DNA of 64,000 bases, taken from IMG/VR virus record IMGVR_UViG_3300035661_000047. One strand, written 5' to 3'. Shown here one piece after another: positions 1-64,000 of the stretch. This stretch comes from a virus. Taxonomy: Duplodnaviria > Heunggongvirae > Uroviricota > Caudoviricetes. How positions within the stretch are numbered: position 1 is the first letter of the stretch; every line of letters begins with the position of its first letter. The position numbers were made by a program, and so were the translations under genes. Below the pieces are notes generated by a model. It saw nothing but the letters and a program-made list of their open reading frames with translations. It did not search any database and was not told the origin of the DNA.

Positions 1-268
1 GCTGATTTGCTTTCGCAGCTTGATAGTCTTCAGACGCATGCCGCGTTTCGTGCCCCAATTAGTGAAGCGGTCTTCAAACGAGGCGTAACGCTCATCGTCT
101 GCGTTAAGGAACGAGTCAATCTCGAAGTACACGCACAGGTCGCCGACAGCGAACTGTCCCTTCTTACAGACGACAGTCCAGCCAAGGACATCGACTGCTT
201 CGATTAGGTCTGCACCAGGGATTGGGCGAACGTTGATGACACGTTGAATAGAAGCAAGCTTCCGCATA
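1..268 (-). CDS. OB-fold tRNA-binding / RNA-ligase-N-terminal-like protein, N-terminal part (gene runs off window start)
   Basis: Minus-strand ATG at 268 preceded by GGAGAA RBS; frame open to coordinate 1. N-terminus MRKLASIQRVINVRPIPGADLIEAVDVLGWTVVCKKGQFAVGDLCVYFEIDSFL resembles the Myf/Trbp111-type tRNA-binding OB domain. I recall similar N-terminal domains on phage RNA ligases, but that is from memory. Confidence 0.4.
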
Positions 269-377
269 TTTTCTCCTTCAGTTGTTTGCAGCAGTCTTAA
301 CGAAGACCGCATCTAGGTGCGGGACATACCCGCCTACGTCGTTTACAGGTAAGCACGGGATGCCTAACTTGCTCAGC

Positions 378-406
378 ATGATAGCCAACTGCATGTGCAG
401 TGTCAA
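378..406 (-). promoter_or_regulatory. sigma70-like promoter (TTGACA-17-TATCAT) for leftward gene starting at 268
   Basis: Minus-strand TTGACA at 401-406 and TATCAT at 378-383 with 17-nt spacer, followed by a ~100 nt leader and GGAGAA-ATG. Confidence 0.55.
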
Positions 407-413
407 CTCTTTT

Positions 414-689
414 TCATGCACTGTGCAGCGCCTCCCTGCAACGCTCGTAAAGGCTCTTTTCAAGGTCACGGCACTCGTTTTGGCAGTGCAAGACTATCTC
501 ACACCCGCCAAACGTCCTGAAAGTAACGGAGAACACCGTGTTAGACCTGAAATCGAACACAGGGTCCATGTACTTGACAGTCACAACACCTTTGCGAGTT
601 CTGCGCGAGAACGGGCTGTGGTCCTGAGCTACGTGATTTGCCAAGTCTGAAAACTCTTTGAACGTCATTGGCCTGCTCATTTCCGCCAT
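414..689 (-). CDS. hypothetical protein (91 aa)
   Basis: ORF with GGAG 7 nt upstream of ATG; start overlaps stop of upstream small gene (ATGGCGGAAATGA); followed by promoter for next gene. Confidence 0.5.
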   Translation of the reverse strand: MAEMSRPMTFKEFSDLANHVAQDHSPFSRRTRKGVVTVKYMDPVFDFRSNTVFSVTFRTFGGCEIVLHCQNECRDLEKSLYERCREALHSA

Positions 690-853
690 TCATTGCTCCA
701 GAAGTAGTCGCAGTGACGCTTACCATCAGTATTGATCTTGACAGGCGGAGCGCAGAAGTACGACTGCCTGTACGTGTTGACAGGCGCAGTGTGACGGTAG
801 CATTGCTCTTTCTTGTCACAACCAGCTCCGCTGCACATCGAAATGTCTGCCAT
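677..853 (-). CDS. small Cys-rich (putative zinc-binding) protein, 58 aa
   Basis: Strong RBS GGAGGT 5 nt before ATG at 853; CxxGC..C..C pattern MCSGAGCDKKEQCYRH...FCAPP...HCDYFW; too short for the supplied ORF track. Confidence 0.5.
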   Translation of the reverse strand: MADISMCSGAGCDKKEQCYRHTAPVNTYRQSYFCAPPVKINTDGKRHCDYFWSNEWRK

Positions 854-854
854 T

Positions 855-1073
855 CTATACCTCCACGTACTTGTATACCCAGAACTTTAGTGTTTTGCCA
901 CCAGATTTGCCTGATGAAATCGAGCCTTGACTTCCAAGATAGTTAGAAACTTCCCAGCCATCTTCAGAGTAGTTCTCTTTCAGCCACGCCTCGTAAACTT
1001 GAGAGTTGTACCCCCAAGCCTGGAGCGTCAATAGTGCGGTTTTCTCTGACGCACTTCTTACCAATTTTGTCAA
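855..1073 (-). CDS. hypothetical protein (72 aa, TTG start) - may be frameshifted continuation of 964..1224
   Basis: ORF begins with TTG, no internal Met; overlaps 964..1224 by 110 nt in another frame. Confidence 0.3.
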   Translation of the reverse strand: MTKLVRSASEKTALLTLQAWGYNSQVYEAWLKENYSEDGWEVSNYLGSQGSISSGKSGGKTLKFWVYKYVEV

Positions 1074-1224
1074 GACCCCTCAGAGAGCCTTTAGGTTTTA
1101 CACGCCCAGGGCCAGATACTAACGCCCCGAATTCGGCGAGGCTCATGTCAAAATCTAGGATGCAGATTCCAGATACAGGGGCTTTGACTTCAAAACTGAT
1201 GTAGTCGTCTTGAGAGTTGCACAT
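964..1224 (-). CDS. hypothetical protein (86 aa)
   Basis: ORF on leftward operon; overlapping frame with 855..1073 suggests a frameshift or one spurious call. Confidence 0.35.
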   Translation of the reverse strand: MCNSQDDYISFEVKAPVSGICILDFDMSLAEFGALVSGPGRVKPKGSLRGLDKIGKKCVRENRTIDAPGLGVQLSSLRGVAERELL

Positions 1225-1397
1225 AACCCTGGCACAACGTAACTATAGTTTGATGTCGTTGTGCCGTGTCTTCACAGAGCTTCTTTCACAGCGGTGAGGA
1301 ACGCAATAAGGTCTTCGATGTCATCTTCTTTCATCCACATACCTGGGATATCCAGGCGGACTGTGTTGTCTTTGTCAAAGCGGTAGTTGATGTCAGC

Positions 1398-1487
1398 CTA
1401 CATCACCGGGGTTGAAAAAGAGCCCTCATCAGGGTCGAGACTGATGACTTCATTGACTTGGGGCTTGAAAATAAATTCGCGGGGCAT
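1398..1487 (-). CDS. small ORF (29 aa) with excellent RBS
   Basis: AAGGAGAAACC then ATG at 1487; ends at TAG 1398-1400; frame stays open a further 41 codons to TGA at 1272. Confidence 0.3.
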   Translation of the reverse strand: MPREFIFKPQVNEVISLDPDEGSFSTPVM

Positions 1488-1556
1488 GGTTTCTCCTTTG
1501 TGAAAGCTCCCCGCACTGGCGGGGAGAATTTTTGCGCATTGAGGCGCCGTCAGACT

Positions 1557-2018
1557 TTAATTATAGCGCATCTTCAACTGAAGCGCAACTACTGCTGTAG
1601 GCTTGTCCCCGCTTGGATCAGGGACAGGAGGTACAACAAGAATGTTGGCTCCGTACTTGCCATTCTCGTACTGTAGCACACCAAGGCCGAGAAGTCCAAG
1701 GTTATATTTGTAACGAGGATAGCCGCTTACGAGGCCGTAGATCGCACCGGCAGACCAGTTCCCTTGTGACCACGGAAGCCAAGCCTTTCCTGCGTAGATC
1801 GAGAGTCGATTGTAACTGTTGTTGTAGGCTCCTGCAACAACTTTTTGATCCTCGTCTTTGGCCCTATACTCGAAACCTAACCCAGTGTTCTGCTCGTTGA
1901 AGTGTGCAGAACGGTCTGAGTGGTAAGACCGGATCATGGCAGTCGTCCAGATTTCTTGCGCGCTGACAGGCAGCGCCAAGGTCGAAAGCAGCGCCAGGGC
2001 CGCTAGTACCTTCTTCAT
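1557..2018 (-). CDS. secreted / outer-membrane beta-barrel-like protein with signal peptide
   Basis: RBS AAGGA before ATG at 2018; N-terminal MKKVLAALALLSTLALPVSAQE signal peptide; Tyr/Gly/Asn-rich mature part typical of small OM beta-barrels. Confidence 0.55.
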   Translation of the reverse strand: MKKVLAALALLSTLALPVSAQEIWTTAMIRSYHSDRSAHFNEQNTGLGFEYRAKDEDQKVVAGAYNNSYNRLSIYAGKAWLPWSQGNWSAGAIYGLVSGYPRYKYNLGLLGLGVLQYENGKYGANILVVPPVPDPSGDKPTAVVALQLKMRYN

Positions 2019-2105
2019 TGTAGTCCTTTCAAGGTGTGAAGGCAATAAAAAGCCCGCCACGCGGAATGCGCAGCGGGCCGCTGTAGAGAGGCTTCCGCCA
2101 GCTCG

Positions 2106-2726
2106 TTATTCGTCTTCAGCCGCTTCGATTGCAGCCTCGTAGGCAGCATTGCGCGCTTCCCAGCGGGCGACGAAGCTCTCTGCGTCTAGCCAGATGTCTT
2201 TGCCAGCAAGAAGATTGTCAAGCTCTTCCTCTGACAGAAACCATTCGTATGTCGAGCGCATCACCCGCTCCATGTAAGCGTCTGTGTGCTTTGTCTCTGC
2301 GCGCCAGTCTGAGAACTTTCCAGCAGGGCCAACTGAGCCGTTGTGGATCAAGCAGTTGAAATTCTCAGAGAGAGTGAATTCATCTGCGTTCAGCAAGATG
2401 ACACTACCAGCAGAGTGGACACCGCCGGATGCTTTTACGATGATTCGAGCACTACATTCTCGCATGCCGTGAATGAACGTATCCGTCGCATCAAGGGAAC
2501 CTCCGGGGGTTGATAGGTAAATCTGCACAACGTCGTTCTCAGACGCAACGCTCATTGCTTGAAGAGCATCTACAAACTGCGAGGCATCGTAGATTGGTCC
2601 GTACAGGAAGATGTTGTATACACCAGCACTTGCGGGTACATACGAAACACGGAACGCGCTTGCGTCTTCGTATTCAGAGTCATCAGCAGACTTCTGAGTG
2701 GTGGTAGTTACGCCAAACTTTCGCAT
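2106..2726 (-). CDS. ClpP-like serine peptidase (S14 family)
   Basis: Motifs GGVHSAGSVILL (Ser) and LIHNGSVG (His) match the ClpP catalytic-core pattern; RBS AAAGGAGCATAA before ATG at 2726, overlapping the stop of the phoH-like gene. Confidence 0.6.
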   Translation of the reverse strand: MRKFGVTTTTQKSADDSEYEDASAFRVSYVPASAGVYNIFLYGPIYDASQFVDALQAMSVASENDVVQIYLSTPGGSLDATDTFIHGMRECSARIIVKASGGVHSAGSVILLNADEFTLSENFNCLIHNGSVGPAGKFSDWRAETKHTDAYMERVMRSTYEWFLSEEELDNLLAGKDIWLDAESFVARWEARNAAYEAAIEAAEDE

Positions 2727-2737
2727 TTATGCTCCTT

Positions 2738-3556
2738 TCATGAATTGTGGTAGTAGAGTTTCACGAACGCACGGGTCAGTCCAGAACGAACGACATCTTC
2801 AGGCGTGAATCGTACCACTCCGATGCCATCATCGAGTTCGTCCATGTCGTCGTGCGTCATGTACTCGGGGTGGCCTTGAAGAATCTTGTCAAGAAGCTTA
2901 AGCGTAGTCTCAAGCCCGCTAGTTCCATTCAGGTCGTGCTGCTTCGTATCTCCAGTGAAGACGATTTGGCAATTGTATCCAAGCCGGGTAAGCATCATTT
3001 CCATTTCTTCGGAAGTGAAGTTCTGCACTTCCTCTGCAATGACAATGCAATCCTCGAATGACATGCCACGCAGGTACTCTACTGGCTTCATTTCGATTAC
3101 CTCTTTTTCGAGGCAATACTTTGCATATCCTGCACCGAGAAACTTCTCAAGATGGCTCATTGTCTGAGCAAAGTACGGGGCAAGCTTTTCTTTGATGTCT
3201 CCCGGCAGGAGTCCGACAGACTTTCCGACGCTAACTGCTGGGCGAACAAGGAACACCTTCTTTATTCGCTTGCTTCTGAGCTGCTGGGCAACGCGATACG
3301 CCGCCAGCATCGACTTTCCTGTCCCAGCACTCCCAGTCAGGAAGATGATTGGAACACCGTCTGTCAGAAGACCGATGGCCTTGCGTTGATTGTTGTTCTT
3401 CGGCTCCAGTTTTGGAACTGCTGTCGCAGTCGGTGCAGGAGCGTCGTTAGAGGCGTACTCGTGTGACCGGATGAATCGCGGATCGGGCGTGTTGTCGATC
3501 TTTTCGCGGCGAGTCTGGCGACGGGCCTTAAATTTGCTTCCCAATTTCACCTCCAA
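2738..3556 (-). CDS. phoH: PhoH-like P-loop ATPase
   Basis: Walker A LTGSAGTGKSMLA and overall PhoH-family similarity (272 aa). Confidence 0.8.
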   Translation of the reverse strand: MEVKLGSKFKARRQTRREKIDNTPDPRFIRSHEYASNDAPAPTATAVPKLEPKNNNQRKAIGLLTDGVPIIFLTGSAGTGKSMLAAYRVAQQLRSKRIKKVFLVRPAVSVGKSVGLLPGDIKEKLAPYFAQTMSHLEKFLGAGYAKYCLEKEVIEMKPVEYLRGMSFEDCIVIAEEVQNFTSEEMEMMLTRLGYNCQIVFTGDTKQHDLNGTSGLETTLKLLDKILQGHPEYMTHDDMDELDDGIGVVRFTPEDVVRSGLTRAFVKLYYHNS

Positions 3557-3622
3557 TACTTGTCAATTTCAAGCCGACATGGCTTTGACCTGAGCTGATT
3601 ATACACCACGTACATGGCATAG

Positions 3623-3823
3623 TCAATCAACTCGCAGCAAAGCTGGCTGCGATTTTTGCTCTTCAAGGCGCTTGCGCCCCCATTTTGCAATGATCAGATG
3701 ATCGAACGTTGCATTGTCAGGGATATCCCCAGTGAAGAACGTGTCTAGGAGGCTCTTGTAGTGCTCAGCCTGCTGCTCAGCGTCGATTACACGCTGCTTG
3801 AGCCTTGCAACTGATGCACTCAC
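3623..3823 (-). CDS. hypothetical protein (66 aa)
   Basis: ORF in leftward operon, stop/start overlap with 3820..4095. Confidence 0.4.
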   Translation of the reverse strand: MSASVARLKQRVIDAEQQAEHYKSLLDTFFTGDIPDNATFDHLIIAKWGRKRLEEQKSQPALLRVD

Positions 3824-4095
3824 GATTGCTCCCTCTTAGCTGCTTTTGCAGCCCTTGCGTTCGCCAGAATCTCTGCACGAGTAAGCTTGGCCTCGTCCTT
3901 GATGTCGCTGTCACGGAGCATGATGCACTCGAAGTTGTACCCAAGCATGGTAGGAGGATTAGATGGGTCTATTTCCCAGCCCTCGTCTGATGCCTCAAGG
4001 ATTTGCACAACAAACGATTCGAGGTTGCCAGTCAGAATAGCCTTACTGTTCTTCATTCTCATCCTCCAGTAGCGCTTCTTCCATGTAACTTCCAA
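3820..4095 (-). CDS. hypothetical protein (91 aa)
   Basis: First sizeable ORF downstream of leftward promoter at 4354-4382. Confidence 0.45.
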   Translation of the reverse strand: MEVTWKKRYWRMRMKNSKAILTGNLESFVVQILEASDEGWEIDPSNPPTMLGYNFECIMLRDSDIKDEAKLTRAEILANARAAKAAKREQS

Positions 4096-4214
4096 TGTCC
4101 AGTTGTTCGATTACGGTGAGAAGATCGACAAGAACGTCGTCTCCCCACTCAGGGGCTTCGTCATGATTTCGGGGCACAGATAATACCTCCAGTCAAAGTT
4201 AATGATTAAGAGGT

Positions 4215-4343
4215 ATATCTAAGTCATTGTCTAAGTTATTGTCTAAGTAAACACCTTACTACCTGACTAAATACCCTCTCAGTAAAATAACTAAGTATTG
4301 TCTAAGTAGTATACTTTAGTATTACTTAGAAGTTGTCTTAGTC
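4215..4343. repeat. Direct repeats of TTGTCTAAGT (and inverted ACTTAG copies) - operator/iteron-like array
   Basis: Exact 10-mers at 4227-4236, 4239-4248, 4298-4307; variant TTGTCTTAGT 4333-4342; partial CTAAGT at 4217-4224 and 4291-4296; inverted ACTTAG 4323-4328; AT-rich intergenic region between divergent promoters. Confidence 0.7.
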
Positions 4344-4353
4344 ATATAACTAT

Positions 4354-4382
4354 AGTGTACAGCACGAAGTCAGTCTTGTCAA
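4354..4382 (-). promoter_or_regulatory. leftward sigma70-like promoter (TTGACA-17-TACACT)
   Basis: Minus-strand TTGACA at 4377-4382, TACACT at 4354-4359, 17-nt spacer containing CGTGCTG like the other promoters in this genome; transcription would run through the repeat array into the early leftward operon. Confidence 0.55.
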
Positions 4383-4466
4383 GCCCTGGAGAGGGCCAGT
4401 TCTCATTGTTGAGAATTCCTGCCCGGCAGGGTCCGTCTTCCTGTGCAGGACTGGCCCCGTAGGGGC

Positions 4467-4494
4467 TTGACAATAAATTTTTTCGTGCTACAAT
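4467..4494 (+). promoter_or_regulatory. rightward sigma70-like promoter (TTGACA-16-TACAAT, TGn-extended)
   Basis: TTGACA 4467-4472, CGTGCTACAAT 4484-4494; followed by GGAGGT RBS and ATG at 4523. Confidence 0.6.
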
Positions 4495-4522
4495 TACGGC
4501 TTCTGACACGATGGAGGTAGCA

Positions 4523-4885
4523 ATGAGCAATCATGACAGCTCCACTGCCTCTGTTGTAGTGGTGATGCAAGAGGAAGCCCCAAGCTTCCTGACGAACAGT
4601 GTAGACCTGAAGAAGCTGCACACGGACATCAAACGACACTCCAAAGCCGCCATAGATGCTTTGGTGTCGATGCTAGAGAGTCCTGACCCAAAGATCAAGT
4701 TGACAGCGGCAACGAAGCTGCTAGAATTCCAGGTGTCGGTGGCAAAGGAACTTAGCTCTGACCAGATACAACGCCTCATTGCAGAGGTAAAGCTGGTTAA
4801 GAACCCTAAGAGCAACCTTGTCCCAGTCGAAGAACAGAAGTCTCGGCCTCTCGTGGACTTCACAACAATTCGCTCTGTCGAATAA
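4523..4885 (+). CDS. hypothetical protein (120 aa); terminase small-subunit role not excluded
   Basis: GGAGGT 5 nt before ATG at 4523 (the track start at 4511 lacks an RBS); first rightward gene. Confidence 0.55.
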   Translation: MSNHDSSTASVVVVMQEEAPSFLTNSVDLKKLHTDIKRHSKAAIDALVSMLESPDPKIKLTAATKLLEFQVSVAKELSSDQIQRLIAEVKLVKNPKSNLVPVEEQKSRPLVDFTTIRSVE

Positions 4886-4900
4886 ATTTCTCCATGGCTA

Positions 4901-4928
4901 TTGACATACGGCGGTTCTCGTGTAGAAT
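4901..4928 (+). promoter_or_regulatory. sigma70-like promoter for tRNA array (TTGACA-16-TAGAAT)
   Basis: TTGACA 4901-4906, CGTGTAGAAT 4919-4928, immediately upstream of structured RNA and tRNA genes. Confidence 0.6.
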
Positions 4929-4937
4929 AGCTGCAAG

Positions 4938-5031
4938 TAGAGGAGGGCGTCTCCCCGCAATGGTGCGGGAGCGGGCTGTAACACCGCCGCCCTACGGGCC
5001 ATGATAGGTTCGATACCTATGGCGCCAACCA
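4938..5031 (+). ncRNA. structured tRNA-like RNA (canonical T-arm + CCA 3' end, no canonical acceptor/anticodon fold)
   Basis: ATAGG-TTCGATA-CCTAT T-arm at 5004-5020 followed by GGCGCCA-A-CCA; upstream GC-rich hairpins (CTCCCCGC..GCGGGAG; GCCC-TAC-GGGC); I could not fold a complete cloverleaf by eye. Confidence 0.35.
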
Positions 5032-5080
5032 AACAATGACGTGCTTGACAAATTTTGATTGTCGAGTACAATGACGAAAT

Positions 5081-5156
5081 GGGCTGTGATTGAGCTGGGG
5101 TTCTTGGCTGCTTTGCAAGCAGTTATCGGTGGGTTCGATTCCCACACGGTCCACCA
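5081..5156 (+). tRNA. tRNA-Ala (TGC)
   Basis: 76 nt; G3:U70 pair (Ala identity element), anticodon stem GCTGC/GCAGT, loop TTTGCAA, T-arm GTGGG-TTCGATT-CCCAC, CCA encoded; weak D stem. Confidence 0.65.
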
Positions 5157-5162
5157 TAATTT

Positions 5163-5238
5163 GCCCCATTAGCTCAGTTGGTAGAGCAACTGCATTGTAA
5201 GCAGTAGGTCGTCCGTTCGAGTCGGACAGAGGGCACCA
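5163..5238 (+). tRNA. tRNA-Thr (TGT)
   Basis: 76 nt; D arm GCTC-AGTTGGTA-GAGC, anticodon stem ACTGC/GCAGT with loop ATTGTAA, T-arm GTCCG-TTCGAGT-CGGAC, CCA encoded; two acceptor mismatches. Confidence 0.8.
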
Positions 5239-5245
5239 AGTCTAT

Positions 5246-5330
5246 GCGGTTGTGGCGGAATTGGTAGACGCGCAGCGTTGAGGTCGCTGTGGAGAAATCC
5301 GTGGAGGTTCGAGTCCTCTCAACCGCACCA
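5246..5330 (+). tRNA. tRNA-Leu (GAG), type II with long variable arm
   Basis: 85 nt; perfect acceptor GCGGTTG/CAACCGC, anticodon stem CAGCG/CGCTG with loop TTGAGGT, variable arm GGAGAAATCC, T-arm GGAGG-TTCGAGT-CCTCT, CCA. Confidence 0.85.
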
Positions 5331-5589
5331 TAACGTGCTTGATAGCTCCAGCTAGTGCAGTAACAGCTAGAGACTGCATGATGAGAATCCATCGGTCGCC
5401 CGTTGGAAACAAAAATCTAGATAAACTCTCAGGTATGCGAGTTAAATAGTTGAGTTGCTGGAGGCTACGGCCAATGAAGGTGACGGAGAGAATACCACAT
5501 GCGGGTAAGGTGTTTATGGATACATGCTAGCCTTCCAAGCTTGAGTAGACCAGATCGTTACTGGCTACCCGCTCCACGAATTCTTTGGC

Positions 5590-5666
5590 GTGACGTTATC
5601 TTAATATGGTAAAGAACTAGACTGTGAATCTGGTAAATATGGGTTCGAGTCAAGCGGTGGGCACCA
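5590..5666 (+). pseudogene. degenerate tRNA-like element (5' two-thirds folds as tRNA-His GTG; T-arm/acceptor disrupted)
   Basis: D arm TCTT-AATATGGTA-AAGA and anticodon arm CTAGA-CTGTGAA-TCTGG fold well; GGGTTCGAGTC T-loop present but its 3' half and the acceptor 3' strand do not pair; ends GGGCACCA. Confidence 0.3.
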
Positions 5667-5673
5667 GAATTGA

Positions 5674-5748
5674 TGCGGAGTAGTTCAGTTCGGTAGAACA
5701 GCAGCCTCATAAGCTGACGGTCGTGGGTTCAAAGCCAACCTCACGCAA
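5674..5748 (+). tRNA. tRNA-Met (CAT), imperfect
   Basis: D arm GTTC-AGTTCGGTA-GAAC, anticodon arm GCAGC-CTCATAA-GCTGA, T-arm GTGGG-TTCAAAG-CCAAC; acceptor has 2 mismatches and no encoded CCA. Confidence 0.5.
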
Positions 5749-5755
5749 CAAGATA

Positions 5756-5830
5756 GGATTCTTAGCACAGCGGTAGTGCGGCGCCCTTACAAGGCGTAGG
5801 TCGTAGGTTCGATCCCTACAGAATCCACCA
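5756..5830 (+). tRNA. tRNA-Val (TAC)
   Basis: 75 nt; acceptor GGATTCT/AGAATCC, D arm GCAC-AGCGGTA-GTGC, anticodon stem GCGCC/GGCGT loop CTTACAA, T-arm GTAGG-TTCGATC-CCTAC, CCA. Confidence 0.85.
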
Positions 5831-5919
5831 GTATTGGCAAAAACACGCAAGTGTTGCTGGTTCGAGTCCAGCCCTGTCCATTCCGGGCGGGTAGACAAAT
5901 CGGTAAAGTCGCCAAGTAT

Positions 5920-5992
5920 GCACCTATCGTCTAAAGGTTAGGACAACTGACTTTCTATCAGTGAATGTAGGGTTCAAGTCCCTCTAGGTGCT
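5920..5992 (+). tRNA. tRNA-Glu (TTC)
   Basis: Acceptor GCACCTA/TAGGTGC, D arm GTCT-AAAGGTTA-GGAC, anticodon stem ACTGA/TCAGT loop CTTTCTA, T-loop TTCAAGT; U at position 37 is atypical; no CCA. Confidence 0.6.
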
Positions 5993-6002
5993 ACAGACAT
6001 AT

Positions 6003-6077
6003 TGGCATATAGCTCAGCGGTAGAGCATCCGGCTGTTAACCGGACGGTCAGTGGTTCGATCCCACTTTTGCCAGCCA
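6003..6077 (+). tRNA. tRNA-Asn (GTT)
   Basis: Acceptor TGGCATA/TTTGCCA (U1-A72), D arm GCTC-AGCGGTA-GAGC, anticodon stem TCCGG/CCGGA loop CTGTTAA, T-arm AGTGG-TTCGATC-CCACT, G73 + CCA. Confidence 0.8.
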
Positions 6078-6083
6078 AAATAT

Positions 6084-6159
6084 GGACAGGTAGCTCAGAT
6101 GGTAGAGCGCCGGCCTGAAGAGCCGGGCGTCGTAGGTTCGATCCCTACCCTGTCTACCA
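6084..6159 (+). tRNA. tRNA-Phe (GAA)
   Basis: 76 nt; acceptor GGACAGG/CCTGTCT, D arm GCTC-AGATGGTA-GAGC, anticodon stem CCGGC/GCCGG loop CTGAAGA, T-arm GTAGG-TTCGATC-CCTAC, CCA. Confidence 0.85.
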
Positions 6160-6160
6160 T

Positions 6161-6236
6161 ATATCTATAAGACAATCGGAAGTCGGCAGGACTCCAAATC
6201 CTTGCAGTTGTGGTTCGAGTCCACAGGGATATGCCA
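6161..6236 (+). tRNA. tRNA-Trp (CCA)
   Basis: 76 nt; acceptor ATATCTA/GGGATAT, D loop AATCGGAA, anticodon loop CTCCAAA (CCA), T-arm TGTGG-TTCGAGT-CCACA, G73 + CCA. Confidence 0.75.
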
Positions 6237-6242
6237 AACAAT

Positions 6243-6319
6243 CTGGGTGTATTGTCAGTTGGTAGACGGCGAGCTTTGGAAGCTTGAGGCCGGTGGTTCG
6301 AGTCCACCCATCCAGACCA
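6243..6319 (+). tRNA. tRNA-Pro (TGG)
   Basis: 77 nt; acceptor CTGGGTG/CATCCAG, D arm TGTC-AGTTGGTA-GACG, anticodon stem CGAGC/GCTTG loop TTTGGAA, T-arm GGTGG-TTCGAGT-CCACC, A73 + CCA. Confidence 0.8.
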
Positions 6320-6442
6320 CAATCATTTAGCTCTGCCTCTAGGCTGTTTCTCCTTCTCCTTGGGCTTAGAGGTAGAGCTAAATGATAACACGGCCCCGCT
6401 CAGAGGAAACTCTGCTGCGGGGTTTTCCACATTGGAGGTCGA

Positions 6443-7942
6443 ATGAAAAATACGGAATTCGCGGATGCTGTTGACCGGCTAATCTTCGCACCATGCAGTC
6501 TAAAGCAGCAGCAGATTCTTCTCGATGACGAAACAGATTTGCTGCTTTGCGGTGGTGGTGCTGGAGGTGGGAAGTCCCACACCTGTCTGACAAAGGCGTT
6601 GAAGTACATCAATGACCCCGCAGCGCGTGTAATGATCGTCCGGCGCAGCTACCCTATGCTGAAGCTGTCTGGCGGCCTTGTAGACGAATCTAAGGGCATC
6701 TACACGCACTTTGGCGGGGTGCTGAAGATTCAAGCACTGACCTGGGTATTCCCTAACGGTGCGACGATCCAGTTCGCAGCCATCCCGGATAACCTCGGGG
6801 AGTGGCAGGGCCTGCAAGCGACAAACATTCTTGTTGACGAAGCAGCAGAATTCACCCAAGAAGAAATCTTGTTCTTGCTGTCGCGTCTTCGTGGTGCAAA
6901 GTACAAGGGACACATGAATATCACGATGACGTGCAATCCGTCTCGTGACTCGTTCTTGTATGAGTGGGTTAAGTATTCACTCAATGAAGCTGACGGAATC
7001 CCGCGCAACGGAACAGAAGACATTCGTCGGTATTTCTTCAACGAATCCGGCAAGATGTACTGGGCTGACAGCATTGAAGAGCTTTGGGAAAAGCACGGAG
7101 AGCCGCTTGGCAAGAACCGCGACCCATCAAATGGAAAGATCACATTCCTTCCTAAGAGCTTCAGATTCATCCCTCTCACTGTTTATGACAACCCTATTCT
7201 GCTCAAGAATAACTCTGGGTATCTTGCAAACCTGCTGTCGCAGCCGCGTGTAAATCAACTTCGATACCTTCATGGGTCTTGGACTGCTCGTGCGGAAGGT
7301 TCAGGATTCTTCCGTAGAGAGTGGGTAGAGGTTGTTGACTTTCCCCCGGTAAACCCTGTATCAAAGGTTCGCTCATGGGATTTGGCAGCATCAGTACCGT
7401 CAGAGAGTAACCCAAATCCAGACTGGACTTCCGGTGTAAGGCTGTCTCGGGATAAGTGGGGGTACTACTATATCGAGCACGTAAACCGCTTCAGAAAGCT
7501 TTCTGATGGCGTTATTCAAGAGCTTGTGGAGACTGGACACGACGACGGCCCCCCACCTGAGTGCGCAGTGACAATTCCAAAAGACCCTGGAGCTGGAGGC
7601 GCTGCCGCTAATCGTTTCTTCATGGCGCAACTAGCTGAGAACGGAATTGCTGCAAAGTCTGTACCTATCTCCGGGCACTCTGGGAAGATTGCTAGATTCC
7701 TACCGTTCTGCGCGCTGGCCGAAGCTGGGATGGTGAGGATTGTGCGTGGAGATTGGAATGAAGAATATCTCGCAGAGCTTGAGCATTTTGAAGGTTCTCG
7801 GAATCAGAAAGATGACCAAGTTGATGCCACATCAGACGCATTCAATACCCTCTCACGTCAAGTGCAGCTTCCGACGTTTGCAGTGCCTGTACTTTCACAA
7901 GCAAGTCCTGTACCAACTGTGTATGGCTTGACAAATACGTAA
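6443..7942 (+). CDS. terL: terminase large subunit
   Basis: 499 aa; Walker A LLCGGGAGGGKSH and overall TerL ATPase/nuclease-like sequence; first gene of late operon. Confidence 0.85.
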   Translation: MKNTEFADAVDRLIFAPCSLKQQQILLDDETDLLLCGGGAGGGKSHTCLTKALKYINDPAARVMIVRRSYPMLKLSGGLVDESKGIYTHFGGVLKIQALTWVFPNGATIQFAAIPDNLGEWQGLQATNILVDEAAEFTQEEILFLLSRLRGAKYKGHMNITMTCNPSRDSFLYEWVKYSLNEADGIPRNGTEDIRRYFFNESGKMYWADSIEELWEKHGEPLGKNRDPSNGKITFLPKSFRFIPLTVYDNPILLKNNSGYLANLLSQPRVNQLRYLHGSWTARAEGSGFFRREWVEVVDFPPVNPVSKVRSWDLAASVPSESNPNPDWTSGVRLSRDKWGYYYIEHVNRFRKLSDGVIQELVETGHDDGPPPECAVTIPKDPGAGGAAANRFFMAQLAENGIAAKSVPISGHSGKIARFLPFCALAEAGMVRIVRGDWNEEYLAELEHFEGSRNQKDDQVDATSDAFNTLSRQVQLPTFAVPVLSQASPVPTVYGLTNT

Positions 7943-7956
7943 AACCGTGCTACAAT
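7928..7956 (+). promoter_or_regulatory. internal sigma70-like promoter (TTGACA-17-TACAAT, TGn)
   Basis: TTGACA 7928-7933, CCGTGCTACAATCACA 7945-7960, nearly identical to the promoter at 15845; overlaps the 3' end of terL and precedes the portal gene. Confidence 0.6.
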
Positions 7957-7981
7957 CACAGATAATCAAAGGAGCAATTAC

Positions 7982-9493
7982 ATGCCTGAAGCGAATACGC
8001 CAGATGGCGTAGACTCCGCTGCCCTGGCTCCAGACCCGCAAGCAGTCGTTCCTCGACTCAAGCTCGGCGAGCAAGGTGTCCTAGGTCTTAAGACCAGAAA
8101 CAAGCGAATTCTAGAAGAAGCTCAACAAGCATTCCGCTATCCGAATTTTATCTCAACTGTGAATGAAATGCGCAACAACCCTACAGTTGGTGCGGCTATG
8201 AACGTTTACAGAATGATGATTTCTCGCGTGCAATGGTGTGTAGAGCCAGCAGAGGATGCAACCGACCAAGACAAGGCTCGGACAGAGGCCATCCGAACGA
8301 TGATGCATGACATGGACGGCTCTTGGTCGTCTTTTATCGAAAGTGTCATCCCGTACCTTGAGTACGGCTTTGCTGTAAACGAGATTGTACTGCGTCGCAG
8401 ACTGAAGCGCAATGGGTCTAAGCACAATGACGGTCTTATTGGCCTCAAGAAGCTGGCACCACGTAGCCAAGACACAATCTGCGGCTGGGTGTTCTCAGAG
8501 GATGGTGCAGACCTTCTCAAAGTAGAGCAATCCCTCACAAACATCGAAAACGCCTATCGTTTCCAGAACCGCATAAACGTCAATGGACGGCTTGAGATTG
8601 ACAGAGAGAAGTTTCTCCTGTTCTCGGCAAGCGCGACAAAGGGGAACCCAGAAGGCAATTCGATCTACAAAAACATTTATCTTGCGTTCAAGCAGCTTTC
8701 CTTGCTCCAAAATCAAGAGCTAGTTGGCATTGCAAAGGACGTTCAAGGTATTCTCAAGATCGCAATTCCCCCGCGATATCTTGACCCGAATGCTTCGCCA
8801 GAAGATAAAGCTGCTGTAGCTGCATTCCAGACTATCATCGACAACTACAACGCTGGCACTCAGCGTGGCCTGCTTGTCCCGAACATGATCGACCCGGAAT
8901 CAAAGCTTCCGCTGTTTACCTACGACTTGATGGAGTCAAAGGGTGGCGCGAAGTACGACACTGAATCAGTTATCCGTCGCCTGCAAGGTGATATCCTATC
9001 TGCCCTTAGCGTAGACATTCTCAAGCTTGGAGCAGAAGGCTCGGGTTCATTCTCTCTCGCTGAGAGTAAGAGTTCTGTTCTTGCGCTTGCAATCGACTAC
9101 CGCCTCCGAGAAATCGCCGAGGTGCTTAACTCTCACCTCATGCGTACATTGTACGAAATGAACGGGTGGGACACAAGCAAAATGGCTAAGTTTGTCTACT
9201 CTGACATCGAAGAGGTAAGCCTCGAAGAGTTCAGCAAGGCTGTGCAACGGGTGTTCTCTACGAGTGCCATTGAAGTTGACCGTTCTGTTCTCAACCGCGT
9301 CCGCAAGGTTCTCGGCGTTCCTGAGAAGCCAGATGATGAGCCTGTTGACAAGGAAAACCTTCCATCAGCACTTGCCGGTAATTCTAGCAAGTCCGGTGCA
9401 GGCATGGAAGTCGGTACGACTGGAAATGGGACAGCTAAGAACCCGCAAGGCGGTAAGGACACTTCCACGGCTAACGCCGATAACGCCGCTTGA
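7982..9493 (+). CDS. portal protein
   Basis: 503 aa; position between terL and prohead protease; RBS AAAGGAG; acidic C-terminus. Confidence 0.8.
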   Translation: MPEANTPDGVDSAALAPDPQAVVPRLKLGEQGVLGLKTRNKRILEEAQQAFRYPNFISTVNEMRNNPTVGAAMNVYRMMISRVQWCVEPAEDATDQDKARTEAIRTMMHDMDGSWSSFIESVIPYLEYGFAVNEIVLRRRLKRNGSKHNDGLIGLKKLAPRSQDTICGWVFSEDGADLLKVEQSLTNIENAYRFQNRINVNGRLEIDREKFLLFSASATKGNPEGNSIYKNIYLAFKQLSLLQNQELVGIAKDVQGILKIAIPPRYLDPNASPEDKAAVAAFQTIIDNYNAGTQRGLLVPNMIDPESKLPLFTYDLMESKGGAKYDTESVIRRLQGDILSALSVDILKLGAEGSGSFSLAESKSSVLALAIDYRLREIAEVLNSHLMRTLYEMNGWDTSKMAKFVYSDIEEVSLEEFSKAVQRVFSTSAIEVDRSVLNRVRKVLGVPEKPDDEPVDKENLPSALAGNSSKSGAGMEVGTTGNGTAKNPQGGKDTSTANADNAA

Positions 9494-9507
9494 CAATAGG
9501 AGTTCAA

Positions 9508-10359
9508 ATGCACCCTCATAGCCTTCTAAGGCTTTCCTCGAAAATCTACAACACACCTCACCTCATCACACCAGAAGCTTTCAGCGTCGTGCTTGACTAT
9601 CTAGATTCCCGTAATTCGCGGGATTTTAGAATGGACTTCATTGACGGGCCTGACCCAGAAGACGATCAAGAAGCTCCAATGTATGCCAACGGCCTTGGCA
9701 TCCTTCGAGTAGATGGTAGCCTGACGTATAAGCCGGTTATGACGCTTTGCGGAGAGGCTGGTACAAGCTACCAGTCTCTTGTAAACCAAGTCGAAGACAT
9801 GGCAGAAGCTGGCGTAAAAACAATCGTCATGGAAGTGACATCTGGCGGCGGTGAAGCCTCACACGTATTCCAAGCTTGCGAAGATATTCGCGCAATCTGC
9901 GACGAAAACGAAATCACCCTGATTGGATACGCCGACACTATCGCAGCATCTGCGGCCTACGCCCTCATCTGCGTGTGCGATCAAGTTATTGCAAACCCAT
10001 CTGCTTCTCTTGGGTCTATCGGCTGCGTTGTTGCGCTGTTGGACACTTCTAAGGCGATGGATAACGCAGGACTGAAGAGAATCTTCGTAACGTCTGGCGA
10101 GTCCAAGGTTCCATTTGCTGAAGATGGGTCGTTTAAGAAGTCGTTCCTCGCAGAGACTCAATCTGATGTGGACAGGCTCAACTTAGAGTTTGCAACACAC
10201 GTCAGCAAGTACACAGGTCTTGATGTAAAGACTATCACTGGATTTGAAGCCAAAGTCTTTGATGCTGCAACAGCAGTTGAAAAGGGGCTTGCAAATGCTG
10301 TCATGACGAATAAGCAGTTCTCTGCATACGTCGCTCAAATTCAAAAGGAAATGCAATGA
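9508..10359 (+). CDS. prohead maturation protease (S49/ClpP-fold, lambda gpC-like)
   Basis: AGGAG RBS before ATG 9508; ClpP/SppA-like core (IVMEVTSGGGE..., AASAAYALICVCD...); position portal-protease-scaffold. Confidence 0.75.
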   Translation: MHPHSLLRLSSKIYNTPHLITPEAFSVVLDYLDSRNSRDFRMDFIDGPDPEDDQEAPMYANGLGILRVDGSLTYKPVMTLCGEAGTSYQSLVNQVEDMAEAGVKTIVMEVTSGGGEASHVFQACEDIRAICDENEITLIGYADTIAASAAYALICVCDQVIANPSASLGSIGCVVALLDTSKAMDNAGLKRIFVTSGESKVPFAEDGSFKKSFLAETQSDVDRLNLEFATHVSKYTGLDVKTITGFEAKVFDAATAVEKGLANAVMTNKQFSAYVAQIQKEMQ

Positions 10360-10892
10360 AGCAAAATACAATGCTTTCTCGCCTGATGGCGAAGCTCGGA
10401 GCTTCTGAGCCTGTTGTGTCCGCAAGCGTTGAAACCCTTCAGGCAGAGTTTGATGCCTTCAAGGCGTCTTCAGAGTCCGCGCTTGCAGATGCTGCTGCTC
10501 AACTCCAAGAAGTCTCTACCGACCTTGAAACAGCCGTAGCTGCTGTTGCAGAGGCATATGCCAAGGTGGCAGAACTCCAAGCACAACTCGAAGCTGTAAA
10601 TGCCGAGAAGGTTGCTGCCGAAGCTGAATCCGCTGCAAAGCGTCTCACAGCTCGCAAAGAAAAGATTGAAGCTGCTGTAGGAACGTCGAAGTCAGACGCG
10701 CTTATGGCCGCAACTGAATCGCTCGATGACGCAGCGTTTGACGCTGTTGTGTCGGCTCTGAGCCTGTCAGTTGATGCCGAAGGCAAGACTGGTATGTTCA
10801 AAGAAGTCGGCGTAGCTGCTGAAGCTGACGCTGCGAAGGTCGAAGAATCTGCTGAAATGAAGATTCTCCGTGAAAAGTACGGCGCAAAGTAA
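10356..10892 (+). CDS. scaffolding protein
   Basis: 178 aa, Ala/Glu-rich predicted coiled coil, located between protease and capsid genes. Confidence 0.65.
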   Translation: MKQNTMLSRLMAKLGASEPVVSASVETLQAEFDAFKASSESALADAAAQLQEVSTDLETAVAAVAEAYAKVAELQAQLEAVNAEKVAAEAESAAKRLTARKEKIEAAVGTSKSDALMAATESLDDAAFDAVVSALSLSVDAEGKTGMFKEVGVAAEADAAKVEESAEMKILREKYGAK

Positions 10893-10922
10893 GCGCATCC
10901 TCTTTAGCTAAAAGGAAAATCA

Positions 10923-11330
10923 ATGTCTGTTTTCGCAACTGACTCAACTCGCCTGTCTGGCGTCGTAAAGTACGAGTTTGATCCTGCCACTTCATACTGC
11001 CGTGAATCGGTTGTACTGAACGATACTGCTAACCTCAACCTGAAGGTTGGTGCTGTTCTCGGCAAGGTTACTGCCACCGGCAAGTACAAGCTCTCGCTCT
11101 CGGCTGCTGCTGACGGCTCGCAAACTCCCGCTGCGATTATCATCGCTGACGGTCTTGGTCTTTCGACCGACATCGCCCTTACAAGTGGCACTGACGCAAA
11201 GGCAATCGTCCTTGTGCGCGGTCCCGTGATTCTGGCTGATGCTGGTCTGCAACTCGGAACTGGTCATACTGTGGCCTCCGTGAAGACTGCTCTCGCTGGT
11301 GCCGGCCTTCTGGTCGAAACCGCAATCTAA
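10923..11330 (+). CDS. head decoration protein (lambda gpD-like)
   Basis: 135 aa, Gly/Ala/Thr-rich, immediately upstream of major capsid gene in lambda B-C-Nu3-D-E order. Confidence 0.6.
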   Translation: MSVFATDSTRLSGVVKYEFDPATSYCRESVVLNDTANLNLKVGAVLGKVTATGKYKLSLSAAADGSQTPAAIIIADGLGLSTDIALTSGTDAKAIVLVRGPVILADAGLQLGTGHTVASVKTALAGAGLLVETAI

Positions 11331-11349
11331 TTCTGGAAGGAATTTGTAA

Positions 11350-12366
11350 ATGGCTATCATTCGTAGCTTTGCTAACGGCTTTGAAGTTCAAGACTGGACA
11401 CAAGAAGTCAACGTAGTCCCGAATCAGTGGGGCACAATCGGCCAGCTCGGACTCTTCCAAGAAGAATCTGTTGCTGAGCATGTGGTGGTTTTTGAAGAAA
11501 TCACCAAGGACGGTGGACTGCTTGTTGACCGTGTTCGCGGCGACCGTGGCATTGTCGGTAGGGATGCAACGCGCAAGCTGCACACCTTCGCGGTTCCTCA
11601 CTTCCCGCATGACGACTACATCAGCCCGCAAGACCTCCAAGGCAAGCGCGCTTATGGCGCGGCTGCTGGTGTAGAAACCATCGAAAGCGTGCGCGCACGT
11701 AAGCTTGAGCGTATTCGCCAAAACCATGCTTGGACGCTGGAATTCGCCCGCGCACAGACTATCACGGCTGCTACCGTGTACTCGCCAAACGGCACTGTCT
11801 CGCAGAACTGGAACACTGAATTCGGTGTGACACGCACGTCTGTGGACTTCCTGCTCGGAACTAGTACGACTGAAGTGATTGCGAAGATTGAAGCTGGTAT
11901 CGCCCAGATTCAAGACAATGCCTTCGGCGCGTCGGTGACTGGAACTGTTGTTCTGACCTCGCCGGAATTCTTCGCTAAGCTGATTTCGCATGCTTCGATC
12001 AAGACTGCGTACCAGTATTACATGAGCACGCAAGAGCCTCTGCGTCAACGTCTGGGTGGTGCTTCGGCTCTCCACCGTCAGTTCGAGTTTGGCGGAACGA
12101 AGTTCGTTGAAATGCGTGACACGTATGCCGGCCAGCGTCTCATCCCTGTTGGCAAGGCTTACATGGTTCCGATGGGAACTGACGCATTCAAGACGTACTT
12201 CTCTCCTGCGAACCGTTTCGGACTGGTCAACACGCTCGGCGAACAAGTTTACGTGTTTGAGTCGGCTGACGCCAAGGGAACGAAGATCGAAATCGAAAGC
12301 GAATCGAACTTCGTGAACGCCCTCCTGCGCCCCGCGCTGGTTGTGGAATTCACATCGTCTAACTAA
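11350..12366 (+). CDS. major capsid protein (lambda gpE-like)
   Basis: 338 aa; followed by strong rho-independent terminator; position after decoration protein. Confidence 0.8.
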   Translation: MAIIRSFANGFEVQDWTQEVNVVPNQWGTIGQLGLFQEESVAEHVVVFEEITKDGGLLVDRVRGDRGIVGRDATRKLHTFAVPHFPHDDYISPQDLQGKRAYGAAAGVETIESVRARKLERIRQNHAWTLEFARAQTITAATVYSPNGTVSQNWNTEFGVTRTSVDFLLGTSTTEVIAKIEAGIAQIQDNAFGASVTGTVVLTSPEFFAKLISHASIKTAYQYYMSTQEPLRQRLGGASALHRQFEFGGTKFVEMRDTYAGQRLIPVGKAYMVPMGTDAFKTYFSPANRFGLVNTLGEQVYVFESADAKGTKIEIESESNFVNALLRPALVVEFTSSN

Positions 12367-12395
12367 TTAGACGCGCCCCTGACGGGGTTGTAGGG

Positions 12396-12426
12396 GCGGC
12401 CTCTCCGGTAGGGGGGTCGCTTTTTT
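12396..12426 (+). terminator. rho-independent terminator after capsid gene
   Basis: GCGGCC...GGTCGC stem followed by TTTTTT (12421-12426); additional upstream CCCC-TGAC-GGGG hairpin. Confidence 0.7.
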
Positions 12427-12444
12427 ACTGGCAAAGGATTTTAT

Positions 12445-12849
12445 ATGACCGTCATTGATCCCTCTACCCCAATCGGGAAGATTCGCCTCCGAATTGGAGA
12501 CTGGCGCGATCTTACCATTCTACCAGACAGCGTTATTCAAGCCACTCTCGATGACTGCCAAGGGAATGTCCCTCGCGCTGCAAGCCTTTGTGCGCAGTAC
12601 ATCCTCGCTACGCTGACTGCCAAGACGCACCGGAAGATTTCTCAACTTGAAACTTGGTCTGGCGAACAGTTCAAAAACTACGTCGAGTTTCTGAAGTTGA
12701 CTGTTTTGAACCCTAACATGATGTCAATGTCCCCAGTTCCGTACACAGGGAGTGTTACGGGGGACCATCCGCTGATTTCGTTTGTGAATCAGTGGAACGA
12801 CAGCTACGCACTAGATAGAGAGGCCCACGGTGTATTCTCAGGACTTTGA
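12445..12849 (+). CDS. putative head-tail connector / head completion protein
   Basis: 134 aa ORF first after capsid terminator; function from position only. Confidence 0.45.
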   Translation: MTVIDPSTPIGKIRLRIGDWRDLTILPDSVIQATLDDCQGNVPRAASLCAQYILATLTAKTHRKISQLETWSGEQFKNYVEFLKLTVLNPNMMSMSPVPYTGSVTGDHPLISFVNQWNDSYALDREAHGVFSGL

Positions 12850-13237
12850 TGAGGCTGTTGCAGAGCTGATTAACGAATTTGGATTCTCCGACATCGGAGA
12901 GAACAAGTACAGAAAGACGGCTGTTGCAGGATACTCGCCAGAACTAGGGCAGGCTTCAGTAAGTATTGTCGAGTATCCCATTCAGGCCGTAGTAACCGAT
13001 TTGACTATGCAAAGCAATGGCTACAGTGTGAAGTACGGAACGATGGTACAGGCAGGAGACAAGGAGGTATTTGTTCGCCCGCCACATAAGGTAGGTACGA
13101 CATCTACGCCAATCATAATCGACCCTGCTACAGATGTTATTGAGATTCGTGGGACAGTATACAAAATTGTCACTCAGAAGGAAATCAACCCTACTTGCAA
13201 CGATCCGATTCTGTACAGCTTCTATGTGAGGAAGTAA
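12830..13237 (+). CDS. hypothetical virion protein (GTG start)
   Basis: 135 aa ORF, overlaps neighbours by a few codons. Confidence 0.45.
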   Translation: MYSQDFDEAVAELINEFGFSDIGENKYRKTAVAGYSPELGQASVSIVEYPIQAVVTDLTMQSNGYSVKYGTMVQAGDKEVFVRPPHKVGTTSTPIIIDPATDVIEIRGTVYKIVTQKEINPTCNDPILYSFYVRK

Positions 13238-13593
13238 TGACTCCAGCAACATACACAATGCCGCGAATTCGCAGAGGCGACACGATTTCAGCTATGCGTA
13301 TCGTAGACAGTTTGAAATACTCTACGGGGGCTTTAATTGGAATTTCATCAGCAAGGCTGCAACTTCGTGACTCGACAGATAACCTCGTGTACGAGTGGAA
13401 CACGTCCAACGGCACTGCTGCTATCTCTGGTAGCTCTTCAGAGTCTGTTACGCTAAACAGCGTCCCTGCTGCAACCACTGCTACATGGTCTGCTGGAATG
13501 TACTCCTATGACCTTGAGATTACAACCCTCTCAGGGGATACTTGGACAGTTCTGGAAGGTGTTAGATACGTGGACCCGGACAAGACAAGATGA
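13237..13593 (+). CDS. hypothetical virion protein
   Basis: AGGAAG RBS and ATG at 13237 overlapping the previous stop (track start at 13195 lacks an RBS). Confidence 0.5.
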   Translation: MTPATYTMPRIRRGDTISAMRIVDSLKYSTGALIGISSARLQLRDSTDNLVYEWNTSNGTAAISGSSSESVTLNSVPAATTATWSAGMYSYDLEITTLSGDTWTVLEGVRYVDPDKTR

Positions 13594-13916
13594 GCGACGT
13601 AACTCTTACAGTATCAAACGACGCCCCGGTAGTAGAGTTCTCAGTAATGTCTGGAACTGAGAACGTCCAGTTTTCAGTGCAGCAAGCTCCAGATGTTGTG
13701 CAAGTCGTAGTAGGCCCTCAGATTGGACTACAAGGCCCGGTAGGTCCAGCCGGCGCACAGGGAATTCAAGGCCCCGCTGGGCCAGCAGGACCGCAGAATC
13801 TAGTTGTGGCTGCGACACAGCCAACTTTCGGCACAGGTCAGGCAGGTCTGTGGGTACAGACTGGGCTTGGCGTCGATGGCTCCGGGTTCACTCTTTGGAT
13901 TGAGGATGGACAATAA
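13590..13916 (+). CDS. small collagen-like (Gly-X-Y repeat) protein
   Basis: GLQGPVGPAGAQGIQGPAGPAGPQ = 8 uninterrupted GXY triplets in a 108-aa protein. Confidence 0.55.
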   Translation: MSDVTLTVSNDAPVVEFSVMSGTENVQFSVQQAPDVVQVVVGPQIGLQGPVGPAGAQGIQGPAGPAGPQNLVVAATQPTFGTGQAGLWVQTGLGVDGSGFTLWIEDGQ

Positions 13917-14353
13917 TGGCACTCAGAAACGCATTTGAGAATCTTGCTACAGACGCAACGCTTGTCCAGCTAAAGGACATCGCTCAAGCTATCAACACTG
14001 CGGCAGGGGGTATCCGCGTAGCCGCAGAAGCTCTTAACGCAAAAACAGCTAGCGTGAATACTGGAGCTGTGGCAGGAACTGTTACAGCAGTTATTGACCA
14101 AGACTCTGTGGATTCATTGACGTACATGCTCCAAGCTATTCTTGAGAAAATGCCGTCACTGACAAACAGGGACTTGGTTCGGGCGAGCATTGAAGACGGA
14201 AGCATGAACGCTATCTCCGGGCCGTACTTCGGTGTGAATAATATGAGCGTAGGCGAGGCAACCACAGGGCGACTTGTATACCGTATGCATGAGCCTTGGC
14301 ACTTTTCTAACGCCAGCAGTGCTGGACTTTACAACCAAATTCAGGTAACGTGA
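13916..14353 (+). CDS. hypothetical virion protein
   Basis: 145 aa ORF in connector region, ATGA-type overlap. Confidence 0.5.
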   Translation: MALRNAFENLATDATLVQLKDIAQAINTAAGGIRVAAEALNAKTASVNTGAVAGTVTAVIDQDSVDSLTYMLQAILEKMPSLTNRDLVRASIEDGSMNAISGPYFGVNNMSVGEATTGRLVYRMHEPWHFSNASSAGLYNQIQVT

Positions 14354-14354
14354 A

Positions 14355-15830
14355 ATGGCAACTACAGTTAAATTGAAGAAGCTTCTCCACCGTAAGGTAT
14401 GGGAGTTTTGCACGCCAGCTCCAACTGGAACTACTAACGGCAGCTTCGTAGCCGGGGACAACGATGGGCTTATGCCATCTAACGATTGCGTATATTTTGT
14501 TGCCAGTGCTAGTAGCATTTGGAACTACAACGCAGAGCAGGACGCTTGGCTCCAGCTTCCGAGCGCAGGCGTTGCGGGATCATTCGGCGCAGGGTCGTGC
14601 GGCGAGTTTAGAGCTATCGGGGCACTCGGCGGCAGTACAGTAAATACCGCCACGGCTGGCACTACTACGCAGCTTACTACGAACCGAACTATTGTACGCG
14701 ACATCCGTGGATGCAAGATTCGAGTTGTAGCTGGTACAGGGTCTGGATACGAAGGGGTTGTAGTCTCTACGACAGCCGGTTCCAACAGTATTCTAACTGT
14801 ATCTCCTGCCAGCTCAGTTGCTTTTGACGCCACAACGCAATACTCTGTGTGGTCAGGCTCGATGTGGTTTTTTAACGCAGGTACTACAGCCGTTGGCTTC
14901 GCTGTGTATGACAGAGCCACTAACGCATGGACTCAAAAGTCTGTCACAAACCTTCCTACATCGTGGGGAACAGACGGACAGTTGGTATCGACTGGAAGCT
15001 TGCAAGGCGTGTTTTCGACGGGTACAGCTATTGCCGGATCGACAACTACGACACTGAATACTTCTGTGACGTTCCCAGTAAACTGCTGGAGCAACTATCA
15101 GGTCCGTATCACGTCGGGCACAGGCGCTGGGCAGATTCGTGTCGTGGCTAGTAACACAGCCGGCCCTAACTCTGTGCTCACAGTGGCTGCGGCTTGGACA
15201 GTTACACCGGATGCTACTAGCGTGTTTGCAATCGAAGGCAATGATGACGCTATGTACTTGCTCGGAAACGCCGCCGCTGCAATCTACAAGTACAGTATCT
15301 CTGCGAACACTTGGACAGTACTTACCCCTGGCACTACCCGAGGCGGCGCTATGAGTTCTGGCGGAACTGCGGACTGGATCGGAGTAATCAATGACGCAGA
15401 GTGGCAAGGCATCCCGAGTAAAGCAATCAATACCTCATGGCCTACAGCTTTCAAGCAGGGAGGAAGGTACATCTACTCTTTCCGTGGAGCTGGAACAAAC
15501 ACGCTTGACGTGTATGACATTGCCCTCAACTGGTGGATGAACGGTGTACCGTATGGCAATCAAGCAGAGACGTTTAACTCCGGCTCGTGTTCTGTGGCGT
15601 CGTCGGATTATCTGTACATTCAGAAAGAGTCCACGGGCCGTGTGTTCAGGTTCGACATTATCAAGCTGGCTATCGAGCCGTGGGTCACTAACGTGTACCC
15701 ACAAAGCACGACGCTGGCTGGAGACAAGATGTTTTTCTCCACGTATAGGGACGGGGCCACAGTAGTCCGGTGGGCATACACACTGCACCACAACAGGGCT
15801 GACCTGCTTCGCATGATGGAGATTTATTGA
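14355..15830 (+). CDS. large structural protein with Kelch/beta-propeller-like repeats
   Basis: 491 aa; repeated motifs (YLLGNAAAAIYKYSISANTWTVL; YIYSFRGAGTNTLDVYDIALNWW) resemble propeller blades; in head-tail joining region. Confidence 0.55.
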   Translation: MATTVKLKKLLHRKVWEFCTPAPTGTTNGSFVAGDNDGLMPSNDCVYFVASASSIWNYNAEQDAWLQLPSAGVAGSFGAGSCGEFRAIGALGGSTVNTATAGTTTQLTTNRTIVRDIRGCKIRVVAGTGSGYEGVVVSTTAGSNSILTVSPASSVAFDATTQYSVWSGSMWFFNAGTTAVGFAVYDRATNAWTQKSVTNLPTSWGTDGQLVSTGSLQGVFSTGTAIAGSTTTTLNTSVTFPVNCWSNYQVRITSGTGAGQIRVVASNTAGPNSVLTVAAAWTVTPDATSVFAIEGNDDAMYLLGNAAAAIYKYSISANTWTVLTPGTTRGGAMSSGGTADWIGVINDAEWQGIPSKAINTSWPTAFKQGGRYIYSFRGAGTNTLDVYDIALNWWMNGVPYGNQAETFNSGSCSVASSDYLYIQKESTGRVFRFDIIKLAIEPWVTNVYPQSTTLAGDKMFFSTYRDGATVVRWAYTLHHNRADLLRMMEIY

Positions 15831-15844
15831 TGAACGGCACGGCA

Positions 15845-15873
15845 CTTGACAAAATCAATATGCCGTGCTACAA
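15845..15873 (+). promoter_or_regulatory. internal sigma70-like promoter (TTGACA-17-TACAAT, TGn)
   Basis: TTGACA 15845-15850, CCGTGCTACAATCACA 15862-15877, near-identical to 7928-7956; followed by AAAGGAAG RBS and ATG 15895. Confidence 0.6.
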
Positions 15874-15894
15874 TCACAAACACTAAAGGAAGCG

Positions 15895-16323
15895 ATGGGA
15901 AAATTCGCAGACTCTGTAAGGGCAAATAGTACGAAAGTATTGATGAAAGCCAATCGGCAGTGTTTTCAAATTGCCAAAGAGCTTTTCACATCTGTCGTAG
16001 AACTTACACCCTCTCCTTCAAATCCTGGACACTACGCCCACGGCTGGCTGTCTAATCAGTGGTATCCAGAGTCCGGCTCATTATCAGAAGAGCTTAGCGG
16101 CTCAAAAAGCCCGAGCGGTGCAGACAGCATCAACAGAATCAACGCTCTCCGTGGCCTGGACTTCTTCAGGAAAGACGGAAAGCTGACACTCACAAACAAC
16201 CTCTCATACGCATATAGAGCTGAAGTTCTAGGCTGGCCCCAAACAGATGGCTGGTCTGGTCAGGTAGGCCCGTACCGTATGGTGGCATTGTCAATCCAAG
16301 CAATCGCTAGTAAGTACAAATGA
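15895..16323 (+). CDS. hypothetical tail/connector protein
   Basis: RBS-supported ATG 15895 (track start 15865 lies inside the promoter). Confidence 0.5.
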   Translation: MGKFADSVRANSTKVLMKANRQCFQIAKELFTSVVELTPSPSNPGHYAHGWLSNQWYPESGSLSEELSGSKSPSGADSINRINALRGLDFFRKDGKLTLTNNLSYAYRAEVLGWPQTDGWSGQVGPYRMVALSIQAIASKYK

Positions 16324-16730
16324 GCAACGCCGCAATCCGTTCAGCTCTTGAGTCTCGGTTGAGCACTTGGGCTGACTCTCAAACTCCGACACCCATTCCA
16401 GTATCGTTTCAGAACGTAGCGTTTAACAAGCTTGCTGGAACTGTATTTTTGGAGTGCTTTCTTATCCCTAACCTGACAGCCAACAACGAACTATCTGGAA
16501 GTCGAAAGACTTTGAAGGGCCTGTTCCAAGTTAACTGCTGGGCGCCGAAAGGCTATGGGATGCGACAGGTAGAGCTACTCTCACAAAGCATTGTCGATCT
16601 TTACCCGATTGTGCCGAAGACTGGTGCAGTATCTGTCGAAGAGACTCCCTCAATCGGACGGGCAATTCCTGACGATTCTGGCTGGGTCATCGTTCCAGTT
16701 CTAATCAAGTACCGATACGAGTCGGTATAA
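16320..16730 (+). CDS. putative tail terminator / connector protein
   Basis: 136 aa, ATGA overlap with upstream gene; function from position. Confidence 0.45.
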   Translation: MSNAAIRSALESRLSTWADSQTPTPIPVSFQNVAFNKLAGTVFLECFLIPNLTANNELSGSRKTLKGLFQVNCWAPKGYGMRQVELLSQSIVDLYPIVPKTGAVSVEETPSIGRAIPDDSGWVIVPVLIKYRYESV

Positions 16731-16742
16731 CAAAGGAAACCA

Positions 16743-17099
16743 ATGGCTGTAATCACCCAAACAAACGGCGTAATAGATTCTGGGGCACCTATCAACGTGG
16801 CCCGTACTACTCTCACTGCCTCTGATACGCTCACGTTCGTCCGTGGAAGCGATCAGCGACTTTTTCTCTACAACACCACGGCTTCGGCTGTGACTGTTAC
16901 CCTCACAGGCACTGCCCCGGTATCCCTCACGCCTGCTGGGTATGGCGGAACTATCTCGACTGCCGGTGGCAAGGCAATCACTGTGCCTGCATCTGGTACA
17001 ACATTTGTTGAACTCGATGATATTTGGGCATTCATCGAGGGCAACGGAACTGTTACTGTTACCAACGGTACGGGTATTACTGCTCACCTGTACTTTTAA
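16743..17099 (+). CDS. hypothetical virion protein
   Basis: 118 aa, Thr/Gly-rich; RBS AAAGGAAACC. Confidence 0.45.
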   Translation: MAVITQTNGVIDSGAPINVARTTLTASDTLTFVRGSDQRLFLYNTTASAVTVTLTGTAPVSLTPAGYGGTISTAGGKAITVPASGTTFVELDDIWAFIEGNGTVTVTNGTGITAHLYF

Positions 17100-17121
17100 T
17101 CTTATCTGAAAAAGGAAAATC

Positions 17122-17559
17122 ATGTCTGTCATGACCTCCGCTGGTTCTACACTGGCACTCTCAGCTTCAGCGCCTGCAACGTTTGATGCTACTGGATACA
17201 ACGCTCTCACGTATACCCTGGTCGGTGAAGTTACTGACCTCGGCGAAGTCGGACGTGAATACAACCTCGTGAATCACACTCCGCTCGGCAGCCGTCGTGT
17301 GCAGAAGTTCAAGGGTTCGTACAACAACGGTTCACTGCAAGTGCAGATGGGCCGCGACACAACTGATGCCGGGCAAACCGCTCTGCAAACTGCCCTTGGT
17401 GTGGATACTGCGTACACGTTCCGCGTAACGCTTCAGAACGGCAAGAAGCTCTACTTCACTGGCGTAGTGATGAGCTACAAGACGAACGTCGGCTCTGTTG
17501 ACCAGATTACTGGTGCAACAACGACTATCGAAGTGACTACCGATATCATCGAAGTCTAA
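17122..17559 (+). CDS. major tail (tube) protein
   Basis: 145 aa; RBS AAAAGGAAAATC; directly followed by strong terminator; precedes G/GT chaperone and tape measure (lambda V-G-T-H order). Confidence 0.55.
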   Translation: MSVMTSAGSTLALSASAPATFDATGYNALTYTLVGEVTDLGEVGREYNLVNHTPLGSRRVQKFKGSYNNGSLQVQMGRDTTDAGQTALQTALGVDTAYTFRVTLQNGKKLYFTGVVMSYKTNVGSVDQITGATTTIEVTTDIIEV

Positions 17560-17565
17560 TCGAAT

Positions 17566-17588
17566 GAAGGCCCTTCGGGGCCTTTTCA
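17566..17588 (+). terminator. rho-independent terminator after major tail gene
   Basis: AAGGCCC-TTCG-GGGCCTT followed by TTTT. Confidence 0.7.
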
Positions 17589-17677
17589 ATGTGCTTCAAA
17601 TAGTACATTGCAAAGGCTCAACAAGATTCTCACCAATGAGAACAATTTCATCTTACCACAACTGAAAGGAAACGACA

Positions 17678-18085
17678 ATGTTTGATCTTACTACTCTTGC
17701 CCTCAAGGACACCTTCGACCTGCAACTGCGCCACCCGGTATCCGGCGAGCCGCTGTTCGCGGACGGCGAAGGCAAGCAAAAGCCTGTGATGATCACCCTC
17801 TACGGCACTAGCTCGAAGCAATACCGGAACGCTGTTACTGCCATGCAGAACCGCCAACTGAAGCGCACCGCGAAGAAGGAAAAGGTTTCGGCAGAGGTGA
17901 TGCGTGAAGAAGGCATCGAGCTTCTGGTTGCATGCGTTGCTGGCGCACAAAATCTTGGCATCGGCGGCAGTGCAGTGAAGGACGAGTCGGGATTCCGTAC
18001 CGTATTCTCTGACCCGAAGCTTTCGTGGATCAAGGACCAAGTTGACGAGGCCCTGGGCGACACGTCAAATTTTTTGGCGCAGTAA
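17678..18085 (+). CDS. tail assembly chaperone (gpG-like)
   Basis: 135 aa; contains slippery AAATTTT (18067-18073) 4 codons before its stop; immediately upstream of tape measure. Confidence 0.65.
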   Translation: MFDLTTLALKDTFDLQLRHPVSGEPLFADGEGKQKPVMITLYGTSSKQYRNAVTAMQNRQLKRTAKKEKVSAEVMREEGIELLVACVAGAQNLGIGGSAVKDESGFRTVFSDPKLSWIKDQVDEALGDTSNFLAQ

Positions 18086-18567
18086 GCAAGTCCCTCTCGT
18101 TGTATGTACGCCAGCTAGGCTGGCTGCACGCGACGCCTGAAGGTTCAAAGAAATCGCGCCTTGCCACGTTCAAGTCGGCGGATGAAAATCACCCGTCGCT
18201 TAGACTGCCTGAAATAGAACAAGAACACGCGGCTGGATACCTGATTGGTCTGCTGCATGAAGCTGGCCTCATGTCATCCAATGGCATGGGGCCAGTTCCA
18301 CTTTCATGGTCTGAAATTGAAAGTTGGATTCGATGTACGGAGCTTGACCTTTCCTTGTGGGAGAGGTTGACAATCAAGAACCTGAGCGAAGAGTATGTTG
18401 GAGAGCTGTCACAAGCTACTGCAAAGGATCGCCCAGCGCCATTCCGCCACGTCGAAGATGAAGAGGAAATCGACCGTACTGCGGTTGAAAACAAGATTCT
18501 GTCTGTGCTACGAGGGTTCAATCGTAAGCGGACAGAAGACGATAACGAGTCTAAGGAACTGACATGA
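17678..18567 (+). CDS. tail assembly chaperone G-T fusion produced by -1 programmed frameshift at 18067-18073
   Basis: The -1 frame after A-AAT-TTT reads KFFGAVSKSLSLYVRQLGWL... and is open through track ORF 18100..18567, ending with ATGA-type overlap onto the tape measure start. Confidence 0.55.
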
Positions 18568-21500
18568 CAATGGACGTATCCCGTCTTGGGATTGTCGTTG
18601 AATCGACGGGTATTACAGAGGCCACAACTGCCCTGGCTGGCCGCAACGGTCAGGGTGGTCTTGCTGGTGCTGCTGATAAGGCGGAAAAGAATGTAGGCAA
18701 GCTTACATCGTCTTTGTCTAACCTTCTCAACCTGCAAGCTTCAGCGACTACAGCCGCATGGACGCAAGCCCTCGGCGGTTTGAACTCGGTGCTTGCCAAC
18801 GTTAATTCAAATGCCCTGGCTACTGCTAATTCACTTCAGCAGGCTGTGGCATCACTTAACGCCCTTGCAGGGGCATCTGTAAACGCTCAGCGCGCCACTG
18901 AGCGGCATTCATCATCTAACACGGTGATGACCAGTACAATCAAGGCGATGACGACTGCATTCTCAGTCTACACAGCGCTCAACTTCGCTGGCAGTATTGT
19001 CAAGCAAGCTGATGAGTGGCAGATGATGACAGCCCGCCTAGAAAATGCCACTGGAAGCATGAACAATGCGAAGGTCGCTCAGGCGCAAATGTATGATCTT
19101 TCTCAGCGCCTGCGCGTTCCGCTCGAAGACTCTGTGAAGCTCTACACCCGTCTCGCGCCATCTATGCAGCGTATGGGTAAGGACTCTGAGTATGCGCGTA
19201 AGATGGTTGAAGGTATTGCCACGGCTCTTCAACTCGGCGGAGCAAACGGCGCAGAAGCATCTTCAGTGATGCTCCAGTTGTCGCAGTCGTTCAGCTCTGG
19301 CGTCCTTAACGGTGCGGAATTTAACGCTGTTGCCGAAAACGGCTCAGTGCTTATGCGTGCCCTCGAAAAGTACACGGGAAAGAGCACAGCAGAACTCAAG
19401 AAAATGGGTTCAACTGGTAAGCTCTCTATGGAGCTTGTCGGTAAGGCTATCGAAGAAAATCTCCCGCAGTGGCGCGAACAGTTTGACAAGATGCCTCTCA
19501 CCTTTGAAGGTGGTGTGCAACGAATCAAGAATGCGTGGACGAAGGCCATCGGCGAAATGGGGCAGGACACGGGGTTCAATAATGAACTCTCTAAGTCTCT
19601 CCGCGTAATCGAGGAAATGATTCCTGCTGTGGCGCGTGGCCTCGGCGATGCGTTCATCAGCGTTATGCGCTGGGTGCAAGAGAATAAGAATACCATCGGA
19701 GAAATCTGGGACCAAATCGTCGGTCTTGGAAAGGATGTCTGGAACATTGGTGGAATGCTCGGTAACTGGATCGGTGCCATTATTGGTGCCGGGGAAGGTT
19801 TCAGTTTGATTGGAGCTGCGCTGTTTACAGTTCGCATGCTCATCGCGGGTGCTATTGATCTTCTGAAGGTTGCCGGATGGGTTGTTGCAAAGATTGGTAT
19901 CAGCATTGTTGAGCTGGTTGTGGCGCCTTTCACATGGCTTCTCTCTGCAATCGGAATGGTCGGCGATGCCCTTAAATCGCTCTTCAGCGGCCTCGCATCA
20001 GGCGCCAAGGCCGTAGGTGCTGACAAGCTCGCAGGAGGCTTTGAAGCGGCTTCTAACGTCATTGGTGACATCACCACGGACGTGAAGGACTTCAACGGAA
20101 ACGTCATTGCCTCGTTTGGCAAGGCGCACGAAGTTGCAGATAGCTGGGTCAAGGACTTGAAGGCAGGTAACGGAGAACTCGACAAACTTATGAAGGGTAA
20201 CGACAAGCTCGCTACAGCGCCTGTCACTCCGACCCTAACAATGGACCCTGCGAAGTGGAATGCAAATCCTCACCCGAAGGTTGCAGAAGATGCTAAGGCA
20301 GCTAAGGCCGCTGAAACTGCGACGAAGAAGTTTAACGACGAACTCGACGCCCTGAATGCAAAGCTGAAGGAGCAGGACGAACTTCGTCAGCGCCTCGCAG
20401 CTCACGGCCTCGACTACGACAAGGTAGGCCCGGCCCAGAAGAAGGTAATTGAACTCGAAGAGCATCTGCAACGCCTGCAAAGCCAAAAGGTTGATGCCGC
20501 GACAACGCTGGCTATTTCGCGTCAAAATGAACTGATTGCAATCGCAAAGAAGACTTCTGCCATCGAAGTTGATAATGAACGTACCCTTGAAACTCTCAAG
20601 ATTGAGAAGGCACGCCAAGATCAACAAAACTCAAAGCTTAAGTCTCTCGAAGACGAGGCGAAGGCCCTGGAGTATAAGGTGCAAACGTATGGCATGGCTA
20701 AGGGAGCTATCGAAGAACTCGAAGCTGCTGAAACTCGCCAGCAGATTGCAGCAATGCTCAATGCAGGTCCGCTGTCTCAGGCTGAGCAAAAGATTGTAGA
20801 AACTCTTCAGGCCCAGCTTGCTGTGCGTGAACGAATTGCTGCGGCGTCTGGAAAGCTTGGGTCACTCCAAGTCGAGGAAGAGTTCAACAAGCTCATGGAC
20901 CCGAAGCGGGCAGAGAAGTTTGGTGATGCTCTCGCAAATGGAATGGGTAAGGGCCTCAAGGCTGTAGATGCCCTGGTTAACGCTTTCGACAAGTACGAAG
21001 CGCGAATGAGCACGGTTAAGAAGGCTTGGGAACTTGTCAACAAGGAAACTGACCCGGACAAGAAGGCCAAGATGATGAAGGAAGCTGCGGAGTTTGAAGC
21101 CGAAGCTCGAATCAAGTCGTATGGCGATATGGCCGGTGCGGCTAAGGGATACTTCGCTGAAGGCTCTCGCGGATACAAGGCGCTCGAAGCGGCGGAAAAG
21201 ACTTTCCGTGCTTTTGAGATTGCCATGTCTATCAAGTCGTTCGTTGAAAAGTCTGGGCTTCTCGAAGCATTCACATCCCTGTTTGTGACTTCTAAGGCAA
21301 CTGAGACTGCGGCTGAAGTTGCGTCTGTAGGCCCTCACGTCGCAGCAGAAGGCACGAAGCAGGGGGCTAACGCTATTACTGCGCTGACTAGCGCGTTGGC
21401 AGCACCGTTCCCTGCAAACATTCCTGCTTTCGCTATGGTTGCGGCAATGCTGGCAGCTATTGGTGTAGCAGTCGGCGGTGGTAGCGGTGGCTCGGTTGAC

Positions 21501-23762
21501 CAAGGTAACGCCGGAACTGGCACTGTACTCGGCGGCTCTGGAGCCGCTAGCAAGAGTATTGAAAACTCGATTTCTGCTCTCGAAGAGGTTGACACGACAA
21601 CTATGCGCTACTCCTCGCAGATGGCTGCAAGCCTGCGTTCTATTGACGCAAGCATGGGCGGTCTGGCGAACTTGGTGTCCCGTGGTGTGGGCGTAGACCC
21701 CGGCCAAGCCGGAATTGACGTAGGATTTGAGCGTAGCGGCCTTGGGAATGCGCTGGCGTCGGCCGGGCACTTCCTTGATAAGATTCAAGGGCTGGACAAG
21801 ATTACTGGGGGCCTGTCAAGCTGGGCTGTAAACAAGGTAGCAAATCTGTTTGGCACCAAGACCTCTGTACAGGGGCAAGGGCTTTACGGAAGTGCTCAAA
21901 GCCTTGACAGCATTATGACTCGCGGGTATAATGCCCAAGTATACGCGGACATCGAGAAGAAGAAGAAGACCCTCGGGATCACAACTTCAACTAGCAACGA
22001 GACGATCTACGGCCAAGCTGGCGCAGAAACTTCTGACCAATTCACGAAGATTTTCCGTGGATTCCACGACGCTGTTTCGTCTGCTGGTCAAGCACTTGGA
22101 ATGCCACTCGGGGACATCGAAAACCGCCTGCGCGGGTTCGTTGTTGACATCGGCAAGATCAAGCTTGATGGCCTTTCTGCTGAACAGATCAAGGAAAAGT
22201 TGAGCGCAGTGTTTAGTGCTGCTGGAGATAGAATTGCTAAGGCTGCTATCCCCGGCCTTGACGACTTCCAGAAGGTCGGTGAAGGTTATCTTGAGACTCT
22301 TGTACGGGTGGCATCGGGCGTAGAGACTGCGAAGTTTCAGCTTGAAAAGCTCGGCATCGCTGCTGTTGATTTTTCAACAATCATTAACAAGCAAGGCGAC
22401 GTAGCTACAGAAATTGTTCGTCAGAGCATTCTGAAGCAAGAGTCTGAGCTGAAAGACTTCATGACAGTCCGAATCCTCGGACACGTCTTCAAGTTCCAAA
22501 CGCAAGTGGCAAACGGTATCGGTGAAATAATCAACGACTTCTCTGGGTCTGTTGAAGATATGGTTGCACTGTACAAAGACCTCGTATCTGCACGCGACAA
22601 GCTAGACGCGGTTGGCCTTGGTACAGACCTAAATCGTGACCTTATCCGCGCTGCTGGTGGCCTGCAAGAGCTTATTGATGCGCTCGACGCCTATAGCGAA
22701 GGGTTCTTCAGTGAAGCTGAACGCAATGCCTCGAAGCTCTCTAAGCTCCGAATCGAGTTTGCAAAGCTTGGTGTTGAAATGCCGATCACGAAGGACGGGT
22801 TCCGTTCTCTGATTGACCAACTCAACGCTTCAGGTGCAGAAGGAGAAGCCCTTGCAATCAAGGTGCTGACACTCTCAGGCGCTTTTGCCGAGCTGGCCGA
22901 TTCTGCGGACGCTGCTGTATCTGCTGCACGCGACAAGCTTCGTACAGCGTATGACAACGAAGCCGGGTCTATCACTAACCTTCGTGACAAGTTCTTGGAC
23001 TTCTCGAAGTCTCTTGGAGATTTCAAGTCGTCGCTGATTACTGGGGATATGTCTCCGCTGTCTGGCACTGAAAAGTACCTGACAGAGCTGGAGCGATACG
23101 ACGACGTTTCAAAGCGTGCTCAGGCTGGCGATGAAACTGCAATCTCGAACTTTGAAAGCGTAGCGACAGAGTTCCTGAAGATGTCTCGTGATATGTTTGC
23201 CTCTGGTGAACAGTACACAGCAGATTTCAACCGTGTTCTTGCAGAAACTGCGGCACTCGAATCTAGCACTGCTGGTCAGGCAACTGTCCAGCAGCAGAGC
23301 CTCGATGCCCTGAACAAGCAAGTAGACGGACTTATCACGATCAACGAAAGCGTTCTCACAGTTACTCAAGCAATTGAAGAGCTGCGAGCTGTTATGAGTA
23401 TGGGTGTAGTGGCATCAACCATCAACGGCTCACACGCAAACGGTCTTTCATATGTCCCGTTTGACGGGTACGTTGCAGAGCTTCACCAAGGTGAAGCGGT
23501 GCTGACGGCCTCTGAAAACAAAGCATATCAGATGGACTACGCACAGTATGGTCTGAAGTCTGACGAAGCTCTTGTATCTGAAATCAAGGCCCTGCGCCAA
23601 GAAGTTCAGAACCTGCGCGAAGGACAACGTGAACAGACTGGTCAGCTTATTGCAGCTAACTACGACGCACAAGAGCGTAATGCTCAAGCTGTCGTGGAAG
23701 GTACGATGGATGCTGTTGGTGCAAACTCTTATGCTGAAAGGGCTAAGGTAACTCTCTCATGA
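18564..23762 (+). CDS. tail tape measure protein
   Basis: 1732 aa, Ala/Gly-rich with predicted coiled coil and hydrophobic segments; follows the G/GT chaperone. Confidence 0.85.
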   Translation: MTMDVSRLGIVVESTGITEATTALAGRNGQGGLAGAADKAEKNVGKLTSSLSNLLNLQASATTAAWTQALGGLNSVLANVNSNALATANSLQQAVASLNALAGASVNAQRATERHSSSNTVMTSTIKAMTTAFSVYTALNFAGSIVKQADEWQMMTARLENATGSMNNAKVAQAQMYDLSQRLRVPLEDSVKLYTRLAPSMQRMGKDSEYARKMVEGIATALQLGGANGAEASSVMLQLSQSFSSGVLNGAEFNAVAENGSVLMRALEKYTGKSTAELKKMGSTGKLSMELVGKAIEENLPQWREQFDKMPLTFEGGVQRIKNAWTKAIGEMGQDTGFNNELSKSLRVIEEMIPAVARGLGDAFISVMRWVQENKNTIGEIWDQIVGLGKDVWNIGGMLGNWIGAIIGAGEGFSLIGAALFTVRMLIAGAIDLLKVAGWVVAKIGISIVELVVAPFTWLLSAIGMVGDALKSLFSGLASGAKAVGADKLAGGFEAASNVIGDITTDVKDFNGNVIASFGKAHEVADSWVKDLKAGNGELDKLMKGNDKLATAPVTPTLTMDPAKWNANPHPKVAEDAKAAKAAETATKKFNDELDALNAKLKEQDELRQRLAAHGLDYDKVGPAQKKVIELEEHLQRLQSQKVDAATTLAISRQNELIAIAKKTSAIEVDNERTLETLKIEKARQDQQNSKLKSLEDEAKALEYKVQTYGMAKGAIEELEAAETRQQIAAMLNAGPLSQAEQKIVETLQAQLAVRERIAAASGKLGSLQVEEEFNKLMDPKRAEKFGDALANGMGKGLKAVDALVNAFDKYEARMSTVKKAWELVNKETDPDKKAKMMKEAAEFEAEARIKSYGDMAGAAKGYFAEGSRGYKALEAAEKTFRAFEIAMSIKSFVEKSGLLEAFTSLFVTSKATETAAEVASVGPHVAAEGTKQGANAITALTSALAAPFPANIPAFAMVAAMLAAIGVAVGGGSGGSVDQGNAGTGTVLGGSGAASKSIENSISALEEVDTTTMRYSSQMAASLRSIDASMGGLANLVSRGVGVDPGQAGIDVGFERSGLGNALASAGHFLDKIQGLDKITGGLSSWAVNKVANLFGTKTSVQGQGLYGSAQSLDSIMTRGYNAQVYADIEKKKKTLGITTSTSNETIYGQAGAETSDQFTKIFRGFHDAVSSAGQALGMPLGDIENRLRGFVVDIGKIKLDGLSAEQIKEKLSAVFSAAGDRIAKAAIPGLDDFQKVGEGYLETLVRVASGVETAKFQLEKLGIAAVDFSTIINKQGDVATEIVRQSILKQESELKDFMTVRILGHVFKFQTQVANGIGEIINDFSGSVEDMVALYKDLVSARDKLDAVGLGTDLNRDLIRAAGGLQELIDALDAYSEGFFSEAERNASKLSKLRIEFAKLGVEMPITKDGFRSLIDQLNASGAEGEALAIKVLTLSGAFAELADSADAAVSAARDKLRTAYDNEAGSITNLRDKFLDFSKSLGDFKSSLITGDMSPLSGTEKYLTELERYDDVSKRAQAGDETAISNFESVATEFLKMSRDMFASGEQYTADFNRVLAETAALESSTAGQATVQQQSLDALNKQVDGLITINESVLTVTQAIEELRAVMSMGVVASTINGSHANGLSYVPFDGYVAELHQGEAVLTASENKAYQMDYAQYGLKSDEALVSEIKALRQEVQNLREGQREQTGQLIAANYDAQERNAQAVVEGTMDAVGANSYAERAKVTLS

Positions 23763-25228
23763 CGGGTCAAGAATTCGCAGCGTGGCTGGATAATCCCGCT
23801 GCAATTCGCTGTATCCTTGTGGAAGTAGATGTGAAGGTGGGAGGTAGTGTGGTGACACGTTACCTCTCTAATCGGGGGTATGTGACGGGAGCGTCAGACA
23901 CCCCTGCCAACACGCTCTACAGTCCATTGGTAGTAGGCGGAATCAAATACACGCAATCCCTGGCTCTGGACGGCAATGTGTCGCTCAGCTTCGGGGATAT
24001 TGAGCTAAACAATATCGACGGCTCTCTTGATAGTTGGCTTGACGATTATTGGAGCAACAGGCAGCTTGAAATTTTCGTAGGCGACGTATCGTGGCCTCGG
24101 GCAGACTTCAGGCAAATTTTCAACGGCATCACTACTGGAATTGATACTCGGTCGCGCACCAGAATCAATATCAAGATCAGTGATAAACTTCAGAGACTAA
24201 ACACTCCAGTCTCAGAGACAAAGATTGGCGGGGCAACGTCTTTTGCTGACAATCTAATTCCTCTGTGTTTTGGCGAGTGCCACAACATTGGGCCTGTACT
24301 TGTTGACGCAGCACTGTATGAGTACCAAGTTCACAACGGACCCATCGAGAGCATTATCGAAGTTCGTGACAACGGTGTACCTGTAGCTATCACACCGTTT
24401 TTGACGACTGGCAAGTTCAGGCTGACAAAGCCGCCAGTAGGGACTGTCACATGCAGCGTACAGGGCGACAAGAACACGACTTACGTCAATGACGTGGTTG
24501 GCATCGTTCAGAGGCTTGTGACGGGTTTTGGTAGTGCAACTCAGCGGTTCACCACAGCCGACCTCGACACAACCAAACTAGCAACGTTTGCAGCAGCCCA
24601 CACGCAACCCATCGGGTTGTACATGAAGGACCGGACAAACGTTCTTGAGGCTTGCAACAAGGTGGCATCTAGTGTCGGCGCTAGACTTGTGATGTCTCAG
24701 GCTGGGCTTATGTCAATCGTAAAGCTGACGCTTCCGCAAGGTAGTGCTGGAACTACGGTTACTGCGGCTGACATGGTTGAGCGGTCCATTGAAGTTTCAC
24801 AATTGGTCCCTGTTGTTGCCAGTGTAAAACTCGGATACTGCAAGAACTGGACTGTTCAGAGTAATTTGGAAACTGGTATTCCTGCGGCGCATATTGCACT
24901 GTACGCAGAGGAATGGTTGACTGTTACGAGAACAGATACCGCAGCAGCGGCAAATTATAACCTGTACACCGACCCGACAATGGTTGAGACTTTGCTTCTC
25001 ACAGCGTCGGACGCTACCACAGAAGCACTGCGACGTTTGAATATGTTCAACGTCCAGCGCAGGGTGTACAAATACACAGGGTATTACTCGCTTGTTCAAG
25101 AAGAACTCGGTAATAGCCAGACAATCAAGCACAGCCGCTTCGGGCTATCAAGCGGTAAAACAGGGCAGATTATCTCAATCACGAAAGATTGGATCAGCCC
25201 TAAAGTAGACTTTGAGGTACTAATCTAA
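23759..25228 (+). CDS. distal tail / minor tail protein
   Basis: 489 aa directly after tape measure with overlapping stop/start. Confidence 0.55.
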   Translation: MTGQEFAAWLDNPAAIRCILVEVDVKVGGSVVTRYLSNRGYVTGASDTPANTLYSPLVVGGIKYTQSLALDGNVSLSFGDIELNNIDGSLDSWLDDYWSNRQLEIFVGDVSWPRADFRQIFNGITTGIDTRSRTRINIKISDKLQRLNTPVSETKIGGATSFADNLIPLCFGECHNIGPVLVDAALYEYQVHNGPIESIIEVRDNGVPVAITPFLTTGKFRLTKPPVGTVTCSVQGDKNTTYVNDVVGIVQRLVTGFGSATQRFTTADLDTTKLATFAAAHTQPIGLYMKDRTNVLEACNKVASSVGARLVMSQAGLMSIVKLTLPQGSAGTTVTAADMVERSIEVSQLVPVVASVKLGYCKNWTVQSNLETGIPAAHIALYAEEWLTVTRTDTAAAANYNLYTDPTMVETLLLTASDATTEALRRLNMFNVQRRVYKYTGYYSLVQEELGNSQTIKHSRFGLSSGKTGQIISITKDWISPKVDFEVLI

Positions 25229-28200
25229 TGGCAACAGTAGTCAATGCGCGTGACGTTCAGCTCCCGCTCACAAGCCCTCGTCTGAATCTTGTCACGATGG
25301 CGGATAACATCCAAGTAAGTCAGTCTAACGTGACTGGCCTTGGACTTATCGTTGAAGGAACAAAGCAAATCTGGCTGTCTTCGACTTCGCAGATTTTCCA
25401 AATCCCTAAGTCGGGTAGCACTACGCCTGCGTCAATCACAGTGACCGCGAACGTGCGCAATTTGACTGCTACACCTACACTGACAATCGTTTCCGGTAGC
25501 GGTACGATGTCGGTTGTGCCTGCACTTACGGCTGGAGTATTCACGTTCACGCCAGCACAACTCACGTCTGATGCAGTTACCCTGCGCCTCACGCTGACTG
25601 AAAACAGTGTGACGTATACTGATGACTTGACAGTTGTAAAGGTCCGCGAAGGTATTGATTCACTGACTGGATACCTGACAAACGAAGCTCACACGCTCCC
25701 CGGCGACAACGCAGGGAACGTTACTAGCTACACTGGTGCGTCTGGAAACTTCAAGGTATTCCAAGGCACTACGGATGTAACCTCAGTTTGCACGTTCTCT
25801 CTTGTAGCTGGCGGAAACCCAGATACGCTGACCTACACACTTACAGCTTCTGGCGCTAGCGCGGGGGCTTATGCAGTTACGGCTGCATATCCTACTGCGA
25901 AGAATGTCACCACTTTGACGCTTCGTGCCACGTTTGGCACTACGACAATCGACAAGGTTTTCACTCTGTCGAAGGCAAATGCTGGCTCTAGTGGAACGAA
26001 CGGAACTCGAACAGCGATTCTCGAAATGTATCAATGGGCTGTTGCAGCTCCTGCTACATTTCCGTCTGGAACGTCTACCTATACTTGGGCGACTGGTCAG
26101 TTCACTGCCCCTGCCACACTTAACGGATGGAGCTTGACGCCTCCTGCGGCTGTCAACGGTCAAACCCTCTACGTGGTGCGTCAGGTCTTTGCAGACTCTG
26201 GCACATCTACAACGTCCGCAGTTACGTGGACTGCTACCTCGTCTTCTCCGTCTGGCGCAGCCGGAACGAACGGAACCAATGGCCTCAACGGTCAGCGTGT
26301 TGGCGTGCTGGAAGTCTACCAGTGGGCCGCTGCTGCGCCTACTACCTACCCGTCTGGAACGTCTACCTACACATGGGCCACAGGCGCGTTTACAGCCCCT
26401 ACAACGCCTAACGGCTGGAACCTTACCCCCGGTGCTGCCGTGGCAGGACAAACGCTCTGGGCTATCTCTGTGAAGGTTTCCGATGCTCTCACGACTACCA
26501 CTAGCTCTGCTACGTGGAACAGCACGACTGTGTACGCCATCGGTGCTGCTGGAACGAACGGAACCAATGGTACAAACGGCACTAATGGGGTGAACGGTCA
26601 GCGTGGCTCGCAAACGTTTTACGTCGCGCTCTCTGGAGGCACTAACACTTACAGCGACACCTTGGCAACAACGACGGCCACGGCGAGTGGTGGACCGATC
26701 CTGAATGACGTAGTTGTCCAGTATAACAACTCTGTGAGCTTTTCACAGACGAAGTTTTGGAACGGAACGTCATGGTCGCTCGTCAATGCTGTTGTCGATG
26801 GAAACCTTCTTGTTTCAGGTACTGTCGGTACTGCTGCACTCGCAGCTAACGCCGTCACTGCTGGTAAGATTGGTGCAAACGAAATCACGACAGATAAGCT
26901 TAAGGTTACTGGGAAGGGCAGTGCCATGAACGATGACCCATCGTTCTCAGACCCAGCCGCTTGGACTATCACGACTGGAGCTGTAGCTTACAAGAGCAAC
27001 ACAACTGCAACTGGCGCCGCAGGTAATCTGTACATCGACTCGACTACCCTCGACTCGCGTGCGGAGAGCCGTAATATCCAGATCAATCCCGCGAAGACTT
27101 ACAAGCTTACAGCAAATCTGTTTTCAGGTACTGGATCAGACCGGAATATGTACCTCTACGTTCGCATGTTCACTGCGACTGGTACAGAGGTTACTTCGAC
27201 TGGTTGGGGCGGGATTTACGCTGGATACGTGTTTGGCGGGCTCGTGTCGCCTCAAAATCAATGGGTAGAGTGCGGCGGACAGTTCGGCGCTGGAATGCCA
27301 TCGCGGCTTATTCCGTCCAACGTGGCTTATATCCGTGTTGGCATCTGGATGCAGTACAGCACAATCGGGTCTAACCTGATTCAGCAAGCTTGCCAGAACC
27401 TTCGACTCGTTGATGCGGTTGACGCTTCAGTTGTTGTTGACGGTTCCCTGACTGCAACTAAGATTGATACTCGCGGGCTCAGCATCAAGGATGCGGCTGG
27501 TAATGTGATTCTTGCAGCAGGTTCACCTCTGTCGATTGCGAACATCGTTGACCAACAGGGATACGGATTCTCTCAGGAGTCGCTTCGCCGAAACATGGTT
27601 GACCCTTCTCGGTGGGCCATCGGTGTCGATGGCTGGACTGGGTACGGGTCTGTCGGAGTTCAAACTCAGCTCATGATGGCTGGGTCTGATAATACGCAGC
27701 AGCGTGTCTGGCAAGTCACTAGCACTGTCGGCCAGTTCAACTGGCAAGGTGGCCCTATTTCACGCGACGTGACGGTTTCAGACAGTAAGACATACCGATA
27801 CATCATCCCTGTGCGCAGGGTCGGGACAAACACAGATGGCGGAATCGTATACATCGGAGTGCAGCAAGGCGACTCGAACATTTGCGACCTTAACACATCA
27901 ACGCTACAGTTGGACGGCTATTTTGCAGGTGTCTCCGTATCAAGCCTCGTTCAAGACCGTTGGTATATCGTGGTAGGGTATATCTACCCAGCCGGTTCTA
28001 CGGGTATGACGAACTCTGATGCCGGAGTTTACGACTGCCTTACTGGTGCTAAGCTCACTGGCGGAACAAACTTCTGCTGGGCAGCTAACGCAAGTATCTT
28101 TGCAGTGCGGAACGGCCTGTACAAGTCTACTGCATTCACCCTGGCTGTTACTGCGCAATTTGGACAGCCGTCAATCCAGTGCATCGACGGAACAGAGTCT

Positions 28201-31200
28201 TCTCGTCAAGAGTTCTATGCAGCCTCTGCTGTGGAGAATACCTCTGTGACGATTGCGGCAGATGGAACACTGTCTGGCGCTGGAGGCGGTAAGGTAACTT
28301 CTGCCGGGCTCGGTATCCGTCAGTTTAGGGCTTTCTCACGAGGCTTGTCTTCGACAACACAGCCGACTGGTATTGCAGTCGGTCTGATGGACGTTGACAA
28401 CAACTCTCAGATCAGCGCAACCGGGCGGTCGTACCGCCTTAACGTGCTTGCGCGGGCTGACGGCTCTTCTGTGCTAAACGAACAGTACGACGTGTACGGT
28501 GGAGCTACAACAGCTAACCCGTACATCGCAAACGGCCTGTTGTGGTCAGAAGACTTCACAAATGCTGTGTGGTTGTCTGACGCCCCGGTAATCACAAAGA
28601 CTGTGACTGCTGGCGTAACTCTTGAAGACGGTTCGACTGGCTCAGTGATGAAGATCACTGAAAATGCTACTTCAAGTAACCAAAGTCTGTATCAGTCATA
28701 TGTACTGTCTGCTGTTGGAACTCGTAATGCATACTACGACGTTAAAGCTGCTGAGCGGTCATTCGTTAGAATGACACTCGGAAGCGGAAGCGTTGTAAAC
28801 GGTGTATCGGCTGTGTTCGATTTGTCGGCTGGCACTGTGTCAACAGCCGCTGTAGCAACTGGAACAGCAACAACACCGACAGCGACGATTACATCGCTTG
28901 GAAATGGCTGGTATCGCTGTAACGTTGGAGCGACGTTCAACACTGTTGAAACGCTGTACGCTGGCCTGTACATCCGCTCAACAAACAGCACAGCGTCATA
29001 CGCAGGTACAGTTGGCAGTGGTGTGTATGTTCGTCGGGCTCAGCTAGGGTTTGGAACTGTCTATCGGAAGTATCGCGTCACATCTAGCGCCGTGCGCTAC
29101 CTTGATGCAGCCGCGCTGGCAGAAGACCTGAACGCCACCGATGCCTCTCAACTTGTAGTTGTGACGACGTTCGATGAGCCAATGTCGAATCGCCTTACAG
29201 GTGGCCTCGATACTGCAATCTATAGATGCGGTGGCAGTCGCTCAATCTTCGGAAGTACAAACTTCAAGGGCCGTGCGTCTTACGTTCTTGTCGGCATCCC
29301 TGGGTGCGGCGAGGGCAACGGCTATGAGAGTTATGCTGGTGACGTGACTAACGATCCTAATGCGTGGAGTCTGGTGACATTCTCCCTGCAAAATGGCTTG
29401 TTGAACGTAAGCGGGACTGGAAGTAATCCTCGGGCACTGACTGACTACGGGTACACCGGAGATATGGAAGCTACGGCTGGTGTAACTCTGGCTAGAACCG
29501 GGGCGGTAACTGTGTCAGGAAGTTCAGTGACGAAAACCACTGGAACTCTTCTGTGGGATGCTGCTGTATATAGCGTTGAGCGATATGTTGGTGGTGCTTA
29601 CGTAACGTTCAGTCCTGCGCAGACAAACTCTGCGTTCATGCTTGGACTTAATACTGACCCGACAAGTGATGCAAACTTTGCCTCTATCGACTACGCCTTT
29701 TGCATTCAGAATGATGGAAAGGTGTCCGTTTACGAGAGCGGAACTGCTGTAGCTGTCGGCCTGCCGACGTATGCTGTCGGAGACGTATTCACAGTGACAT
29801 ATGACGGTTCAAACGTTCGCTACTACCAGAACACGACGCTTCTGCGGACTGTAGCTGCAAGCGCAAACCTTGCACTCTACCTTGACTCTTCTTTCCACGG
29901 CTTGAACGCCACGGCAACCAAAATCAAATTTGGGCATCTGTCGTCAAACAACTGGGCCAGTGTCGGAGGAAGCGGAAAGCCGGCAGACAACGCCACGGTA
30001 GGTGCCCAGCTTGGCGTGAACATGAAGGATTCTGGCGGGACTGTCCTTGCTGATGGTGCTGTGCTGAACAGCGCACTTGACATTGGCGGGTCAAACCTGT
30101 GGAAGAATTCTGAAGCAACGACTTTTGGCTCGCTTATTAGTGGCACTGCGGCACTCTCGCTTGTGTCGCAAACGCTTCCAAACGGGCTCACTGGTAACGT
30201 GATTCAGGTTGTCACGACAACTGCCTCTGTTATCCGTGTAGCAAACGTAATTCGTGGAAACGACATCTACGCTGTTTCGATGTATCACAAAGTTGCGACT
30301 GGCACTGCCAATACAACTCTGGACATCTGTGACGTTGCTCCGAGTCCTAACACGCTTGCATCGACTACCTCATGGCAGTATTACAAGCTTGAAGGGCATA
30401 CAGTATCGAACTACACTGCCGCGACATTCAACTTCATCGACATCAATATCCCGACTGGAATTACACTGCACATCTGGCACCCACAGTGCGAGTATGGCAA
30501 CAAGGTCACAGACTGGAAGCCTGCTGTCGAAGACGTTTCTGCCAGCATCACAACTGCTGGAACTACAGCAACGTGGACTGGAGTATCTGGCACGGGCAAA
30601 CCTGCTGACAACGCCAACAACACATCGGTCGATGCGTCTGGAAGTATCCAAGGTGTATCATCTGGGGCTGGGACTCAGGTCAGTAATGCTGTGCTTGCTT
30701 TTGCAGGTAATCTGTGCTACAATTCAGACTTCAGTCACGGATTGCAGGGATGGACTGTAAGTAACAACCCGTTTACTGCAACATACGACTACATCAACTC
30801 GTCCCACCTGGGTATGGCGGGTGTATCGTGGACTGTGAACGGTGGAGTTGGCGAAGGTACTACGACGCTGCAAGTATGGCAGAACAATACGACCGCGACT
30901 GGCTACTTTGAAATTCTGAGTGACCAGATTCCTGTCGTGATTGGAAAGCGGTATGTCGTAAGCGCATACTCTGGAGCCCACCGTTGCAACGTTGACGTGT
31001 TCGTATACACTTACAACTCGTCTGGGACTATGGTTGGTAGCTACGGAAACGACGCAGACTACAACGCTGCGTCTGCGGCAGGGGGACTTCTTCTGAGCGG
31101 GTATAAGCGCCATCAACAAGCCTTCACTGTCCCTGCCGGCGTGGCTTATGCCAGAGTGGCATTGCGGAAGTTTGGCACAATCTCCCCTAATACTGACTCT

Positions 31201-31965
31201 TGGATGTTTATTTCACGAGTTAAGCTTGAAGAGGTTGGATTGTCAGGTTCTACAGCGGGTCCGTGGAACCCACCAGGGTTCGGAGTAAGCTCTACCCGTC
31301 CAATCAACGCATCAAACGCAAGCACATACATCGCAAGTGCAGCTATCGGTGATGCTCAGATTGGAAGCTTGAATGCAGCAAAGATCACAGCCGGAACGAT
31401 TACAACTGACAAGTTGGAAGTCAATGCGGTTAACATCCTTGCACGCGCTGCGGCTAGCTCTGGATTCGTCAACGATTGGCTTGCTAACGTGAATTACGAG
31501 TCAAAGACTTTGAACGGACCGTCTATTGCAGCAGTTGCTAACAGAAAGCTGGAGACAACTGGGCATATCTCAATTGCAATCGAGTTTCCTGCTGAGGCAA
31601 CAAGTGTTGTATACGTTGGAGTTGTTGTCGATGCATACTTCTCGTACTCTGGTGCTCCTGCGGCTCCTGGCTTGTACCCGCCAGGACCAAATGCAAGAGA
31701 GTTTGGTATGAGCGATATCCGGCCAGTAATCGGGTTTTCTCCTGCATCTGGTGTAAACAACGTTAAAGGAGCATACCTTACTGTTCCATTTAAGGCATAT
31801 GTGACACCTACAGCAGACGTAACAGCGATTCCGGTTGTCAGATACACGGTGTACTACCTGAGCAGCACGTTGACACCAGTCACAACTCCGGTGTTTTCTG
31901 CCACGTTCTCAAACACTGAGTCATACTCTCGTGCAGAGTTCTCTACATGGGTAACAAAGGTATAA
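25228..31965 (+). CDS. giant central tail fibre / host-specificity protein with collagen-like repeats
   Basis: 2245 aa; repeated GTNGTNG(L/V)NGQRG GXY tracts and two tandem ~95-aa repeats (ILEMYQWAVAAPATFPSGTSTYTWATG... vs VLEVYQWAAAAPTTYPSGTSTYTWATG...). Confidence 0.8.
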   Translation: MATVVNARDVQLPLTSPRLNLVTMADNIQVSQSNVTGLGLIVEGTKQIWLSSTSQIFQIPKSGSTTPASITVTANVRNLTATPTLTIVSGSGTMSVVPALTAGVFTFTPAQLTSDAVTLRLTLTENSVTYTDDLTVVKVREGIDSLTGYLTNEAHTLPGDNAGNVTSYTGASGNFKVFQGTTDVTSVCTFSLVAGGNPDTLTYTLTASGASAGAYAVTAAYPTAKNVTTLTLRATFGTTTIDKVFTLSKANAGSSGTNGTRTAILEMYQWAVAAPATFPSGTSTYTWATGQFTAPATLNGWSLTPPAAVNGQTLYVVRQVFADSGTSTTSAVTWTATSSSPSGAAGTNGTNGLNGQRVGVLEVYQWAAAAPTTYPSGTSTYTWATGAFTAPTTPNGWNLTPGAAVAGQTLWAISVKVSDALTTTTSSATWNSTTVYAIGAAGTNGTNGTNGTNGVNGQRGSQTFYVALSGGTNTYSDTLATTTATASGGPILNDVVVQYNNSVSFSQTKFWNGTSWSLVNAVVDGNLLVSGTVGTAALAANAVTAGKIGANEITTDKLKVTGKGSAMNDDPSFSDPAAWTITTGAVAYKSNTTATGAAGNLYIDSTTLDSRAESRNIQINPAKTYKLTANLFSGTGSDRNMYLYVRMFTATGTEVTSTGWGGIYAGYVFGGLVSPQNQWVECGGQFGAGMPSRLIPSNVAYIRVGIWMQYSTIGSNLIQQACQNLRLVDAVDASVVVDGSLTATKIDTRGLSIKDAAGNVILAAGSPLSIANIVDQQGYGFSQESLRRNMVDPSRWAIGVDGWTGYGSVGVQTQLMMAGSDNTQQRVWQVTSTVGQFNWQGGPISRDVTVSDSKTYRYIIPVRRVGTNTDGGIVYIGVQQGDSNICDLNTSTLQLDGYFAGVSVSSLVQDRWYIVVGYIYPAGSTGMTNSDAGVYDCLTGAKLTGGTNFCWAANASIFAVRNGLYKSTAFTLAVTAQFGQPSIQCIDGTESSRQEFYAASAVENTSVTIAADGTLSGAGGGKVTSAGLGIRQFRAFSRGLSSTTQPTGIAVGLMDVDNNSQISATGRSYRLNVLARADGSSVLNEQYDVYGGATTANPYIANGLLWSEDFTNAVWLSDAPVITKTVTAGVTLEDGSTGSVMKITENATSSNQSLYQSYVLSAVGTRNAYYDVKAAERSFVRMTLGSGSVVNGVSAVFDLSAGTVSTAAVATGTATTPTATITSLGNGWYRCNVGATFNTVETLYAGLYIRSTNSTASYAGTVGSGVYVRRAQLGFGTVYRKYRVTSSAVRYLDAAALAEDLNATDASQLVVVTTFDEPMSNRLTGGLDTAIYRCGGSRSIFGSTNFKGRASYVLVGIPGCGEGNGYESYAGDVTNDPNAWSLVTFSLQNGLLNVSGTGSNPRALTDYGYTGDMEATAGVTLARTGAVTVSGSSVTKTTGTLLWDAAVYSVERYVGGAYVTFSPAQTNSAFMLGLNTDPTSDANFASIDYAFCIQNDGKVSVYESGTAVAVGLPTYAVGDVFTVTYDGSNVRYYQNTTLLRTVAASANLALYLDSSFHGLNATATKIKFGHLSSNNWASVGGSGKPADNATVGAQLGVNMKDSGGTVLADGAVLNSALDIGGSNLWKNSEATTFGSLISGTAALSLVSQTLPNGLTGNVIQVVTTTASVIRVANVIRGNDIYAVSMYHKVATGTANTTLDICDVAPSPNTLASTTSWQYYKLEGHTVSNYTAATFNFIDINIPTGITLHIWHPQCEYGNKVTDWKPAVEDVSASITTAGTTATWTGVSGTGKPADNANNTSVDASGSIQGVSSGAGTQVSNAVLAFAGNLCYNSDFSHGLQGWTVSNNPFTATYDYINSSHLGMAGVSWTVNGGVGEGTTTLQVWQNNTTATGYFEILSDQIPVVIGKRYVVSAYSGAHRCNVDVFVYTYNSSGTMVGSYGNDADYNAASAAGGLLLSGYKRHQQAFTVPAGVAYARVALRKFGTISPNTDSWMFISRVKLEEVGLSGSTAGPWNPPGFGVSSTRPINASNASTYIASAAIGDAQIGSLNAAKITAGTITTDKLEVNAVNILARAAASSGFVNDWLANVNYESKTLNGPSIAAVANRKLETTGHISIAIEFPAEATSVVYVGVVVDAYFSYSGAPAAPGLYPPGPNAREFGMSDIRPVIGFSPASGVNNVKGAYLTVPFKAYVTPTADVTAIPVVRYTVYYLSSTLTPVTTPVFSATFSNTESYSRAEFSTWVTKV

Positions 31966-31974
31966 GGAGAAAAA

Positions 31975-32556
31975 GTGAGAGCGACTATAGTTGATACTAC
32001 TGGTCGCCCAGTCATGTCAGTTGACGACGAATTTATCTCGTCGTTCATCCTGGCAGACGGCGAATCAGTAGTCGATGGCGAACCCCCTGGAGGTATGCCT
32101 TCTAGATGTAGATGGGTTGACGGAGAGTGGGTGTGCCCACTTCCTCGTCCGTCTCCGACGCACGTCCTCGGGCCTGACGGCCTTACATGGATGGACACTG
32201 AAACATTGGACGACGTTAAGAAGTCCAAATGGGAAGAGATAAAGGCTGCACGGACTGCGGCCATTGATGCACCACTAGAGACGCCTTACGGCGTCTTCGA
32301 CTCAGATTCAGAGTCACGGGGGAATATCAAGGATGCAGTCCTGATGGAGCAAACTCTGCTAAGCCTCGGAATGCCTGCTGATGTAGAGTTTACTTTGGCA
32401 GACAACACCAATGTCAGCCTGTCGGCTCCGGCTATGACACAGGTTGGCTTGATGCTCGGTGCTAAAGTCCAAGCAGCTCATGCAAGGGCTAGGGAGCTTC
32501 GTGCTATGATCGACGCCTGTTCGACAAAAGAAGAGGTGCTGTCAATCGTATGGTGA
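31975..32556 (+). CDS. putative tail fibre assembly/chaperone protein
   Basis: AGGAGA RBS + GTG start; 193 aa directly downstream of the fibre gene. Confidence 0.4.
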   Translation: MRATIVDTTGRPVMSVDDEFISSFILADGESVVDGEPPGGMPSRCRWVDGEWVCPLPRPSPTHVLGPDGLTWMDTETLDDVKKSKWEEIKAARTAAIDAPLETPYGVFDSDSESRGNIKDAVLMEQTLLSLGMPADVEFTLADNTNVSLSAPAMTQVGLMLGAKVQAAHARARELRAMIDACSTKEEVLSIVW

Positions 32557-32948
32557 AGACCGCTATAACAGCCATGCTGCTGGCTACCGCAATGGCATCT
32601 GGTGCGGGGCCACTACAACCGGCCTCAGAAGCCTTAAACCCGCTTGTAGAGTACCGTCAGTGCGGAGAGCCAGTTAGGACACAGGCAGGAGAAATAAAAC
32701 GCTCCAGCGCCGTTCTAGCGGCTTTTAAGCGGTATCACCCATGCCCGGCAACCGGACAGTCTTACGGGGCGTGTCCTGGGTGGGCAGTCGATCACGTAAT
32801 ATCGCTTGCCGCTGGCGGGTGCGACAGTGTTAGCAACATGGCGTGGATGCCGGTTCAAATTAAGTCGTGCTCTTCGCAGTATTGCAAGGACCGCTGGGAA
32901 CGGAAATACTACGGATCGCCTCACGGCATCGTGACGTTCTCAAACTGA
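32550..32948 (+). CDS. secreted Cys-rich HNH-like protein
   Basis: N-terminal signal-peptide-like MVKTAITAMLLATAMASGAGP; motif GWAVDHVISLAAGG...N...C..C resembling the HNH core; 6 Cys. Confidence 0.5.
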   Translation: MVKTAITAMLLATAMASGAGPLQPASEALNPLVEYRQCGEPVRTQAGEIKRSSAVLAAFKRYHPCPATGQSYGACPGWAVDHVISLAAGGCDSVSNMAWMPVQIKSCSSQYCKDRWERKYYGSPHGIVTFSN

Positions 32949-32958
32949 TAATGGCAAA

Positions 32959-32999
32959 TGGGAGGGACAGAAATGTCACCTCCCTACTTGCGTTTTTTT
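32959..32999 (+). terminator. rho-independent terminator
   Basis: GGGAGGGACA-GAAA-TGTCACCTCCC hairpin followed by T8 run (32992-32999). Confidence 0.6.
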
Positions 33000-33016
33000 T
33001 GAATGGATGGTGTATA

Positions 33017-33847
33017 ATGGCTAACTTGCGTATTGTGTACGACAATGCTGCAAACCGTGCAGCAACCCTCGTAGCATCGACTACGGCAGGAACTCTGGCA
33101 GCTAGCAACATGCTGACGGACATCAAATCAGAGGTATGGCGGAGCACTTCGACTTCTGCCACACTTACATTGACTTGGAATACAGCAGAGGTAGTCAGCG
33201 CAGTGGCATTGCCATTTTGCAGCTTGACCTCTGCTGCAACAATCCGCGTTAGGTGCTACACCAACACTGCGGATGCATCGCCAGTGACCGACTCTGGCAC
33301 AATCATTGCAGCGCCAAGCTCTCTTGGCAGTTCGACGTGGGGTACGATGCCTCTCGGTGTCAACGCCTACTCATACGGTGGATCGGCCTACGCAGACGTT
33401 TGGCTTACTCCGGCAGCAGTCAAGAAGGTCGTCATCGACCTCGTAGATACTTCCAACGCTCTGGGGTATGTAGAGGCTGCAAAGATCGTCGTAGGCCAGT
33501 ATTGGTCGCCGTCAGTAAACACTGGGTACGGTGCAAAAGTCGAAGTTGACGAGACTACTAGACACGAACGAAGCGATGCTGGCGATCTTCGCACAGACCG
33601 TGGTGCTTCGTACAAGACGCTCACGTTTGACCTTGGCCTTATGCCCGCGACTGACCGAAACCAGATGTGGAATATCATCCGTGGCAACGGTATGTATAAG
33701 CCTGTGTTTGTAAGTCTGTGCCCAGGGTCGAGCGATACGATGGAAGAGCAAATCTTCCAAATCTACGGGAAGATGACGCGAGCATCGGGACTTCAATACC
33801 AGTTCCTGAACCAGTTTGCGACATCGCTACAAATTGAGGAAATCTGA
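33017..33847 (+). CDS. hypothetical Thr/Ser/Ala-rich protein (possible fibre-associated)
   Basis: ATG at 33017 directly after terminator (track start 32867 would read through the terminator); 276 aa. Confidence 0.5.
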   Translation: MANLRIVYDNAANRAATLVASTTAGTLAASNMLTDIKSEVWRSTSTSATLTLTWNTAEVVSAVALPFCSLTSAATIRVRCYTNTADASPVTDSGTIIAAPSSLGSSTWGTMPLGVNAYSYGGSAYADVWLTPAAVKKVVIDLVDTSNALGYVEAAKIVVGQYWSPSVNTGYGAKVEVDETTRHERSDAGDLRTDRGASYKTLTFDLGLMPATDRNQMWNIIRGNGMYKPVFVSLCPGSSDTMEEQIFQIYGKMTRASGLQYQFLNQFATSLQIEEI

Positions 33848-34743
33848 TGCCGACATTCTATATCGGGCAGACAGACTACATCGAACAGCTCAACGCCTTG
33901 GCCGGGTCTTATGGGGGTGTAGCTAACTCCAGCACGTTCGGTATTGGAGACGCTACAGACTCCACGAAGGTTGCAGAGTTCGCAGTATCTGGCTTCCCTA
34001 CTGCAACAACGTACACGTTTACGCTTCCAGCTATTACCGGGCAACTTGCAACGCTTGGAAACCTAACCCAGACGTTTACAGGCCCTACAACGTACTCGAA
34101 TGCGACGTTCACAGTGACTGGTACGTCACTGACGTTTGGAAACTCTACGGCCGCTACAACGATCAACATCGGTACTGGAGCCACGCTGACGGCGACTACA
34201 AAGACTGTGAACATCGGAACTGGTGGCGTATCAGGGTCAACGACAACCATCAACATTGGAACCTCTGCTGGTGGAACATCGGTAATCACGTTCAATGCTG
34301 CACCAGTGTCCGCAGTAGGATACAAAGTAGGGACGACGCTTTCAAGCGACGTTAACACGCTTGACTACTACCAAGAGGGGACATTTACCCCGGTAATCGC
34401 AGGAACTACAACTGCTGGAGCCGGCACGTACACTCTTCAAACTGGCACGTACACGCGCATTGGAAACCGTGTGATGTTCTCTGCCAGGGTAACTTGGACA
34501 GCTCACACGGGCACCGGAAACTTCACGATTACGGGCCTTCCGTTTGCGTCGAGTGCATCCACTCCGACAAGTCCATTCAGCGTTATTGGCATCAGTGTAA
34601 CATACACTGGCACACTGGTTGCGTACGCAAGCACTGGCACCAGCGTAATCACTCTCGCTCAGCAAACGTCAGCAGCGACACTAACATCCCTGACCATTCT
34701 AGCGTCTGGCGATCTTCTAATCAACGGCAGTTACATGGTATAA
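33847..34743 (+). CDS. tail fibre protein (Gly/Thr-rich beta-helix-like repeats)
   Basis: 298 aa with repeated TINIGTGATLTATTKTVNIGTGGVSGSTTTINIGTSAGG-type motifs. Confidence 0.55.
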   Translation: MPTFYIGQTDYIEQLNALAGSYGGVANSSTFGIGDATDSTKVAEFAVSGFPTATTYTFTLPAITGQLATLGNLTQTFTGPTTYSNATFTVTGTSLTFGNSTAATTINIGTGATLTATTKTVNIGTGGVSGSTTTINIGTSAGGTSVITFNAAPVSAVGYKVGTTLSSDVNTLDYYQEGTFTPVIAGTTTAGAGTYTLQTGTYTRIGNRVMFSARVTWTAHTGTGNFTITGLPFASSASTPTSPFSVIGISVTYTGTLVAYASTGTSVITLAQQTSAATLTSLTILASGDLLINGSYMV

Positions 34744-34746
34744 GCG

Positions 34747-35073
34747 ATGGGCAATCTTGACCCAAAAACTGAATTCATTCATTCTGGTGTTCTGACGTAT
34801 CTCGGTGTTCTTGGTATCTCTCTTTGGGGCGGGATTGTATCCTACTTTGAGAAGAAGGAAAAGTTCTCTTGGTACAACCTGATTGCTCATCTTAGCTCAG
34901 CATCGTTTGCAGGCATGATGACGTTCTTCGGATGCGAGTATGCAGGCGTATCAGGTCCACTGGTCGGCGTGCTTTGTGGAGTCGCAGCTCACATGGGAAC
35001 TCCAGCACTTATTGCACTGGCTATGAAGCTGAAGATTGTCCGTAACGTAATTGACGACAAGGAAGAAAAGTGA
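34747..35073 (+). CDS. holin (3 predicted TM segments)
   Basis: 108 aa; hydrophobic segments LTYLGVLGISLWGGIVSYF, LIAHLSSASFAGMMTFFGC, LVGVLCGVAAHMGTPALIALAM; charged C-terminus; directly precedes endolysin. Confidence 0.6.
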   Translation: MGNLDPKTEFIHSGVLTYLGVLGISLWGGIVSYFEKKEKFSWYNLIAHLSSASFAGMMTFFGCEYAGVSGPLVGVLCGVAAHMGTPALIALAMKLKIVRNVIDDKEEK

Positions 35074-35645
35074 ATACAAGCCAGCTCACGCTGGCTCAGC
35101 TTCTCACAATCATGCCATACGCTAAGGCGCGTGGCGAGAAGTTTTTGCCAGCACTGAACGCTGCTATGGCAGAGTTCAAAATCGACTCAGAGGCCCGCCA
35201 AGCCGCTTTCTTGGCTCAGGTAGGGCACGAGTCAGGGCAGCTCCGTTACGTGGCTGAAATCGCCTCTGGAGCGGCCTACGAGGGACGCAAAGACCTTGGC
35301 AACACAGTCAAGGGCGATGGCATCAAGTACAAGGGCCGTGGCCTTATCCAAGTCACAGGCCGCACGAACTACGTCGCAGTGAGCAAGGCTCTTGGCATCG
35401 ACTGTGTGAACAAGCCAGAGCTTCTTGAATCAACTGAGAATGCATGTCGCTCGGCTGCATGGTGGTGGGCATCGAAGGGGCTGAACGAACTGGCTGATGC
35501 TGGAAACTTCCTTGCTATTACGAAGAAAATCAATGGCTGGACAAACGGACTAAAAGACCGTGAAGAACTGTACGCCAGAGCTAAAATTGCGCTGGTAAGG
35601 CAGGCGCCTGTAGTGGCACAAGAACCTGTACAAACTCCAAAGTAA
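35070..35645 (+). CDS. endolysin, glycoside hydrolase family 19 (chitinase-like lysozyme)
   Basis: Motifs QVGHESGQLRY and YKGRGLIQVTGRTNY consistent with the GH19 catalytic region. Confidence 0.75.
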   Translation: MNTSQLTLAQLLTIMPYAKARGEKFLPALNAAMAEFKIDSEARQAAFLAQVGHESGQLRYVAEIASGAAYEGRKDLGNTVKGDGIKYKGRGLIQVTGRTNYVAVSKALGIDCVNKPELLESTENACRSAAWWWASKGLNELADAGNFLAITKKINGWTNGLKDREELYARAKIALVRQAPVVAQEPVQTPK

Positions 35646-35651
35646 ACTCAA

Positions 35652-35939
35652 ATGAATCTGACCCAAGTAGTCGCAGTATCTGACCTCTTCCGTAAGGGCG
35701 AGGCGGTTGCAAACAAAGAAGCATGGAAGTCGGGCCAAGTCTCGGCAACCGTTGTCGGTGGTGTAGTTGTCGCGGCAGTTAACGTAGCCCAAGCCTATGG
35801 CTACCCTATCCCGGCTAACCTTGACGCTGACCTTATTACGACGGTCTGCGCAGGACTTGTAAGCGTAGTCAACGTCATACTGACGTGGGTAACGTCCGAA
35901 AGTGCAGGCATCCTGCCAGCAAAAGAACAAGCCAAGTAA
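35652..35939 (+). CDS. lysis-associated membrane protein (antiholin/second holin/spanin-like)
   Basis: 95 aa with two hydrophobic stretches (VSATVVGGVVVAAVNVAQAYG; TVCAGLVSVVNVILTWV), last gene of lysis cassette. Confidence 0.45.
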   Translation: MNLTQVVAVSDLFRKGEAVANKEAWKSGQVSATVVGGVVVAAVNVAQAYGYPIPANLDADLITTVCAGLVSVVNVILTWVTSESAGILPAKEQAK

Positions 35940-35999
35940 AGCAAAAGCCCACCACGATTTCTCATGATGGGCTAAATGATTATGCTGTGGTAAGCATTT

Positions 36000-36034
36000 A
36001 GAGCTAACTCGAAAGGGGTTAGCTCTTTTTTTTT
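36000..36034 (+). terminator. strong rho-independent terminator ending the late operon (convergent junction)
   Basis: AGAGCTAAC-TCGAAAGGG-GTTAGCTCT perfect 9-bp stem followed by T9. Confidence 0.8.
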
Positions 36035-36305
36035 ACTCGAAAGCTTCGTCTAGTTGAGCGAAAACTTGACCTTGTTGAGAAGCCTCCTTGGTGGCTTCCT
36101 TGAACCTAGCCTTGAAATACTTTGTCAAGGTCTTCTTGTCGATGTTCATCGCTTCTGCTTGCGCTTCGATGACTTCCTTGAATTGCTCTTTTGCGTCAGC
36201 TTCAGCCTGCAGCACTCCACTGGCTTCGGTGTAGTACGCACGCAGCAGTTCGGCGTTGACGTTGACGGTGCCTTCGGCGGTTTGGATTGCGATCAGTTCG
36301 GTCAT
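36033..36305 (-). CDS. hypothetical protein (90 aa)
   Basis: AAGGAGAAATAC RBS before ATG 36305; last gene of leftward replication operon. Confidence 0.5.
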   Translation of the reverse strand: MTELIAIQTAEGTVNVNAELLRAYYTEASGVLQAEADAKEQFKEVIEAQAEAMNIDKKTLTKYFKARFKEATKEASQQGQVFAQLDEAFE

Positions 36306-36819
36306 GTATTTCTCCTTATAGGTGGTTGTTAGGGCTAGAATTAAATTTCTTCGACTGACTGACGACTGTTGTCAGACACCAACCACTCGCCAGCCTGGGT
36401 GTCAACTACAAAGTAGTCGTCGCATCCTGCAAATTTATTTGCGACTTCTTCGCTGTCGTACCTCGAATGCAACCGTCAAACAGGTCAGTGATATAGAAGC
36501 GGAAGGTCATTATTGATTCTCCTTATTCTCAGGGTACAGGTGCTCTGGCAGTCGGCCATTATAGCAACCAAAGCGCAGGAAGGCTGCGATTTCTAGAAAC
36601 GCCCAGTATCCGCTGGGCATCGGGCCACGCTGGCTCAAGCCTTCTTGGCTCGCTTCTTTGCAGCGACCTTCTTCAGTCGCTCTGCCGACAGCTCCTTGTG
36701 GAGCTTGTCATGGGCGGCTTTGTAGCCGGACTTCGATTCGATGTCACGAAGTACATTGATTTCTCCTTTTCAGTTTCAACGGAATTGATTGTACTGGTTG
36801 TACAGCCCTACGTCAAGCG

Positions 36820-37023
36820 TCAGAACCAGCCAACGATTGCACCAGCAGCAGGGAAGAGCCCGATCAGTCGGACAATCGTCTCGATGTCGAACAGCGGAAG
36901 ATGCACAAACAGCTTACAAACGTTCATGATCCATCCGATGATAGCCAGAATCCAAATGACTACGAAAGCCAGGATTCCAAACGCGCCTAGGGAAGTGAGA
37001 AAAGCTGCAATCGACTTGAGCAT
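36820..37023 (-). CDS. small membrane protein (2 TM)
   Basis: AAAGGAGAACC RBS before ATG 37023 (internal to track ORF 36820..37137); hydrophobic FLTSLGAFGILAFVVIWILAIIGWI. Confidence 0.5.
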   Translation of the reverse strand: MLKSIAAFLTSLGAFGILAFVVIWILAIIGWIMNVCKLFVHLPLFDIETIVRLIGLFPAAGAIVGWF

Positions 37024-37033
37024 GGTTCTCCTT

Positions 37034-37258
37034 TCAGATGAATCGGGCAACGTCAACCATGCGTTGACCGATGTATTCGCCACCGCAATACGCAGAGTAT
37101 ACCTGCGGAACGCTGCGATGTCCTGCTTCTCGGACAAATTTCATTGCGTCTGCGTCTTGATCGACGCGGACCTCAGTGTACTCAGTGCCGTGAATCTTCA
37201 GACCGGCTTTCAGTTTGTCGCACTGAGGGCAGGCGCTTTTGCTGTAGACAAAAATCAT
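37034..37258 (-). CDS. glutaredoxin / NrdH-like redoxin
   Basis: 74 aa with CPQC active-site motif; adjacent to nrdB/nrdA. Confidence 0.7.
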   Translation of the reverse strand: MIFVYSKSACPQCDKLKAGLKIHGTEYTEVRVDQDADAMKFVREAGHRSVPQVYSAYCGGEYIGQRMVDVARFI

Positions 37259-37274
37259 TGTATCAGTTCCTTTC

Positions 37275-38381
37275 TCAGAAGTCTAGTTCTTCTTCGCCGA
37301 GGTCGTTCTTGACGACGTTAAGCGCGTAGTTGTTTCCGTCTGCCTCTTGCATAGCGTTTTGGGTCTTGTCAATGTCGATCCAGTTCTGCATCCACGGAAG
37401 CGGGTTGACAGTGATGCGATCCCAGTCCAAATCATAGCCCAAGGCGTCGAACACAGGCTGAGCATTGTAGCGTACCCAGTCTTTCAGCAGCGCAGGATTC
37501 AGTCCAACGATAGCTCGGCCTTCGCTGAACAGGTATTCTGACCACTGAAGCTCTTGGTCAACAACCTCTTGTAGCATCATGTGGATCAGTTTACCACACT
37601 CTTTTCGAGCGATCAAGCCACGTTCTGTAGAAAGTTCGACCTTCAGCACTTCAGCATCAAGTGCTGCATGCACTGCAATTTCGTCAAGCATGATCTTCTG
37701 TACAGCTTTGCCAATGCTCTGGAAGTAGCCTTGCTCGACAATAGCAAACGTTGCAGCAAATGACGCCATGAACTGAATTCGCTCAAGGCAGCACAAAGCG
37801 ACAACGGCCATGAACGCCGTATTGTACTGCGTCTGCTCTCCGACAGCAAACTGATTGACGCCATTTTCTTTCAGCGTGCGCAGCGCGCCCATAACAGCAA
37901 GGCCATCGAACACCTTGTTGACCGTGGAAGATCGGGCGATGGTCTTTTCGTTCTCCATTACCATCTTGAAAACTTCACTCGGATCGGCAACGCACTGCCG
38001 AACGATTTCACTGTACGTCAGAGCATGAACGACTTCCATGTTGGTATTTTCCAACAGTGCGGCCCACAGCTCAGAGTTGGTAACGAACGGAGCAAGCAGC
38101 GGCGCAATTGAGCGGGAAGCAACACTGTCAGCTTCCCACTGGTACGCCAGATTCATCAGCATGACTTTGTACACCGACTCTGGGCAGTTCAGAAGGTCTA
38201 GGCGAGATTGGTCGTGGTTGAACTCATCTTCGACCCATCGCTGGCTTACCTGTCGCTTGTAGATGTTTTGAATTGCCGGGTAGCGAACATTGACGCTATC
38301 GTGCATGGCAGGGCTTTGCCCCATGAAGAGCGAACCCTCTCCGCTCTTCCATTCAGTGTTTTGTGCGTTGAATACAGTCAT
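37275..38381 (-). CDS. nrdB: ribonucleotide reductase class Ia beta subunit
   Basis: 368 aa; di-iron ligand context (EEA..H, ...E..H) and position beside nrdA. Confidence 0.8.
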   Translation of the reverse strand: MTVFNAQNTEWKSGEGSLFMGQSPAMHDSVNVRYPAIQNIYKRQVSQRWVEDEFNHDQSRLDLLNCPESVYKVMLMNLAYQWEADSVASRSIAPLLAPFVTNSELWAALLENTNMEVVHALTYSEIVRQCVADPSEVFKMVMENEKTIARSSTVNKVFDGLAVMGALRTLKENGVNQFAVGEQTQYNTAFMAVVALCCLERIQFMASFAATFAIVEQGYFQSIGKAVQKIMLDEIAVHAALDAEVLKVELSTERGLIARKECGKLIHMMLQEVVDQELQWSEYLFSEGRAIVGLNPALLKDWVRYNAQPVFDALGYDLDWDRITVNPLPWMQNWIDIDKTQNAMQEADGNNYALNVVKNDLGEEELDF

Positions 38382-38611
38382 CAGCAGACAGTGATTTCGA
38401 GGTTGATAGGGATGAGTTTGGTACTGCTTACGGCGTCTTCAAACAGTATGACATTTCCACATATTCCGAATCCTACGATACCAGCGCTTAGGTACTTGTT
38501 GATGATGTAGATTTCACCATCATCGTCCATGTAAGAATCATCATCTTTAAGGTCGTCAATTTCGCAGGTCTTGCCACTGGTGGGTTCGTTTCGGATTATT
38601 TTAACGGGCAT
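38381..38611 (-). CDS. hypothetical protein between nrdA and nrdB (76 aa)
   Basis: AAAGGAGAAACA RBS before ATG 38611. Confidence 0.5.
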   Translation of the reverse strand: MPVKIIRNEPTSGKTCEIDDLKDDDSYMDDDGEIYIINKYLSAGIVGFGICGNVILFEDAVSSTKLIPINLEITVC

Positions 38612-38652
38612 TGTTTCTCCTTTAGTGAGCGGGGCTTTCGCCCCGCAGTGTA

Positions 38653-40914
38653 TCACAGTGAACAGCTATCGCAGACAGGTTCCGGCTCTTCGATCATAAG
38701 ATCGACGCCAGTAGAAGAGTTGATATAGTACCGACTCTTCATTCCCAGTTTAACACGTCTCAGCCACTCTTGCAAGAGCGTCTTCGCAGACAGCTCGCGC
38801 TTACCTTCCTTGTCGTACTTGATGTACAGGTCGGCAGAGATTGCCTGACCAGTGAAGCACTGGACAATGGCATACACGTCGATCATGTCGTTCGTAGGAA
38901 TCTCCCACGCAAGCTCATAGCTCGACGCCAGTGTATCGAGTTCTGGAGCAATGAACAAGTTCTTGTTTGTTCCAGAGGTCTTGACTACCTTGTAGGCTCG
39001 GATAGGGTACAAGCCATTCGTATGTCCGCCAGCAACGCTGCTAGACTCACATGGCATGTGCGCCTCATGCACTGAGAAGCGAAGACCGCCAAGAGCCTTC
39101 ATTTCAGCGCGAAGCGATTCCCAGTCGCACAGCAGAGGCTGTCCAGTCAATCGCTGGACTTCCTTGTTTGCTGTGTCGATAGGTAGCCACCCGTCAGCGT
39201 ATTTTGTCCGGTCTGCCCACTCACACACGCCTCGTTCTTTGGCAAGCCGCAGTGAAGCTTTGTGAAGGCAGTAGCTGTGACGCTCTGCCAGCCGGAAGAT
39301 GTACCGCTTGCCTTCGATAGTGCTGTACTTCAGACCTTCCTTAGCCATAGCAAAGGCGAGGTTTGTGATTCCGACACCAATGCTACGTCGGGCCTGCGCA
39401 GTAACCTTGAGCTGTGGGAACGGGTACTCCATGATGTCGATGACGTTATCAATCATCAACGAAGCGTAGTAGGCCACTTCTTCATACTCTTCGTCGCTGA
39501 CGAGTCCAGCAGCAATAGCTGCAAGCGAGCACAGGCCGATTTCACCCATATCCTCAAGGACTTGAAACACAGCCGTCACCGGGCGGTACAGGTCGTACAC
39601 CGAGTTGTACCCTAGTGTCGGAAGCCCAATTTCTTGGCACAAGTTAGATGAATAGATCGTATCCTTGAACGGGGTGTGACGATTCAGCTCGCTTGTGTTG
39701 TGTTCGTACAGTCTCCCAGTTTCAACAGCTTCTGTCAAGAACATGAGAGCTATTTCTCTGGCACTCACTACCTGCTTTGCAACGCTGTCATCGGCCTCAA
39801 CTTCCGCATACAGCTTAACAAACTTGTCAGAATCACCACTGTACATCGCTTCGTACAGTTCTGGAGCATCGCCGTAACTGACAAGCATCCAAGAAGAATT
39901 CGCAGCAACCCTGCGGGCGAACTCTTCATTATACCCGACAGAGTAGTCGATGTCTTTGATGCGCTTGTCGGAAATGGTCTGGACATTCTTCAGCTTCAGA
40001 AGATCAAAAATCTCAGGGTCCATCACGTTGAAGTGCATCGTGTTGGCACCACCACGGGAAGCCTGCAAATTGGCCGATACAGCCGCTTGCTGGACCTTGT
40101 AGTAGGGTAGCTTACCCATGTGCTGAATAGCGCCTTGGCGGACCTTATCACCCTTGCTACGGGTCTTGATATGCCCACCAATACCTGCCGATGCACAAGT
40201 CATCATGTAGGCGATGTGGTCAGCAGCAGCCAGACTAGCAGCAGAATCCTCAGTTGTGAAGACGCAACACGACGCATATTGCTTCTTTTCAGTACCGAGG
40301 TTGAGGCTGAATGGTGTAGGAGGGTTGATCTTCTTCTGAGACAGGAACGTGTACAGCTTTTTCACATCCTGCATCCGTCGATCTTTCGGCATCTTCTCCA
40401 TATTGCCAAGGGCCATCCGCATGTAGACAAACTGCGGAGTTTCATAGACCTTCTTGTCAACGCGGTCGGAGATAGCGTACTTGTCGATGATCTGCTTGGT
40501 TTCAGTCAGCGTAGCCTGCATGTCAAGTTCATGATTGATGAACTCGTTGCAGTAGTCCAACTCTTCCTCAGAGTAGTCCATCTTCGCCCACAGCCCTAGG
40601 CCGGTCATCCTTTCGTACATATCCTGCACGCTTGGGATTTCACGCCAATCTCCGAATGCTTGCTTGTAGACAGCACCGATGTACAGTCGTCCAGCCATTT
40701 TCAGGTGGGCGGCTGTCTCTCGGTCAACGCAGGCTGCAATCAGCGCCTTGTGGAGATCGTCAGTGGTACAACCGTCAAAGCATTTGCGTGTAGCTTCAAG
40801 GGCTACACCGCTCCAGTCAACACCGATACCAGCGGCCCATTCTCCCCACTTGTTCAGCTTGTCTGCATCAAACCAAACTACACTTCCATCTCGTTTACGA
40901 ATTGCTCGAATCAT
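38653..40914 (-). CDS. nrdA: ribonucleotide reductase class Ia alpha subunit
   Basis: 753 aa; ATP-cone-like N-terminus, catalytic NLCQEI and C-terminal CxxC (CDSCSL). Confidence 0.85.
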   Translation of the reverse strand: MIRAIRKRDGSVVWFDADKLNKWGEWAAGIGVDWSGVALEATRKCFDGCTTDDLHKALIAACVDRETAAHLKMAGRLYIGAVYKQAFGDWREIPSVQDMYERMTGLGLWAKMDYSEEELDYCNEFINHELDMQATLTETKQIIDKYAISDRVDKKVYETPQFVYMRMALGNMEKMPKDRRMQDVKKLYTFLSQKKINPPTPFSLNLGTEKKQYASCCVFTTEDSAASLAAADHIAYMMTCASAGIGGHIKTRSKGDKVRQGAIQHMGKLPYYKVQQAAVSANLQASRGGANTMHFNVMDPEIFDLLKLKNVQTISDKRIKDIDYSVGYNEEFARRVAANSSWMLVSYGDAPELYEAMYSGDSDKFVKLYAEVEADDSVAKQVVSAREIALMFLTEAVETGRLYEHNTSELNRHTPFKDTIYSSNLCQEIGLPTLGYNSVYDLYRPVTAVFQVLEDMGEIGLCSLAAIAAGLVSDEEYEEVAYYASLMIDNVIDIMEYPFPQLKVTAQARRSIGVGITNLAFAMAKEGLKYSTIEGKRYIFRLAERHSYCLHKASLRLAKERGVCEWADRTKYADGWLPIDTANKEVQRLTGQPLLCDWESLRAEMKALGGLRFSVHEAHMPCESSSVAGGHTNGLYPIRAYKVVKTSGTNKNLFIAPELDTLASSYELAWEIPTNDMIDVYAIVQCFTGQAISADLYIKYDKEGKRELSAKTLLQEWLRRVKLGMKSRYYINSSTGVDLMIEEPEPVCDSCSL

Positions 40915-41231
40915 CTGTTCCTTTCATTACATTTCATGCCATGACAGAAGGCGCTGGCGCTTGATTTCGACACGCGCCTTGATGTCCTCGATGTCTAGAT
41001 CGAAGTGTTCAATTGCAAGCTACGTAGTAGCGTACACGTCTGCAACCTCTTCCATGAACCACTCACGGTTAGGCTTCTTTGTCACAGGCTCTCGTCCGTC
41101 AATGCCTTGAATAATACACCGAGCCGTAGCAGAGCCGAGTTCATTCAGCTCTTCCAGTTGCTTGCCGAGAATCTTCAACGTCAGGCGGTCGCGCTCAGGT
41201 TACCACGGGGTCATTTGTTATTGATTCAGAG

Positions 41232-41765
41232 TCATTGTTGTCCTTCAAGCTGTTCTGCGTACTCTTCAGGCGTCTTCAACGCGCCTGCATCGTTGTACGG
41301 TGTTCCTCGGATACGGTCACGAATCTTCTCAAGCGTGAGAATTTCAAGCGTAACTTCCTTGTAGTCTGGCTCAATCAACTCCGTAGTTAAGTTTGAGTCT
41401 TCTTCATCGCCTACATCACTTCTAAGGTCAACGGAGTTTCCAAGTAGCTTCGCAATCTCCTTGGTCAGCGACATATCGTAATACGAAGCCGCAATAAGCC
41501 TTTCAGTAGCGGTGCATAGGGGGCTCGTAAGAAATCCTCGGTCACGACGGATTTCTCCTACGGCACGAAACCCTACGCCAACGTTTCCTTGCAAGTCTCG
41601 GTGCTTAGCCGGGACGTACAAAATTGCGCGAGTCACGTTGAACCCGAGTTGGCGGAGGTAAGAATTTACAAGGGCGTCATTCGAGATTTGAAGAAGCTCG
41701 ATTTCATTGAACTTCGACAGAGCAGGGATCAGTTGTAGATCACGGAAAGAGAATATACGACTCAT
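41232..41765 (-). CDS. hypothetical protein (177 aa)
   Basis: ORF with ATGA overlap to upstream zinc-ribbon gene. Confidence 0.5.
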   Translation of the reverse strand: MSRIFSFRDLQLIPALSKFNEIELLQISNDALVNSYLRQLGFNVTRAILYVPAKHRDLQGNVGVGFRAVGEIRRDRGFLTSPLCTATERLIAASYYDMSLTKEIAKLLGNSVDLRSDVGDEEDSNLTTELIEPDYKEVTLEILTLEKIRDRIRGTPYNDAGALKTPEEYAEQLEGQQ

Positions 41766-41920
41766 GCCACCTCCTTGTCTACAGTGACTTGGATAATCTG
41801 TGCGTTGATGTCGTCAATAATGCCTTGCTCACACACAGGGTTGCTGCAAAGCTGGATTGACGGGTTTCCTGCAAAATAAGTTGTCGCGTCAGCTCCGCAC
41901 ACAATGCATTTTTGTTCCAT
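41762..41920 (-). CDS. small zinc-ribbon protein (52 aa)
   Basis: AAAGGACAGAT RBS + ATG 41920; MEQKCIVCGADATTYFAGNPSIQLCSNPVCEQG... (CxxC...C...C); preferred over the overlapping track ORF 41779..41967. Confidence 0.5.
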   Translation of the reverse strand: MEQKCIVCGADATTYFAGNPSIQLCSNPVCEQGIIDDINAQIIQVTVDKEVA

Positions 41921-41930
41921 ATCTGTCCTT

Positions 41931-42209
41931 TCAGAAAGGGTTTTGAAGCTCTTGAGCTTTCAGCCACTTGAGCATTACGGGAATTTGCTTGTACTCGTAC
42001 ATAGTGTTGTACGAAAACTCGCCACTATCTTTGTCAGCGTACAGGATTAAGTCTTCTTCAAAGAAGTAGCCGTAGGGTGAACCATCAATCTTTGCAGCCT
42101 CAAGGATTGAAGTAAATGCTGCAACCCTTACAAAAACTACCATGCCATTGCTCAACAGAACAAGGTGTACAGGAAGGCCACGGATGGGGATTTGAATTTG
42201 TTGTAGCAT
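41931..42209 (-). CDS. hypothetical protein (92 aa)
   Basis: TAAGGAGAATAC RBS + ATG 42209. Confidence 0.55.
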   Translation of the reverse strand: MLQQIQIPIRGLPVHLVLLSNGMVVFVRVAAFTSILEAAKIDGSPYGYFFEEDLILYADKDSGEFSYNTMYEYKQIPVMLKWLKAQELQNPF

Positions 42210-42218
42210 GTATTCTCC

Positions 42219-43058
42219 TTAAAGTGGCATTACTTCCAGAACTGGAATGCCGTCGATGATGAGGCCCGTCCCGACAATAGGGCGCTTGAGGTTTGCGTTA
42301 TTGTACGCGAAAGCCAGGGACTTGTCATCAATGAGGCAACCAGCGTTCATGGCCCAGTACAGGCCGAGAGGGTTGGCCCAGTATTTGATGCCGAAGCTTT
42401 CGTGGTAGTGTCCGCAAACATGGGACATTCCCATTGCCTGACTGACCTTGATTGCGTCTGTTGACTTGCCGTGATGCACGTAGACTTTCTGACCATCGGG
42501 CAGCGTCAGCGTCATGTCAATGTGCCACTTCCAGCCCTCTCCTACGCCAAGCACCTCATTGTACGGTCGAATGTACCGACGCGGGATACCGTGGTGTTTT
42601 GCTTTCCGGTAGACCATTGAACCATGATTGCTATCAATCAGGTCCATCACAGGAAAGAGCTTTTCGACTTCAGCGATAATAGGTAGAGCTTTTTCAAGCT
42701 CAGGGCCTGCACTGTCAAGGTCAGGATCGCTGCCGTGGAAAGACATTGCGTGCTTGTCAAGCTCATCGCCAAGGCAAATAACTCGTGTAGGTTCATAGCG
42801 TTTCTTCAGTCCTTCTAGGAATGGTAGCACACCCTCGTGTTGGTAAGGAATGTGCATGTCGCTGATGAACAGGATTCGAGAGTTGTCGTGCGTAGGTGGC
42901 TCTTCTACTTCTGCCGGCTCTGTAGCTATTCCGGAGTTTTTACGAAGAAAGTCTGACACGGTACTCTTCGGCACTTGCAGCGCAGCGGCAATTTGCCGCC
43001 AAGACAGGACATTTGTGTCGGCCAGTGTAGCAGCTTTTTGCTGCCAATCGTTACTCAT
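42219..43058 (-). CDS. calcineurin-like metallophosphoesterase with N-terminal HTH
   Basis: AAAGGAG RBS + ATG 43058; HTH-like WRQIAAALQVPKSTVSDFLRK; phosphoesterase motifs ISDMHIPYQHEG, GDELDKHA, DSNHG, VHHGKS, VCGHYH. Confidence 0.7.
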   Translation of the reverse strand: MSNDWQQKAATLADTNVLSWRQIAAALQVPKSTVSDFLRKNSGIATEPAEVEEPPTHDNSRILFISDMHIPYQHEGVLPFLEGLKKRYEPTRVICLGDELDKHAMSFHGSDPDLDSAGPELEKALPIIAEVEKLFPVMDLIDSNHGSMVYRKAKHHGIPRRYIRPYNEVLGVGEGWKWHIDMTLTLPDGQKVYVHHGKSTDAIKVSQAMGMSHVCGHYHESFGIKYWANPLGLYWAMNAGCLIDDKSLAFAYNNANLKRPIVGTGLIIDGIPVLEVMPL

Positions 43059-43285
43059 AAGACTCCTTTCAGTGAGCGAGTTCAAGAACACTCGCAGGGA
43101 ACAGATACCCGTCAGGATCGAAAGCGATACCTTCAGGCTCGATTGATTCAATCACAAATGTCTTGCCAACAGCCTTGTCAATGTCTTTCATCCAAGCGTT
43201 GTCCCAGGGCTTGCCTTCTCCCATCCCGTTTGGGTCGAGGGTCGTGCCGACGGCGTGACGCGAACGATGTCGCCAACTTTGAAAG

Positions 43286-43837
43286 TCATTGAAGCTCCTT
43301 TGTGAAAATTTCCGTCAACGCCGCTTTGCGTTTTTCTGAGTTGGTGAGTTGGCCGGCATTATAGCCGTTTTTCTTACAGAAGTCAACAACAAAATCTTTG
43401 CTGTTCTTCATCATGGCGATCACTCGCTTCTGGATTGCGGCCTCTTCAAATGAGGCGCCAGTCTTTTCTGAGTGAGACTTTACTTTGTGACACGGCTTAC
43501 AAGCCAGCACCCAGTTGTCATTACAGTATAGCAGATTTTCCATGAAGTGCCCAGCAGTTTCCCACGAGTTGCACGAACCCGCCTGCTCTACGTGGTCAAC
43601 TTCGAGAGCAGACCCGGTGAACATGCACCCACAGTAGTGGCACTTCCCAAAGCTCTTGCCACGCCCAGTGTAACCCGGAGGTCGCTCAGGTGTCAACTGC
43701 TTTTTCTTCCATTCCAGCTTTGCAGGGTATCTTGACCAAATCATCCGCAGACCGCCGCGCAGGTACGAAAAGAACGCGGCCTTTGTCTTCCAAATGTTTG
43801 GAAAGACCTCCCAAGGTTGTTGAAATGTCTTGCTCAT
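43286..43837 (-). CDS. HNH endonuclease
   Basis: CHYCGC...HVEQAGSCNSWE...CKPCHKVKSH zinc-finger/HNH pattern. Confidence 0.65.
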   Translation of the reverse strand: MSKTFQQPWEVFPNIWKTKAAFFSYLRGGLRMIWSRYPAKLEWKKKQLTPERPPGYTGRGKSFGKCHYCGCMFTGSALEVDHVEQAGSCNSWETAGHFMENLLYCNDNWVLACKPCHKVKSHSEKTGASFEEAAIQKRVIAMMKNSKDFVVDFCKKNGYNAGQLTNSEKRKAALTEIFTKELQ

Positions 43838-44868
43838 CAGTCTTCAAACTCCACGCCAAGCTTTTTCATCGTAGCAACAACGTCTACCTTGTCTTCCTTG
43901 TGGCGCAGCATGTGCGCCAGCGTGAAGTTCTCTTGTAGCATCGTTAGCCACGTAATGTCGAGCGTATCGCCTCTCCAGCCCGTAATTGCCTTAGGTTGAG
44001 GGTAGAGGGTCTTGTAGCCCTTTACAAGCGCCTCGATGGCTTCCTTGTCGTTCTTGCAGTCCTTCAAGAGCGCATACGCAGACTTCTCTGCCCACTTCAT
44101 GTCGCACGCGGAGTTGGCGAAGTAGTTGTCAGCGTCGTCCCCGTTCAAAACCTGTTGATACAGCCACATGCGGCCACGGCCCTTCACTACCCCCTTCTCG
44201 TTCAAATACAACGAACCGAAGCCGTCGTAAGAGTCGATGTCTCCACCTTGTTCGATGTGATACAGGTGGGCAGCGCATTGCAGGTAATCCTTATCGACGT
44301 AGCCGAGAACAAGTTTATCCTTGCCGCTCTTAGTCTTCTTCCACTTCTGCCAAGAATTATAGCTGTCAATTGAGCATGCATCGTCAGCTTCAATATACTC
44401 GATTATCTTGCATGCGTGGTGCTTGACTAGATACTCTTTCAGGGCATCAAGATGCACAGGACGAAGGGTGCCGTCTCGATTGCCTTTGTACTTGATGACA
44501 GTCGATACGTCTTCCCGGAAGACCTTGCCACGGCCAGAATAGCCGTAGTATGTATCCGCACCTACAGCTTCTTTAATGCCAGTGATGATTTGCTTCATCG
44601 TGTGAAGGCAGTTGTGAAGCGGCTCAGGCGTCTGTACGTCGATGATGTCGAATTCGTCGGCGCTGCGGCGGTTTCCTTCGCTCTTGGCAGCGTTGTACTC
44701 GGCTAGCCACCCGCCAGCTTTCTTCTTCCAGTGTCCCCAGAATGCTGTCCGCGTAGCGAACTCGTATTCGTCGCCAGAGGTTCGATGAACGGCCTTGATT
44801 GTTCGCTCTTCGCCTACGCTCCCAGCTCGGTACAGAATCGGGTCATAGTCAAAACACAGAGTCGTCAT
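43837..44868 (-). CDS. 5'-3' exonuclease (T7 gp6-like)
   Basis: Motif series DYDPILYRA, KYKGNR, EADDACS, GYVDKDY, GGDIDSYDGFG parallels T7 gene 6 exonuclease motifs (DGDWLVFQA, YKANRK, EGDDVMG, SCDKDF, GDITDGYSGIAG) as I recall them. Confidence 0.7.
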   Translation of the reverse strand: MTTLCFDYDPILYRAGSVGEERTIKAVHRTSGDEYEFATRTAFWGHWKKKAGGWLAEYNAAKSEGNRRSADEFDIIDVQTPEPLHNCLHTMKQIITGIKEAVGADTYYGYSGRGKVFREDVSTVIKYKGNRDGTLRPVHLDALKEYLVKHHACKIIEYIEADDACSIDSYNSWQKWKKTKSGKDKLVLGYVDKDYLQCAAHLYHIEQGGDIDSYDGFGSLYLNEKGVVKGRGRMWLYQQVLNGDDADNYFANSACDMKWAEKSAYALLKDCKNDKEAIEALVKGYKTLYPQPKAITGWRGDTLDITWLTMLQENFTLAHMLRHKEDKVDVVATMKKLGVEFED

Positions 44869-44880
44869 TAGCTCACCTTT

Positions 44881-45171
44881 TCAGTCGTCAATTTCAACAG
44901 TGTAGTCAAGCAAAGCTTGGTACACACGCGGGTCGATTTGGGATTTGTACTCTTCAGCTACACGCTTGCACTCAGCTTCTTTTGCTTTCTTGTAGGCAAT
45001 GAAAGCTGCTTCTGGTGTAGAGAAGCGGTCAAGGCTGTGCGTCTTTCCTTTAATACTAATGGATGCCTTAAACTTCTCTCTTTCTTTGTCCCAGCTCACT
45101 CCAATAGTCAATTCTCCCCTAGCCGCGTTACTCTTTGTCAAGAGTGAGTTAACTGCTGCTGGAACAAACAC
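44881..45171 (-). CDS. AP2-domain DNA-binding protein
   Basis: RGELTIGVSWDKEREKFKASISIKGKTHSLDRFSTPEAAFIAYKKAKEA fits the AP2/HNH-associated domain pattern. Confidence 0.55.
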   Translation of the reverse strand: MFVPAAVNSLLTKSNAARGELTIGVSWDKEREKFKASISIKGKTHSLDRFSTPEAAFIAYKKAKEAECKRVAEEYKSQIDPRVYQALLDYTVEIDD

Positions 45172-45178
45172 ACAAAGC

Positions 45179-45463
45179 TCATGGCAGTAAACCTTGTTTC
45201 CTTTTCAGCAGTATGTCTTTGTCTAAGTCGCCTTCTCCGTAACCAATCTGAGTTCTAGCAAATTCAACAAAGGCGTGGCAGGATTTGAAAGTTGTTGTAC
45301 AGCCAATGTATGTCGGGTTGTTTTTCTGATATCGGCCGCCTACTCTACAACGCTTTGTCATTTCGTGGTAATACCCGCCACCGACAGTAAACACCTTCTT
45401 ACCATCCACTGTAGGCTGATAAGCCCACTCGCCATTCTCATTCTTGAAATCTTCAACAACCAA
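45179..45463 (-). CDS. hypothetical protein (TTG start)
   Basis: GAAAGGAGAAGAGA RBS then TTG; 94 aa. Confidence 0.45.
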   Translation of the reverse strand: MVVEDFKNENGEWAYQPTVDGKKVFTVGGGYYHEMTKRCRVGGRYQKNNPTYIGCTTTFKSCHAFVEFARTQIGYGEGDLDKDILLKRKQGLLP

Positions 45464-45519
45464 TCTCTTCTCCTTTCAAAAAGAAAGCCCGCTACCCGTG
45501 AAGGTAGCGGGCAGCAGCT

Positions 45520-45749
45520 TTACGCTGGCGTCGAATCGTAATTCTTATCGAAGAACGCTCGGGCAACGTACCACTGGTCGGCGTGATTCACAGGATTCCT
45601 GAAAACCATTCTAGCCTGAAGTGAATCGAATGCAATTGCGTATTCTGTCGTGACGCTGATACCTGCGTTTCGCAGCTCTTGCAAACCTTCACCGTCAGTA
45701 AGGCTGCGGGCTTCGGCAAAGCCCTTGCTGGCATACTGCTTGAACTCCA
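45520..45749 (-). CDS. hypothetical protein (76 aa)
   Basis: ATG 2 nt after the SSB stop; the N-terminal part of track ORF 45520..45897 overlaps the SSB gene and is rejected. Confidence 0.45.
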
Positions 45750-45751
45750 TA

Positions 45752-46648
45752 TCAGAACGGCACATCGTCGTCAGCGTCGTCTTGAGGCACCGGCTTCGGC
45801 TTTGCAGCCGTCTTCTTCGCAGGAGCCTTTGCAGCAGGCTTCTGGGCCGGCGCTTCGTCTTCGCCTTCATCTCCGCCTTGAGCATTTTCAGCTTCAAAAG
45901 CTTCGATGGCCTTCTTCATCGCCGAGCCAGCGTAGTTGTTCGCCAGCTTGATTTGCTTGATAAGGCTTGCACGAATCCACTTGATGTCTTCCTTGCGAGC
46001 GTTGTCAAACGTGATGCACAGAGCCGGGTTGTTAAGCTCAGCCACTGGCAGCGGGTTGCCGTCATCATCTTCAGGCACTTCAGCAGCACCCTTGAAGTTG
46101 ACGTTCTTGTAGACCAGAACGTTTCCTTCCTTGTCCTTCTTGCCGTTCTTGTCTTCAGTTTCCTTGACTTCGACTTGAGCCATGAAAGGCAGGCCCATCA
46201 GCTCTTCAGCGTCCATCGACTCGATGACATCCGGGCGACCGACAGCCTTCGCAATCTTGGTCAGGAGGTTTGCAGGGTGTAAGCCCCACGGCTTGCCTTG
46301 AATCAGGTTGCCCTTGGCATCCTTCGGCGGTGTAGCGACAAAGTTGATACCTTGCACATTGCCTTGGAAGCTCTTGTTCAGAAGCAGGCGGTAGTGTTGC
46401 TTGCCAATCGAGCCACCGTAGTCCACGGTGTCCGCAACTAGGTCGGCAAACACAGCAACCTGTTGGCAGGGCTTCTGTTCTTTCATTTCCTTGGTGTTCT
46501 GGTCTTCAAATGGCTCGCGGTTCTGGACGCCCATATCAACGATCAGCGAGACTCGGGCCTTACGACTACCAGCACGCGGAGTCGGGAAGTTGCTCGGCTC
46601 GAAGTTGCCGCCAGAGGTACGCGAAGCATTTGCAGGTTTGAAAGCCAT
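45752..46648 (-). CDS. single-stranded DNA-binding protein (T7 gp2.5-like)
   Basis: 298 aa; C-terminal acidic tail ending DDADDDVPF (aromatic terminal residue characteristic of gp2.5-type SSBs). Confidence 0.7.
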   Translation of the reverse strand: MAFKPANASRTSGGNFEPSNFPTPRAGSRKARVSLIVDMGVQNREPFEDQNTKEMKEQKPCQQVAVFADLVADTVDYGGSIGKQHYRLLLNKSFQGNVQGINFVATPPKDAKGNLIQGKPWGLHPANLLTKIAKAVGRPDVIESMDAEELMGLPFMAQVEVKETEDKNGKKDKEGNVLVYKNVNFKGAAEVPEDDDGNPLPVAELNNPALCITFDNARKEDIKWIRASLIKQIKLANNYAGSAMKKAIEAFEAENAQGGDEGEDEAPAQKPAAKAPAKKTAAKPKPVPQDDADDDVPF

Positions 46649-46713
46649 TGTGTTTCCTTTCTAAAGGTAGGTTAGTTGAGCGTTTTTGCTCTAGTTATTC
46701 GCCTTGCGGCAAA

Positions 46714-46935
46714 TTAGTTGCCCAGCAGGGCATTGATCTTGTCGGCAGCGGCGTTTGCGCGGGAGATTTGATCTTCGGCGGCGCGCTGACTAGCTTGAGC
46801 ATCCAGGATGACTTGTCGTTGCTTCGTCACTTCAGCTTCGTTTGCTGCTGCAACTTCTTGTAGGTCAGACAGAACCTTGTTGAAGGCGGACAGGACAGAG
46901 TCAACGGTCTTGGTGGGGAAGAGGGTGTTCAGCAT
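46714..46935 (-). CDS. hypothetical coiled-coil protein (73 aa)
   Basis: AAAGGAGAAACTA RBS + ATG 46935. Confidence 0.55.
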   Translation of the reverse strand: MLNTLFPTKTVDSVLSAFNKVLSDLQEVAAANEAEVTKQRQVILDAQASQRAAEDQISRANAAADKINALLGN

Positions 46936-47245
46936 TAGTTTCTCCTTTGATTGTTCTCAAGCTTGAGAATTTTGGTATTCGGCGATGCAGATGGTGAATT
47001 TCAGACTTGCTCAGAATGAAACCAGCTTGCATTGAAGCCAGGGCACAGAACTTGTTAAGTTCGCCAACAACTGTTTCGTTGTTGAGAGGTTTGTCGTTTG
47101 CGACAAGGTAGTCGATTACAAACGCTACAACGGTCTGCCCAAGAGCATTGAACACTTCAGAGATTGTGTTCTCGTCGGTCACTTGATGTGCCATTCGCAG
47201 CGACAGTTCAGTCACTCGCTGTGCTGCGATGTTTGAGTCCGCCAT
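46901..47245 (-). CDS. hypothetical protein (uncertain start)
   Basis: Track ORF 46901..47290; a promoter-like element overlaps the candidate ATG at 47245, so the true start is unclear. Confidence 0.3.
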   Translation of the reverse strand: MADSNIAAQRVTELSLRMAHQVTDENTISEVFNALGQTVVAFVIDYLVANDKPLNNETVVGELNKFCALASMQAGFILSKSEIHHLHRRIPKFSSLRTIKGETNAEHPLPHQDR

Positions 47246-47272
47246 TGTATTACGCTTTGCCTTTCTTGTCAA
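47244..47272 (-). promoter_or_regulatory. leftward sigma70-like promoter candidate (TTGACA-17-TACAAT)
   Basis: Minus-strand TTGACA at 47267-47272 and TACAAT at 47244-47249, spacer 17, preceded by CGTAA as in the promoter family. Confidence 0.45.
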
Positions 47273-47456
47273 GTGCCGCAGCCGGCACATAAACAGTGTT
47301 TTTCGTCTCGAAAATTCCAGTCGTTTCGTCGTAAGACTGCACGGCTGACGTTGTTGCGAGTTTGGTGTTTGTCACGCGCCCGTCGTGCCCAGGATGGTCC
47401 ACAGGAACGACTAATACTGAGTGGCCGATTGGATCAGAGAACCCAAAGAAGTACAT
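47250..47456 (-). CDS. hypothetical protein (68 aa)
   Basis: Track ORF; weak RBS. Confidence 0.35.
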   Translation of the reverse strand: MYFFGFSDPIGHSVLVVPVDHPGHDGRVTNTKLATTSAVQSYDETTGIFETKNTVYVPAAALDKKGKA

Positions 47457-47481
47457 GCTCTCGTACTGGACGATTGGTTTT

Positions 47482-48105
47482 TCATGCTACCTCTAAGAAG
47501 CTATCGCACACCGAGTCGAACAGGTCTTTGAGGGTGCCGTTGTTATGGATGATGACATCGCCGTCATGGAAAGCGATACCAGCCTCACTGGCGTGTGCGC
47601 TGACGGTAGGAATGCTGTCTCGGACGATGTGCCATACTCGGCCACCCATTGAGCGAATCATTTTAGCTTCGTTCTCAAACCGCACATCTGTGACGACTGC
47701 ATGGTTGGAGTCTTCAGTGATTTGTTCGATCTTTCGGGCTGCTAGGATTCGCCAGATATCGTTGTTGACGATGTTGCGGCCCCACTCTGTTCCGAGCGTC
47801 TGCATCAGTTGGCGCGGAGACTTTCCAATCCACGGCACGACAACTTCTTTCAAACTGCCATTGAAGTGCTCTTCATTGAAGTCGAATAGCACGCGCATAG
47901 CGTCTCGAATTGGGTCGGCGAACGCAACTGTTTTTGCGTTGAATGCAGTCTTCAGCATTCCAGCGGCTGTATCTTTCCCGCTGCGAGCCTTGCCAGACAA
48001 GCCGATGATCTTCGGCTTAGGTGGGTCGAAAAATGAGGTCTTGTAAAGTTCTCCAAAACCGAGTTGCGGCATAACCGACGGGGATTCAACAATCATTGCT
48101 CTCAT
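47482..48105 (-). CDS. deoxynucleoside monophosphate kinase (P-loop)
   Basis: GLSGKARSGKDT Walker A and size (~200 aa) consistent with phage dNMP kinase. Confidence 0.65.
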   Translation of the reverse strand: MRAMIVESPSVMPQLGFGELYKTSFFDPPKPKIIGLSGKARSGKDTAAGMLKTAFNAKTVAFADPIRDAMRVLFDFNEEHFNGSLKEVVVPWIGKSPRQLMQTLGTEWGRNIVNNDIWRILAARKIEQITEDSNHAVVTDVRFENEAKMIRSMGGRVWHIVRDSIPTVSAHASEAGIAFHDGDVIIHNNGTLKDLFDSVCDSFLEVA

Positions 48106-48120
48106 TTCTCCATTAACTTG

Positions 48121-48353
48121 CTATGCAACCATGTTGCAAGCATTGATCCAAGTCCCGCTCCGAAACCAATGACAAGGGCGATAACGCCCAGCCATTTTAG
48201 CCACCGTAGCAACTACGTAAACTTCACACAGCGCCATCGCCATACTTGTCGGCAGAATCCACCAGTATTTCTTGTGGACTACATTAAACTGTTGCCACGA
48301 CTTGAGCGCGAAAAACAGGAATGACGAAGTGAAAGCAAGTGCGGAGTTTACCA
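48121..48353 (-). CDS. small membrane protein
   Basis: AAGGAAACT RBS + ATG 48353; two hydrophobic segments. Confidence 0.45.
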
Positions 48354-48361
48354 TAGTTTCC

Positions 48362-49975
48362 TTAGTTGGTTGCGTCTTCTTCAAGCACGATGTCTTGAAC
48401 TCGTGCTCGAATGACTTCAAACGTTTCGTCGATCAGCAGAGCACCATCTTCAAAGGCAGTGCGAAGCTCGCCAGCGGCCTCTTGCTCTTCCGATTGGCGG
48501 TCGAACATAACGTACTCGCCGTCGATCAGTTCAACTCGCATCAGACCGCGAGCAGACTTCTTGGTGCCATCATCCGTTGCAGGGTCTTTGAAAAGCTCCT
48601 TGAGCTGTCCGTCAACCACTGCTGCTGTGGCTTTTACTGCCATGCCGAGTGTATCACGACTCGCCATCTGGTATGTGTAAGACCCCACACCGAATACGAC
48701 ATTGTTGCTTGCGAAGCCACGTTGTTGCAGTCGTCGGAAGATGTCATCAGCGCGTTCCAAGGTGATGCTGTCGCCGTAGATCAAGCCAATGCACGGAGCG
48801 AGTTCGCGGTAGCCAAACTTGTTGACCGTTCCGCCAAACGTCTCCCACAGAAGCTCAATACTACCCTTGACTTCGTTCTCTGTCAACTCTTTTCCGGTCA
48901 GCCGGCACGTGTAAACAGTCTTGTATTTTACCTCTCCGATAGCGTACTCCCCTGGAAACTTGATGTTTTCGACGTAATACTCATCAGGGCGGTAGCCCGC
49001 AATAACGTGGGCAGGGTCGCCACTGTCAGGCCGCACAACAACCTTTGCGAGTCCGAGTTCGTTTGGCTTTCGAGCTTCGATGTCATCCTTCATCGCCGGC
49101 AGGAACTCGGTAAGAACTCGCCAGTAGTCATAGGTGTCTGAAACGACAGAGACGATGCCAGTCGGGTACGCTTCAGTGACCCAGCTCTTGATTGTGTCAA
49201 ATTCACCAAGCACGCTGCTGCCCAGCGACGTAACGCTGTGTTCGCTTGCAGGCACAGACGCAGCAATGAAATACTTGCTTGCATCGACGTTGTAGTAATC
49301 TTCAACGAGGTCGATTGCTGCAACCGTGTCAGTACCGCTGAACGACATCAGGTGGCCCAGACCCGTCAGCGCGCCGCCATTGCGGCCGATAACGCCACGG
49401 GCAGAGAAGTCGTGACACTGGAACATGACGTGGTTGCGATTGCCAACAGTTTGGTCTGCAAAGCTGTTGCACAGCGTCAGGAACTGGTACGCAGTCGTTG
49501 CAGCCGTCGTGGTTGCCCACAGCTCAGTCGAAAGCACTGTCTCGATATACGTGACCAACCATGCAAAGTCTTCATCAGTGTTGACGATGGTCAGCAGCGG
49601 CACCTTGAACGGGACTTTCGAGCCTTCAGGCAGGGCCTTGATCTTCAGCGGCAGGTAGCCCAGGTCGTGCAGGGCCTCGAAGTGAGCCATGCTTACTGCG
49701 CCGACTCCTAGCGAGGTTTCAACACGGCGCTTGAACTTGGCGATGACTTCAGCCTTCGGTTTGTTGAAGAATTCGCGGTTCCATTCTTCGATCAAGAATT
49801 CCTTGATGAAGTGTTGCAGGCCGGCAAAGACAACGCGCTTCTTGTCGTCGGCCCACTTGGCGTACTTACCGCTGCGGGCAGTGAAGTTGGCGTAAATCTT
49901 TGTCGCGCCATCGACCATGAACTTCTTGTGCGACAGCTTGTAGAAATCGGCTTGGGTCAGGGGGAAGCTCTTCAA
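48362..49975 (-). CDS. nicotinamide phosphoribosyltransferase family protein (NAMPT/NadV-like; candidate nicotinamide ADPR transferase Namat)
   Basis: 537 aa with NAMPT-family hallmarks (FYKLSH N-terminus; GLIYGDSITL; VVFGVGSYTYQ). Confidence 0.8.
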   Translation of the reverse strand: MKSFPLTQADFYKLSHKKFMVDGATKIYANFTARSGKYAKWADDKKRVVFAGLQHFIKEFLIEEWNREFFNKPKAEVIAKFKRRVETSLGVGAVSMAHFEALHDLGYLPLKIKALPEGSKVPFKVPLLTIVNTDEDFAWLVTYIETVLSTELWATTTAATTAYQFLTLCNSFADQTVGNRNHVMFQCHDFSARGVIGRNGGALTGLGHLMSFSGTDTVAAIDLVEDYYNVDASKYFIAASVPASEHSVTSLGSSVLGEFDTIKSWVTEAYPTGIVSVVSDTYDYWRVLTEFLPAMKDDIEARKPNELGLAKVVVRPDSGDPAHVIAGYRPDEYYVENIKFPGEYAIGEVKYKTVYTCRLTGKELTENEVKGSIELLWETFGGTVNKFGYRELAPCIGLIYGDSITLERADDIFRRLQQRGFASNNVVFGVGSYTYQMASRDTLGMAVKATAAVVDGQLKELFKDPATDDGTKKSARGLMRVELIDGEYVMFDRQSEEQEAAGELRTAFEDGALLIDETFEVIRARVQDIVLEEDATN

Positions 49976-49976
49976 A

Positions 49977-50762
49977 TCAAATCTCCTTTACGTGCGGCTT
50001 CGCCGCGTTGCTCATCAGGTTCGAGACGTAGATTGTATCGTAAAACTGTGTTAGAACTTCAGCACCTTTCGTGAAAAATCCGTGTGTAACGTATAGTGCC
50101 ATCGTCTTTGGCTTGTGCTTCTTCAGCACTTTTGCAAGCTCAATAAACGTCACACCGCCATCGCACAGGTCATCGACAACACATACTGTCTTTCCAGTGA
50201 TTTCTTCGCCACCATACACAGTAGTGTCAACGATCTTCCCAGTATAGTCTCGCTTCTTGTCTGCGACAAGCACTTTCGATTCAGGCCGGTTTGAAGTCAG
50301 CTTGAAAATCTTCTTACTTGCACCAGCGTCAGGTGCAACAAAGATATCGAAACTTGGCAGGCTCCACGCACACTCAGCCTGTTCTGTCACAACAAGGTTG
50401 TTGACGACTGCTTCAAGAACGTAGCTGTGGGCGTCCATTGTGTAGACGCTTGAGAAGTTCAAGCTGTTGATGTAGGCTGCAACCATCTTAAGGGCATAGC
50501 CCTCTCCTTGGTTGCAACGGTGGTCTTGGCGCGAGTATGGAAAGTACGGAATGTTCAGCGCGATGTGTTGCACGTCGTTGTGTCGAAGCGCATCAACCAG
50601 TTGCCCAAGGGCTAGAAGGTCGTCATTTCCTTCCCACAGGAGTGTAATCTCAACTTCCCCGTGCGTAAAGCCAGTTTCGATCTTGACACCTACTTCTCCG
50701 CACGGGAACTTCCACACTTTAACAGGGGTTTCCAACCCCGTCACACTCTTTGCAGAAAGCAT
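49977..50762 (-). CDS. ribose-phosphate pyrophosphokinase family protein (Prs-like; candidate ADPR-PP synthetase Adps)
   Basis: NIPYFPYSRQDHR, TMDAHS, VAPDAGASKK, CVVDDLCDGGVTF match PRPP-synthetase motifs; 2 nt from the NAMPT-like gene. Confidence 0.75.
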   Translation of the reverse strand: MLSAKSVTGLETPVKVWKFPCGEVGVKIETGFTHGEVEITLLWEGNDDLLALGQLVDALRHNDVQHIALNIPYFPYSRQDHRCNQGEGYALKMVAAYINSLNFSSVYTMDAHSYVLEAVVNNLVVTEQAECAWSLPSFDIFVAPDAGASKKIFKLTSNRPESKVLVADKKRDYTGKIVDTTVYGGEEITGKTVCVVDDLCDGGVTFIELAKVLKKHKPKTMALYVTHGFFTKGAEVLTQFYDTIYVSNLMSNAAKPHVKEI

Positions 50763-50909
50763 GAGTTACACCTCGTAGAAGCTGACACCTTCACTGTGGT
50801 ACCCGTTGCTGCTGCCGTGCCAGCGGATATCGACGTAGCCGTGGCGGGTTGCCAACTTGTAGAACGTCCACGTACCGTACTCGATACTCGGAGCATCCTG
50901 CGACTCCTC

Positions 50910-51125
50910 TTAAGCCACAAGAATTGGCGAGTCGATCAGGCCAGCAAGATCGCCGACAATAGACTCAATGCAGACGTGCTCGCAGCAGTCTTGATCGTGG
51001 TACATTTCGTAGGTCTTACCATCTTCAGCGTAGAAGACGATCTTGTCATCGCCTTGAACTTCGATTTCCTTGATGACCTTACCACTAAGGTCGCTGAAGT
51101 CACGGCTCTTGTCCCAAAATCCCAT
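50910..51125 (-). CDS. hypothetical protein (71 aa)
   Basis: AAGGAGATTGTAA RBS + ATG 51125. Confidence 0.5.
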   Translation of the reverse strand: MGFWDKSRDFSDLSGKVIKEIEVQGDDKIVFYAEDGKTYEMYHDQDCCEHVCIESIVGDLAGLIDSPILVA

Positions 51126-51419
51126 TTACAATCTCCTTCTCAAACGTTGTGAACTGAATCTGTTGCACTCTAATATGCTCAGAAGTTATATCAGTGTAGC
51201 CTCTTTCTCTAAGCCACGCAAGCAGTTTCAGTGCTTTGATGCGACGGACTTGAATTGCTCCGTCGCTGCTACTCATGACCCCTTTTGGAAAGTCTCTTGG
51301 AAACCTCATCCAAGCAGAGAAAGCGATGTTAACATCTTTTTCACCAGATAGCAACGAGGTAAGGCAGGCAGCGACAAGCTTTTCGTAGTCCCTAGCACCT
51401 GCCTTGGCAAGCTTCTTGC

Positions 51420-51717
51420 TCAAGCCCGCTTCATCGGCTTCGTGACAAAGAAGCCTCGATAGATGGGGTAGTTCCGCATGAACTTTCGAGCATACAGCGC
51501 GATGAAGTCGTTGCTGATTTTGAAGTCGTCGCCAGTCGTCTTGATTGCAGTCTCCCAGCGGAGGCGGTTTGCAATCAGCCATGCGCTGCTCTTCTTCTTG
51601 CCAGTGGCAATCAGCTCGAAACTGAACTGTTTGAACAGGTCATAGACTTGAGGATTTTCAGAATCGAAAGCCTCGAAGCGGGCAGTCAGCTCGGTATGAA
51701 CGTTATTCACTCTTTCT
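51420..51717 (-). CDS. hypothetical protein (GTG start)
   Basis: AAAGGAGAAAGA RBS then GTG at 51717, just downstream of the minus-strand tRNA. Confidence 0.5.
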
Positions 51718-51737
51718 CCTTTTCTCATTGTTGAGAT

Positions 51738-51813
51738 TGGCGCGTCTGGTAGGACTCGAACCCACAACCCGTAGCCTAGAACACTCTTGCTCTATCCTTT
51801 GAGCTACAGACGC
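51738..51813 (-). tRNA. tRNA-Arg (TCT)-like, weak anticodon stem
   Basis: Reverse complement GCGTCTG-TA-GCTC-AAAGGATA-GAGC-A-AGAGT-GTTCTAG-GCTAC-GGGTT-GTGGG-TTCGAGT-CCTAC-CAGACGC-G-CCA: perfect acceptor, D and T arms, 76 nt with CCA; anticodon stem has two mismatches. Confidence 0.55.
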
Positions 51814-51819
51814 GCAGTT

Positions 51820-54222
51820 TTAGTGGCAGCTAGCCCAGTCGGTGCCTAGCATGTACCCAGCAGACAATTCTACGTTAAGTTTGTAGTATTGTCCAGCCTC
51901 TCGCACAGCGATTGTTGCAAGTTCGCCAGCTCTACAGTAGCCACGGAACCACCCCTTGTCATTGTGAACTGGGTCGCTCCAGACCTTACCGTCTTCGCTC
52001 TTAAATGCCTTGCACTCGGCCTCGCTGCCGAACTTCTTCCATGCCACCATGCTCCGACGAACCTCTAGCTGAGCTTCGTCGTGGTAGGCAATCAGTTGCT
52101 GGCAGAAGACCTTATTCTTCCAGTCATCACGGAAAAAGTCAACCCACAGGCCCTCATCTTTCAACATTTTTTCATGGATGACCATCGCACGCTTGGCACA
52201 GATGACGCCAGCCGACTGGAATGCCGTATTGATGACGTTCCCCTTTGTGCGGATCGGCAACTTTCGGTTGTCAATGCCCATAAGGAACTTCTTCTGGCCC
52301 GGACCTTCCCAGTATTTTTGCATCTTCTCTTTCAGCTCCTTCAGAGGGCTTGCCTGCTCCCAGAACGCATCGAAGATGATCTGACCTGTATCCAAATCGC
52401 AGCCCACCGTTTTAGCCACACGCGCTGGCTGAGCATTGTAACTGCACCCGTACTTGACGTTCTTCGCAGTTGATCGAGGAAACTCACGTCCGAGAATTCC
52501 CGTGATCTGGCGCGCGAGCACGCTATGGCAGTCATTCGGCTTCTCAGCCGTGAGTGAAACTCCGTACTCAGGCCCACCCGCGTAGCGGTATACGTAGTGG
52601 GCTTCGATCTTCGCTTCGAGCGAATCAAAGTCGTAACCAAGTTGAAGAAACCCGTCATCCTTGTCTACTCCGAAAAGCGCCCGCATATTCTTGCCATACA
52701 GGTTGGTCACACGCGGGATGTTAGCCACGAGACGGTGCTTAAAACGGCTTGTACCAGCCCCGCACGAGTCGGCAGGTGTCTGGATACGTCCGTCTTCTGC
52801 AATGCGTCCAGCGGCCATAAAACCCTTTCCAGCGAACTCATCGTCATCGTCCAAGTCGTCAGGATCAAAACCTCCGCCGAGAATACTGTTACGCCTGTGG
52901 GCATATGTCAGGTACTCAGAGACAAGCTTTGCGTGCGGAAACTGGTCTGCCAGCTCCAACAACGCCGGGTCAATTTCCTTCTCCATTCCAACGGTGATAG
53001 TCGGATTGGTGTACACCTTCAGCGGGCGCTTCAGGTCGTGCTTAAGCAGCTTATCCCGAAGCCGCGAAGCAGGAACGTCTAGCTCACTACAACGGTCACG
53101 TTTGAACGGGCTTGAAAGCGTCTGCTCAACGTACCGCTCAACAGTGTCAGCGAACTTCTCTGGCGTCAGCTTCTTCTTCTTACTATCACAGGTCAGGTCA
53201 CGTTCCTTGTATTGCGTCGGACGCCAGCCCAGCTCTACAAGCCACCCTTTGATGTGCGTGGTATCCTTGACAGTGGCAGGCTCATGCGTCATCACAGCTT
53301 CGTCGGCAGGCATCGGCATTTTGCCATGCTTGTCGTAGACCTTGTACCACCAGTGCCCAGATTCTTCCAAAATGGAGCCTTCGTGACGTTCAATCCATTT
53401 AAGAACGACGGCTGACGGTTCACCATTCTTCTTGAACTGAATCTTCGGTGGAATGTAACCTTTCAGTTTTGTCAGACCCATTGGCTTAGGCGGAAGCAGC
53501 GGCTCAACTAGCAGCCGTATTTCTTCCATCTTAGCATCAAGCTCTCGGACATTTGCTTCAGCAAGTTCAGCATTGAACCAGAAACCCCTGTGCGATTGCC
53601 GAGTGACGATATCCCGCGTCATCTGCTCAAGCACAAACGGACCTTGCCAGTTCCAGCTACCCATTTCATCGACAAGGTTGAAGTAGAGCTTAACGTTCAC
53701 TGCAACGTCGCGTTCATTGTACACCAGCATTTCTGGGTGATACTGTGCGAACTCAGCTCCCTTCGGCGAGTTGTATTGAATGAGGCCAAGCTCTACAGCT
53801 TTAGCTCGCCAATCAATCTTATCAAGCCCGAGTCGCTTACCCCACTCGTCAAGCGAGTGACCGCCATACCTATCAGGGTTCAACACCTTTGACAAAACAA
53901 GGGAGTCGATGATTTCAACAGGGTTGCCATTTATATAGCACTGCTCGCCTATTTCGTAATCAATGCCAAGCCACAACTTCAGCACCAAAAGGTCGTAGTC
54001 GATGATGTTGTGGCCGACGATCGTCGTCATCTTTGCTAGCAGGCGCGGAAACTCTGTACGAACTTCGTCCCCTACGAACCTGTAGACAGCGCCAGAGTCG
54101 ATGTCTTGTACAACTAGACACCACACCATGAACGTCGGCTTAAGCTTGAACGGGCTTGCCAAGTAGTCAATTGTCGTGTGGTCAAGAAGCCCATTGGCTT
54201 CGATGTCAAATACGCCTCTCAT
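51820..54222 (-). CDS. DNA polymerase, family A (T7 gp5-like) with 3'-5' exonuclease domain
   Basis: AAAGGAGAAGG RBS + ATG 54222; Exo I motif VFDIEANGL; conserved PolA palm/finger region; 800 aa. Confidence 0.85.
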   Translation of the reverse strand: MRGVFDIEANGLLDHTTIDYLASPFKLKPTFMVWCLVVQDIDSGAVYRFVGDEVRTEFPRLLAKMTTIVGHNIIDYDLLVLKLWLGIDYEIGEQCYINGNPVEIIDSLVLSKVLNPDRYGGHSLDEWGKRLGLDKIDWRAKAVELGLIQYNSPKGAEFAQYHPEMLVYNERDVAVNVKLYFNLVDEMGSWNWQGPFVLEQMTRDIVTRQSHRGFWFNAELAEANVRELDAKMEEIRLLVEPLLPPKPMGLTKLKGYIPPKIQFKKNGEPSAVVLKWIERHEGSILEESGHWWYKVYDKHGKMPMPADEAVMTHEPATVKDTTHIKGWLVELGWRPTQYKERDLTCDSKKKKLTPEKFADTVERYVEQTLSSPFKRDRCSELDVPASRLRDKLLKHDLKRPLKVYTNPTITVGMEKEIDPALLELADQFPHAKLVSEYLTYAHRRNSILGGGFDPDDLDDDDEFAGKGFMAAGRIAEDGRIQTPADSCGAGTSRFKHRLVANIPRVTNLYGKNMRALFGVDKDDGFLQLGYDFDSLEAKIEAHYVYRYAGGPEYGVSLTAEKPNDCHSVLARQITGILGREFPRSTAKNVKYGCSYNAQPARVAKTVGCDLDTGQIIFDAFWEQASPLKELKEKMQKYWEGPGQKKFLMGIDNRKLPIRTKGNVINTAFQSAGVICAKRAMVIHEKMLKDEGLWVDFFRDDWKNKVFCQQLIAYHDEAQLEVRRSMVAWKKFGSEAECKAFKSEDGKVWSDPVHNDKGWFRGYCRAGELATIAVREAGQYYKLNVELSAGYMLGTDWASCH

Positions 54223-54335
54223 CCTTCTCCTTTTCTTGAACGTAGAAAGTACACTGGACAATCTGTGCATCTGTATCTGGATTGTAGCCGATCTTCTTCA
54301 TTTTGTGGAACGGCAGCGATGAACAGTCGTCTTTC

Positions 54336-54348
54336 TTTTTTTTTTTTT
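54336..54348. repeat. T13/A13 homopolymer inside a small uORF upstream of the polymerase gene
   Basis: 13 consecutive T on plus strand (A13 on the coding minus strand) within the ORF MNCAKKKKRKTTVHRCRSTK starting at 54359. Confidence 0.8.
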
Positions 54349-54389
54349 GCGCAGTTCATGCACATTCCACCTTTAGGTTGCGCTCCCCC

Positions 54390-54803
54390 TCATTTTGCCA
54401 GCAACGCGATTTGTTCGGCGTACTTCTTTACGCGCTTCATGTCGCCTCGCAGGATGCTTTCTCGCATATTCATCATCAAGTCCACAAGCTTGACTTTCTT
54501 AGCCAGAGGATTCGCCTTCACTTCTGTGAGGTATTCCTCCCGTGACTGCCAACTCTTTTTGTGAGTAATGGCAAGAACAGCCTCAACGATGTTGTCTTCA
54601 AACAACGCTTCAAGAAGCTCAACCTTGCAGGCTGTGTCTTCTAGCATGTCGTGAAGCATTCCAATTATTGCAAGACGTTCATCACCGTCATCTTTCAGTG
54701 CCGAAGAAACCATTTCAAGATGGTACATATACGGATGGCGTCCGTACATCTGCCCAGCGTGGAATTTCTCTGCCAGACCCCTTGCCAGTTCTAAATCTTT
54801 CAT
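54390..54803 (-). CDS. HD-domain phosphohydrolase
   Basis: H..E..(spacer)..HDMLED metal-binding signature in a 137-aa protein. Confidence 0.65.
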   Translation of the reverse strand: MKDLELARGLAEKFHAGQMYGRHPYMYHLEMVSSALKDDGDERLAIIGMLHDMLEDTACKVELLEALFEDNIVEAVLAITHKKSWQSREEYLTEVKANPLAKKVKLVDLMMNMRESILRGDMKRVKKYAEQIALLAK

Positions 54804-54922
54804 TAAACGCTCCTTTGCTGAGTCTTACCACACTTTTCGCAAGTCCTGAACTGGAGGAAAGTTCTCCACGTCTTACACCAGTTTAACCCAGACCACTTGC
54901 CCATTTATGCCAACAAAACACG

Positions 54923-55294
54923 TCAGTACTTTCTCCACCCGTCTGGGAGGTCACAATTAGATGGCGCAAACTTGAACATAGGCGATATGTCTGCGTCTGT
55001 GTATCCGGCAAGGCCGCAGCCCACCCGCGTCACTAGGAATTTCTTATTCCAGTTCTGCCTTGCGTAGAGGATGAATTTTCTCACATGCTTCTCTACAGTG
55101 TCAAGCGGCAGCGTGCGAATGTTGTGGTCTTTTGTTGGAATGGCATAGGCCATCCCTGTTGGACCCTCGCCAACACCATATACAGCCCCGTAGAGCCGTT
55201 TTGCGTCTAAAGCTGCACCTCTACCATGCCTGCCTGCTAAATTCGATCCAAAGACGAATATGCGATCCATGTAGCTCCAATGAAAAGCCCGCAC
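54923..55294 (-). CDS. hypothetical Rossmann-like (SLOG/LOG-like) protein
   Basis: RIFVFGSNLAGRHGRGAA Gly-rich N-terminal motif; 123 aa. Confidence 0.45.
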   Translation of the reverse strand: MRAFHWSYMDRIFVFGSNLAGRHGRGAALDAKRLYGAVYGVGEGPTGMAYAIPTKDHNIRTLPLDTVEKHVRKFILYARQNWNKKFLVTRVGCGLAGYTDADISPMFKFAPSNCDLPDGWRKY

Positions 55295-55348
55295 TAGGCG
55301 GGCTTGTTACTCACTGACGAAGACAGTCGCCGCTTGCGATTGACAGTC

Positions 55349-55603
55349 CTATTTTGAAACTGTTCCGAAGTCCGGTGCCCAGCCTTCGATCATAGCACCT
55401 TTCATCCCGCCAGTTGCGAGAGCAAGAATGACAGCGTTGAAAACGTAGTCAGGAATTTCTTCGAGCGCAGGAACGTTTCCGTCCTGATTTGCCCCGGCCA
55501 GTGCTAGTTCGATGATGGATTCGGACAGGTCTTTGATTTCGTTAATTAGTTCTCTTTTGTTAGGCTGCGATATCCTCGTTAACATCACGCTTAAGCAGCG
55601 CAA
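55349..55603 (-). CDS. hypothetical protein
   Basis: 84 aa ORF whose start overlaps the end of the helicase gene. Confidence 0.4.
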   Translation of the reverse strand: MRCLSVMLTRISQPNKRELINEIKDLSESIIELALAGANQDGNVPALEEIPDYVFNAVILALATGGMKGAMIEGWAPDFGTVSK

Positions 55604-57149
55604 CTTGCGATTTCACATACGCGCCGAAACGCTCGTCGGTGCCTTGCTCTTCACTGTCTTCCCACACGCCGAGATATTCGGCGACAGTCAGATTGTATTC
55701 CAGCTTGTCGATTGCCCGCGTAGAAGCAACATACAGCAGATTTTGCTCTTCAGTTGACAGGCCAGTCCACTCGCCGTCTTCATTGTAGCACGATTTGAAG
55801 TCGCTTTCAATACGCACTTGACTCCACTCGCGGCCCTTCGACTTGTGCGCCGTCGTGAACGTCACATGGGGTTCACGGCTGTTGCAGTGGCATTTTAGGA
55901 TGGAAATCCAGTTCTCTGCAAGACCTTCCTTGACAACCTTGACAATCCGGCCAAGCTCGGCATCACCCTTAGATTCAGCAACCATTTCATACCATTCCGT
56001 GTACGGCAGCATCTTGTCGTGCTTGACGTTCTTCATATCACCACGGTAGAGAGCGACAGCCGATTGTAGCAGCTTAACGAAGTCCTTCACGTCGATTTCG
56101 ATAGAAACTTCAGTGCCTTTCCGAATCTCGCTGATTGCAGCGTACAACAGCGCGCTGTTTGTGCGGAACAGCCGGGTGTACGGCTGAGATTCATCGACGA
56201 TACCTGCGTTCTTGGCAACAGACGCGATCTTCTCGTTTCCGGTGATAGTCATTGCGCCTTCAAGCACCGCAGTGGCGATGTCTGCAACAGCCTGACCGTA
56301 GCGGAAGCTCTTGGTCAAGTGGCGCGAAGCACAATCTACCATCTGCATCGCATTGACAGCCCCGCGCCAGCCATAGATTGCTTGGCGGGCATCCCCCACC
56401 ATGACAATCTTCATGTGGCCTTGCTGGTTCAGGATTATGTCCAGAACGCATGGCGTGGTATCTTGGAACTCATCGACGTACACGACTTGAAAACCGTGGA
56501 ACACGGGCTTCGAGAGCTGGTACATCTTGAGATACGTGTCGTGAGTAGCAAGAACAGGGCTGTTGATCTTCGTGCGCTTGCTCCAGAGCTTCTGTGCAAC
56601 TCCGAACACGATGCCCTTGACGTAGTTCAGTGCTTGCATGTTCTCTGCGAGCTTGTCCTTGAGGTCCGCCATCGGAACGTGTTTCATAGCCAGTTTAGGA
56701 TCAGCCGACTGCTCGAATCGAGCAACAGCTTCACGGGCCAGCAGGCCGATGAAATTTGCGCTGATAGCAACGCCATCCGCCGTCTCAAAGGAGTTAACGT
56801 TGAAGTACCGTGCGATTTCCGAGCCAGTGCCTGCAACGTTGACGTAACGGCCCTTGGGACGGCTCAGCTTGTCGCGCAGCTTTGCGCCAAAAGCGGCGTA
56901 AGCCATGCTGTGAGTGGTCTTGCAAACCACATGCTTCGGAAATTTTTTGCTTGATTCGGTCGCAGTGACCTTGTTGAATGCCAAGTACAGGCTGGGAACT
57001 TCGTGAGACGCGGCCATCATGGTGAGCGTAGAAGTTTTTCCAGAGCCTGCGCATGCTTCTATCTTGAGCATGTCTTCGGTCTTGAGAGCGGTGATGCATT
57101 GCTGTTGTTGCTGTGTAGGAGTGCGGCTCATTTGTTTCTTTCCGTTCAA
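55560..57149 (-). CDS. UvrD/PcrA-like SF1 DNA helicase
   Basis: Motif I ACAGSGKTSTL and motif II VYVDEFQDTT (DExQD); 529 aa. Confidence 0.75.
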   Translation of the reverse strand: MNGKKQMSRTPTQQQQQCITALKTEDMLKIEACAGSGKTSTLTMMAASHEVPSLYLAFNKVTATESSKKFPKHVVCKTTHSMAYAAFGAKLRDKLSRPKGRYVNVAGTGSEIARYFNVNSFETADGVAISANFIGLLAREAVARFEQSADPKLAMKHVPMADLKDKLAENMQALNYVKGIVFGVAQKLWSKRTKINSPVLATHDTYLKMYQLSKPVFHGFQVVYVDEFQDTTPCVLDIILNQQGHMKIVMVGDARQAIYGWRGAVNAMQMVDCASRHLTKSFRYGQAVADIATAVLEGAMTITGNEKIASVAKNAGIVDESQPYTRLFRTNSALLYAAISEIRKGTEVSIEIDVKDFVKLLQSAVALYRGDMKNVKHDKMLPYTEWYEMVAESKGDAELGRIVKVVKEGLAENWISILKCHCNSREPHVTFTTAHKSKGREWSQVRIESDFKSCYNEDGEWTGLSTEEQNLLYVASTRAIDKLEYNLTVAEYLGVWEDSEEQGTDERFGAYVKSQVALLKRDVNEDIAA

Positions 57150-57239
57150 GACGTTGTGTGTCGATGGGGTGAATTATGAGCCGTTCCGCTCAACAATGCA
57201 AGCCCCTTTTGCTGTAGTGGCTATTCTCAGCTTTGAGAA

Positions 57240-57737
57240 TTATCGTCGGCCTACGCGGGTAACAGACCGGCCGCCGAAAGATCGACTGGGAGTTGTCGTG
57301 ATTCCGCGAGAGTTTGTCGTGCTATGTTGCTGAACATACGGGCGCGGCTGCGGGTTGTAGATCGGGCGACGATCATAGCTCGGAGCCACAGGCGCCCTGT
57401 AGGCGGGGGCTGGAGCGTGTTGCACAATTTGTTGCTGGTTGACAATCACAGTGCTCTGCTTCGGCGTTGAAGACTTGCCCATCATGTAGCCAAGCAAGCC
57501 GCCACCGATTACGCCAGCCGCAGCCGCCGTACCGGCTCCGACGCCTTCTTTGGCGTGCTGTTGAGGTTGTTGGTACTGCGGCTGATACTGTTGCGGCAGA
57601 GGAACGCCAGATGCGTCTACAGCAACAGGTAGCGGGGCTACTGGTTGAGGTGATGCTGCGTAAGACTCTCCGCCACCGCATGCGGTAAGCGACACGGCCA
57701 GAAGTGCAGCAATTGCGAAAGTAGAAAACTTCTTCAA
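57240..57737 (-). CDS. Gln/Pro-rich membrane lipoprotein
   Basis: Signal peptide + lipobox (LAVSLTAC), one TM-like Gly/Ala segment, QYQPQYQQPQQ low-complexity region. Confidence 0.65.
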   Translation of the reverse strand: MKKFSTFAIAALLAVSLTACGGGESYAASPQPVAPLPVAVDASGVPLPQQYQPQYQQPQQHAKEGVGAGTAAAAGVIGGGLLGYMMGKSSTPKQSTVIVNQQQIVQHAPAPAYRAPVAPSYDRRPIYNPQPRPYVQQHSTTNSRGITTTPSRSFGGRSVTRVGRR

Positions 57738-57804
57738 ATCAATTCCCCTTCAGTTTTACGGTTTGGTTTGCGACGCCAGCATTGAAGCGATCAATATAGG
57801 CGTC

Positions 57805-58116
57805 TTAGTACAAATCAAGAGCTGCATCGTAGTTTTCCAATGCAAACTCTCGCCAGCCTGACGTGATTGAGGTACAAACCTTCATCAAGGTCAGCGTGAA
57901 CGCTTCTTTTGGCGTTTTCTTTCCAGGGTAGGGTACGAGGCTTCTTTCCAGAGCCAGCACCATAGCTTCCTCTACAACTGAGTATAGCTGAATCTTCCTG
58001 TCACACGCAAGGAACATTTCCTTGCTGCACATCACCTCTTCGTCTTCAGGCTTGTCAAGGTGCGCCACTGCTACGTGGACAGTATCGTGGTCGTACTTTT
58101 GAACAACTCTAGTCAT
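57805..58116 (-). CDS. hypothetical protein (103 aa)
   Basis: Track ORF; ATG embedded in TACAATG with a TTGACA 18 nt upstream (leaderless or alternative start possible). Confidence 0.45.
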   Translation of the reverse strand: MTRVVQKYDHDTVHVAVAHLDKPEDEEVMCSKEMFLACDRKIQLYSVVEEAMVLALERSLVPYPGKKTPKEAFTLTLMKVCTSITSGWREFALENYDAALDLY

Positions 58117-58147
58117 TGTAGCATCGAAGAAAGCCCCTTGTCAACTT

Positions 58148-58342
58148 TCAGGTTAGGATGCTGTGCGTGTAAGTGTCGCGCATGCGATCCTGATAGAAGG
58201 ACTCCCACTCTGCCGGGATTACTGCCCCAAGCTTTCGCATTGCGTGGATGTCTTGCATGGTCTTTAAGAAGTGTGGGCTGTCTTTCAAGTACCTGTGCGA
58301 CATCTTCAGCATGTAGAGCACGTTCAGGCTCGGAACAGTCAC
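58148..58342 (-). CDS. hypothetical protein (64 aa)
   Basis: More protein-like of two overlapping track ORFs. Confidence 0.35.
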   Translation of the reverse strand: MTVPSLNVLYMLKMSHRYLKDSPHFLKTMQDIHAMRKLGAVIPAEWESFYQDRMRDTYTHSILT

Positions 58343-58429
58343 TGTGACGCCACCAGATAAAACAGTCCAAGTCTTTTCTGCGTCATGTTCTTCGACAAAA
58401 CGCAGAAGCTTTTCAGCTCGGCTACCTTC

Positions 58430-58633
58430 CTATGCAAGCTCTACCTCGCACATGCGGCCATCCCTCAACCGCATGCACATCGAATCTCCGCCGTTTATCG
58501 GGTAAAACGATGTAGGAAGAACTGATTCTCGAATCTCAAGCGAATCCTCATACGTGGCTACGAAGTCGAGGTCATTCGGTTCCCGGTCAGAGAGTCCACG
58601 AATTTTTAGCGCAAGTGATCCGATTACCAACAT
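58430..58633 (-). CDS. hypothetical protein (67 aa)
   Basis: AAAGGAAGAAAA RBS + ATG 58633. Confidence 0.5.
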   Translation of the reverse strand: MLVIGSLALKIRGLSDREPNDLDFVATYEDSLEIRESVLPTSFYPINGGDSMCMRLRDGRMCEVELA

Positions 58634-58649
58634 TTTTCTTCCTTTCGAG

Positions 58650-59012
58650 TTAAAGCTTAGCAGCGGGAGCTATACCAGTCACGGCACTGTACTTCCATTT
58701 CTTGAAGCGTGTCAAGCAGTTTCCCATGATTTTCGATCCATAAGCATCGACAGCCCCGCCCTCGTCTTCCGGGTCTTCAAGCCGATACGAGAACGGTCGC
58801 TCGTCGTAATACCCGTCGTCACTGCACGGAAGTTGGTATGAAACGCAAGAAACGTCTACAACGACTTTGACATTTTCGAGAATGTCATTGATACGGGCAG
58901 CAAGCGCCTCTGCTTCCGCTTCTTCTCCTTCTTCAAGCAGCATCAGCTCGTTAAACTGCTTCGTAGCTTCTTCGATGCCGTCAGAGATAAACTTGACAGC
59001 ATCTTTTCGCAT
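58650..59012 (-). CDS. hypothetical acidic protein (120 aa)
   Basis: Track ORF in leftward operon. Confidence 0.5.
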   Translation of the reverse strand: MRKDAVKFISDGIEEATKQFNELMLLEEGEEAEAEALAARINDILENVKVVVDVSCVSYQLPCSDDGYYDERPFSYRLEDPEDEGGAVDAYGSKIMGNCLTRFKKWKYSAVTGIAPAAKL

Positions 59013-59085
59013 GGCTGCGCGTTTAGCGCGAATTTAACTGATGTCAACCACGCCAAGAACGATATTACTCATGTGGCCCTCCATT

Positions 59086-59331
59086 TCAGCAGTAGGCAGA
59101 CGAAGAATTACAGTCGTTGACAGTATAAACGTCTTCCAGCGTCCACTTAAGGTCTTCAAGATCGACAGGGATGTCAGAGGCTTGCTGGATGTCCTTGATT
59201 TCTCCGAGAAGCTTCTTAATACCCTCGATTCGCTCTGCAACTGCTTTGACGGCTACCTGAGTAACAGCTTCCTTTTGCTTTTTGTACTCGTTCAGATCGA
59301 CACCACCGACAATGAATTCAGTCTTAGCCAT
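59086..59331 (-). CDS. hypothetical protein (81 aa)
   Basis: AAAGGAGAAATC RBS ~10 nt before ATG 59331. Confidence 0.5.
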   Translation of the reverse strand: MAKTEFIVGGVDLNEYKKQKEAVTQVAVKAVAERIEGIKKLLGEIKDIQQASDIPVDLEDLKWTLEDVYTVNDCNSSSAYC

Positions 59332-60004
59332 TTTCAGATTTCTCCTTTTCAATTTTGAAAGTGTTGTGCTTGTACACTGGTATCAGGTACGGAAAGAATA
59401 CAAGCATCTGGATTGAGAAGCAAAGTGCAGCGTAGTAGGGATTCACTTGACTCGCACCAACACCACACTAGCTTGAGTAATCTCTTGCTTGATGAATTCC
59501 GCAGCCTTCTCGTGAGATAGTTAGCCTACCTTGTATTGCTGAATTTCATTGCCGACGCGAACGCCTACAAGTAACTCAGGGATAGGCTAAAACAGTTCGA
59601 GCTGTTCCATACTGGTCAGCACGAATGGGACGACGCTTGCCACTCTTGGTCATGAGGGTCGTAGTAACCTCCCATACCATAGCCGCCAAGCTCCATGTAG
59701 AATCCAACGCCAGCTTCGTCAGCGATGAACTCGGCTTCAGAAATCTTGCTCTGGGCTTCAGCGCCCAGTTGTGCAATCTTGTTGATTGCCTCTTTTTGAC
59801 TTAGACTAATTACGTTCCTTTCTAGTGTAGGGCTTTTAACACGTCGTCAGCTATCTCGACAGCTATTGCCCCTACCGACTGATGTGGAGTTCCAGTCGAT
59901 ATAAGGCTCTACATTGCTTCAACTGCCAACTTCTCTCTTAGAGACATACCTAAGTAGTATTTAGTGTCAGTCTCTGATGGGTATATAGGAGGGTTGCTGT
60001 TCAA

Positions 60005-61786
60005 TCAATACTTCACATGGTTAGATTCAAGCCACTTCCGCTTGTTGTACAGCTTGTGCTGCTCGGCATCGTAGTAGAACTCACCGGCAGGGCCGGTTTG
60101 GGAGTTGTCACGATTCTTACTGATGAACGCCTTCGTGGTGTTGCGCTCAATCGGGTCAGGGTTCATCTTATCACGAACCAGAAGGATGTTCAAGGCTGCT
60201 GACTTGAAGATCGTAGAACTTCCTTGGAAGTCTTCTTCAGAAATCATAGCGCCGCTGGAATTCTGCTGGGATTGGCCGCCACCCGACTTACGAACGTGGT
60301 TGATGTTGATGAAGGTCATGCTGTGGCTCTTAATCAAGCCCTTCTGCCACTTCAAAAACACAGCCTGCTCTTCGTTCGTCATTCCGTCCAAGATGTCTTG
60401 CAACGGGTCCAGAATGATAACACGAACTCCACATGAAATCACCAACTGTTCTACAACAGCCTTGAGGTCTTCAACAGAACCGTCACGATCATCGACTAGG
60501 TAGAACCTGTGCGAACCATCTTCACGGTAGAACAGCTCCTTTTCCTTTGCCTTTACCCAGTCTTGGTCTAGGAACTTCGACTTTTCTGCATGGTCTTTGA
60601 TGTTGTTGATCTTGTACTTGATGTACCGACTCAACATCGAAATACCGTACTGACCGGCATTTAGCTCCATAGAGACGATGCCGACAAGGTGCGGGCAGTT
60701 GAAAGCCCAGTACATGACGCATTCGTCAACGTACACAGTCTTGCCAAGACCAGAGGCAGCGCCGATGTTGACGATTCGGCCAAGGCCGATGCCGTCAGCA
60801 GTCATTTCATTGACCTCTTCCATGAAGTCGGGGAAACGAATCTTCTCTACTAAAGCTTCCTCTCGCAGACGGCCAGACAGCTCCCCAGAGCCAAGAACGC
60901 CAGCAGGCATGTACTGCTTTGCATTCCAGAAGTCCTGAATGAAATCTCGCTCTTTTCCGGCTTTAACGTAGTCATCCGCATCCTTGAAGCGCATCGACAT
61001 GACGTACACGCGACCCTTTGGCAAGACTTTTGCGATCTTCTCCGCAGCCTCTTCCCCAGCCTTATCCGCATCCATGCAAACGATGATCTTTTCAAACTGT
61101 GCAAAGAACTCGTAGCGGCTCTGTACCTGCTTGTATGCCCCGCTCTCGCCGAGCGTTGAGCACACGACAGCAGGGGGTTCAAACTCCGACTTACCACGAC
61201 GTTCAAGATCGTCTTTGAGCATCTGGTAAGTGTTAAGCAGCTTCGTCTCTCCGCCAACGATAATAACCGTTCGCTTGGAGTTCTTGAATCGGAATTCACC
61301 AATCATGTCGCATTCTTTTCCGACCTGACCGATAGGGTTCGAGAAGTCCTTCGGGAATACGCGGGTTCGGTATCCAGCCAACTGGCTGTCAATAGTCGTC
61401 GGGAAATACTGCTTGCAAGGCTCGCCAGTCTCGGCGTCGTACTCGTAGCGAACTCCGAAATACTTGTTGGTTTCGTCCCGGATTCCACGGTAGCCGTGGC
61501 CCTTCGTCCCGGTGTAGCTCTTTATTTCAGCGTTCTGTTCGTCTGTGATTTTTTCTCTTGTCATTACTTCTTCATCCTCTTCCTCTTCGGCATCCCACCC
61601 CATCTTAGCCATGTGCTCATCTGAAGGGATAGTGAAATTGCAAGACCAGCAAAAGGCGCCGTTACCGGCGCCATATACATGCAGGTTGTTACCAGCGTTG
61701 TCGCGGCCGTTACGTCGGCAGCGCGGGCATGCTGTCTTGTACTCGTAACTGAGGTCGATTCCGTACTTTTCAGCCGGTGCCGTCAT
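60005..61786 (-). CDS. primase-helicase (T7 gp4-like)
   Basis: N-terminal zinc-binding CPRC...CWSC, TOPRIM-like middle (IVGGE...DAD), DnaB-like helicase with P-loop GAASGLGKT; 593 aa. Confidence 0.85.
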   Translation of the reverse strand: MTAPAEKYGIDLSYEYKTACPRCRRNGRDNAGNNLHVYGAGNGAFCWSCNFTIPSDEHMAKMGWDAEEEEDEEVMTREKITDEQNAEIKSYTGTKGHGYRGIRDETNKYFGVRYEYDAETGEPCKQYFPTTIDSQLAGYRTRVFPKDFSNPIGQVGKECDMIGEFRFKNSKRTVIIVGGETKLLNTYQMLKDDLERRGKSEFEPPAVVCSTLGESGAYKQVQSRYEFFAQFEKIIVCMDADKAGEEAAEKIAKVLPKGRVYVMSMRFKDADDYVKAGKERDFIQDFWNAKQYMPAGVLGSGELSGRLREEALVEKIRFPDFMEEVNEMTADGIGLGRIVNIGAASGLGKTVYVDECVMYWAFNCPHLVGIVSMELNAGQYGISMLSRYIKYKINNIKDHAEKSKFLDQDWVKAKEKELFYREDGSHRFYLVDDRDGSVEDLKAVVEQLVISCGVRVIILDPLQDILDGMTNEEQAVFLKWQKGLIKSHSMTFININHVRKSGGGQSQQNSSGAMISEEDFQGSSTIFKSAALNILLVRDKMNPDPIERNTTKAFISKNRDNSQTGPAGEFYYDAEQHKLYNKRKWLESNHVKY

Positions 61787-61790
61787 CGGG

Positions 61791-62042
61791 TCACGCCAGT
61801 GAAATCAAACGCTTCGTAGCTAGGCGTCGCTGGCGAGTCCAGCAAAGCTCTCGCAGAACGTCCTTGTCAAGTTTTTGATCTTTGCCCATCACCTTCAACT
61901 CTTCACGAATTGCTTTGGTCACTTGGTACTGGCTGAGAAACTTGAACAGTAGGTAGTCTTGCTCACGTACAGAGATGAAGTTTGCACGCTGAGCGATTCG
62001 AGATTGAACGCTGGAAATCAGTTTGTTGAGTGACATCGCCAT
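61791..62042 (-). CDS. hypothetical protein (83 aa)
   Basis: Track ORF directly upstream of primase-helicase. Confidence 0.5.
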   Translation of the reverse strand: MAMSLNKLISSVQSRIAQRANFISVREQDYLLFKFLSQYQVTKAIREELKVMGKDQKLDKDVLRELCWTRQRRLATKRLISLA

Positions 62043-62114
62043 CTTGTAAGTTCCTTTCTGGTTGGTTCTAAGCCGAAGCCGCTATTGTATGCAGCTTCGG
62101 CGAGTTGTCAAGCT

Positions 62115-62666
62115 TTACTTGGTGTTGATGATGCCCTTGAAGTCGTAGGGCACAACGATTGCTTGGACCTTGCCAGCAGCGATACCTTCCGCAATCTTCA
62201 TCTGTGCCGCTGCCTGCATGTATTGGATCGCGCCAGCATTGGCATTCAGGGCAGCGATTCGACGGCTCTCGGCCTCTGCCGTGCGAACTTCGACTTCCTT
62301 TTGCAGCAGGCCATTCTTTGCTCGCACAAGCTCGTTTGCGCTAGCAACCACAGAGTCTGCCGGGACAACTCCACGGATTTGAACACGCGAAATCGTGATC
62401 GAGTTGCCAAGTCCTTCAGCCTGAAGCGTTGCGTTGATGGCCTTGATTTGAGTCTCCATCGCCTCGCGGTTGTCGTTCATCGTCAGTGCTTCGTACTCTC
62501 GCGCAGCCTTGTACGCTGCGTTCCGTGCGGTCTGCGTCACATAGTTGCACATCAGGTAGATATCACCGTTAGCTTCCGCGTGGAAGCTGCGGCTATTCGA
62601 GCTGTACAGTCCTGCAACTTGACTTTGGTTGATGCTGTAGATGACTGACAGGTCAAAGTCCTTCAT
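62115..62666 (-). CDS. SPFH/band-7 domain protein, C-terminal part (frameshifted relative to 62663..62905)
   Basis: SPFH-like core with coiled-coil (AEAESRRIAALNA...); start ATG overlaps upstream stop as ATGA. Confidence 0.55.
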   Translation of the reverse strand: MKDFDLSVIYSINQSQVAGLYSSNSRSFHAEANGDIYLMCNYVTQTARNAAYKAAREYEALTMNDNREAMETQIKAINATLQAEGLGNSITISRVQIRGVVPADSVVASANELVRAKNGLLQKEVEVRTAEAESRRIAALNANAGAIQYMQAAAQMKIAEGIAAGKVQAIVVPYDFKGIINTK

Positions 62667-62905
62667 CGTGCTGTCGTCTTTGCAATCGGCGTCATGTTGT
62701 CAATGACTGCGGACACATCCTTAATAGGGAACGTTATGATTGACCCGACAAGAGTTTGATTGAAGCTTCCCGGAAGCAGCTCGCCCTGCTTCAATTGCTT
62801 GTCGTAACCGATTCGCACCCCGACCTCGCCGGTTTCGATTCGGGTGCAGCCAGTAGAGGCGATAGCCAGTGCTGCGATTGCTATGGTAGCAAAAAACTTC
62901 TTCAT
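62663..62905 (-). CDS. lipoprotein N-terminal part of SPFH protein
   Basis: MKKFFATIAIAALAIASTGC signal + lipobox, then GEVGVRIGYDK...PGSFNQTLVGSI, typical of the start of an SPFH domain. Confidence 0.5.
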   Translation of the reverse strand: MKKFFATIAIAALAIASTGCTRIETGEVGVRIGYDKQLKQGELLPGSFNQTLVGSIITFPIKDVSAVIDNMTPIAKTTAR

Positions 62906-62987
62906 GTACTTTCTCATTGTACTGGTTAGAAACAGATGATAATCGCTGCCAGTACAGCGGTTGCCACGGATGCTGTGAAAATGGCGA

Positions 62988-63098
62988 CTAGCGCCCCTTG
63001 GCAAAGATCAGCTTCTGTTTGAGAGTTGAACTCCGAAACGCAGTGTAGCAGAGAAACGAGAGTAGCCAAACAATTCCGAAAACAAAAACTAGCCTTGC
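62988..63098 (-). CDS. tiny membrane protein (GTG start, 36 aa)
   Basis: GGAG-N5-GTG right after thyX stop; LVFVFGIVWLLSFLCYTAF TM segment. Confidence 0.35.
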   Translation of the reverse strand, partial: ARLVFVFGIVWLLSFLCYTAFRSSTLKQKLIFAKGR

Positions 63099-63103
63099 CA
63101 CTG

Positions 63104-64000
63104 TTACTCCATGTTCTCGCCGGGAATCAACTTTCGGTGCTGAATCCACCCGTGAAGGTTGCCAGACCACAGACGGCCTTGACGATCCATGTGGCTAATC
63201 CCACGCTCCCACGTATGCGGCATTGTAGGGATGTTCCAATCATCTTGATCGTCCGAGTCTCCAAACGTCGTTGGCATCATCGGAGTTGCCTGATGCTCCA
63301 GCGCAGATGCGTGCTTACGCTTGTCACCGACAAGTCGGGCATAGACTTCTTCACTCTTTTCGAGGCCGTAGTCCGTGTTTCTGAAGCTCACCGCCGCCGA
63401 ACGTGCAGATGATACATGAATTGCTTCACGCTCGTCAAGCGGAATCCAGAAACCTTCTTTTTCAGCTTCGATGAAGTAGTTAAGAGTTCCTGTGAGATTT
63501 CTCACAGCTTTGACATACGGAAGATGCCATTCGCCGTCTTCCAGCTCCAGAGGGACGCTCCCAGCCATTGCCAGCTTCATGCAGCGCGACAGCTCTGCAA
63601 TCGTCGGGTCCGCTGCATCGTCGTCTCGCAGCCAGAAGAAGTTACCGAACTCCGTGCCAGAAACAACAGTTTTCATCATCTGGAAAGGCTCAACAAGTCG
63701 ATTGTACACTTGCTTGTGGTATCCAGCCTCGTACATGCCTTTTGCGAACTCTACAGCGTGTTCCCGAGCTTCGCTCCAGATGTGCTCAGGGCTACCTTCA
63801 GCTCGCCAGAAGTCAGATTCTACTTCAATGTTGGCGTCGAAGTCAACACCCTTGTCTTGCATTCCAGGGTTTGCTTGCCCGAAGCGCACAGGGCGTGCAG
63901 TAAGCTGCTCGACCATCTTTAGGAATGGGATTGCTCGGCTGCTTGCAGAGTTTCGGGACAACATTCGGTGCGTGTTGAACTCTGCGAGGATCAGCCGTGG
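63104..64000 (-). CDS. thyX: flavin-dependent thymidylate synthase ThyX-like (gene continues beyond window end)
   Basis: Frame open to 64000; THRMLSRNSASSR resembles the ThyX RHR...S..R signature, and AAVSF...HASALEH resembles a ThyX segment; confidence moderate. Confidence 0.5.
   Translation of the reverse strand, partial: PRLILAEFNTHRMLSRNSASSRAIPFLKMVEQLTARPVRFGQANPGMQDKGVDFDANIEVESDFWRAEGSPEHIWSEAREHAVEFAKGMYEAGYHKQVYNRLVEPFQMMKTVVSGTEFGNFFWLRDDDAADPTIAELSRCMKLAMAGSVPLELEDGEWHLPYVKAVRNLTGTLNYFIEAEKEGFWIPLDEREAIHVSSARSAAVSFRNTDYGLEKSEEVYARLVGDKRKHASALEHQATPMMPTTFGDSDDQDDWNIPTMPHTWERGISHMDRQGRLWSGNLHGWIQHRKLIPGENME

Follow-up and report, generated by a model that had tools for sequence, protein, structure and literature searches.

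A recurrent phoH–clpP-like gene pair in tailed bacteriophages, encoding a predicted serine peptidase distinct from the prohead protease

Introduction

Why should a phage that already encodes a protease for head maturation carry a second, ClpP-like peptidase directly downstream of a PhoH-family ATPase, and do the two proteins form one machine? The question is raised by a 64,000-nucleotide stretch of DNA from a virus of the Caudoviricetes (IMG/VR record IMGVR_UViG_3300035661_000047), referred to as the window throughout. The phage is known from metagenomes only, and a near-identity DNA search with positions 1500-4200 has given no match among cultured phages. A sequence-only reading of this DNA had proposed a translationally coupled, early-expressed ATPase and peptidase pair serving as a dedicated module for host takeover or anti-defence.

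Few phage auxiliary genes are as widespread as phoH, which serves as a diversity marker, and phage PhoH has been described as lacking a demonstrated function (PMC7824862; phage G paper). The phoH and ClpP-like families are both already annotated in hundreds of phages. The papers that we have found list both genes, and none of them discusses their pairing as a unit.

The PhoH and ClpP-like Proteins

The phoH gene (2738..3556, minus strand), recognized from the ORF list and profile matches, encodes a PhoH-family P-loop NTPase of 272 amino acids. Its start is TTG 3556, with an in-frame TTG at 3544, located behind GGAGG, as the alternative. The ORF matches the Pfam PhoH profile PF02562 over its full length (profile positions 2-204 of 205, E = 4.6e-53, 180 bits at a cutoff of 27), as well as phrog_170 (5e-71) and PDB 3B85 (3.7e-32), and these matches together with the Walker A motif GSAGTGKS (nt 3334-3311) have borne out its earlier assignment as a PhoH-like P-loop ATPase. 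The Walker B motif reads IVIAEE, with EE replacing DE; in the alignment this hhhhEE form is consistent within the clade of the window PhoH, and DE is found elsewhere. The JGI protein P0121 is 100% identical to the window PhoH. Only helicase-type families (AAA_19 and AAA_30) appear among its "AAA" Pfam matches; rather than an AAA+ unfoldase, PhoH is a P-loop protein of the SF1-helicase-like type.

The clpP-like gene (2106..2726, minus strand) encodes a protein of 206 amino acids, which profiles, alignment, and predicted structure identify as a serine peptidase of the ClpP/crotonase fold. A comparison of S14 and S49 profiles, suggested by the sequence-only reading, has come out on the ClpP side: the ORF matches Pfam CLP_protease PF00574 above threshold (E = 5.2e-12, 46.4 bits at a cutoff of 20.2, positions 18-166 of 182), whereas no S49 match has been obtained at E ≤ 0.1 in the Pfam profile search. 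It further matches phrog_1827, labelled "ATP-dependent protease" (1.6e-42), and by phmmer 12 solved ClpP sequences, the closest being P. aeruginosa ClpP2 (7m1l, 9ndj; E = 6e-9). The catalytic Ser and His that had been read from the sequence are indeed present and are joined by an aspartate, as Ser105 (nt 2414-2412), His128 (2345-2343), and Asp177 (2198-2196) occupy the positions of the ClpP triad in the alignment. All 65/65 family members have these three residues together with G75 and G76 of the oxyanion-hole PGG; when the family is taken more widely across phages, Ser and His remain invariant, while the acidic position varies (D, E, Q, or S).

With bacterial ClpP (MEROPS S14; E. coli ClpP and P. 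aeruginosa ClpP2), to which it is about 18-25% identical, the window protein shares the triad with its spacing, the oxyanion PGG, the core, and a helix at the handle position. It differs in an extended C-terminal helix and in two features related to Clp ATPases. It lacks the conserved axial (gating) loop at the N-terminus, through which ClpP is coupled to ClpX/ClpA: the N-terminal ∼24 amino acids are variable and disordered (residues 1-20 of the AF2 model have a pLDDT <50), the first 17 positions of PF00574 are unmatched, and across lineages the region is unalignable, length-variable, and not aligned to the axial-loop segment of E. coli ClpP. At the positions that correspond to Tyr60 and Tyr62 of E. 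coli ClpP, which we take to be docking-pocket residues from the ClpP-ADEP and ClpX structures, the phage family shows no conservation in a sequence alignment. The AF2 model has shown a ClpP/crotonase alpha-beta core, yet the monomer superposes on ClpP over a core of ∼100 residues only, and the orientation of the handle-position helix is unreliable. A Lys/Arg-rich C-terminal tail, present in most relatives, is missing in the window protein. From its sequence, we predict the protein to be a catalytically competent, non-morphogenetic serine peptidase. A scan of one-genome-per-species bacterial contigs for the ClpP-like family has yielded 0 confirmed loci.

The head-maturation function is assigned to another gene, an S49 prohead protease (9490..10359, plus strand) between the portal and the scaffold/major capsid genes, which matches PF01343 (4.3e-18, 66 bits) and phrog_53 (2.7e-65) and is not detected by the HMM of the ClpP-like family. 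It follows that the phage has two different proteases, S49 at 9490-10359 and a ClpP fold at 2106-2726, just as the sequence-only reading had held. An S49 protease likewise occupies the head module of two relatives (L003 and L005).

Organization of the Cassette

The two genes are separated by a gap of 11 nt. At the coupling junction (2727..2740, minus strand; TGA-AAGGAG-CATAA-ATG) the phoH stop codon TGA (2740-2738) is followed by the Shine-Dalgarno sequence AAGGAG (2737-2732), a 5-nt spacer, and the ATG (2726-2724), which confirms that the ribosome-binding site and start of the peptidase gene lie within 12 nt of the phoH stop. Most related loci have the same arrangement with the stop inside the Shine-Dalgarno sequence (TAAGGAG, gap of 8-12 nt) or overlaps of 1-26 nt. 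Since short gaps and overlaps are common between adjacent phage genes, the 11-nt junction by itself is only a weak indication of a complex.

A sigma70-type promoter is predicted about 40 nt before phoH begins (3598..3626, minus strand; TTGACT-17 nt-TATAAT, 11/12 matches), and a TTGACA-17-TAnnnT-like site (at least 10/12) occurs within ∼200 nt upstream of phoH at 13 of 34 distinct related loci. A predicted strong intrinsic terminator (2041..2079, minus strand; 2079-2051 in a narrower delimitation), composed of a 12-bp stem with 9 G-C pairs and a subsequent TTTTATT, lies 27 nt past the clpP-like stop. A hairpin with T-run (≤ −10 kcal/mol) follows the clpP-like gene at 31/34 related loci (91%), compared with a background of 4% of random 120-nt windows. 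The two genes are thus predicted to form a discrete bicistronic unit with a promoter and terminator of its own. Of the "early operon" proposed before, the operon has found support in this predicted unit, whereas its early timing is something that we only infer; the gene block defined as the "early region" of PAK_P4 is another one (PMC5563952). Regarding the neighbours named in the sequence-only reading, the beta-barrel protein is PagP-like, and the ORFs at 414-1224 have given no Pfam match that would bear out an "RNA-ligase/tRNA-binding-like" gene.

Recurrence of the Pair and Its Exceptions

The order phoH to clpP-like has been found in 25/25 IMG/VR relatives, in ICP1, PWH3a-P1, F98, phiPsa300 (Otagovirus), Barba18A (Barbavirus), slur12 (Vequintavirus), and Limnohabitans DC31, and is reported for P26059A (PMC5964084). 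Conservation of the pair in relatives, which had been proposed as a check, therefore extends beyond the IMG/VR loci to about eight cultured or isolate lineages. Families, order, and strand are the same as in the window in Otagovirus phiPsa300/phiPsa374 (gp046-gp045), Barbavirus (gp073-gp072), ICP1, PWH3a-P1, F98, and slur12. Like the window, the cultured phages have a terminator past the protease gene and a separate head protease, and the phiPsa300 pair, overlapping by 8 nt, has a similarly tight junction; their pairs lie in the metabolic/replication half of the genome, in Otagovirus beside the tRNA array. Their ClpP-like proteins are only about 20-33% identical to the window protein, carry extra C-terminal sequence in the ICP1 and rV5 types (about 310-350 aa in total), and differ in the acidic triad residue, which is Glu in Otagovirus/Vequintavirus, Gln or Ser in Barbavirus/F98, and Asp in the window protein.

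Inserts between the two genes, where present, are mostly HNH homing endonucleases, and the gene order has survived three independent insertions of this kind. In ICP1, an HNH endonuclease and a 60-aa ORF lie between the genes, unlike the 11-nt junction of the window. The inserts do not amount to a third conserved component, a possibility that has been considered and rejected: they are HNH endonucleases (three PHROG families) or a PD-(D/E)XK nuclease; otherwise the sole shared ORF in this position is the 60-aa ORF of ICP1 and PWH3a-P1. Even between lineages so divergent that ClpP-like identity falls to about 25-30%, and with other neighbours exchanged, the order is kept, and it has also withstood apparent in-place replacement of PhoH alleles (PhoH 21-36% identical versus 39-54% for the ClpP-like protein). 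The broader synteny RNR ... phoH ... clpP-like ... DNA ligase is common to ICP1, PWH3a-P1, F98, and phiPsa300, so that descent alone may explain part of the linkage. In relatives, the clpP-like gene is found among genes for RNR, DNA ligase, dCMP deaminase, and NAD salvage.

Each gene also occurs without the other. A ClpP-like neighbour is missing at 63/73 viral PhoH loci sampled with a narrower PhoH alignment, the broader one being too divergent for scanning. Pakpunavirus JG004 carries the protease in the same syntenic slot, with the clpP-like-ligase part of the synteny kept and with upstream neighbours that fall into PHROG families 5019 and 5067, as they do in phiPsa300, which has PhoH, but phoH is missing from the slot, and its 93-kb genome holds no PhoH. 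No PhoH adjoins the protease of T5-like, N4-like, KVP40, and Avunavirus phages, and in T5-like phages the gene upstream of it encodes a dNMP kinase instead. T5/BF23 ORF45, KVP40 ClpP, AD45-P1 gp065, and JG004 gp042 belong to the same broad family (HMM scores of 143-220 bits); such stand-alone phage proteases conserve Ser and His and are encoded outside the structural module, and unlike the window protein they have no PhoH beside them. For the Clp protease ORF45 of BF23, the "function [is] currently unknown" (PMC10644984).

A mirror-tree comparison across genomes has given no co-evolution signal between the two proteins: the identities of PhoH and the ClpP-like protein correlate with r = 0.18 (partial r of 0.16 when controlling for TerL), which is no better than either gene against TerL. 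No PF02562+PF00574 fusion occurs among the best 120+120 homologues listed, a weak negative, and none of the Walker-A ORFs of at least 150 aa in the window encodes a ClpX/ClpA-like AAA+ protein.

Discussion

Could PhoH and the ClpP-like protein constitute a two-component ATP-dependent protease? The upstream position of phoH at all 25 IMG/VR loci and in several isolate phages, the tight or overlapping junctions, and the predicted promoter and terminator that bound the pair all speak for it, and no further candidate for an ATPase partner is offered by the window, where PhoH takes the place next to the peptidase and, unlike in ClpXP/ClpAP, an AAA+ partner gene is lacking. The non-conserved ClpX/ClpA docking features would leave room for a different partner, and the Lys/Arg-rich tail of most relatives would lie on the would-be apical face. 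A parallel is offered by PIN-PhoH2 fusions and by the genetically linked ybeZ and ybeY, in which a PhoH domain is coupled to a hydrolytic enzyme as in the window, with the difference that this partner is a ribonuclease there and a protease here, where the coupling is known from the genes alone. PhoH2, according to work cited in PMC7824862, couples RNA helicase and RNase activities. Mechanistically, a PhoH hexamer (RecA-fold, non-AAA+) would bind the apical face of the ClpP-like ring and feed it with substrates, possibly RNA-bound proteins. Against such a machine stand the PhoH-less JG004 and at least five other lineages with no PhoH beside the protease, the unpaired majority of viral PhoH loci, the missing fusion among the 240 homologues listed, and the shared broader synteny, and the independent shuffling of alleles (r = 0.18) argues against a co-adapted interface. 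To our knowledge, a non-AAA+ motor driving a ClpP-type barrel is without precedent. We therefore judge the two-component protease to be unlikely, and the docked hexamer carries the same low probability; a new class of ATP-dependent protease that has PhoH as its hitherto missing motor, an SF1-helicase-like RecA-fold NTPase in place of an AAA+ unfoldase, and that would possibly act on RNA-bound proteins, appears more doubtful still. Of the dedicated ATPase and peptidase module postulated before, the linked and recurrent pair has remained, while its dedication is not supported in view of these exceptions and of the non-AAA+ nature of PhoH. A host-takeover proteolytic machine is not supported, considering that the protease lives without adjacent PhoH and that a co-evolution signal is lacking, and an anti-defence role of the pair, to which none of the observations points, is speculation.

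The ClpP-like protein might instead exploit the host Clp system and re-target or disable the regulated proteolysis of the host, with PhoH being functionally unrelated, which we hold to be improbable. Its closest solved relative, ClpP2, works only in a hetero-complex with ClpP1, its His-to-Asp spacing and putative handle-helix position match ClpP, and the window encodes no AAA+ unfoldase. Moreover, a comparative review classes phage ClpP as probably directed at the host, and mentions that ClpS adaptors for host ClpAP are found in other phages (PMC7824862). Docking to host ClpX/ClpA or stacking on the host ClpP ring as a mixed tetradecamer, in the manner of P. aeruginosa ClpP1/ClpP2, would be the conceivable modes, and they are just as improbable; the axial-loop motif for ClpX/ClpA coupling is absent from a variable region, the Tyr60/Tyr62-equivalent positions are not conserved within the family, and the strict conservation of Ser and His argues against a purely inhibitory decoy. 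Least probable is a second morphogenetic or virion-associated protease, with tail, internal, or ejected proteins as its possible targets, or one that might itself be packaged and delivered into the next host. Weaker PHROG matches to head-maturation families (phrog_1684, 1.6e-20; phrog_94, 1.3e-13) and records that label homologues as head-maturation protease would fit this role, and BF23 ORF45 has been detected in purified virions beside the true prohead protease, but with a signal about 1,400-fold below that of the major capsid protein (PMC10644984). In addition, the gene is set apart from the structural module and on the strand opposite to it, in a cassette with its own sigma70 promoter beside metabolic genes; its relatives share this metabolic setting, and the head module already holds an S49 protease.

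Our preferred reading, tentative and put at somewhat less than an even chance, is an accessory cassette that combines an open ClpP-type ring with a co-expressed, dispensable PhoH companion. The conserved and self-contained cassette of host-type promoter, phoH, clpP-like gene, and terminator would be transcribed by the host RNA polymerase, presumably before or independently of the structural genes, and would yield two cytoplasmic enzymes in fixed proportion. As the canonical gating loop is absent and the pocket residues are not conserved, while the ClpP core and the handle-position helix are present, one may postulate a ClpP-type ring with an ungated pore, resembling N-terminally truncated or ADEP-opened ClpP, which would need neither ClpX nor ClpA to cleave peptides and unfolded or nascent proteins. 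PhoH would be an active RNA-helicase-like NTPase, and both proteins would probably serve one infection phase, in which host macromolecules are remodelled or recycled. Based on JG004, the stand-alone proteases, and the lack of a co-evolution signal, PhoH may be regarded as a dispensable companion rather than the obligate motor of the protease. The open pore, however, is suggested by absent motifs, not by positive evidence, and barrel formation and handle geometry are not established by the AF2 monomer. Two further points count against the accessory cassette: an order kept through divergence, insertions, and apparent PhoH allele swaps is the pattern expected of a real functional partnership, and host PhoH or YbeZ could replace a lost phage PhoH in Pakpunavirus.

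Conclusion

The notion of a two-protein machine is only partly supported; nothing shows PhoH and the ClpP-like protein to work as one. If PhoH were the motor, phage PhoH would obtain its first assigned function. If the proteins are independent, the finding has consequences for annotation all the same: "ATP-dependent protease" is an unproven label, and phage clpP-like genes should not be named head-maturation proteases. A recurrent phoH-clpP-like cassette, predicted to be separately transcribed, offers a concrete and testable lead in tractable phages, as it is carried by ICP1, phiPsa374, rV5-like phages, and Barbavirus, with Pakpunavirus as a natural PhoH-less comparison.

Structure of the cassette

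The minus strand from 3626 to 2041 contains two ORFs, phoH (2738-3556) and a clpP-like gene (2106-2726), with a near-consensus sigma70 promoter (TTGACT-17-TATAAT, 11/12 matches, 3626-3598) just upstream of phoH and a strong intrinsic terminator (2079-2051, minus strand; 12-bp stem with nine G-C pairs, then a T-run) 27 nt past the clpP-like stop. The junction reads TGA-AAGGAG-CATAA-ATG, which sets the ribosome-binding site of the protease gene directly against the stop codon of phoH, in agreement with the close spacing that the sequence-only reading had described; related loci have, as a rule, either a stop-in-SD junction (TAAGGAG, gap 8-12 nt) or overlaps of 1-26 nt. A hairpin with T-run (<= -10 kcal/mol) has been found 3' of the protease gene in 31/34 related loci, against a background rate of 4% in 120-nt windows drawn at random from these loci, and a strong sigma70-type promoter lies upstream of phoH in 13 of the 34 distinct related loci. 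The experimentally defined early region of the related phage PAK_P4 is a gene block other than the cassette.

Directly after the cassette terminator, a PagP-like gene (1557-2060, minus strand, probable start ATG 2018) encodes a signal-peptide-bearing homologue of the lipid A palmitoyltransferase of the outer membrane (phrog_3600, 1.9e-18; Pfam PagP only 0.016), which may be a moron modifying the host envelope. In the plus-strand stretches 4467-5072 and 5081-6319, a 10-tRNA array is preceded by four near-consensus sigma70 promoters (11/12 each), which point away from the two leftward promoters (4382-4354 and 3626-3598); a single tRNA-Arg(tct) is located at 51738-51813 (minus strand).

The two enzymes and the head protease

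The upstream product has been assigned to the PhoH-family P-loop NTPases by Pfam PF02562 (180 bits, profile positions 2-204 of 205), phrog_170 (5e-71) and the solved PhoH 3B85 (3.7e-32). Its Walker A motif is GSAGTGKS, and its Walker B motif is hhhhEE (E175 and E176, window 3034-3029), in place of the canonical hhhhDE of other phage PhoHs. Since the EE variant is common to the whole clade, it is not a sign of decay, and a functional gene is probable. The role of phage PhoH has been called enigmatic (PMC7824862).

The downstream product matches the Pfam CLP_protease profile (46.4 bits, cutoff 20.2) and phrog_1827 'ATP-dependent protease' (1.6e-42), with no S49 match at E<=0.1. The S49 profile and phrog_53 'head maturation protease' (2.7e-65) instead match the ORF at 9490-10359, flanked by Mu-like portal and scaffold/capsid genes; the two proteases of the phage are therefore unrelated, and the earlier distinction between a ClpP-like peptidase and the prohead protease holds. 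In one metagenomic relative (L005), an extra 325-aa ORF with no Pfam match (2358-3335) lies between portal and S49 protease; this insert is absent from the window and from a second relative, L003.

Alignment to solved ClpPs places the catalytic triad at Ser105, His128 and Asp177, and neither these residues nor Gly75 and Gly76 of the oxyanion hole vary among 65 family members or in a 24-sequence set reaching ICP1 and PWH3a-P1 at 30% identity. The catalytic Ser and His noted earlier are thus both present, and they remain invariant across wider phage lineages and E. coli ClpP, with Asp or Glu, occasionally Gln or Ser, as the acid. In this wider alignment (A5; L032, L035, L036, L037, L122, L125), members of the window clade have Asp as the third residue, those of Otagovirus, Pakpunavirus and Vequintavirinae have Glu, and Barbavirus and F98 have Gln or Ser; a Ser-His dyad may suffice for catalysis in the wider family.

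In comparison with canonical ClpP, the N-terminal axial loop is missing: no profile position before 18 is covered by the Pfam match, disorder spans residues 1-20, and the N-terminal region is variable in every alignment. By sequence alignment, the two tyrosines of the IGF/LGF docking pocket of E. coli ClpP have no conserved counterparts in the phage proteins. Most relatives carry a 30-50 aa C-terminal extension with a Lys/Arg-rich end (alignments A1/A2; e.g., KKPRKKRSK; L003 10001-10711), which suggests that the apical face binds nucleic acid or a partner; the window protein has no such tail.

Conservation of the pair

In two metagenomic genomes and in each of the 25 IMG/VR loci that a ClpP-like alignment recovered, PhoH directly precedes the ClpP-like gene and shares its strand. 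The same order has been observed in the cultured phages Pseudomonas Otagovirus phiPsa300 (8-nt overlap), Limnohabitans phage DC31 (overlapping), Rheinheimera Barba18A, Vibrio ICP1, PWH3a-P1 and F98, Escherichia Vequintavirus slur12 and, as its paper describes, siphovirus P26059A (ORF116/117; PMC5964084), so that the two genes are indeed kept together in relatives. No paper treating phoH and Clp protease as a unit was found in the searchable literature. The ClpP-like family has 192 matches in a large protein database, many on 80-95 kb phage contigs, and 854 cultured-phage records have a tblastn match to the protease; annotations for both families exist in hundreds of cultured phages, and the window protein, <=33% identical to any cultured phage, adds a divergent member. 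The family was not found in bacteria in one-genome-per-species contigs, and no PhoH-ClpP fusion occurs among the homologues listed.

Where 0.5-0.9 kb lie between the two genes, an HNH homing endonuclease, exactly at the junction in several relatives, is the insert in L007 (9478-9990), L012 (9448-9990), L013 (9194-9922), L018 (9172-9906), L021 (9284-10000) and L094 (6711-7277), and the larger insert ORF in ICP1 (4149-4781). PHROG scans of four of these gave three different families (374, 953, 99), and those of L012, L018 and L021 are BLAST homologues of the scanned ones. The L110 insert is a PD-(D/E)XK nuclease; PWH3a-P1, F98 and slur12 carry small ORFs of unknown function between the two genes. 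L007, the closest relative of the window (93% ClpP-like identity), has the HNH insert and the window does not, which looks like a presence/absence polymorphism marking the junction as a homing site.

Limits of the partnership and interpretation

In an IMG/VR sample anchored on PhoH, 73 loci had sufficient sequence downstream, and 63 of them lack a ClpP-like gene within 3 kb; PhoH is therefore mostly solitary. Conversely, the protease occurs without adjacent PhoH in KVP40 (between frd and uvsX), two N4-like phages, two T5-like phages (dNMP kinase upstream), Avunavirus Av-05 and Pakpunavirus JG004. JG004 is the most informative case: PhoH was not found in a search of its whole 93-kb genome, and the two genes upstream of its protease belong to PHROG families 5019 and 5067, as in phiPsa300. 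ICP1, PWH3a-P1, F98 and phiPsa300 share an RNR ... phoH ... clpP-like ... DNA ligase synteny, of which JG004, lacking phoH, keeps the clpP-like–ligase part; some of the adjacency may therefore be due to common descent. Pairwise identities of the two proteins correlate poorly (r=0.18 across 24 genomes), no better than either with TerL, and in some genomes a very divergent PhoH (21-36% identity) beside a moderately conserved protease suggests that the PhoH allele was replaced in place.

The JG004 layout mirrors the window, with a leftward metabolic operon (ClpP-like gene, DNA ligase, NAD-salvage genes) followed by a tRNA array and, after it, the TerL-portal-head genes. In the related contig L005, the genes straight after the cassette are those for PRPP synthetase, NAMPT, Macro and RtcB; in the window, a PRPP-synthetase-like ORF maps to 49977-50762.

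We tentatively favour, at a little under even confidence, a conserved accessory cassette of two enzymes, a ClpP-fold peptidase, non-morphogenetic and by its residues catalytically competent, and a PhoH NTPase that would be co-expressed with it but would not be its obligate motor. Because the canonical gate is lacking and, by alignment, the docking tyrosines are not conserved, the peptidase would probably form an ungated ring acting on peptides and unfolded proteins. A protease proper driven by PhoH appears unlikely beside the genomes that hold one gene without the other. Among the Walker-A ORFs of at least 150 aa in the window, none codes for an AAA+ unfoldase; cassette PhoH and TerL aside, the only sizeable P-loop proteins are a UvrD-like SF1 helicase (55560-57149, minus strand), with a weak sub-threshold PhoH-profile match at Walker A, and a Toprim-DnaB primase-helicase (60005-61786, minus strand).

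That the ClpP-like protein hijacks, or mixes with, the host Clp system is in keeping with its nearest solved relative, P. aeruginosa ClpP2, an isoform that functions as part of a ClpP1/P2 hetero-complex; with the N-terminal axial loop missing, we regard this as rather improbable. For a morphogenetic or packaged protease one may cite BF23, in whose virions traces of 'Clp protease ORF45, function unknown' were detected (PMC10644984); such a role seems very unlikely in a phage with its own S49 prohead protease. No support has been found for an anti-defence role of the pair. Tempered by the clear counter-examples to an obligate PhoH/ClpP-like partnership, the accessory cassette offers a testable entry point to the study of phage PhoH and of the orphan phage Clp protease.

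Follow-up and report, generated by a model that had tools for sequence, protein, structure and literature searches.

The primary replication origin of bacteriophage T7 consists of the promoters φ1.1A/B followed by an AT-rich tract. Repeat arrays of the iteron, centromere-like and operator types are known from lambda ori, R6K gamma and R1 parC. In bacteriophage Mu, the c-ner sequence AGCTAGCTAAGT-TTTTAC-ACTTAGTTAAAT, located between Pe and Pc, is presumably the Ner operator; its assignment to the Ner protein is reportedly due to Tolias and DuBow in 1986. The T4 origins oriF and oriG each consist of a promoter and an AT-rich DUE that forms an R-loop (PMC3016281). T4 oriE contains 12-nt repeats, whose role is unproven, and an early promoter, and the T4 origins are found at points of transcriptional divergence and of skew shifts (PMC3016281). 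According to the Felix O1 genome paper (PMC3185647), little is known about how transcription timing and the start of replication are controlled in the Felix O1-like group at large.

The repeat array described here is located in a 64-kb stretch (the window) of the IMG/VR record IMGVR_UViG_3300035661_000047 (Caudoviricetes), the DNA of what looks like a lytic myovirus from a lineage seen only in metagenomes. The array is a genuine, selected, single-locus cis element; its architecture belongs to a familiar class, its motif is new, and the lineage that carries it is uncultivated. The plus-strand genes of the window encode TerL and the portal protein, and the other large ORFs of this strand are consistent with structural genes. 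The minus-strand genes encode PhoH, a ClpP-like protease, NrdAB, NAMPT and PRPP synthetase, as well as the replication proteins PolA, a gp4-like primase/helicase, a second helicase and thymidylate synthase; the replisome gene set (primase/helicase, PolA, helicase) is T7-like. The two gene blocks diverge at the array, the strand switch being at 4.2-4.5 kb. ARAGORN finds ten tRNAs in a cluster at 5081-6319 and an eleventh, tRNA-Arg, on the minus strand at 51738-51813. An extra tRNA inside the cluster, at 5675-5747, is reported by Rfam only (43.9 bits) and not by ARAGORN, and a repeat finder put 5692-5750 together with tRNA 3' halves. The nearest isolates are the Pseudomonas phiPsa374-like and PAK_P1-like phages, with protein identities of only ~40-52%. 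The array region has no match among 50,697 INPHARED phage records (megablast, blastn), the 78-aa and 120-aa proteins encoded on its two sides have no tblastn match among the INPHARED phages, and a scan of GTDB genomes detected no relative.

Table 1. Coordinates of the array, its flanking signals and neighbor genes, and of the promoter–repeat cassettes in the sister clade (clade 2).
Feature	Position	Strand	Description
Leftward promoter, PL	4354..4382	−	sigma-70-type, TTGACA-17-TACACT; −35 4382-4377, −10 4359-4354; predicted start ~4347
Rightward promoter, PR	4467..4494	+	sigma-70-type, TTGACA-16-TACAAT, extended TG; serves the 120-aa gene, the tRNA array and the structural genes
Palindrome TTCTCATTGTTGAGAA	4400..4415		from sequence; centre ~60 bp upstream of the PL start
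GC-rich inverted repeat GGGCCAGTTCT / AGGACTGGCCC	4393..4457		spans the PL-PR spacer
Gene-proximal repeat cluster	4216..4250		3 units, exact 12-bp spacing
Central spacer	4251..4287		37 bp; no exact core; one degenerate GACTAAAT at 4265-4272
Promoter-proximal repeat cluster	4288..4344		4 cores and one degenerate
First leftward early-operon gene	4043..4177	−	44 aa, very acidic; GTG start at 4177
78-aa early protein gene	3820-4056	−	ferredoxin/ACT-like model
120-aa gene	4523..4885	+	divergent; three helices, single HEAT-like repeat
Clade-2 cassette, L029	7150-7300		
Clade-2 cassette, L034	7740-7900		
Clade-2 cassette, L032	7110-7260		
Clade-2 cassette, L033	7805-7960		
Clade-2 cassette, L028	6800-7000		

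Both promoters of the locus are found where the first-pass annotation had placed them (Table 1), and the sequence also bears out its statement that the leftward transcript crosses the array. The array is not, however, located between divergent promoters, as was claimed: PL and PR are both to its right, and the array constitutes the ~170-nt leader of PL, between this promoter and the GTG of the first leftward gene. PL fires into 4178-4347, the lowest-GC and least stable DNA of the window, and is kept in all the relatives compared. GGGCTTGACAA and TTCGTGCT are common to PL and PR (contexts 4354-4386 and 4463-4494). Elsewhere in the window, the structural genes are also preceded by consensus sigma-70-type promoters, and an extended promoter context, CTTGACAAA…CCGTGCTACAATCACA, is present at 7927-7956 and 15845-15874. 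The palindrome upstream of PL is kept as TTCTCA-N4-TGAGAA in L012, L016, L019, L020, L027 and L031, and is absent in L018 and in clade 2. To judge from its sequence and its activator-like position, it looks like a candidate site for a separate dimeric regulator.

The repeats are present at 4215-4343 as first annotated, with TTGTCTAAGT exact at 4227, 4239 and 4298 and having one mismatch at 4333, and so are the CTAAGT cores, at 4219, 4231, 4243, 4291 and 4302, with an inverted copy at 4324. The CTAAG cores of the gene-proximal cluster, at 4219, 4231 and 4243, read tatCTAAGtca, TTGTCTAAGTta and TTGTCTAAGTaa. Those of the promoter-proximal cluster are located at 4291 (AACTAAGT), 4302 (TTGTCTAAGT), 4325 (inverted ACTTAG) and 4337 (TTGTCTTAGT), with a degenerate ACTTTAG at 4314-4320, and the last site of this cluster is centred at ~+9 of PL. 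The central spacer includes ATACCCTCTC (4271-4280), the RNA complement of which mimics a Shine-Dalgarno region. What the units share is the self-complementary CTWAG, flanked on the left mostly by TTGT or TAA and on the right by T. The two clusters are mutually inverted (arms 4214-4239 and 4321-4346), giving a bipartite array with an overall dyad symmetry. From the gene-proximal end towards PL, the spacings between the 7 cores are 12, 12, 48, 11, 23 and 12 bp. When the seven array-bearing lineages are taken together, 23 of the 37 gaps between adjacent cores measure 11-13 bp, and most of the remaining ones are near multiples of this spacing (21-24, 33-35 and 48-49 bp). The array is therefore made of several phased repeats of one motif, as in iteron-type origins.

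Counted over the whole window, TTGTCTAAGT is not enriched (6 copies against 4.0 expected), yet it is strongly clustered, and the signal is this clustering rather than the whole-window count of the 10-mer. Six of the 14 CTAAGT and 8 of the 21 ACTWAG copies of the window are found inside ~125 bp. Outside the array ACTWAG is scarce, the total of 21 comparing with 51±8 expected, an expectation that ignores in-frame stops and codon usage, so that avoidance is not claimed. The 176 bp of 4178-4353 contain 7 CTWAG, the mean in dinucleotide shuffles being 1.1, and 0 of 5000 shuffles reached 7. The array is the only such cluster within the 64 kb. It is at the same time the lowest-GC 150 bp of the window (28.7% vs ~51%) and holds its least stable 100 bp, with a nearest-neighbour energy of −110 kcal/mol compared to a mean of −143±5.8 kcal/mol. 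A local minimum of the cumulative GC skew is located at 4100-4300, and the AT skew flips its sign near 4500.

A second cluster with the same core had been pointed out at 59796-59965. It does contain three CTWAG cores and an 11-mer, CTAAGTAGTAT, shared with the array, but it is absent from the closest relative, which has a different gene directly after the primase gene. The AT-rich tract to which this cluster belongs (59796-60004) is intergenic, lies downstream of the primase/helicase gene and is the second least stable DNA of the window. As it is not conserved in L038/L039 or L040/L041, and as more distant relatives have no such region either, the cluster was rejected as a sister site of the array; it is weak and appears to stand outside any conserved system. 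The ORF after this tract (KEAINKIAQLG…) has no ATG, GTG or TTG start and may begin at an ATT at ~59812. The isolated exact TTGTCTAAGT at 45219 is coding and encodes DLDK (also given as part of FELDKDIL). The gene that holds it, an HNH/AP2-like gene at 44884-45472 (−), is broken by a frameshift, which leaves ORFs of 94 and 96 aa; another HNH/AP2-like copy follows the primase gene in L038, and intact homologues of 231-243 aa are present in the sister clade.

Relatives of the window were gathered via homologues of the 120-aa and 78-aa neighbor proteins. In the close relatives L012, L042 and L043, the 120-aa protein is about 91-95% identical to that of the window. The DNA of L012 and of the window is 96.0% identical in the array and 94.8% identical in the PL region, compared to 83-86% in the flanking genes. 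The length of the array changes between the two by 12-bp units only, and the spacer is identical but for a 1-nt indel. The unit number of the gene-proximal cluster, which is distal to PL, is 4 for L012 and L042, and 3 for L043 and the window. L042 and L043 are sister metagenome contigs, the sequences of which are otherwise identical. All three close relatives carry a ~570-bp insertion between the PL-PR spacer and the 120-aa gene, with a promoter of its own and a small Cys-rich ORF.

In more distant lineages (L016, L018, L019, L020/21, L027 and L031), whose 120-aa proteins are 44-59% identical to that of the window, an AT-rich array is found in the corresponding position, with a conserved TTGACA promoter upstream of it. 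Its motif has diverged to ACTTAGTTATATAACTAAGT in L018, ATAACTAAGT/ATGTCTTAGT in L020, TGTCTTAGACA in L019, TAATAACTAAGTA in L031 and TATATAAC in L016, the motif types among the lineages including TGTCTAAGT, AACTAAGT, GTCTWAGAC and AGCATAGCT. In all 7 independent lineages the consensus promoter is directed into the array. No array is found at this position in the sister clade (L028, L029/30, L032, L033 and L034), in L044 or in phiPsa374. This pattern of presence and absence points to a module that is selected where present, has a quick turnover of sequence, and can be moved from this position or dispensed with there. The exact dimer pattern TTGTCTAAGTNNTTGTCTAAGT gave 13 hits in viral contigs, 12 of which come from AT-rich genomes, where they are tandem 12-nt repeats in unrelated coding sequence; the sole relative among them is L012. 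Beyond the left end of the window, L023 has at 10800-11300 a GC-rich non-coding stretch, dense in GGCGCCTAGGCGCC-type palindromes or hairpins, near a small serine recombinase (resolvase) gene.

That the array is kept above the flanking genes, is phased and is AT-rich supports the general idea from which the analysis started, namely a repressor/operator switch or an iteron-type origin. What stands of it is a selected, cis-acting, single-locus element coupled to a strong, host-type promoter; the geometry proposed for the switch is wrong, and neither a repressor nor an initiator was found. In all likelihood the array acts at the DNA level, as a protein-binding or unwinding element. Its most likely function, which we put forward tentatively, is that of a transcription-activated replication origin in which a promoter is combined with an unwinding element and iteron-like repeats. 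Protein binding, R-loop formation or unwinding, and origin function are what we infer from the observed repeats, phasing, instability, position, conservation, copy-number variation and motif turnover.

Initiation at such an origin might proceed as follows. Host RNA polymerase starting from PL would open the AT-rich tract, or form an R-loop in it, so that this tract would be the unwinding element downstream of the promoter. A phage or host protein bound to the phased repeats would organize or license the loading of the replisome. The replisome loaded would be the T7-gp4-like primase-helicase together with PolA, and the forks would depart co-directionally with the two diverging gene blocks.

Several properties of the locus are those expected of an origin of this kind. 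The promoter is directed into an A+T-rich unwinding element, as in T4 oriF/oriG and in T7. Transcription diverges at the array and the skew shifts there, the GC skew being confounded with gene orientation and hence not independent evidence. The motif diverges among the lineages while position and architecture stay, which fits a co-evolution with a specific binding partner. The low GC content and stability of the array, its uniqueness within the 64 kb, the phasing of its cores, its identity with L012 above that of the flanking genes and the T7-like replisome genes also count in favor of an origin. Other properties speak against an origin: 1) the array is not beside the replication genes; 2) it is absent at this position in clade 2, L044 and phiPsa374, and is therefore not universal in the group; 3) its sites are short (~11 bp) and partly palindromic, unlike classical iterons of 17-22 bp. 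There are no DnaA boxes near the array, TTATNCACA being present in the window only at 14233. No cognate initiator is encoded beside the array, and its neighbors (the 44-aa acidic, 78-aa ferredoxin-like and 66-aa proteins, PhoH, ClpP and the 120-aa HEAT-like protein) match no Rep, O or other DNA-binding family.

The position of the array in the leader of PL is also what an operator would have. A dimeric or filament-forming protein of the phage or the host might coat the phased sites from ~+4 to +130 of PL as an operator or roadblock, and the early leftward operon would then be shut off or throttled in a Cro/Ner-type manner or by a Cox/Apl-type filament, the clusters possibly forming a loop. We consider this, the main rival to an origin, possible but doubtful. 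The array is situated between PL and the first gene, and its nearest site is at ~+9. The core is palindromic, and full palindromes are found in L018 (ACTTAGTTATATAACTAAGT) and in L019 and L029 (TGTCTWAGACA). The phasing by one helical turn would suit cooperative binding on one face of the DNA, and the second conserved palindrome ~60 bp upstream of the PL start suggests that the promoters are regulated. Furthermore, the CTAAGT core and a 13-bp core spacing match the Mu c-ner sequence (NC_000929). In the window, the nearest site spans about +4 to +14, and no site overlaps the −35 or −10 of PL, or PR. On the other hand, the relatives have their first site at variable distances from the PL start, between about +5 and +60. 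The 7-9 sites over 130-170 bp exceed the need of a simple operator. The array contains no pair of 12-bp inverted ANYTARCTAAGT repeats 6 bp apart, only the CTAAGT core being common to it and Mu. No HTH, RHH or Ner-like protein was found, and the conserved proteins encoded next to the array have no DNA-binding folds and occur with or without it.

The search for a protein that binds the array covered the window and 6 kb beyond it, and gave no candidate for a DNA-binding protein or an initiator. Neither the 29 small ORFs of this region nor the neighboring genes have an HTH or RHH match in Pfam or PHROG, and Pfam gave no hit to HTH_35. With Mu Ner as the query, tblastn found nothing better than E ~1 in the window and all the loci, ~7-13 kb of the genome lying outside. 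The products of 4523-4885 and 3623-4095 had been suggested as binding proteins. That of 4523-4885 has a single HEAT-like helical hairpin and no DNA-binding fold; its AlphaFold model gave no significant fold match in Foldseek, and its gene occurs in lineages both with and without the array. The 78-aa product of 3820-4056 is modeled with confidence (pLDDT 87) as a ferredoxin/ACT-like domain with an invariant basic helix, RAEILAxARAAKAAK, and by the same procedure has no significant structural neighbor and no DNA-binding fold. The C-terminal helix of this family, (S/T)RAEILAxARAAKAAK, is invariant, the remaining body being roughly 40% identical, and this invariance suggests a conserved, probably host, target. 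Homologues of the 44-aa protein, 44-57 aa in length, are found in all the relatives. Two further candidates were rejected: the HTH+AP2 protein of clade 2, the window homologue of which (44884-45472) carries a frameshift and has the behavior of a mobile gene of the HNH type, and a wHTH protein encoded beside the primase gene in L040, which has no homologue in the window.

Transcription from a strong promoter passes through the array in every case, which favors a function of its RNA. The array might be an RNA-level element, either a structured PL leader that controls translation or termination in the early operon, or a multi-site decoy for an RNA-binding protein or a nuclease. We regard such a function as improbable. 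The leader folds better than shuffled sequences (z about −3 to −7; −3.25 to −7), and a terminator-like hairpin is present within the L018 array. ATACCTC at the edge of the array (4210-4216) can pair with the Shine-Dalgarno sequence GGAGGTAT (4183-4190) of the 44-aa gene, or alternatively, in the leader RNA, with the Shine-Dalgarno-like GAGAGGGTAT in the central spacer (4271-4280); from the sequence, this alternative pairing may be a translational switch. The number of units differs between sister contigs, and L016 and clade 2 have a hairpin with the same loop and different stems, which are also points in favor of RNA. The folding signal, however, is equal on both strands and hence reflects the dyad symmetry of the DNA, and both the helical-turn phasing and the palindromic cores are properties of double-stranded DNA. 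No compensatory pattern is seen among the 7 substitutions relative to L012, and no Rfam family matches at gathering or relaxed thresholds. In the L018 array, GAGAGGGTATT is present too.

Type III antitoxin repeats are tandem units of ~34-40 nt beside an endoribonuclease toxin gene. The 12-nt units of the array are too short for repeats of this kind: an antitoxin or pseudo-ToxI type is not recognized, the units being 11-13 nt, with no adjacent toxin gene and no Rfam match. By analogy with pseudo-ToxI expansion and CsrB-type sponges, the promoter, repeats and (in some cases) terminator could form a relocatable module that makes a repeat RNA, a sponge for a host RNA-binding protein or a defence nuclease, with the unit number (3 vs 4) and the motif evolving in an arms race. 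Such a module would have been captured as the early-operon leader in the clade of the window. Little weight should be given to this idea.

In the sister clade, the place of the array at PL is taken by a first leftward gene encoding a 231-243-aa HTH/AP2-like protein. A cassette located ~3-4 kb further on contains a consensus promoter, a hairpin, short AT-rich repeats and a terminator. Its repeats are of the GTCTAAGAC or the AGCATAGCT type, and its hairpin, a conserved CCCGCCGAGCGAAGCGAGG hairpin, has the loop AGCGAAGCGA. The cassette sits between converging genes and encodes nothing, the whole unit consisting of the promoter, ~150 nt and the terminator. This composition resembles an sRNA gene, and if the element acted as RNA, the cassette would be a stand-alone small RNA. 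For an operator, there is no downstream gene to control. The lack of coding content suits a cis element that needs transcription better than an operator, and the origin reading accounts for a gene-less cassette of promoter, repeats and terminator. The hairpin with the common loop AGCGAAGCGA, which contains a GCGAAGC mini-hairpin, is also present in L016 at 5700-5750 (minus strand). Its outer stems differ, ACAAAGAAC/GTTCTTTGT vs CCCGCC/GGTGGG, a covariation-like pattern such as might be expected of an element active in the single-stranded form.

The array might also be another kind of DNA site, either a pac/cos-like packaging site for the small terminase or a site for a nucleoid-associated or partition-type protein, which we consider quite unlikely. 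Repeat arrays flank the packaging sites of lambda (cosB) and T7. A distance of ~200 bp separates the array from the 120-aa gene, which is followed by the tRNAs and TerL, and the helical 'DPKIKLTAATKLLEF' motif of the 120-aa protein is, we assume, reminiscent of small-terminase cores. This protein, however, matches no terminase family or fold and is present in lineages that lack the array, and the array itself moves or vanishes between clades. Contigs run through the array and do not end in it. In PaP1, a distant relative, the mapped terminal repeat has converging gene blocks on its two sides and small genes of unknown function around it, a setting different from the divergent promoter region of the array. 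With contigs spanning the array and the PaP1 termini elsewhere, the array was rejected as a genome terminus, and a packaging role is unlikely.

The array is the clearest non-coding control element within the 64-kb window. It occurs once in the window, at the strand-switch point, is coupled to a promoter and is kept better than coding sequence, which makes it a precise and testable candidate for an origin or an early-gene switch. The diverged motifs of the relatives provide a natural series in which the cognate binding protein could be sought. As the architecture is familiar, a specialist would be interested rather than surprised.

The likeness to the Mu Ner operator consists of the CTAAGT / ACTTAG core, two cores 13 bp apart and divergent early promoters. 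One unit of the array, AAATAACTAAGT (4285-4296), fits the 12-mer ANYTARCTAAGT at 11/12 positions, whereas the other units of the window have at least 3 mismatches to it and the dominant TTGTCTAAGT violates the TAR positions. Mu has two repeats in place of the 7-9 found here and is temperate, whereas the phage of the window looks strictly lytic. The iteron and parC-type arrays share with the locus the phased repeats, the two clusters by an AT-rich tract, the rapid co-evolution of repeats and the copy changes by whole units. They differ in that the window has no adjacent Rep, O or ParR gene, in that its units are ~12 bp and not 17-22 bp long, and in that its array is inside a transcribed leader.

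The T7 primary origin resembles the locus in combining a promoter with an AT-rich region, and the phage of the window, like T7, has genes for a primase-helicase of the gp4 type and a polymerase of the PolA type. T7, by contrast, works with an RNA polymerase of its own and lacks a phased repeat array at this origin; the promoters of the window are of the sigma-70 type. Compared with T4, there is no homology of sequence or genes, the replisome is T7-like and not T4-like, the repeats have a palindromic core and form two inverted clusters, and the origin role is read from the sequence. What the locus has in common with T4 oriE/oriF are repeats of 12 bp, as in oriE, and a promoter directed into an AT-rich unwinding element, at a place where the transcribed strand switches and the base skew shifts.

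What the first reader, a model, noticed from the sequence alone, without database searches (positions are those of the whole stretch)
4901..6319. Promoter-driven array of at least 10 tRNAs with additional degenerate and tRNA-like elements
Canonical cloverleafs fold for Ala(TGC, with G3:U70), Thr(TGT), Leu(GAG), Val(TAC), Glu(TTC), Asn(GTT), Phe(GAA), Trp(CCA) and Pro(TGG), plus an imperfect Met(CAT). Interspersed are three odd elements. (a) A ~95-nt structured RNA at 4938-5031 with a perfect T-arm and CCA but no cloverleaf. (b) At 5590-5666, the 5' two-thirds of a tRNA-His(GTG) fused to a non-pairing 3' end. (c) At 5843-5875, a minihelix (AACAC-GCAA-GTGTT hairpin + GCTGG-TTCGAGT-CCAGC T-arm). 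(d) A ~250 nt stretch, 5331-5585, without a canonical tRNA but with a long-range GGAGGCTA/TAGCCTTCC pairing. Some may be decoys, processing signals or remnants. The neighbouring OB-fold tRNA-binding/RNA-ligase-like gene (1-268) and PhoH suggest a tRNA repair/anti-anticodon-nuclease theme.
Basis: partly seen in the sequence, partly recalled or inferred. Interest (0 to 1): 0.6.

Follow-up and report, generated by a model that had tools for sequence, protein, structure and literature searches.

The report
Phage tRNA operon with permuted tRNA mimic
This is an ordinary promoter-driven phage tRNA gene cluster (12 tRNA genes, not 10) whose "odd" pieces are a normal tyrosine tRNA, a dead recombination chimera and, most interestingly, an 89-base tRNA-shaped RNA with its halves in swapped order, like the tRNA-mimicking Y RNAs that related phages keep beside a Ro-like protein this phage lacks.

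Summary
The array is real. It has two consensus sigma-70 promoters, 12 tRNA genes (Tyr, Ala, Thr, Leu, Gly, Met, Val, Glu, Asn, Phe, Trp, Pro), a 24-bp hairpin and a terminator just upstream of the terminase gene of a ~77.5-kb Felix-O1-like phage.

- **(a)** An ordinary class II tRNA-Tyr(GTA), 95% identical to a relative's gene that ARAGORN calls, with two stem mismatches here.
- **(d)** It contains tRNA-Gly(TCC) at 5501-5576. The other 170 nt stay unexplained.
- **(b)** A dead chimera. A His-like 5' body is joined in the T loop to the 3' end of the tRNA that precedes Met in relatives. Relatives carry an analogous T-loop fusion.
- **(c)** More than a minihelix. Bases 5831-5919, exactly filling the Val-Glu gap, fold into a complete circularly permuted class II cloverleaf: closing stem, V hairpin, T arm, 7-bp closed acceptor hairpin, D arm. 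ARAGORN calls it a tRNA once it is rotated.

This is the YrlA (tRNA-mimicking Y RNA) architecture. Relatives and Citrobacter phage Moogle carry such modules inside their tRNA arrays beside a DUF2828/vWA Ro-like gene. This phage has no such gene, no Ro-binding stem and no motif. Element (c) is therefore an orphan, either retained or a relic. Interest is moderate.

The parts
1..267 (-). 5' part (OB-fold domain) of a 400-aa RNA ligase gene that runs off the window start
   Evidence: L026/L027 extend the window. Pfam gives PHA02142 OB-fold 1.7e-34 and RNA_ligase 2.5e-23.
4901..4928 (+). Promoter P1 (TTGACA-16-TAGAAT)
   Evidence: Both hexamers are conserved in L001 (441-468) with changes only in the spacer.
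The G1.A72 and G31.A39 mismatches are specific to this phage.
   Evidence: 95% identical to L001:486-572, which ARAGORN calls Tyr at default. Called in the window at -ps80. The MFE fold is a cloverleaf with a long variable arm. Rfam tRNA-Sec gives 22.5 bits.
5045..5072 (+). Promoter P2 (TTGACA-16-TACAAT)
   Evidence: Hexamers are conserved and the spacer has diverged in L001:587-614.
5081..5156 (+). tRNA-Ala(TGC), G3:U70, unusual D arm
   Evidence: ARAGORN. Rfam 31 bits. 98.7% identical to L001.
5163..5238 (+). tRNA-Thr(TGT)
   Evidence: 59.5 bits.
5246..5330 (+). tRNA-Leu(GAG), class II
   Evidence: 54.3 bits.
5331..5500 (+). It starts with a copy of the P2 -35 context (ACGTGCTTGA) but has no good -10.
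   Evidence: No Rfam hit at E<=10. No DNA or protein homologue. Fold z=-1.4.
5501..5576 (+). tRNA-Gly(TCC), non-canonical T loop (ATCGTTA), U73, CCA encoded
   Evidence: ARAGORN at default. Not hit by RF00005. Homologous to Gly-like genes at L003:3246-3322 and L004:2176-2251.
5588..5666 (+). A His(GTG)-like acceptor 5' strand, D arm, anticodon arm and T-stem 5' strand are joined in the T loop to the T-stem 3' strand, acceptor 3' strand and ACCA of another tRNA.
   Evidence: The 3' 22 nt plus spacer are 100% identical to the 3' end of L001 tRNA 1897-1973, which precedes Met. The 5' part aligns with L004 His. The T stem has 2 of 5 pairs. Rfam 20.3 bits, below 29. Fold z=-0.23.
5675..5747 (+). 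tRNA-Met(CAT), with a 6-nt 5' acceptor strand (bulged A69), one T-stem mismatch, and 3' ACA in place of CCA
   Evidence: Rfam 43.9 bits. ARAGORN calls it only at -ps80. The L001 orthologue has an intact T stem and CCA but is split by a 440-nt insertion.
5756..5830 (+). tRNA-Val(TAC), CCA encoded. Its 3' end defines the 5' end of element (c).
   Evidence: 71.6 bits.
5831..5919 (+). Parts: closing stem TTGGC 5834-5838 / GCCAA 5911-5915; V hairpin ACAC-GCAA-GTGT 5843-5854; U48 5855; T arm GCTGG-TTCGAGT-CCAGC 5856-5872; closed acceptor CCTGTCC 5873-5879, loop ATTCC, GGGCGGG 5885-5891; U8 A9 5892-5893; D arm GAC-AAATCGGTAAA-GTC 5894-5910; GTA/GTAT overhangs at both ends.
   Evidence: The MFE fold is exactly this structure: -30.5 kcal/mol, z=-3.2, 1 of 200 shuffles as stable. 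Rotated, it is called a class II tRNA by ARAGORN at default. Partial YrlA hit, 24.3 bits, model positions 27-81. The first 36 nt are 97% conserved after Val in L001/L008/L014.
5920..5992 (+). tRNA-Glu(TTC), no CCA encoded. Its 5' end (RNase P site) defines the 3' end of element (c).
   Evidence: 51.7 bits.
6003..6077 (+). tRNA-Asn(GTT)
   Evidence: 66.9 bits.
6084..6159 (+). tRNA-Phe(GAA)
   Evidence: 67.6 bits.
6161..6236 (+). tRNA-Trp(CCA), A/T-rich acceptor, G73
   Evidence: ARAGORN. Not reached by RF00005.
6243..6319 (+). tRNA-Pro(TGG)
   Evidence: 39.5 bits.
6322..6386 (+). 24-bp hairpin directly after the last tRNA; possible processing site
   Evidence: The whole 6320-6442 stretch, which also includes the terminator hairpin, folds at -65.2 kcal/mol, z=-8.8. 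94% conserved in L001.
6392..6426 (+). Terminator-like hairpin (CCCCGC...GCGGGG) followed by TTTT, 17 nt before the terminase start codon
   Evidence: Fold. Conserved in L001 with 5 T.

Best explanation
The locus is the tRNA operon of a ~77.5-kb Felix-O1-like phage.

Transcription and processing: host sigma-70 RNA polymerase starts at P1 (4901) and P2 (5045) and stops at the hairpin-T4 terminator (about 6392-6426). RNase P and 3' processing enzymes cut the transcript into 12 tRNAs (inferred from general tRNA biology).

How the array evolves: by gain, loss and unequal recombination in the conserved T loop. That process made element (b), a dead His/other-tRNA chimera. In the sister lineage it fused the first 36 nt of (c) to the 3' end of tRNA-Pro.

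Elements (a) and (d): (a) is the array's tRNA-Tyr, and (d) contains tRNA-Gly.

Element (c), 5831-5919: a structurally complete, circularly permuted class II tRNA shape with the YrlA architecture of stem, V hairpin, T arm, closed acceptor hairpin, D arm, stem. It exactly fills the gap between the CCA end of tRNA-Val and G1 of tRNA-Glu, so processing of its neighbours would release it as an 89-nt tRNA-shaped RNA (inferred). Its 7-bp acceptor stem also makes it a plausible RNase P substrate at 5884|5885, as shown for M. smegmatis YrlA.

Most likely origin of (c): the tRNA-like module of a Y-type RNA. Relatives at 70% TerL identity and cultured phage Moogle keep such RNAs inside their tRNA arrays next to a DUF2828/vWA Ro-like protein. 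This lineage has lost that protein, the outer stem and its motif. The module survives intact as an orphan tRNA mimic. Whether it is still used or is a recent relic is open; I put it at about even odds.
For: Array and signals.

Tyr.

Gly.

Chimera (b).

Element (c):
- The MFE fold is the permuted cloverleaf, z=-3.2.
- All 25 base pairs of the five helices are standard pairs.
- U8, A14, G18-G19, A21, A15:U48, G53:C61 and T54-T55-C56...A58 can all be read directly from the sequence.
- ARAGORN at default calls the rotated sequence. Five of six rotated neighbour junctions give nothing.
- A 7/7 closed acceptor was found at only 4 of 135 T arms. Two of these are (c) itself and one is a Ro-adjacent module.
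- The Rfam YrlA model aligns T arm, acceptor hairpin, UA and D arm in register.

Context:
- YrlA-type modules lie directly upstream of a DUF2828+DUF7788 gene inside the arrays of L003 and L004, and also in L093 and Moogle.
- A CM built from (c) alone hits L093:2316-2409 at 29.7 bits, above every tRNA-junction hit, which reach at most 20.8 bits.
- In L004 the cassette lies between Val/Ala and Met/.../Glu. (c) lies between Val and Glu.
- The closed 77.5-kb genome has no DUF2828 homologue and no TROVE domain among 30 ORFs scanned.

Literature: YrlA architecture, and RNase P cleavage with CCA addition for a 7-bp acceptor (PMC4201824). A Ro60-like gp130 lies upstream of the tRNA array in Felix-O1-like phage Bas63 (PMC11482910).
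Against: - Only one sequence of the full (c) exists, plus an identical metagenome copy, so there is no covariation.
- Its 3' half has no homologue anywhere searched.
- A CM built from six Ro-adjacent modules scores (c) at 39.2 bits, within the range of ordinary tRNA-tRNA junctions, which reach 41.8 bits. Sequence homology to those modules is therefore not shown.
- The T arm and acceptor sequence shared with L093 also occurs in an ordinary tRNA-Phe.
- (c) is far below the YrlA gathering score (24.3 against 69). It lacks the GNCGAA and UUACAGCAA motifs, the long stem and a Ro partner.
- It was destroyed without replacement in the sister lineage.
- No expression data.
Confidence: 0.6

Rival explanations
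1. Element (c) is non-functional debris. A class II tRNA gene was tandemly duplicated. The 5' half of the first copy and the 3' half of the second were then deleted, leaving 3'-half, TTCC spacer, 5'-half. It only looks designed because both halves come from one tRNA.
For: These arrays demonstrably undergo deletions that leave tRNA fragments: element (b), and the c-Pro fusion in L001. The 4-5 nt acceptor 'loop' equals a typical inter-tRNA spacer in this array. There is no Ro partner, motif or long stem. The sister lineage lost it.
Against: It needs two deletions that both end in the anticodon loop and exactly at the mature ends of intact neighbours. The documented deletions here have T-loop junctions instead. 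All helices and tertiary positions are intact, while genuine tRNAs in the same array (Tyr, Met) carry stem mismatches. The Val|GTATTGGC junction predates the split from the 85%-TerL lineage. Permuted modules are a regular, Ro-adjacent feature of related phages.
Confidence: 0.25
2. Element (c) is a true permuted tRNA gene. After the neighbours are processed, its 5'-P and 3'-OH ends meet where an anticodon loop would be and are sealed by the phage's OB-fold RNA ligase. RNase P opens the acceptor hairpin, and trimming plus CCA addition give a class II tRNA with loop GUAUGUA.
For: Joining 5919 to 5831 gives a 7-nt loop with U33 and a sequence that ARAGORN accepts at default. The acceptor is 7 bp with A73. 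The phage encodes an RNA ligase 4.6 kb away and an RtcB fragment.
Against: The joined loop has U37 and anticodon AUG with an unmodified-type A34, which is atypical. CCA is not encoded, whereas 10 of the 12 array tRNAs encode it (all but Met and Glu). No permuted tRNA is known in bacteria or phages (one search found none). The related modules sit inside longer Y-like RNAs rather than between tRNAs. There is no evidence for ligation.
Confidence: 0.05
3. One reading: the odd elements are decoys or processing signals that, together with the RNA ligase and PhoH, protect the phage from host tRNA-cleaving defences.
For: An RNA ligase, an RtcB fragment and PhoH lie just upstream. A Ro60-like protein next to the tRNA array of Bas63 counters a defence system (PMC11482910). 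(c) is a well-formed tRNA mimic.
Against: (a) and part of (d) are plain tRNAs. (b) does not fold (z=-0.23, T stem 2 of 5 pairs) and is explained by recombination. (c) has no anticodon loop to serve as bait for anticodon nucleases. Nothing here tests defence.
Confidence: 0.12

Closest known systems
YrlA (Y RNA-like A, Rfam RF02553), especially M. smegmatis YrlA
   Same: Same module order: V stem-loop, T arm, closed 'acceptor' stem-loop, UA, D arm, all enclosed by a stem formed from the 5' and 3' sides. Canonical T-loop and D-loop nucleotides are present. [quoted passage not shown] The Rfam model aligns positions 27-81 in register.
   Different: Score is 24.3 bits against a gathering score of 69. 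There is no long Ro-binding stem, no GNCGAAN0-1G motif, and no Ro60/TROVE or DUF2828 gene in the whole 77.5-kb genome. It is bounded by tRNAs rather than by its own stem. The D arm is class II-like (3 bp, 11-nt loop).
Y-like RNAs next to DUF2828/vWA 'Ro-like RNA-binding protein' in Felix-O1-like and other phages (L003, L004, L093, Citrobacter phage Moogle; hypothesised for Bas63 in PMC11482910)
   Same: They lie inside phage tRNA arrays of related myophages. One paralogue per cluster carries the same T arm, closed 7-bp acceptor, UA, D arm module. The position in the array corresponds (after Val/Ala, before Glu).
   Different: Those RNAs have a 6-8 bp outer stem, a 5' (U)UACAGCAA motif, a 3' CUG, often NCCA inside the acceptor loop, and an adjacent protein gene. 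Element (c) has none of these. A CM built from them does not separate (c) from tRNA-tRNA junctions.
Circularly permuted tRNA genes of Cyanidioschyzon merolae and Thermofilum pendens (own knowledge: Soma et al. 2007; Chan et al. 2011)
   Same: The 3' half lies upstream of the 5' half. The acceptor ends are linked by a short intervening sequence. The breakpoint is in the anticodon loop. Rotation restores a canonical cloverleaf.
   Different: Those genes rely on a bulge-helix-bulge motif and the archaeal/eukaryotic splicing endonuclease and ligase. Here the flanks are mature tRNA ends in a bacterial virus. No mature contiguous product is known.
Ordinary phage tRNA arrays (T4, T5, Felix O1, Moogle)
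   Same: Tightly spaced tRNAs with 1-10 nt spacers, own promoters, CCA mostly encoded, non-canonical members, homing endonucleases in relatives.
   Different: Nothing in principle. This describes the locus as a whole.
Two-piece (permuted) tmRNA
   Same: T arm, then acceptor 3' strand, then linker, then acceptor 5' strand, in that order. Permuted tmRNAs occur next to DUF2828 genes in L070 and L087.
   Different: There is no tag reading frame, no pseudoknots and no CCA. Neither ARAGORN nor Rfam calls a tmRNA in the window.

Membership tests
tRNA (cloverleaf; RF00005 / ARAGORN) | Element (a): contiguous acceptor, D, anticodon (7-nt loop, U33), variable and T arms, discriminator, and orthology to called tRNAs | tested here: met
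   Class II Tyr(GTA). Two stem mismatches keep it below ARAGORN's default threshold.
tRNA (cloverleaf; RF00005 / ARAGORN) | Element (b): paired T stem and acceptor stem, and a score at or above the family threshold | tested here: not met
   T stem 2 of 5 pairs. Acceptor 5 of 7 pairs, including 2 G.U. RF00005 20.3 bits, below 29. No sensible ARAGORN call even at -ps80. Fold z=-0.23.
tRNA (cloverleaf; RF00005 / ARAGORN) | Element (c): 5'-to-3' order acceptor, D, anticodon, V, T, acceptor with free ends at the acceptor | tested here: not met
   The order is permuted and the acceptor is closed by ATTCC. Only the rotated sequence is called.
YrlA (RF02553) | tRNA-like domain in the order V, T, acceptor stem-loop, D | tested here: met
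   Architecture as described in PMC4201824.
YrlA (RF02553) | Covariance-model score at or above gathering (69 bits) over the full model | tested here: not met
   24.3 bits, model positions 27-81 only. The same model gives 21-26 bits on tRNA-tRNA junctions.
YrlA (RF02553) | Long 5'/3' stem with the GNCGAAN0-1G motif (Ro60 binding site) | tested here: not met
   Only a 5-bp closing stem, perhaps 8 bp with a bulge. The motif is absent from 5831-5919.
YrlA (RF02553) | Encoded within about 4 kb of a Ro60 orthologue on the same strand | tested here: not met
   No TROVE domain in 30 ORFs. tblastn with the relatives' DUF2828 protein finds nothing (E>6) in the closed 77.5-kb genome.
YrlA (RF02553) | Bound by Ro60; carries tRNA-type modifications | not testable with these tools
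   Needs immunoprecipitation and modification mapping.
Phage DUF2828-associated Y-like RNAs | Outer stem plus 5' (U)UACAGCAA motif plus 3' CUG, adjacent to a DUF2828 gene | tested here: not met
   Seen in L003, L004, L093 and Moogle. Absent around (c).
Phage DUF2828-associated Y-like RNAs | Sequence and structure homology of the tRNA-like module | tested here: inconclusive
   A CM from (c) hits L093 at 29.7 bits, above junction hits. The reverse CM scores (c) at 39.2 bits, inside the junction range.
Permuted tRNA genes (algal/archaeal) | 3' half upstream of 5' half; rotation restores a canonical cloverleaf | tested here: met
Permuted tRNA genes (algal/archaeal) | Leader/trailer bulge-helix-bulge motif for the splicing endonuclease | tested here: not met
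   The flanks are the CCA end of tRNA-Val and G1 of tRNA-Glu. No leader/trailer helix is available.
Permuted tRNA genes (algal/archaeal) | Circular intermediate and a mature contiguous tRNA | not testable with these tools
   Needs cRT-PCR or RNA-seq.
Two-piece tmRNA | Tag reading frame, pseudoknots, and CCA after the acceptor 3' strand | tested here: not met
   No tmRNA found by ARAGORN or Rfam in the window. The loop is ATTCC.

The most novel reading that the evidence does not exclude
Element (c) is a working permuted tRNA gene of a bacterial virus. Processing of tRNA-Val and tRNA-Glu creates 5'-P and 3'-OH ends that face each other at the anticodon-loop position. The phage's OB-fold RNA ligase seals them. 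RNase P then opens the 7-bp acceptor hairpin and CCA is added. The product is either a circular tRNA-shaped RNA or a class II tRNA with a new anticodon loop (GUAUGUA).
Probability: 0.05. Interest if true: 0.9.

Novelty: new variant of a known kind. Interest (0 to 1): 0.42.

Why it matters
As a tRNA array the locus is routine.

Two things make it worth a note. First, it gives clean, dated examples of how phage tRNA arrays are remodelled by recombination inside the conserved T loop. Element (b) here and the c-Pro fusion in the sister lineage are both examples. This explains 'half tRNAs' that annotation pipelines skip or mis-call.

Second, element (c) shows a Y-RNA-type tRNA mimic stripped to its tRNA-like module, with no Ro-like partner, and placed so that tRNA processing enzymes would cut it out precisely. 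If it is expressed and stable, the tRNA-like module of Y RNAs would have a function independent of Ro. What that module does is still an open question in Y RNA biology. This small phage would then be a simple system in which to test it.

The comparison also brought up a widespread set of phage Y-like RNAs beside DUF2828 proteins inside tRNA arrays. As far as I could find, these have only been guessed at (Bas63).

Tried and rejected
- **Close relatives carrying the full (c).** TerL-based scans of viral and metagenome contigs gave only 13+4 loci, the closest at 85% identity. Exact-protein look-ups returned identical contigs that break inside the array.
- **DNA patterns for (c).** Four viral-contig patterns were tried. 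The closed-acceptor core and the exact D-arm sequence gave 0 hits. The V hairpin gave only L001/L008. A degenerate D-arm pattern gave 55 hits, all chance matches in coding DNA.
- **BLAST of the rotated (c) against 50,697 phage records.** Only generic T-arm hits. One 'unannotated' hit (BcepSauron) proved to be an ordinary tRNA-Phe.
- **Reverse covariance model from six Ro-adjacent modules.** It cannot separate (c) from tRNA-tRNA junctions. The acceptor loops were trimmed to 6 nt to obtain a clean alignment.
- **Spacer (d).** No Rfam, DNA or six-frame protein similarity, and no significant fold. A P2-like -35 context and a small TGCAGT/ACTGCA hairpin were seen by eye only.
- **Two-piece tmRNA reading of (c).** Rejected: no tag reading frame and no tmRNA call.
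- **Chance origin of (c).** Rejected. A 7/7 acceptor together with a 5/5 closing stem in register with the D and V arms is very unlikely by chance; my rough estimate is about 1e-4. Only 4 of 135 T arms reach 7/7.
- **DUF2828 protein against PDB by sequence.** No hit. Its Ro-like nature rests on annotations and on PMC11482910.
- **Two exact-protein look-ups.** They failed because of start-codon choice.

Full report
**What the window is.** ORF 6443-7942 is a terminase large subunit (Pfam Terminase_6N/6C). It is about 41% identical to the terminases of Pseudomonas phiPsa374-type myophages. It is followed by portal, protease, capsid and tail genes, with replication genes on the other strand. No cultured phage is close at the DNA level. 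The nearest relatives are uncultured contigs: L001/L008/L014 at 85% TerL identity, and L003, L004, L005 and L013 at about 70%. Exact-protein look-ups gave contigs that extend both window ends and overlap each other. The genome therefore closes at about 77.5 kb. A JGI contig (L020) is 100% identical to window 4376-6156, so the odd elements are not peculiar to this one assembled sequence.

**The array.** ARAGORN at default calls ten tRNAs between 5081 and 6319: Ala, Thr, Leu(gag), Gly(tcc), Val, Glu, Asn, Phe, Trp and Pro. Rfam adds Met at 5675-5747 with 43.9 bits. It does not reach Trp or Gly.

TTGACA-N16-TAnAAT occurs perfectly five times in 64 kb, against 1.07 expected. Four of these lie at 4467, 4700, 4901 and 5045 on the + strand. 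P1 (4901) and P2 (5045) keep both hexamers in L001, while the P2 spacer has diverged.

After tRNA-Pro comes a 24-bp hairpin at 6322-6386. A CCCCGC/GCGGGG hairpin followed by TTTT then ends at 6426, 17 nt before the terminase ATG. The 6320-6442 stretch folds at -65.2 kcal/mol with z=-8.8. Both hairpins are conserved in L001. The locus is therefore a self-contained transcription unit.

**Element (a), 4945-5031.** It reads as a class II tRNA:
- acceptor GGGCGTC/GGCGCCA, then U8
- D stem CCCGC/GCGGG
- anticodon loop CTGTAAC (GTA)
- variable arm GCCC-tac-GGGC
- T arm ATAGG-TTCGATA-CCTAT
- A73 and CCA

It is 95% identical to L001:486-572 and 85-89% identical to L003 and L008 genes. ARAGORN calls all of these tRNA-Tyr(gta) at default, and each is the first gene of its array. 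The window copy differs at four positions, producing G1.A72 and G31.A39 mismatches. This explains why it is called only at a relaxed threshold. Its MFE fold is the cloverleaf.

**Element (d), 5331-5585.** Bases 5501-5576 are tRNA-Gly(TCC): acceptor GCGGGTA/TACCCGC, U73, CCA. It is homologous to unusual Gly-like genes in L003 and L004 that share the acceptor and anticodon arm. Its T loop (ATCGTTA) is non-canonical, and RF00005 does not score it.

The remaining 170 nt (5331-5500) have no Rfam hit, no DNA or protein homologue and no significant fold. They begin with the 10-nt context of the P2 -35 box but lack a usable -10. The proposed GGAGGCTA/TAGCCTTCC pairing needs a bulge and uses the Gly anticodon arm. 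I see no support for it. This stretch remains unexplained.

**Element (b), 5588-5666.** The 5' part aligns with tRNA-His of L004 and has the loop CTGTGAA. From the T loop onward it is different. The sequence AGCGGTGGGCACCA plus the spacer to Met is 22/22 identical to the 3' end of L001 tRNA 1897-1973. That tRNA precedes Met in L001 (Rfam 55 bits; its loop CTTATAA reads as anticodon TAT by my reading).

The resulting T stem has 2 of 5 pairs. RF00005 gives 20.3 bits. The fold is no better than shuffles, z=-0.23. It is a chimera made by recombination between the T loops of neighbouring tRNA genes.

The same process is visible in the sister lineage. In L001/L008/L014 the first 36 nt of element (c) run through GGTTCGAG straight into the last 26 nt of tRNA-Pro. 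The rest of (c), Glu, Asn, Phe, Trp and most of Pro are deleted.

**Element (c), 5831-5919.** The interval between the CCA of tRNA-Val (5830) and G1 of tRNA-Glu (5920) is 89 nt. Its minimum-energy fold is -30.5 kcal/mol, z=-3.2, with 1 of 200 shuffles as stable. It consists of:
- closing stem TTGGC/GCCAA
- hairpin ACAC-GCAA-GTGT
- T arm GCTGG-TTCGAGT-CCAGC
- 7-bp hairpin CCTGTCC-ATTCC-GGGCGGG
- UA
- D arm GAC-AAATCGGTAAA-GTC

This is a tRNA cloverleaf opened in the anticodon loop and closed at the acceptor end. U8, A14, G18-G19, A21, A15:U48, G53:C61 and the T54-T55-C56...A58 set are all in place (read).

Joining 5919 to 5831 gives a sequence that ARAGORN calls at default as a class II tRNA with a 7-nt loop GTATGTA. 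Five of six neighbour junctions rotated the same way give nothing, and one gives an aberrant call. Among 135 T arms in the window and related loci, only four are followed by a 7/7 complementary pair of acceptor strands. Two are (c) itself, in the window and in L020, and one is a Ro-adjacent module. Chance is excluded. The element derives from a single tRNA-like unit.

**What (c) resembles.** The Rfam YrlA model aligns its T arm, acceptor hairpin, UA and D arm in register, over positions 27-81. The score is only 24.3 bits against a gathering score of 69. The same model gives 21-26 bits on ordinary tRNA-tRNA junctions. Chen et al. (PMC4201824) define YrlA by four features:
- this module order (V, T, acceptor stem-loop, D)
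- a long stem carrying a GNCGAAN0-1G motif
- a location within 4 kb of a Ro60 orthologue
- cleavage by RNase P and CCA addition in the M. smegmatis RNA, which has a 7-bp acceptor stem

**Context in relatives.** L003 and L004 carry, inside their tRNA arrays, three or four tandem small RNAs. Each has an outer stem, a TTYCAGCAAAC motif and a 3' AAAAAG stretch. Some contain a T arm, closed acceptor, UA, D arm module. They sit immediately upstream of a 470-aa DUF2828+DUF7788(vWA) protein. That protein belongs to phrog_850 'RNA-binding protein' and is annotated 'Ro-like RNA binding protein' in mycobacteriophages.

The same arrangement occurs in L093 and in cultured Citrobacter phage Moogle. There the acceptor loops even contain NCCA. 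A preprint on the Felix-O1-like phage Bas63 reports that gp130, directly upstream of its tRNAs, is structurally Ro60-like and counters the ppl defence. It suggests that some 'tRNAs' may be Y RNAs (PMC11482910).

In L004 the cassette lies between Val/Ala and Met/Asp/Ser/Glu. (c) lies between Val and Glu.

**Limits of the link.** The window phage has no DUF2828 or TROVE gene anywhere in its closed genome. (c) has no outer stem or motif. A model built from (c) alone finds the L093 module at 29.7 bits, above all junction hits, which reach at most 20.8 bits. The reverse model, built from six Ro-adjacent modules, scores (c) at 39.2 bits, inside the range of junctions, which reach 41.8 bits. The shared T-arm and acceptor sequence also occurs in an ordinary tRNA-Phe. 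No homologue of the 3' half of (c) was found. Membership in YrlA therefore fails. The claim is architectural and contextual.

**Mechanism.**

Shown:
- promoters, terminator and gene order
- the structures
- the chimeric junctions
- the conservation of the Val|(c) junction since the split from the 85% lineage

Inferred:
- The operon is transcribed by host polymerase and processed by RNase P and 3' nucleases.
- This releases (c) as an 89-nt tRNA-shaped RNA.
- RNase P may also cut (c) at 5884|5885.

I think (c) most likely descends from a Y-type RNA whose Ro-like partner and binding stem were lost. In favour of continued use:
- Every helix and tertiary position is intact, while Tyr and Met in the same array carry defects.
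- The boundaries are exact.

In favour of a relic:
- There is no partner.
- It was lost in the sister lineage.
- Only one sequence exists.

I put these at about even odds.

**Theme.** The gene at 1-267 (minus strand) is the OB-fold N-terminus of a 400-aa RNA ligase. A 114-aa RtcB N-terminal fragment and PhoH are nearby. An RNA-repair flavour is therefore real, but no test here links it to the array.

**Verdict.** This is an ordinary phage tRNA operon, correctly spotted but mis-parsed in half of its 'odd' parts. It contains one genuinely unusual component: an orphan, stem-less, circularly permuted tRNA mimic.

Noticed in passing
L004:2640-3050, L003:3380-3760, L093:1920-2480, L108 (Citrobacter phage Moogle NC_027293):5700-6480: Tandem families of 55-140-nt RNAs lie inside phage tRNA arrays, next to a DUF2828+vWA 'Ro-like' gene. 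Each has an outer stem, a 5' (U)UACAGCAA(AC) motif and a 3' CUG. One paralogue per cluster carries a permuted tRNA-like module. The DUF2828 protein has 710 phage records and 343 viral contigs, but few of their flanks show such modules under my strict scan.
   Followed up: partly
L004:2642-2697, L108:5875-5933 and 5713-5774: The stem-only paralogues hit Rfam Dicty_Class_I_RNA at 26.9, 24.6 and 20.5 bits (gathering score 41.5). They share the stem, the CUUACAGCAA motif, the A/U-rich interior and the 3' CUG. To my knowledge DUF2828 also occurs in eukaryotes. The resemblance may be chance or may point to a shared RNA-protein system.
   Followed up: partly
L108:6340-7088 (Moogle): ARAGORN calls a permuted tmRNA. 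It uses the Y-like tRNA module (ACCCTTC-GCCA) as acceptor piece and a tag ORF ANDNVFLAVA** about 500 nt downstream, behind its own TTGACA promoter, with three tRNAs in between. Rfam finds true permuted tmRNAs next to DUF2828 genes in L070 and L087.
   Followed up: no
L001:2010-2452 (also L008, L014): The orthologue of the window's tRNA-Met is split in the anticodon region by a ~440-nt insertion. The insertion encodes a PD-(D/E)XK endonuclease (Pfam PDDEXK_5, 4e-29). No group I intron model hits it. The window copy is uninterrupted.
   Followed up: partly
L001:3478-3693, L008:6065-6280, L009:4946-5194: Group I introns (Rfam 70-80 bits) interrupt the terminase large-subunit gene in relatives. 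The window's TerL gene (6443-7942) has none.
   Followed up: no
window 6322-6386: A 24-bp hairpin with a 17-nt loop lies directly after the last tRNA and before the terminator. It is 94% conserved in L001, where one pair becomes a mismatch. It may be an RNase III-type processing site.
   Followed up: partly
window 4467-4494, 4700-4727, 62084-62111(-): There are three more perfect TTGACA-N16-TAnAAT promoters. Two lie just upstream of and inside ORF 4511-4885, so four stacked promoters face the tRNA operon. One is at the far end on the minus strand.
   Followed up: no
window 51738-51813 (-): A solitary tRNA-Arg(TCT) sits on the minus strand just downstream of the family A DNA polymerase gene, far from the array.
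   Followed up: no
L026:5281-13175 / L023:1-7786 (genome outside the window): The 13.5 kb missing from the window closes the genome at ~77.5 kb. It encodes the rest of the RNA ligase, a 114-aa RtcB N-terminal fragment, a YAcAr protein, a serine recombinase/resolvase, a DNA ligase and an HNH/AP2 protein.
   Followed up: partly
window 5280, 6103, 6253 (ends of Logan contigs L026, L018, L019): Independent short-read assemblies of this phage break inside the tRNA array. Arrays like this one will often be missing or truncated in metagenome contigs.
   Followed up: no
window 1557-2060 (-): This 167-aa ORF matches phrog_3600, annotated as a PagP-like lipid A acylation protein (2e-18), an unexpected moron-type gene next to ClpP and PhoH.
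   Followed up: no
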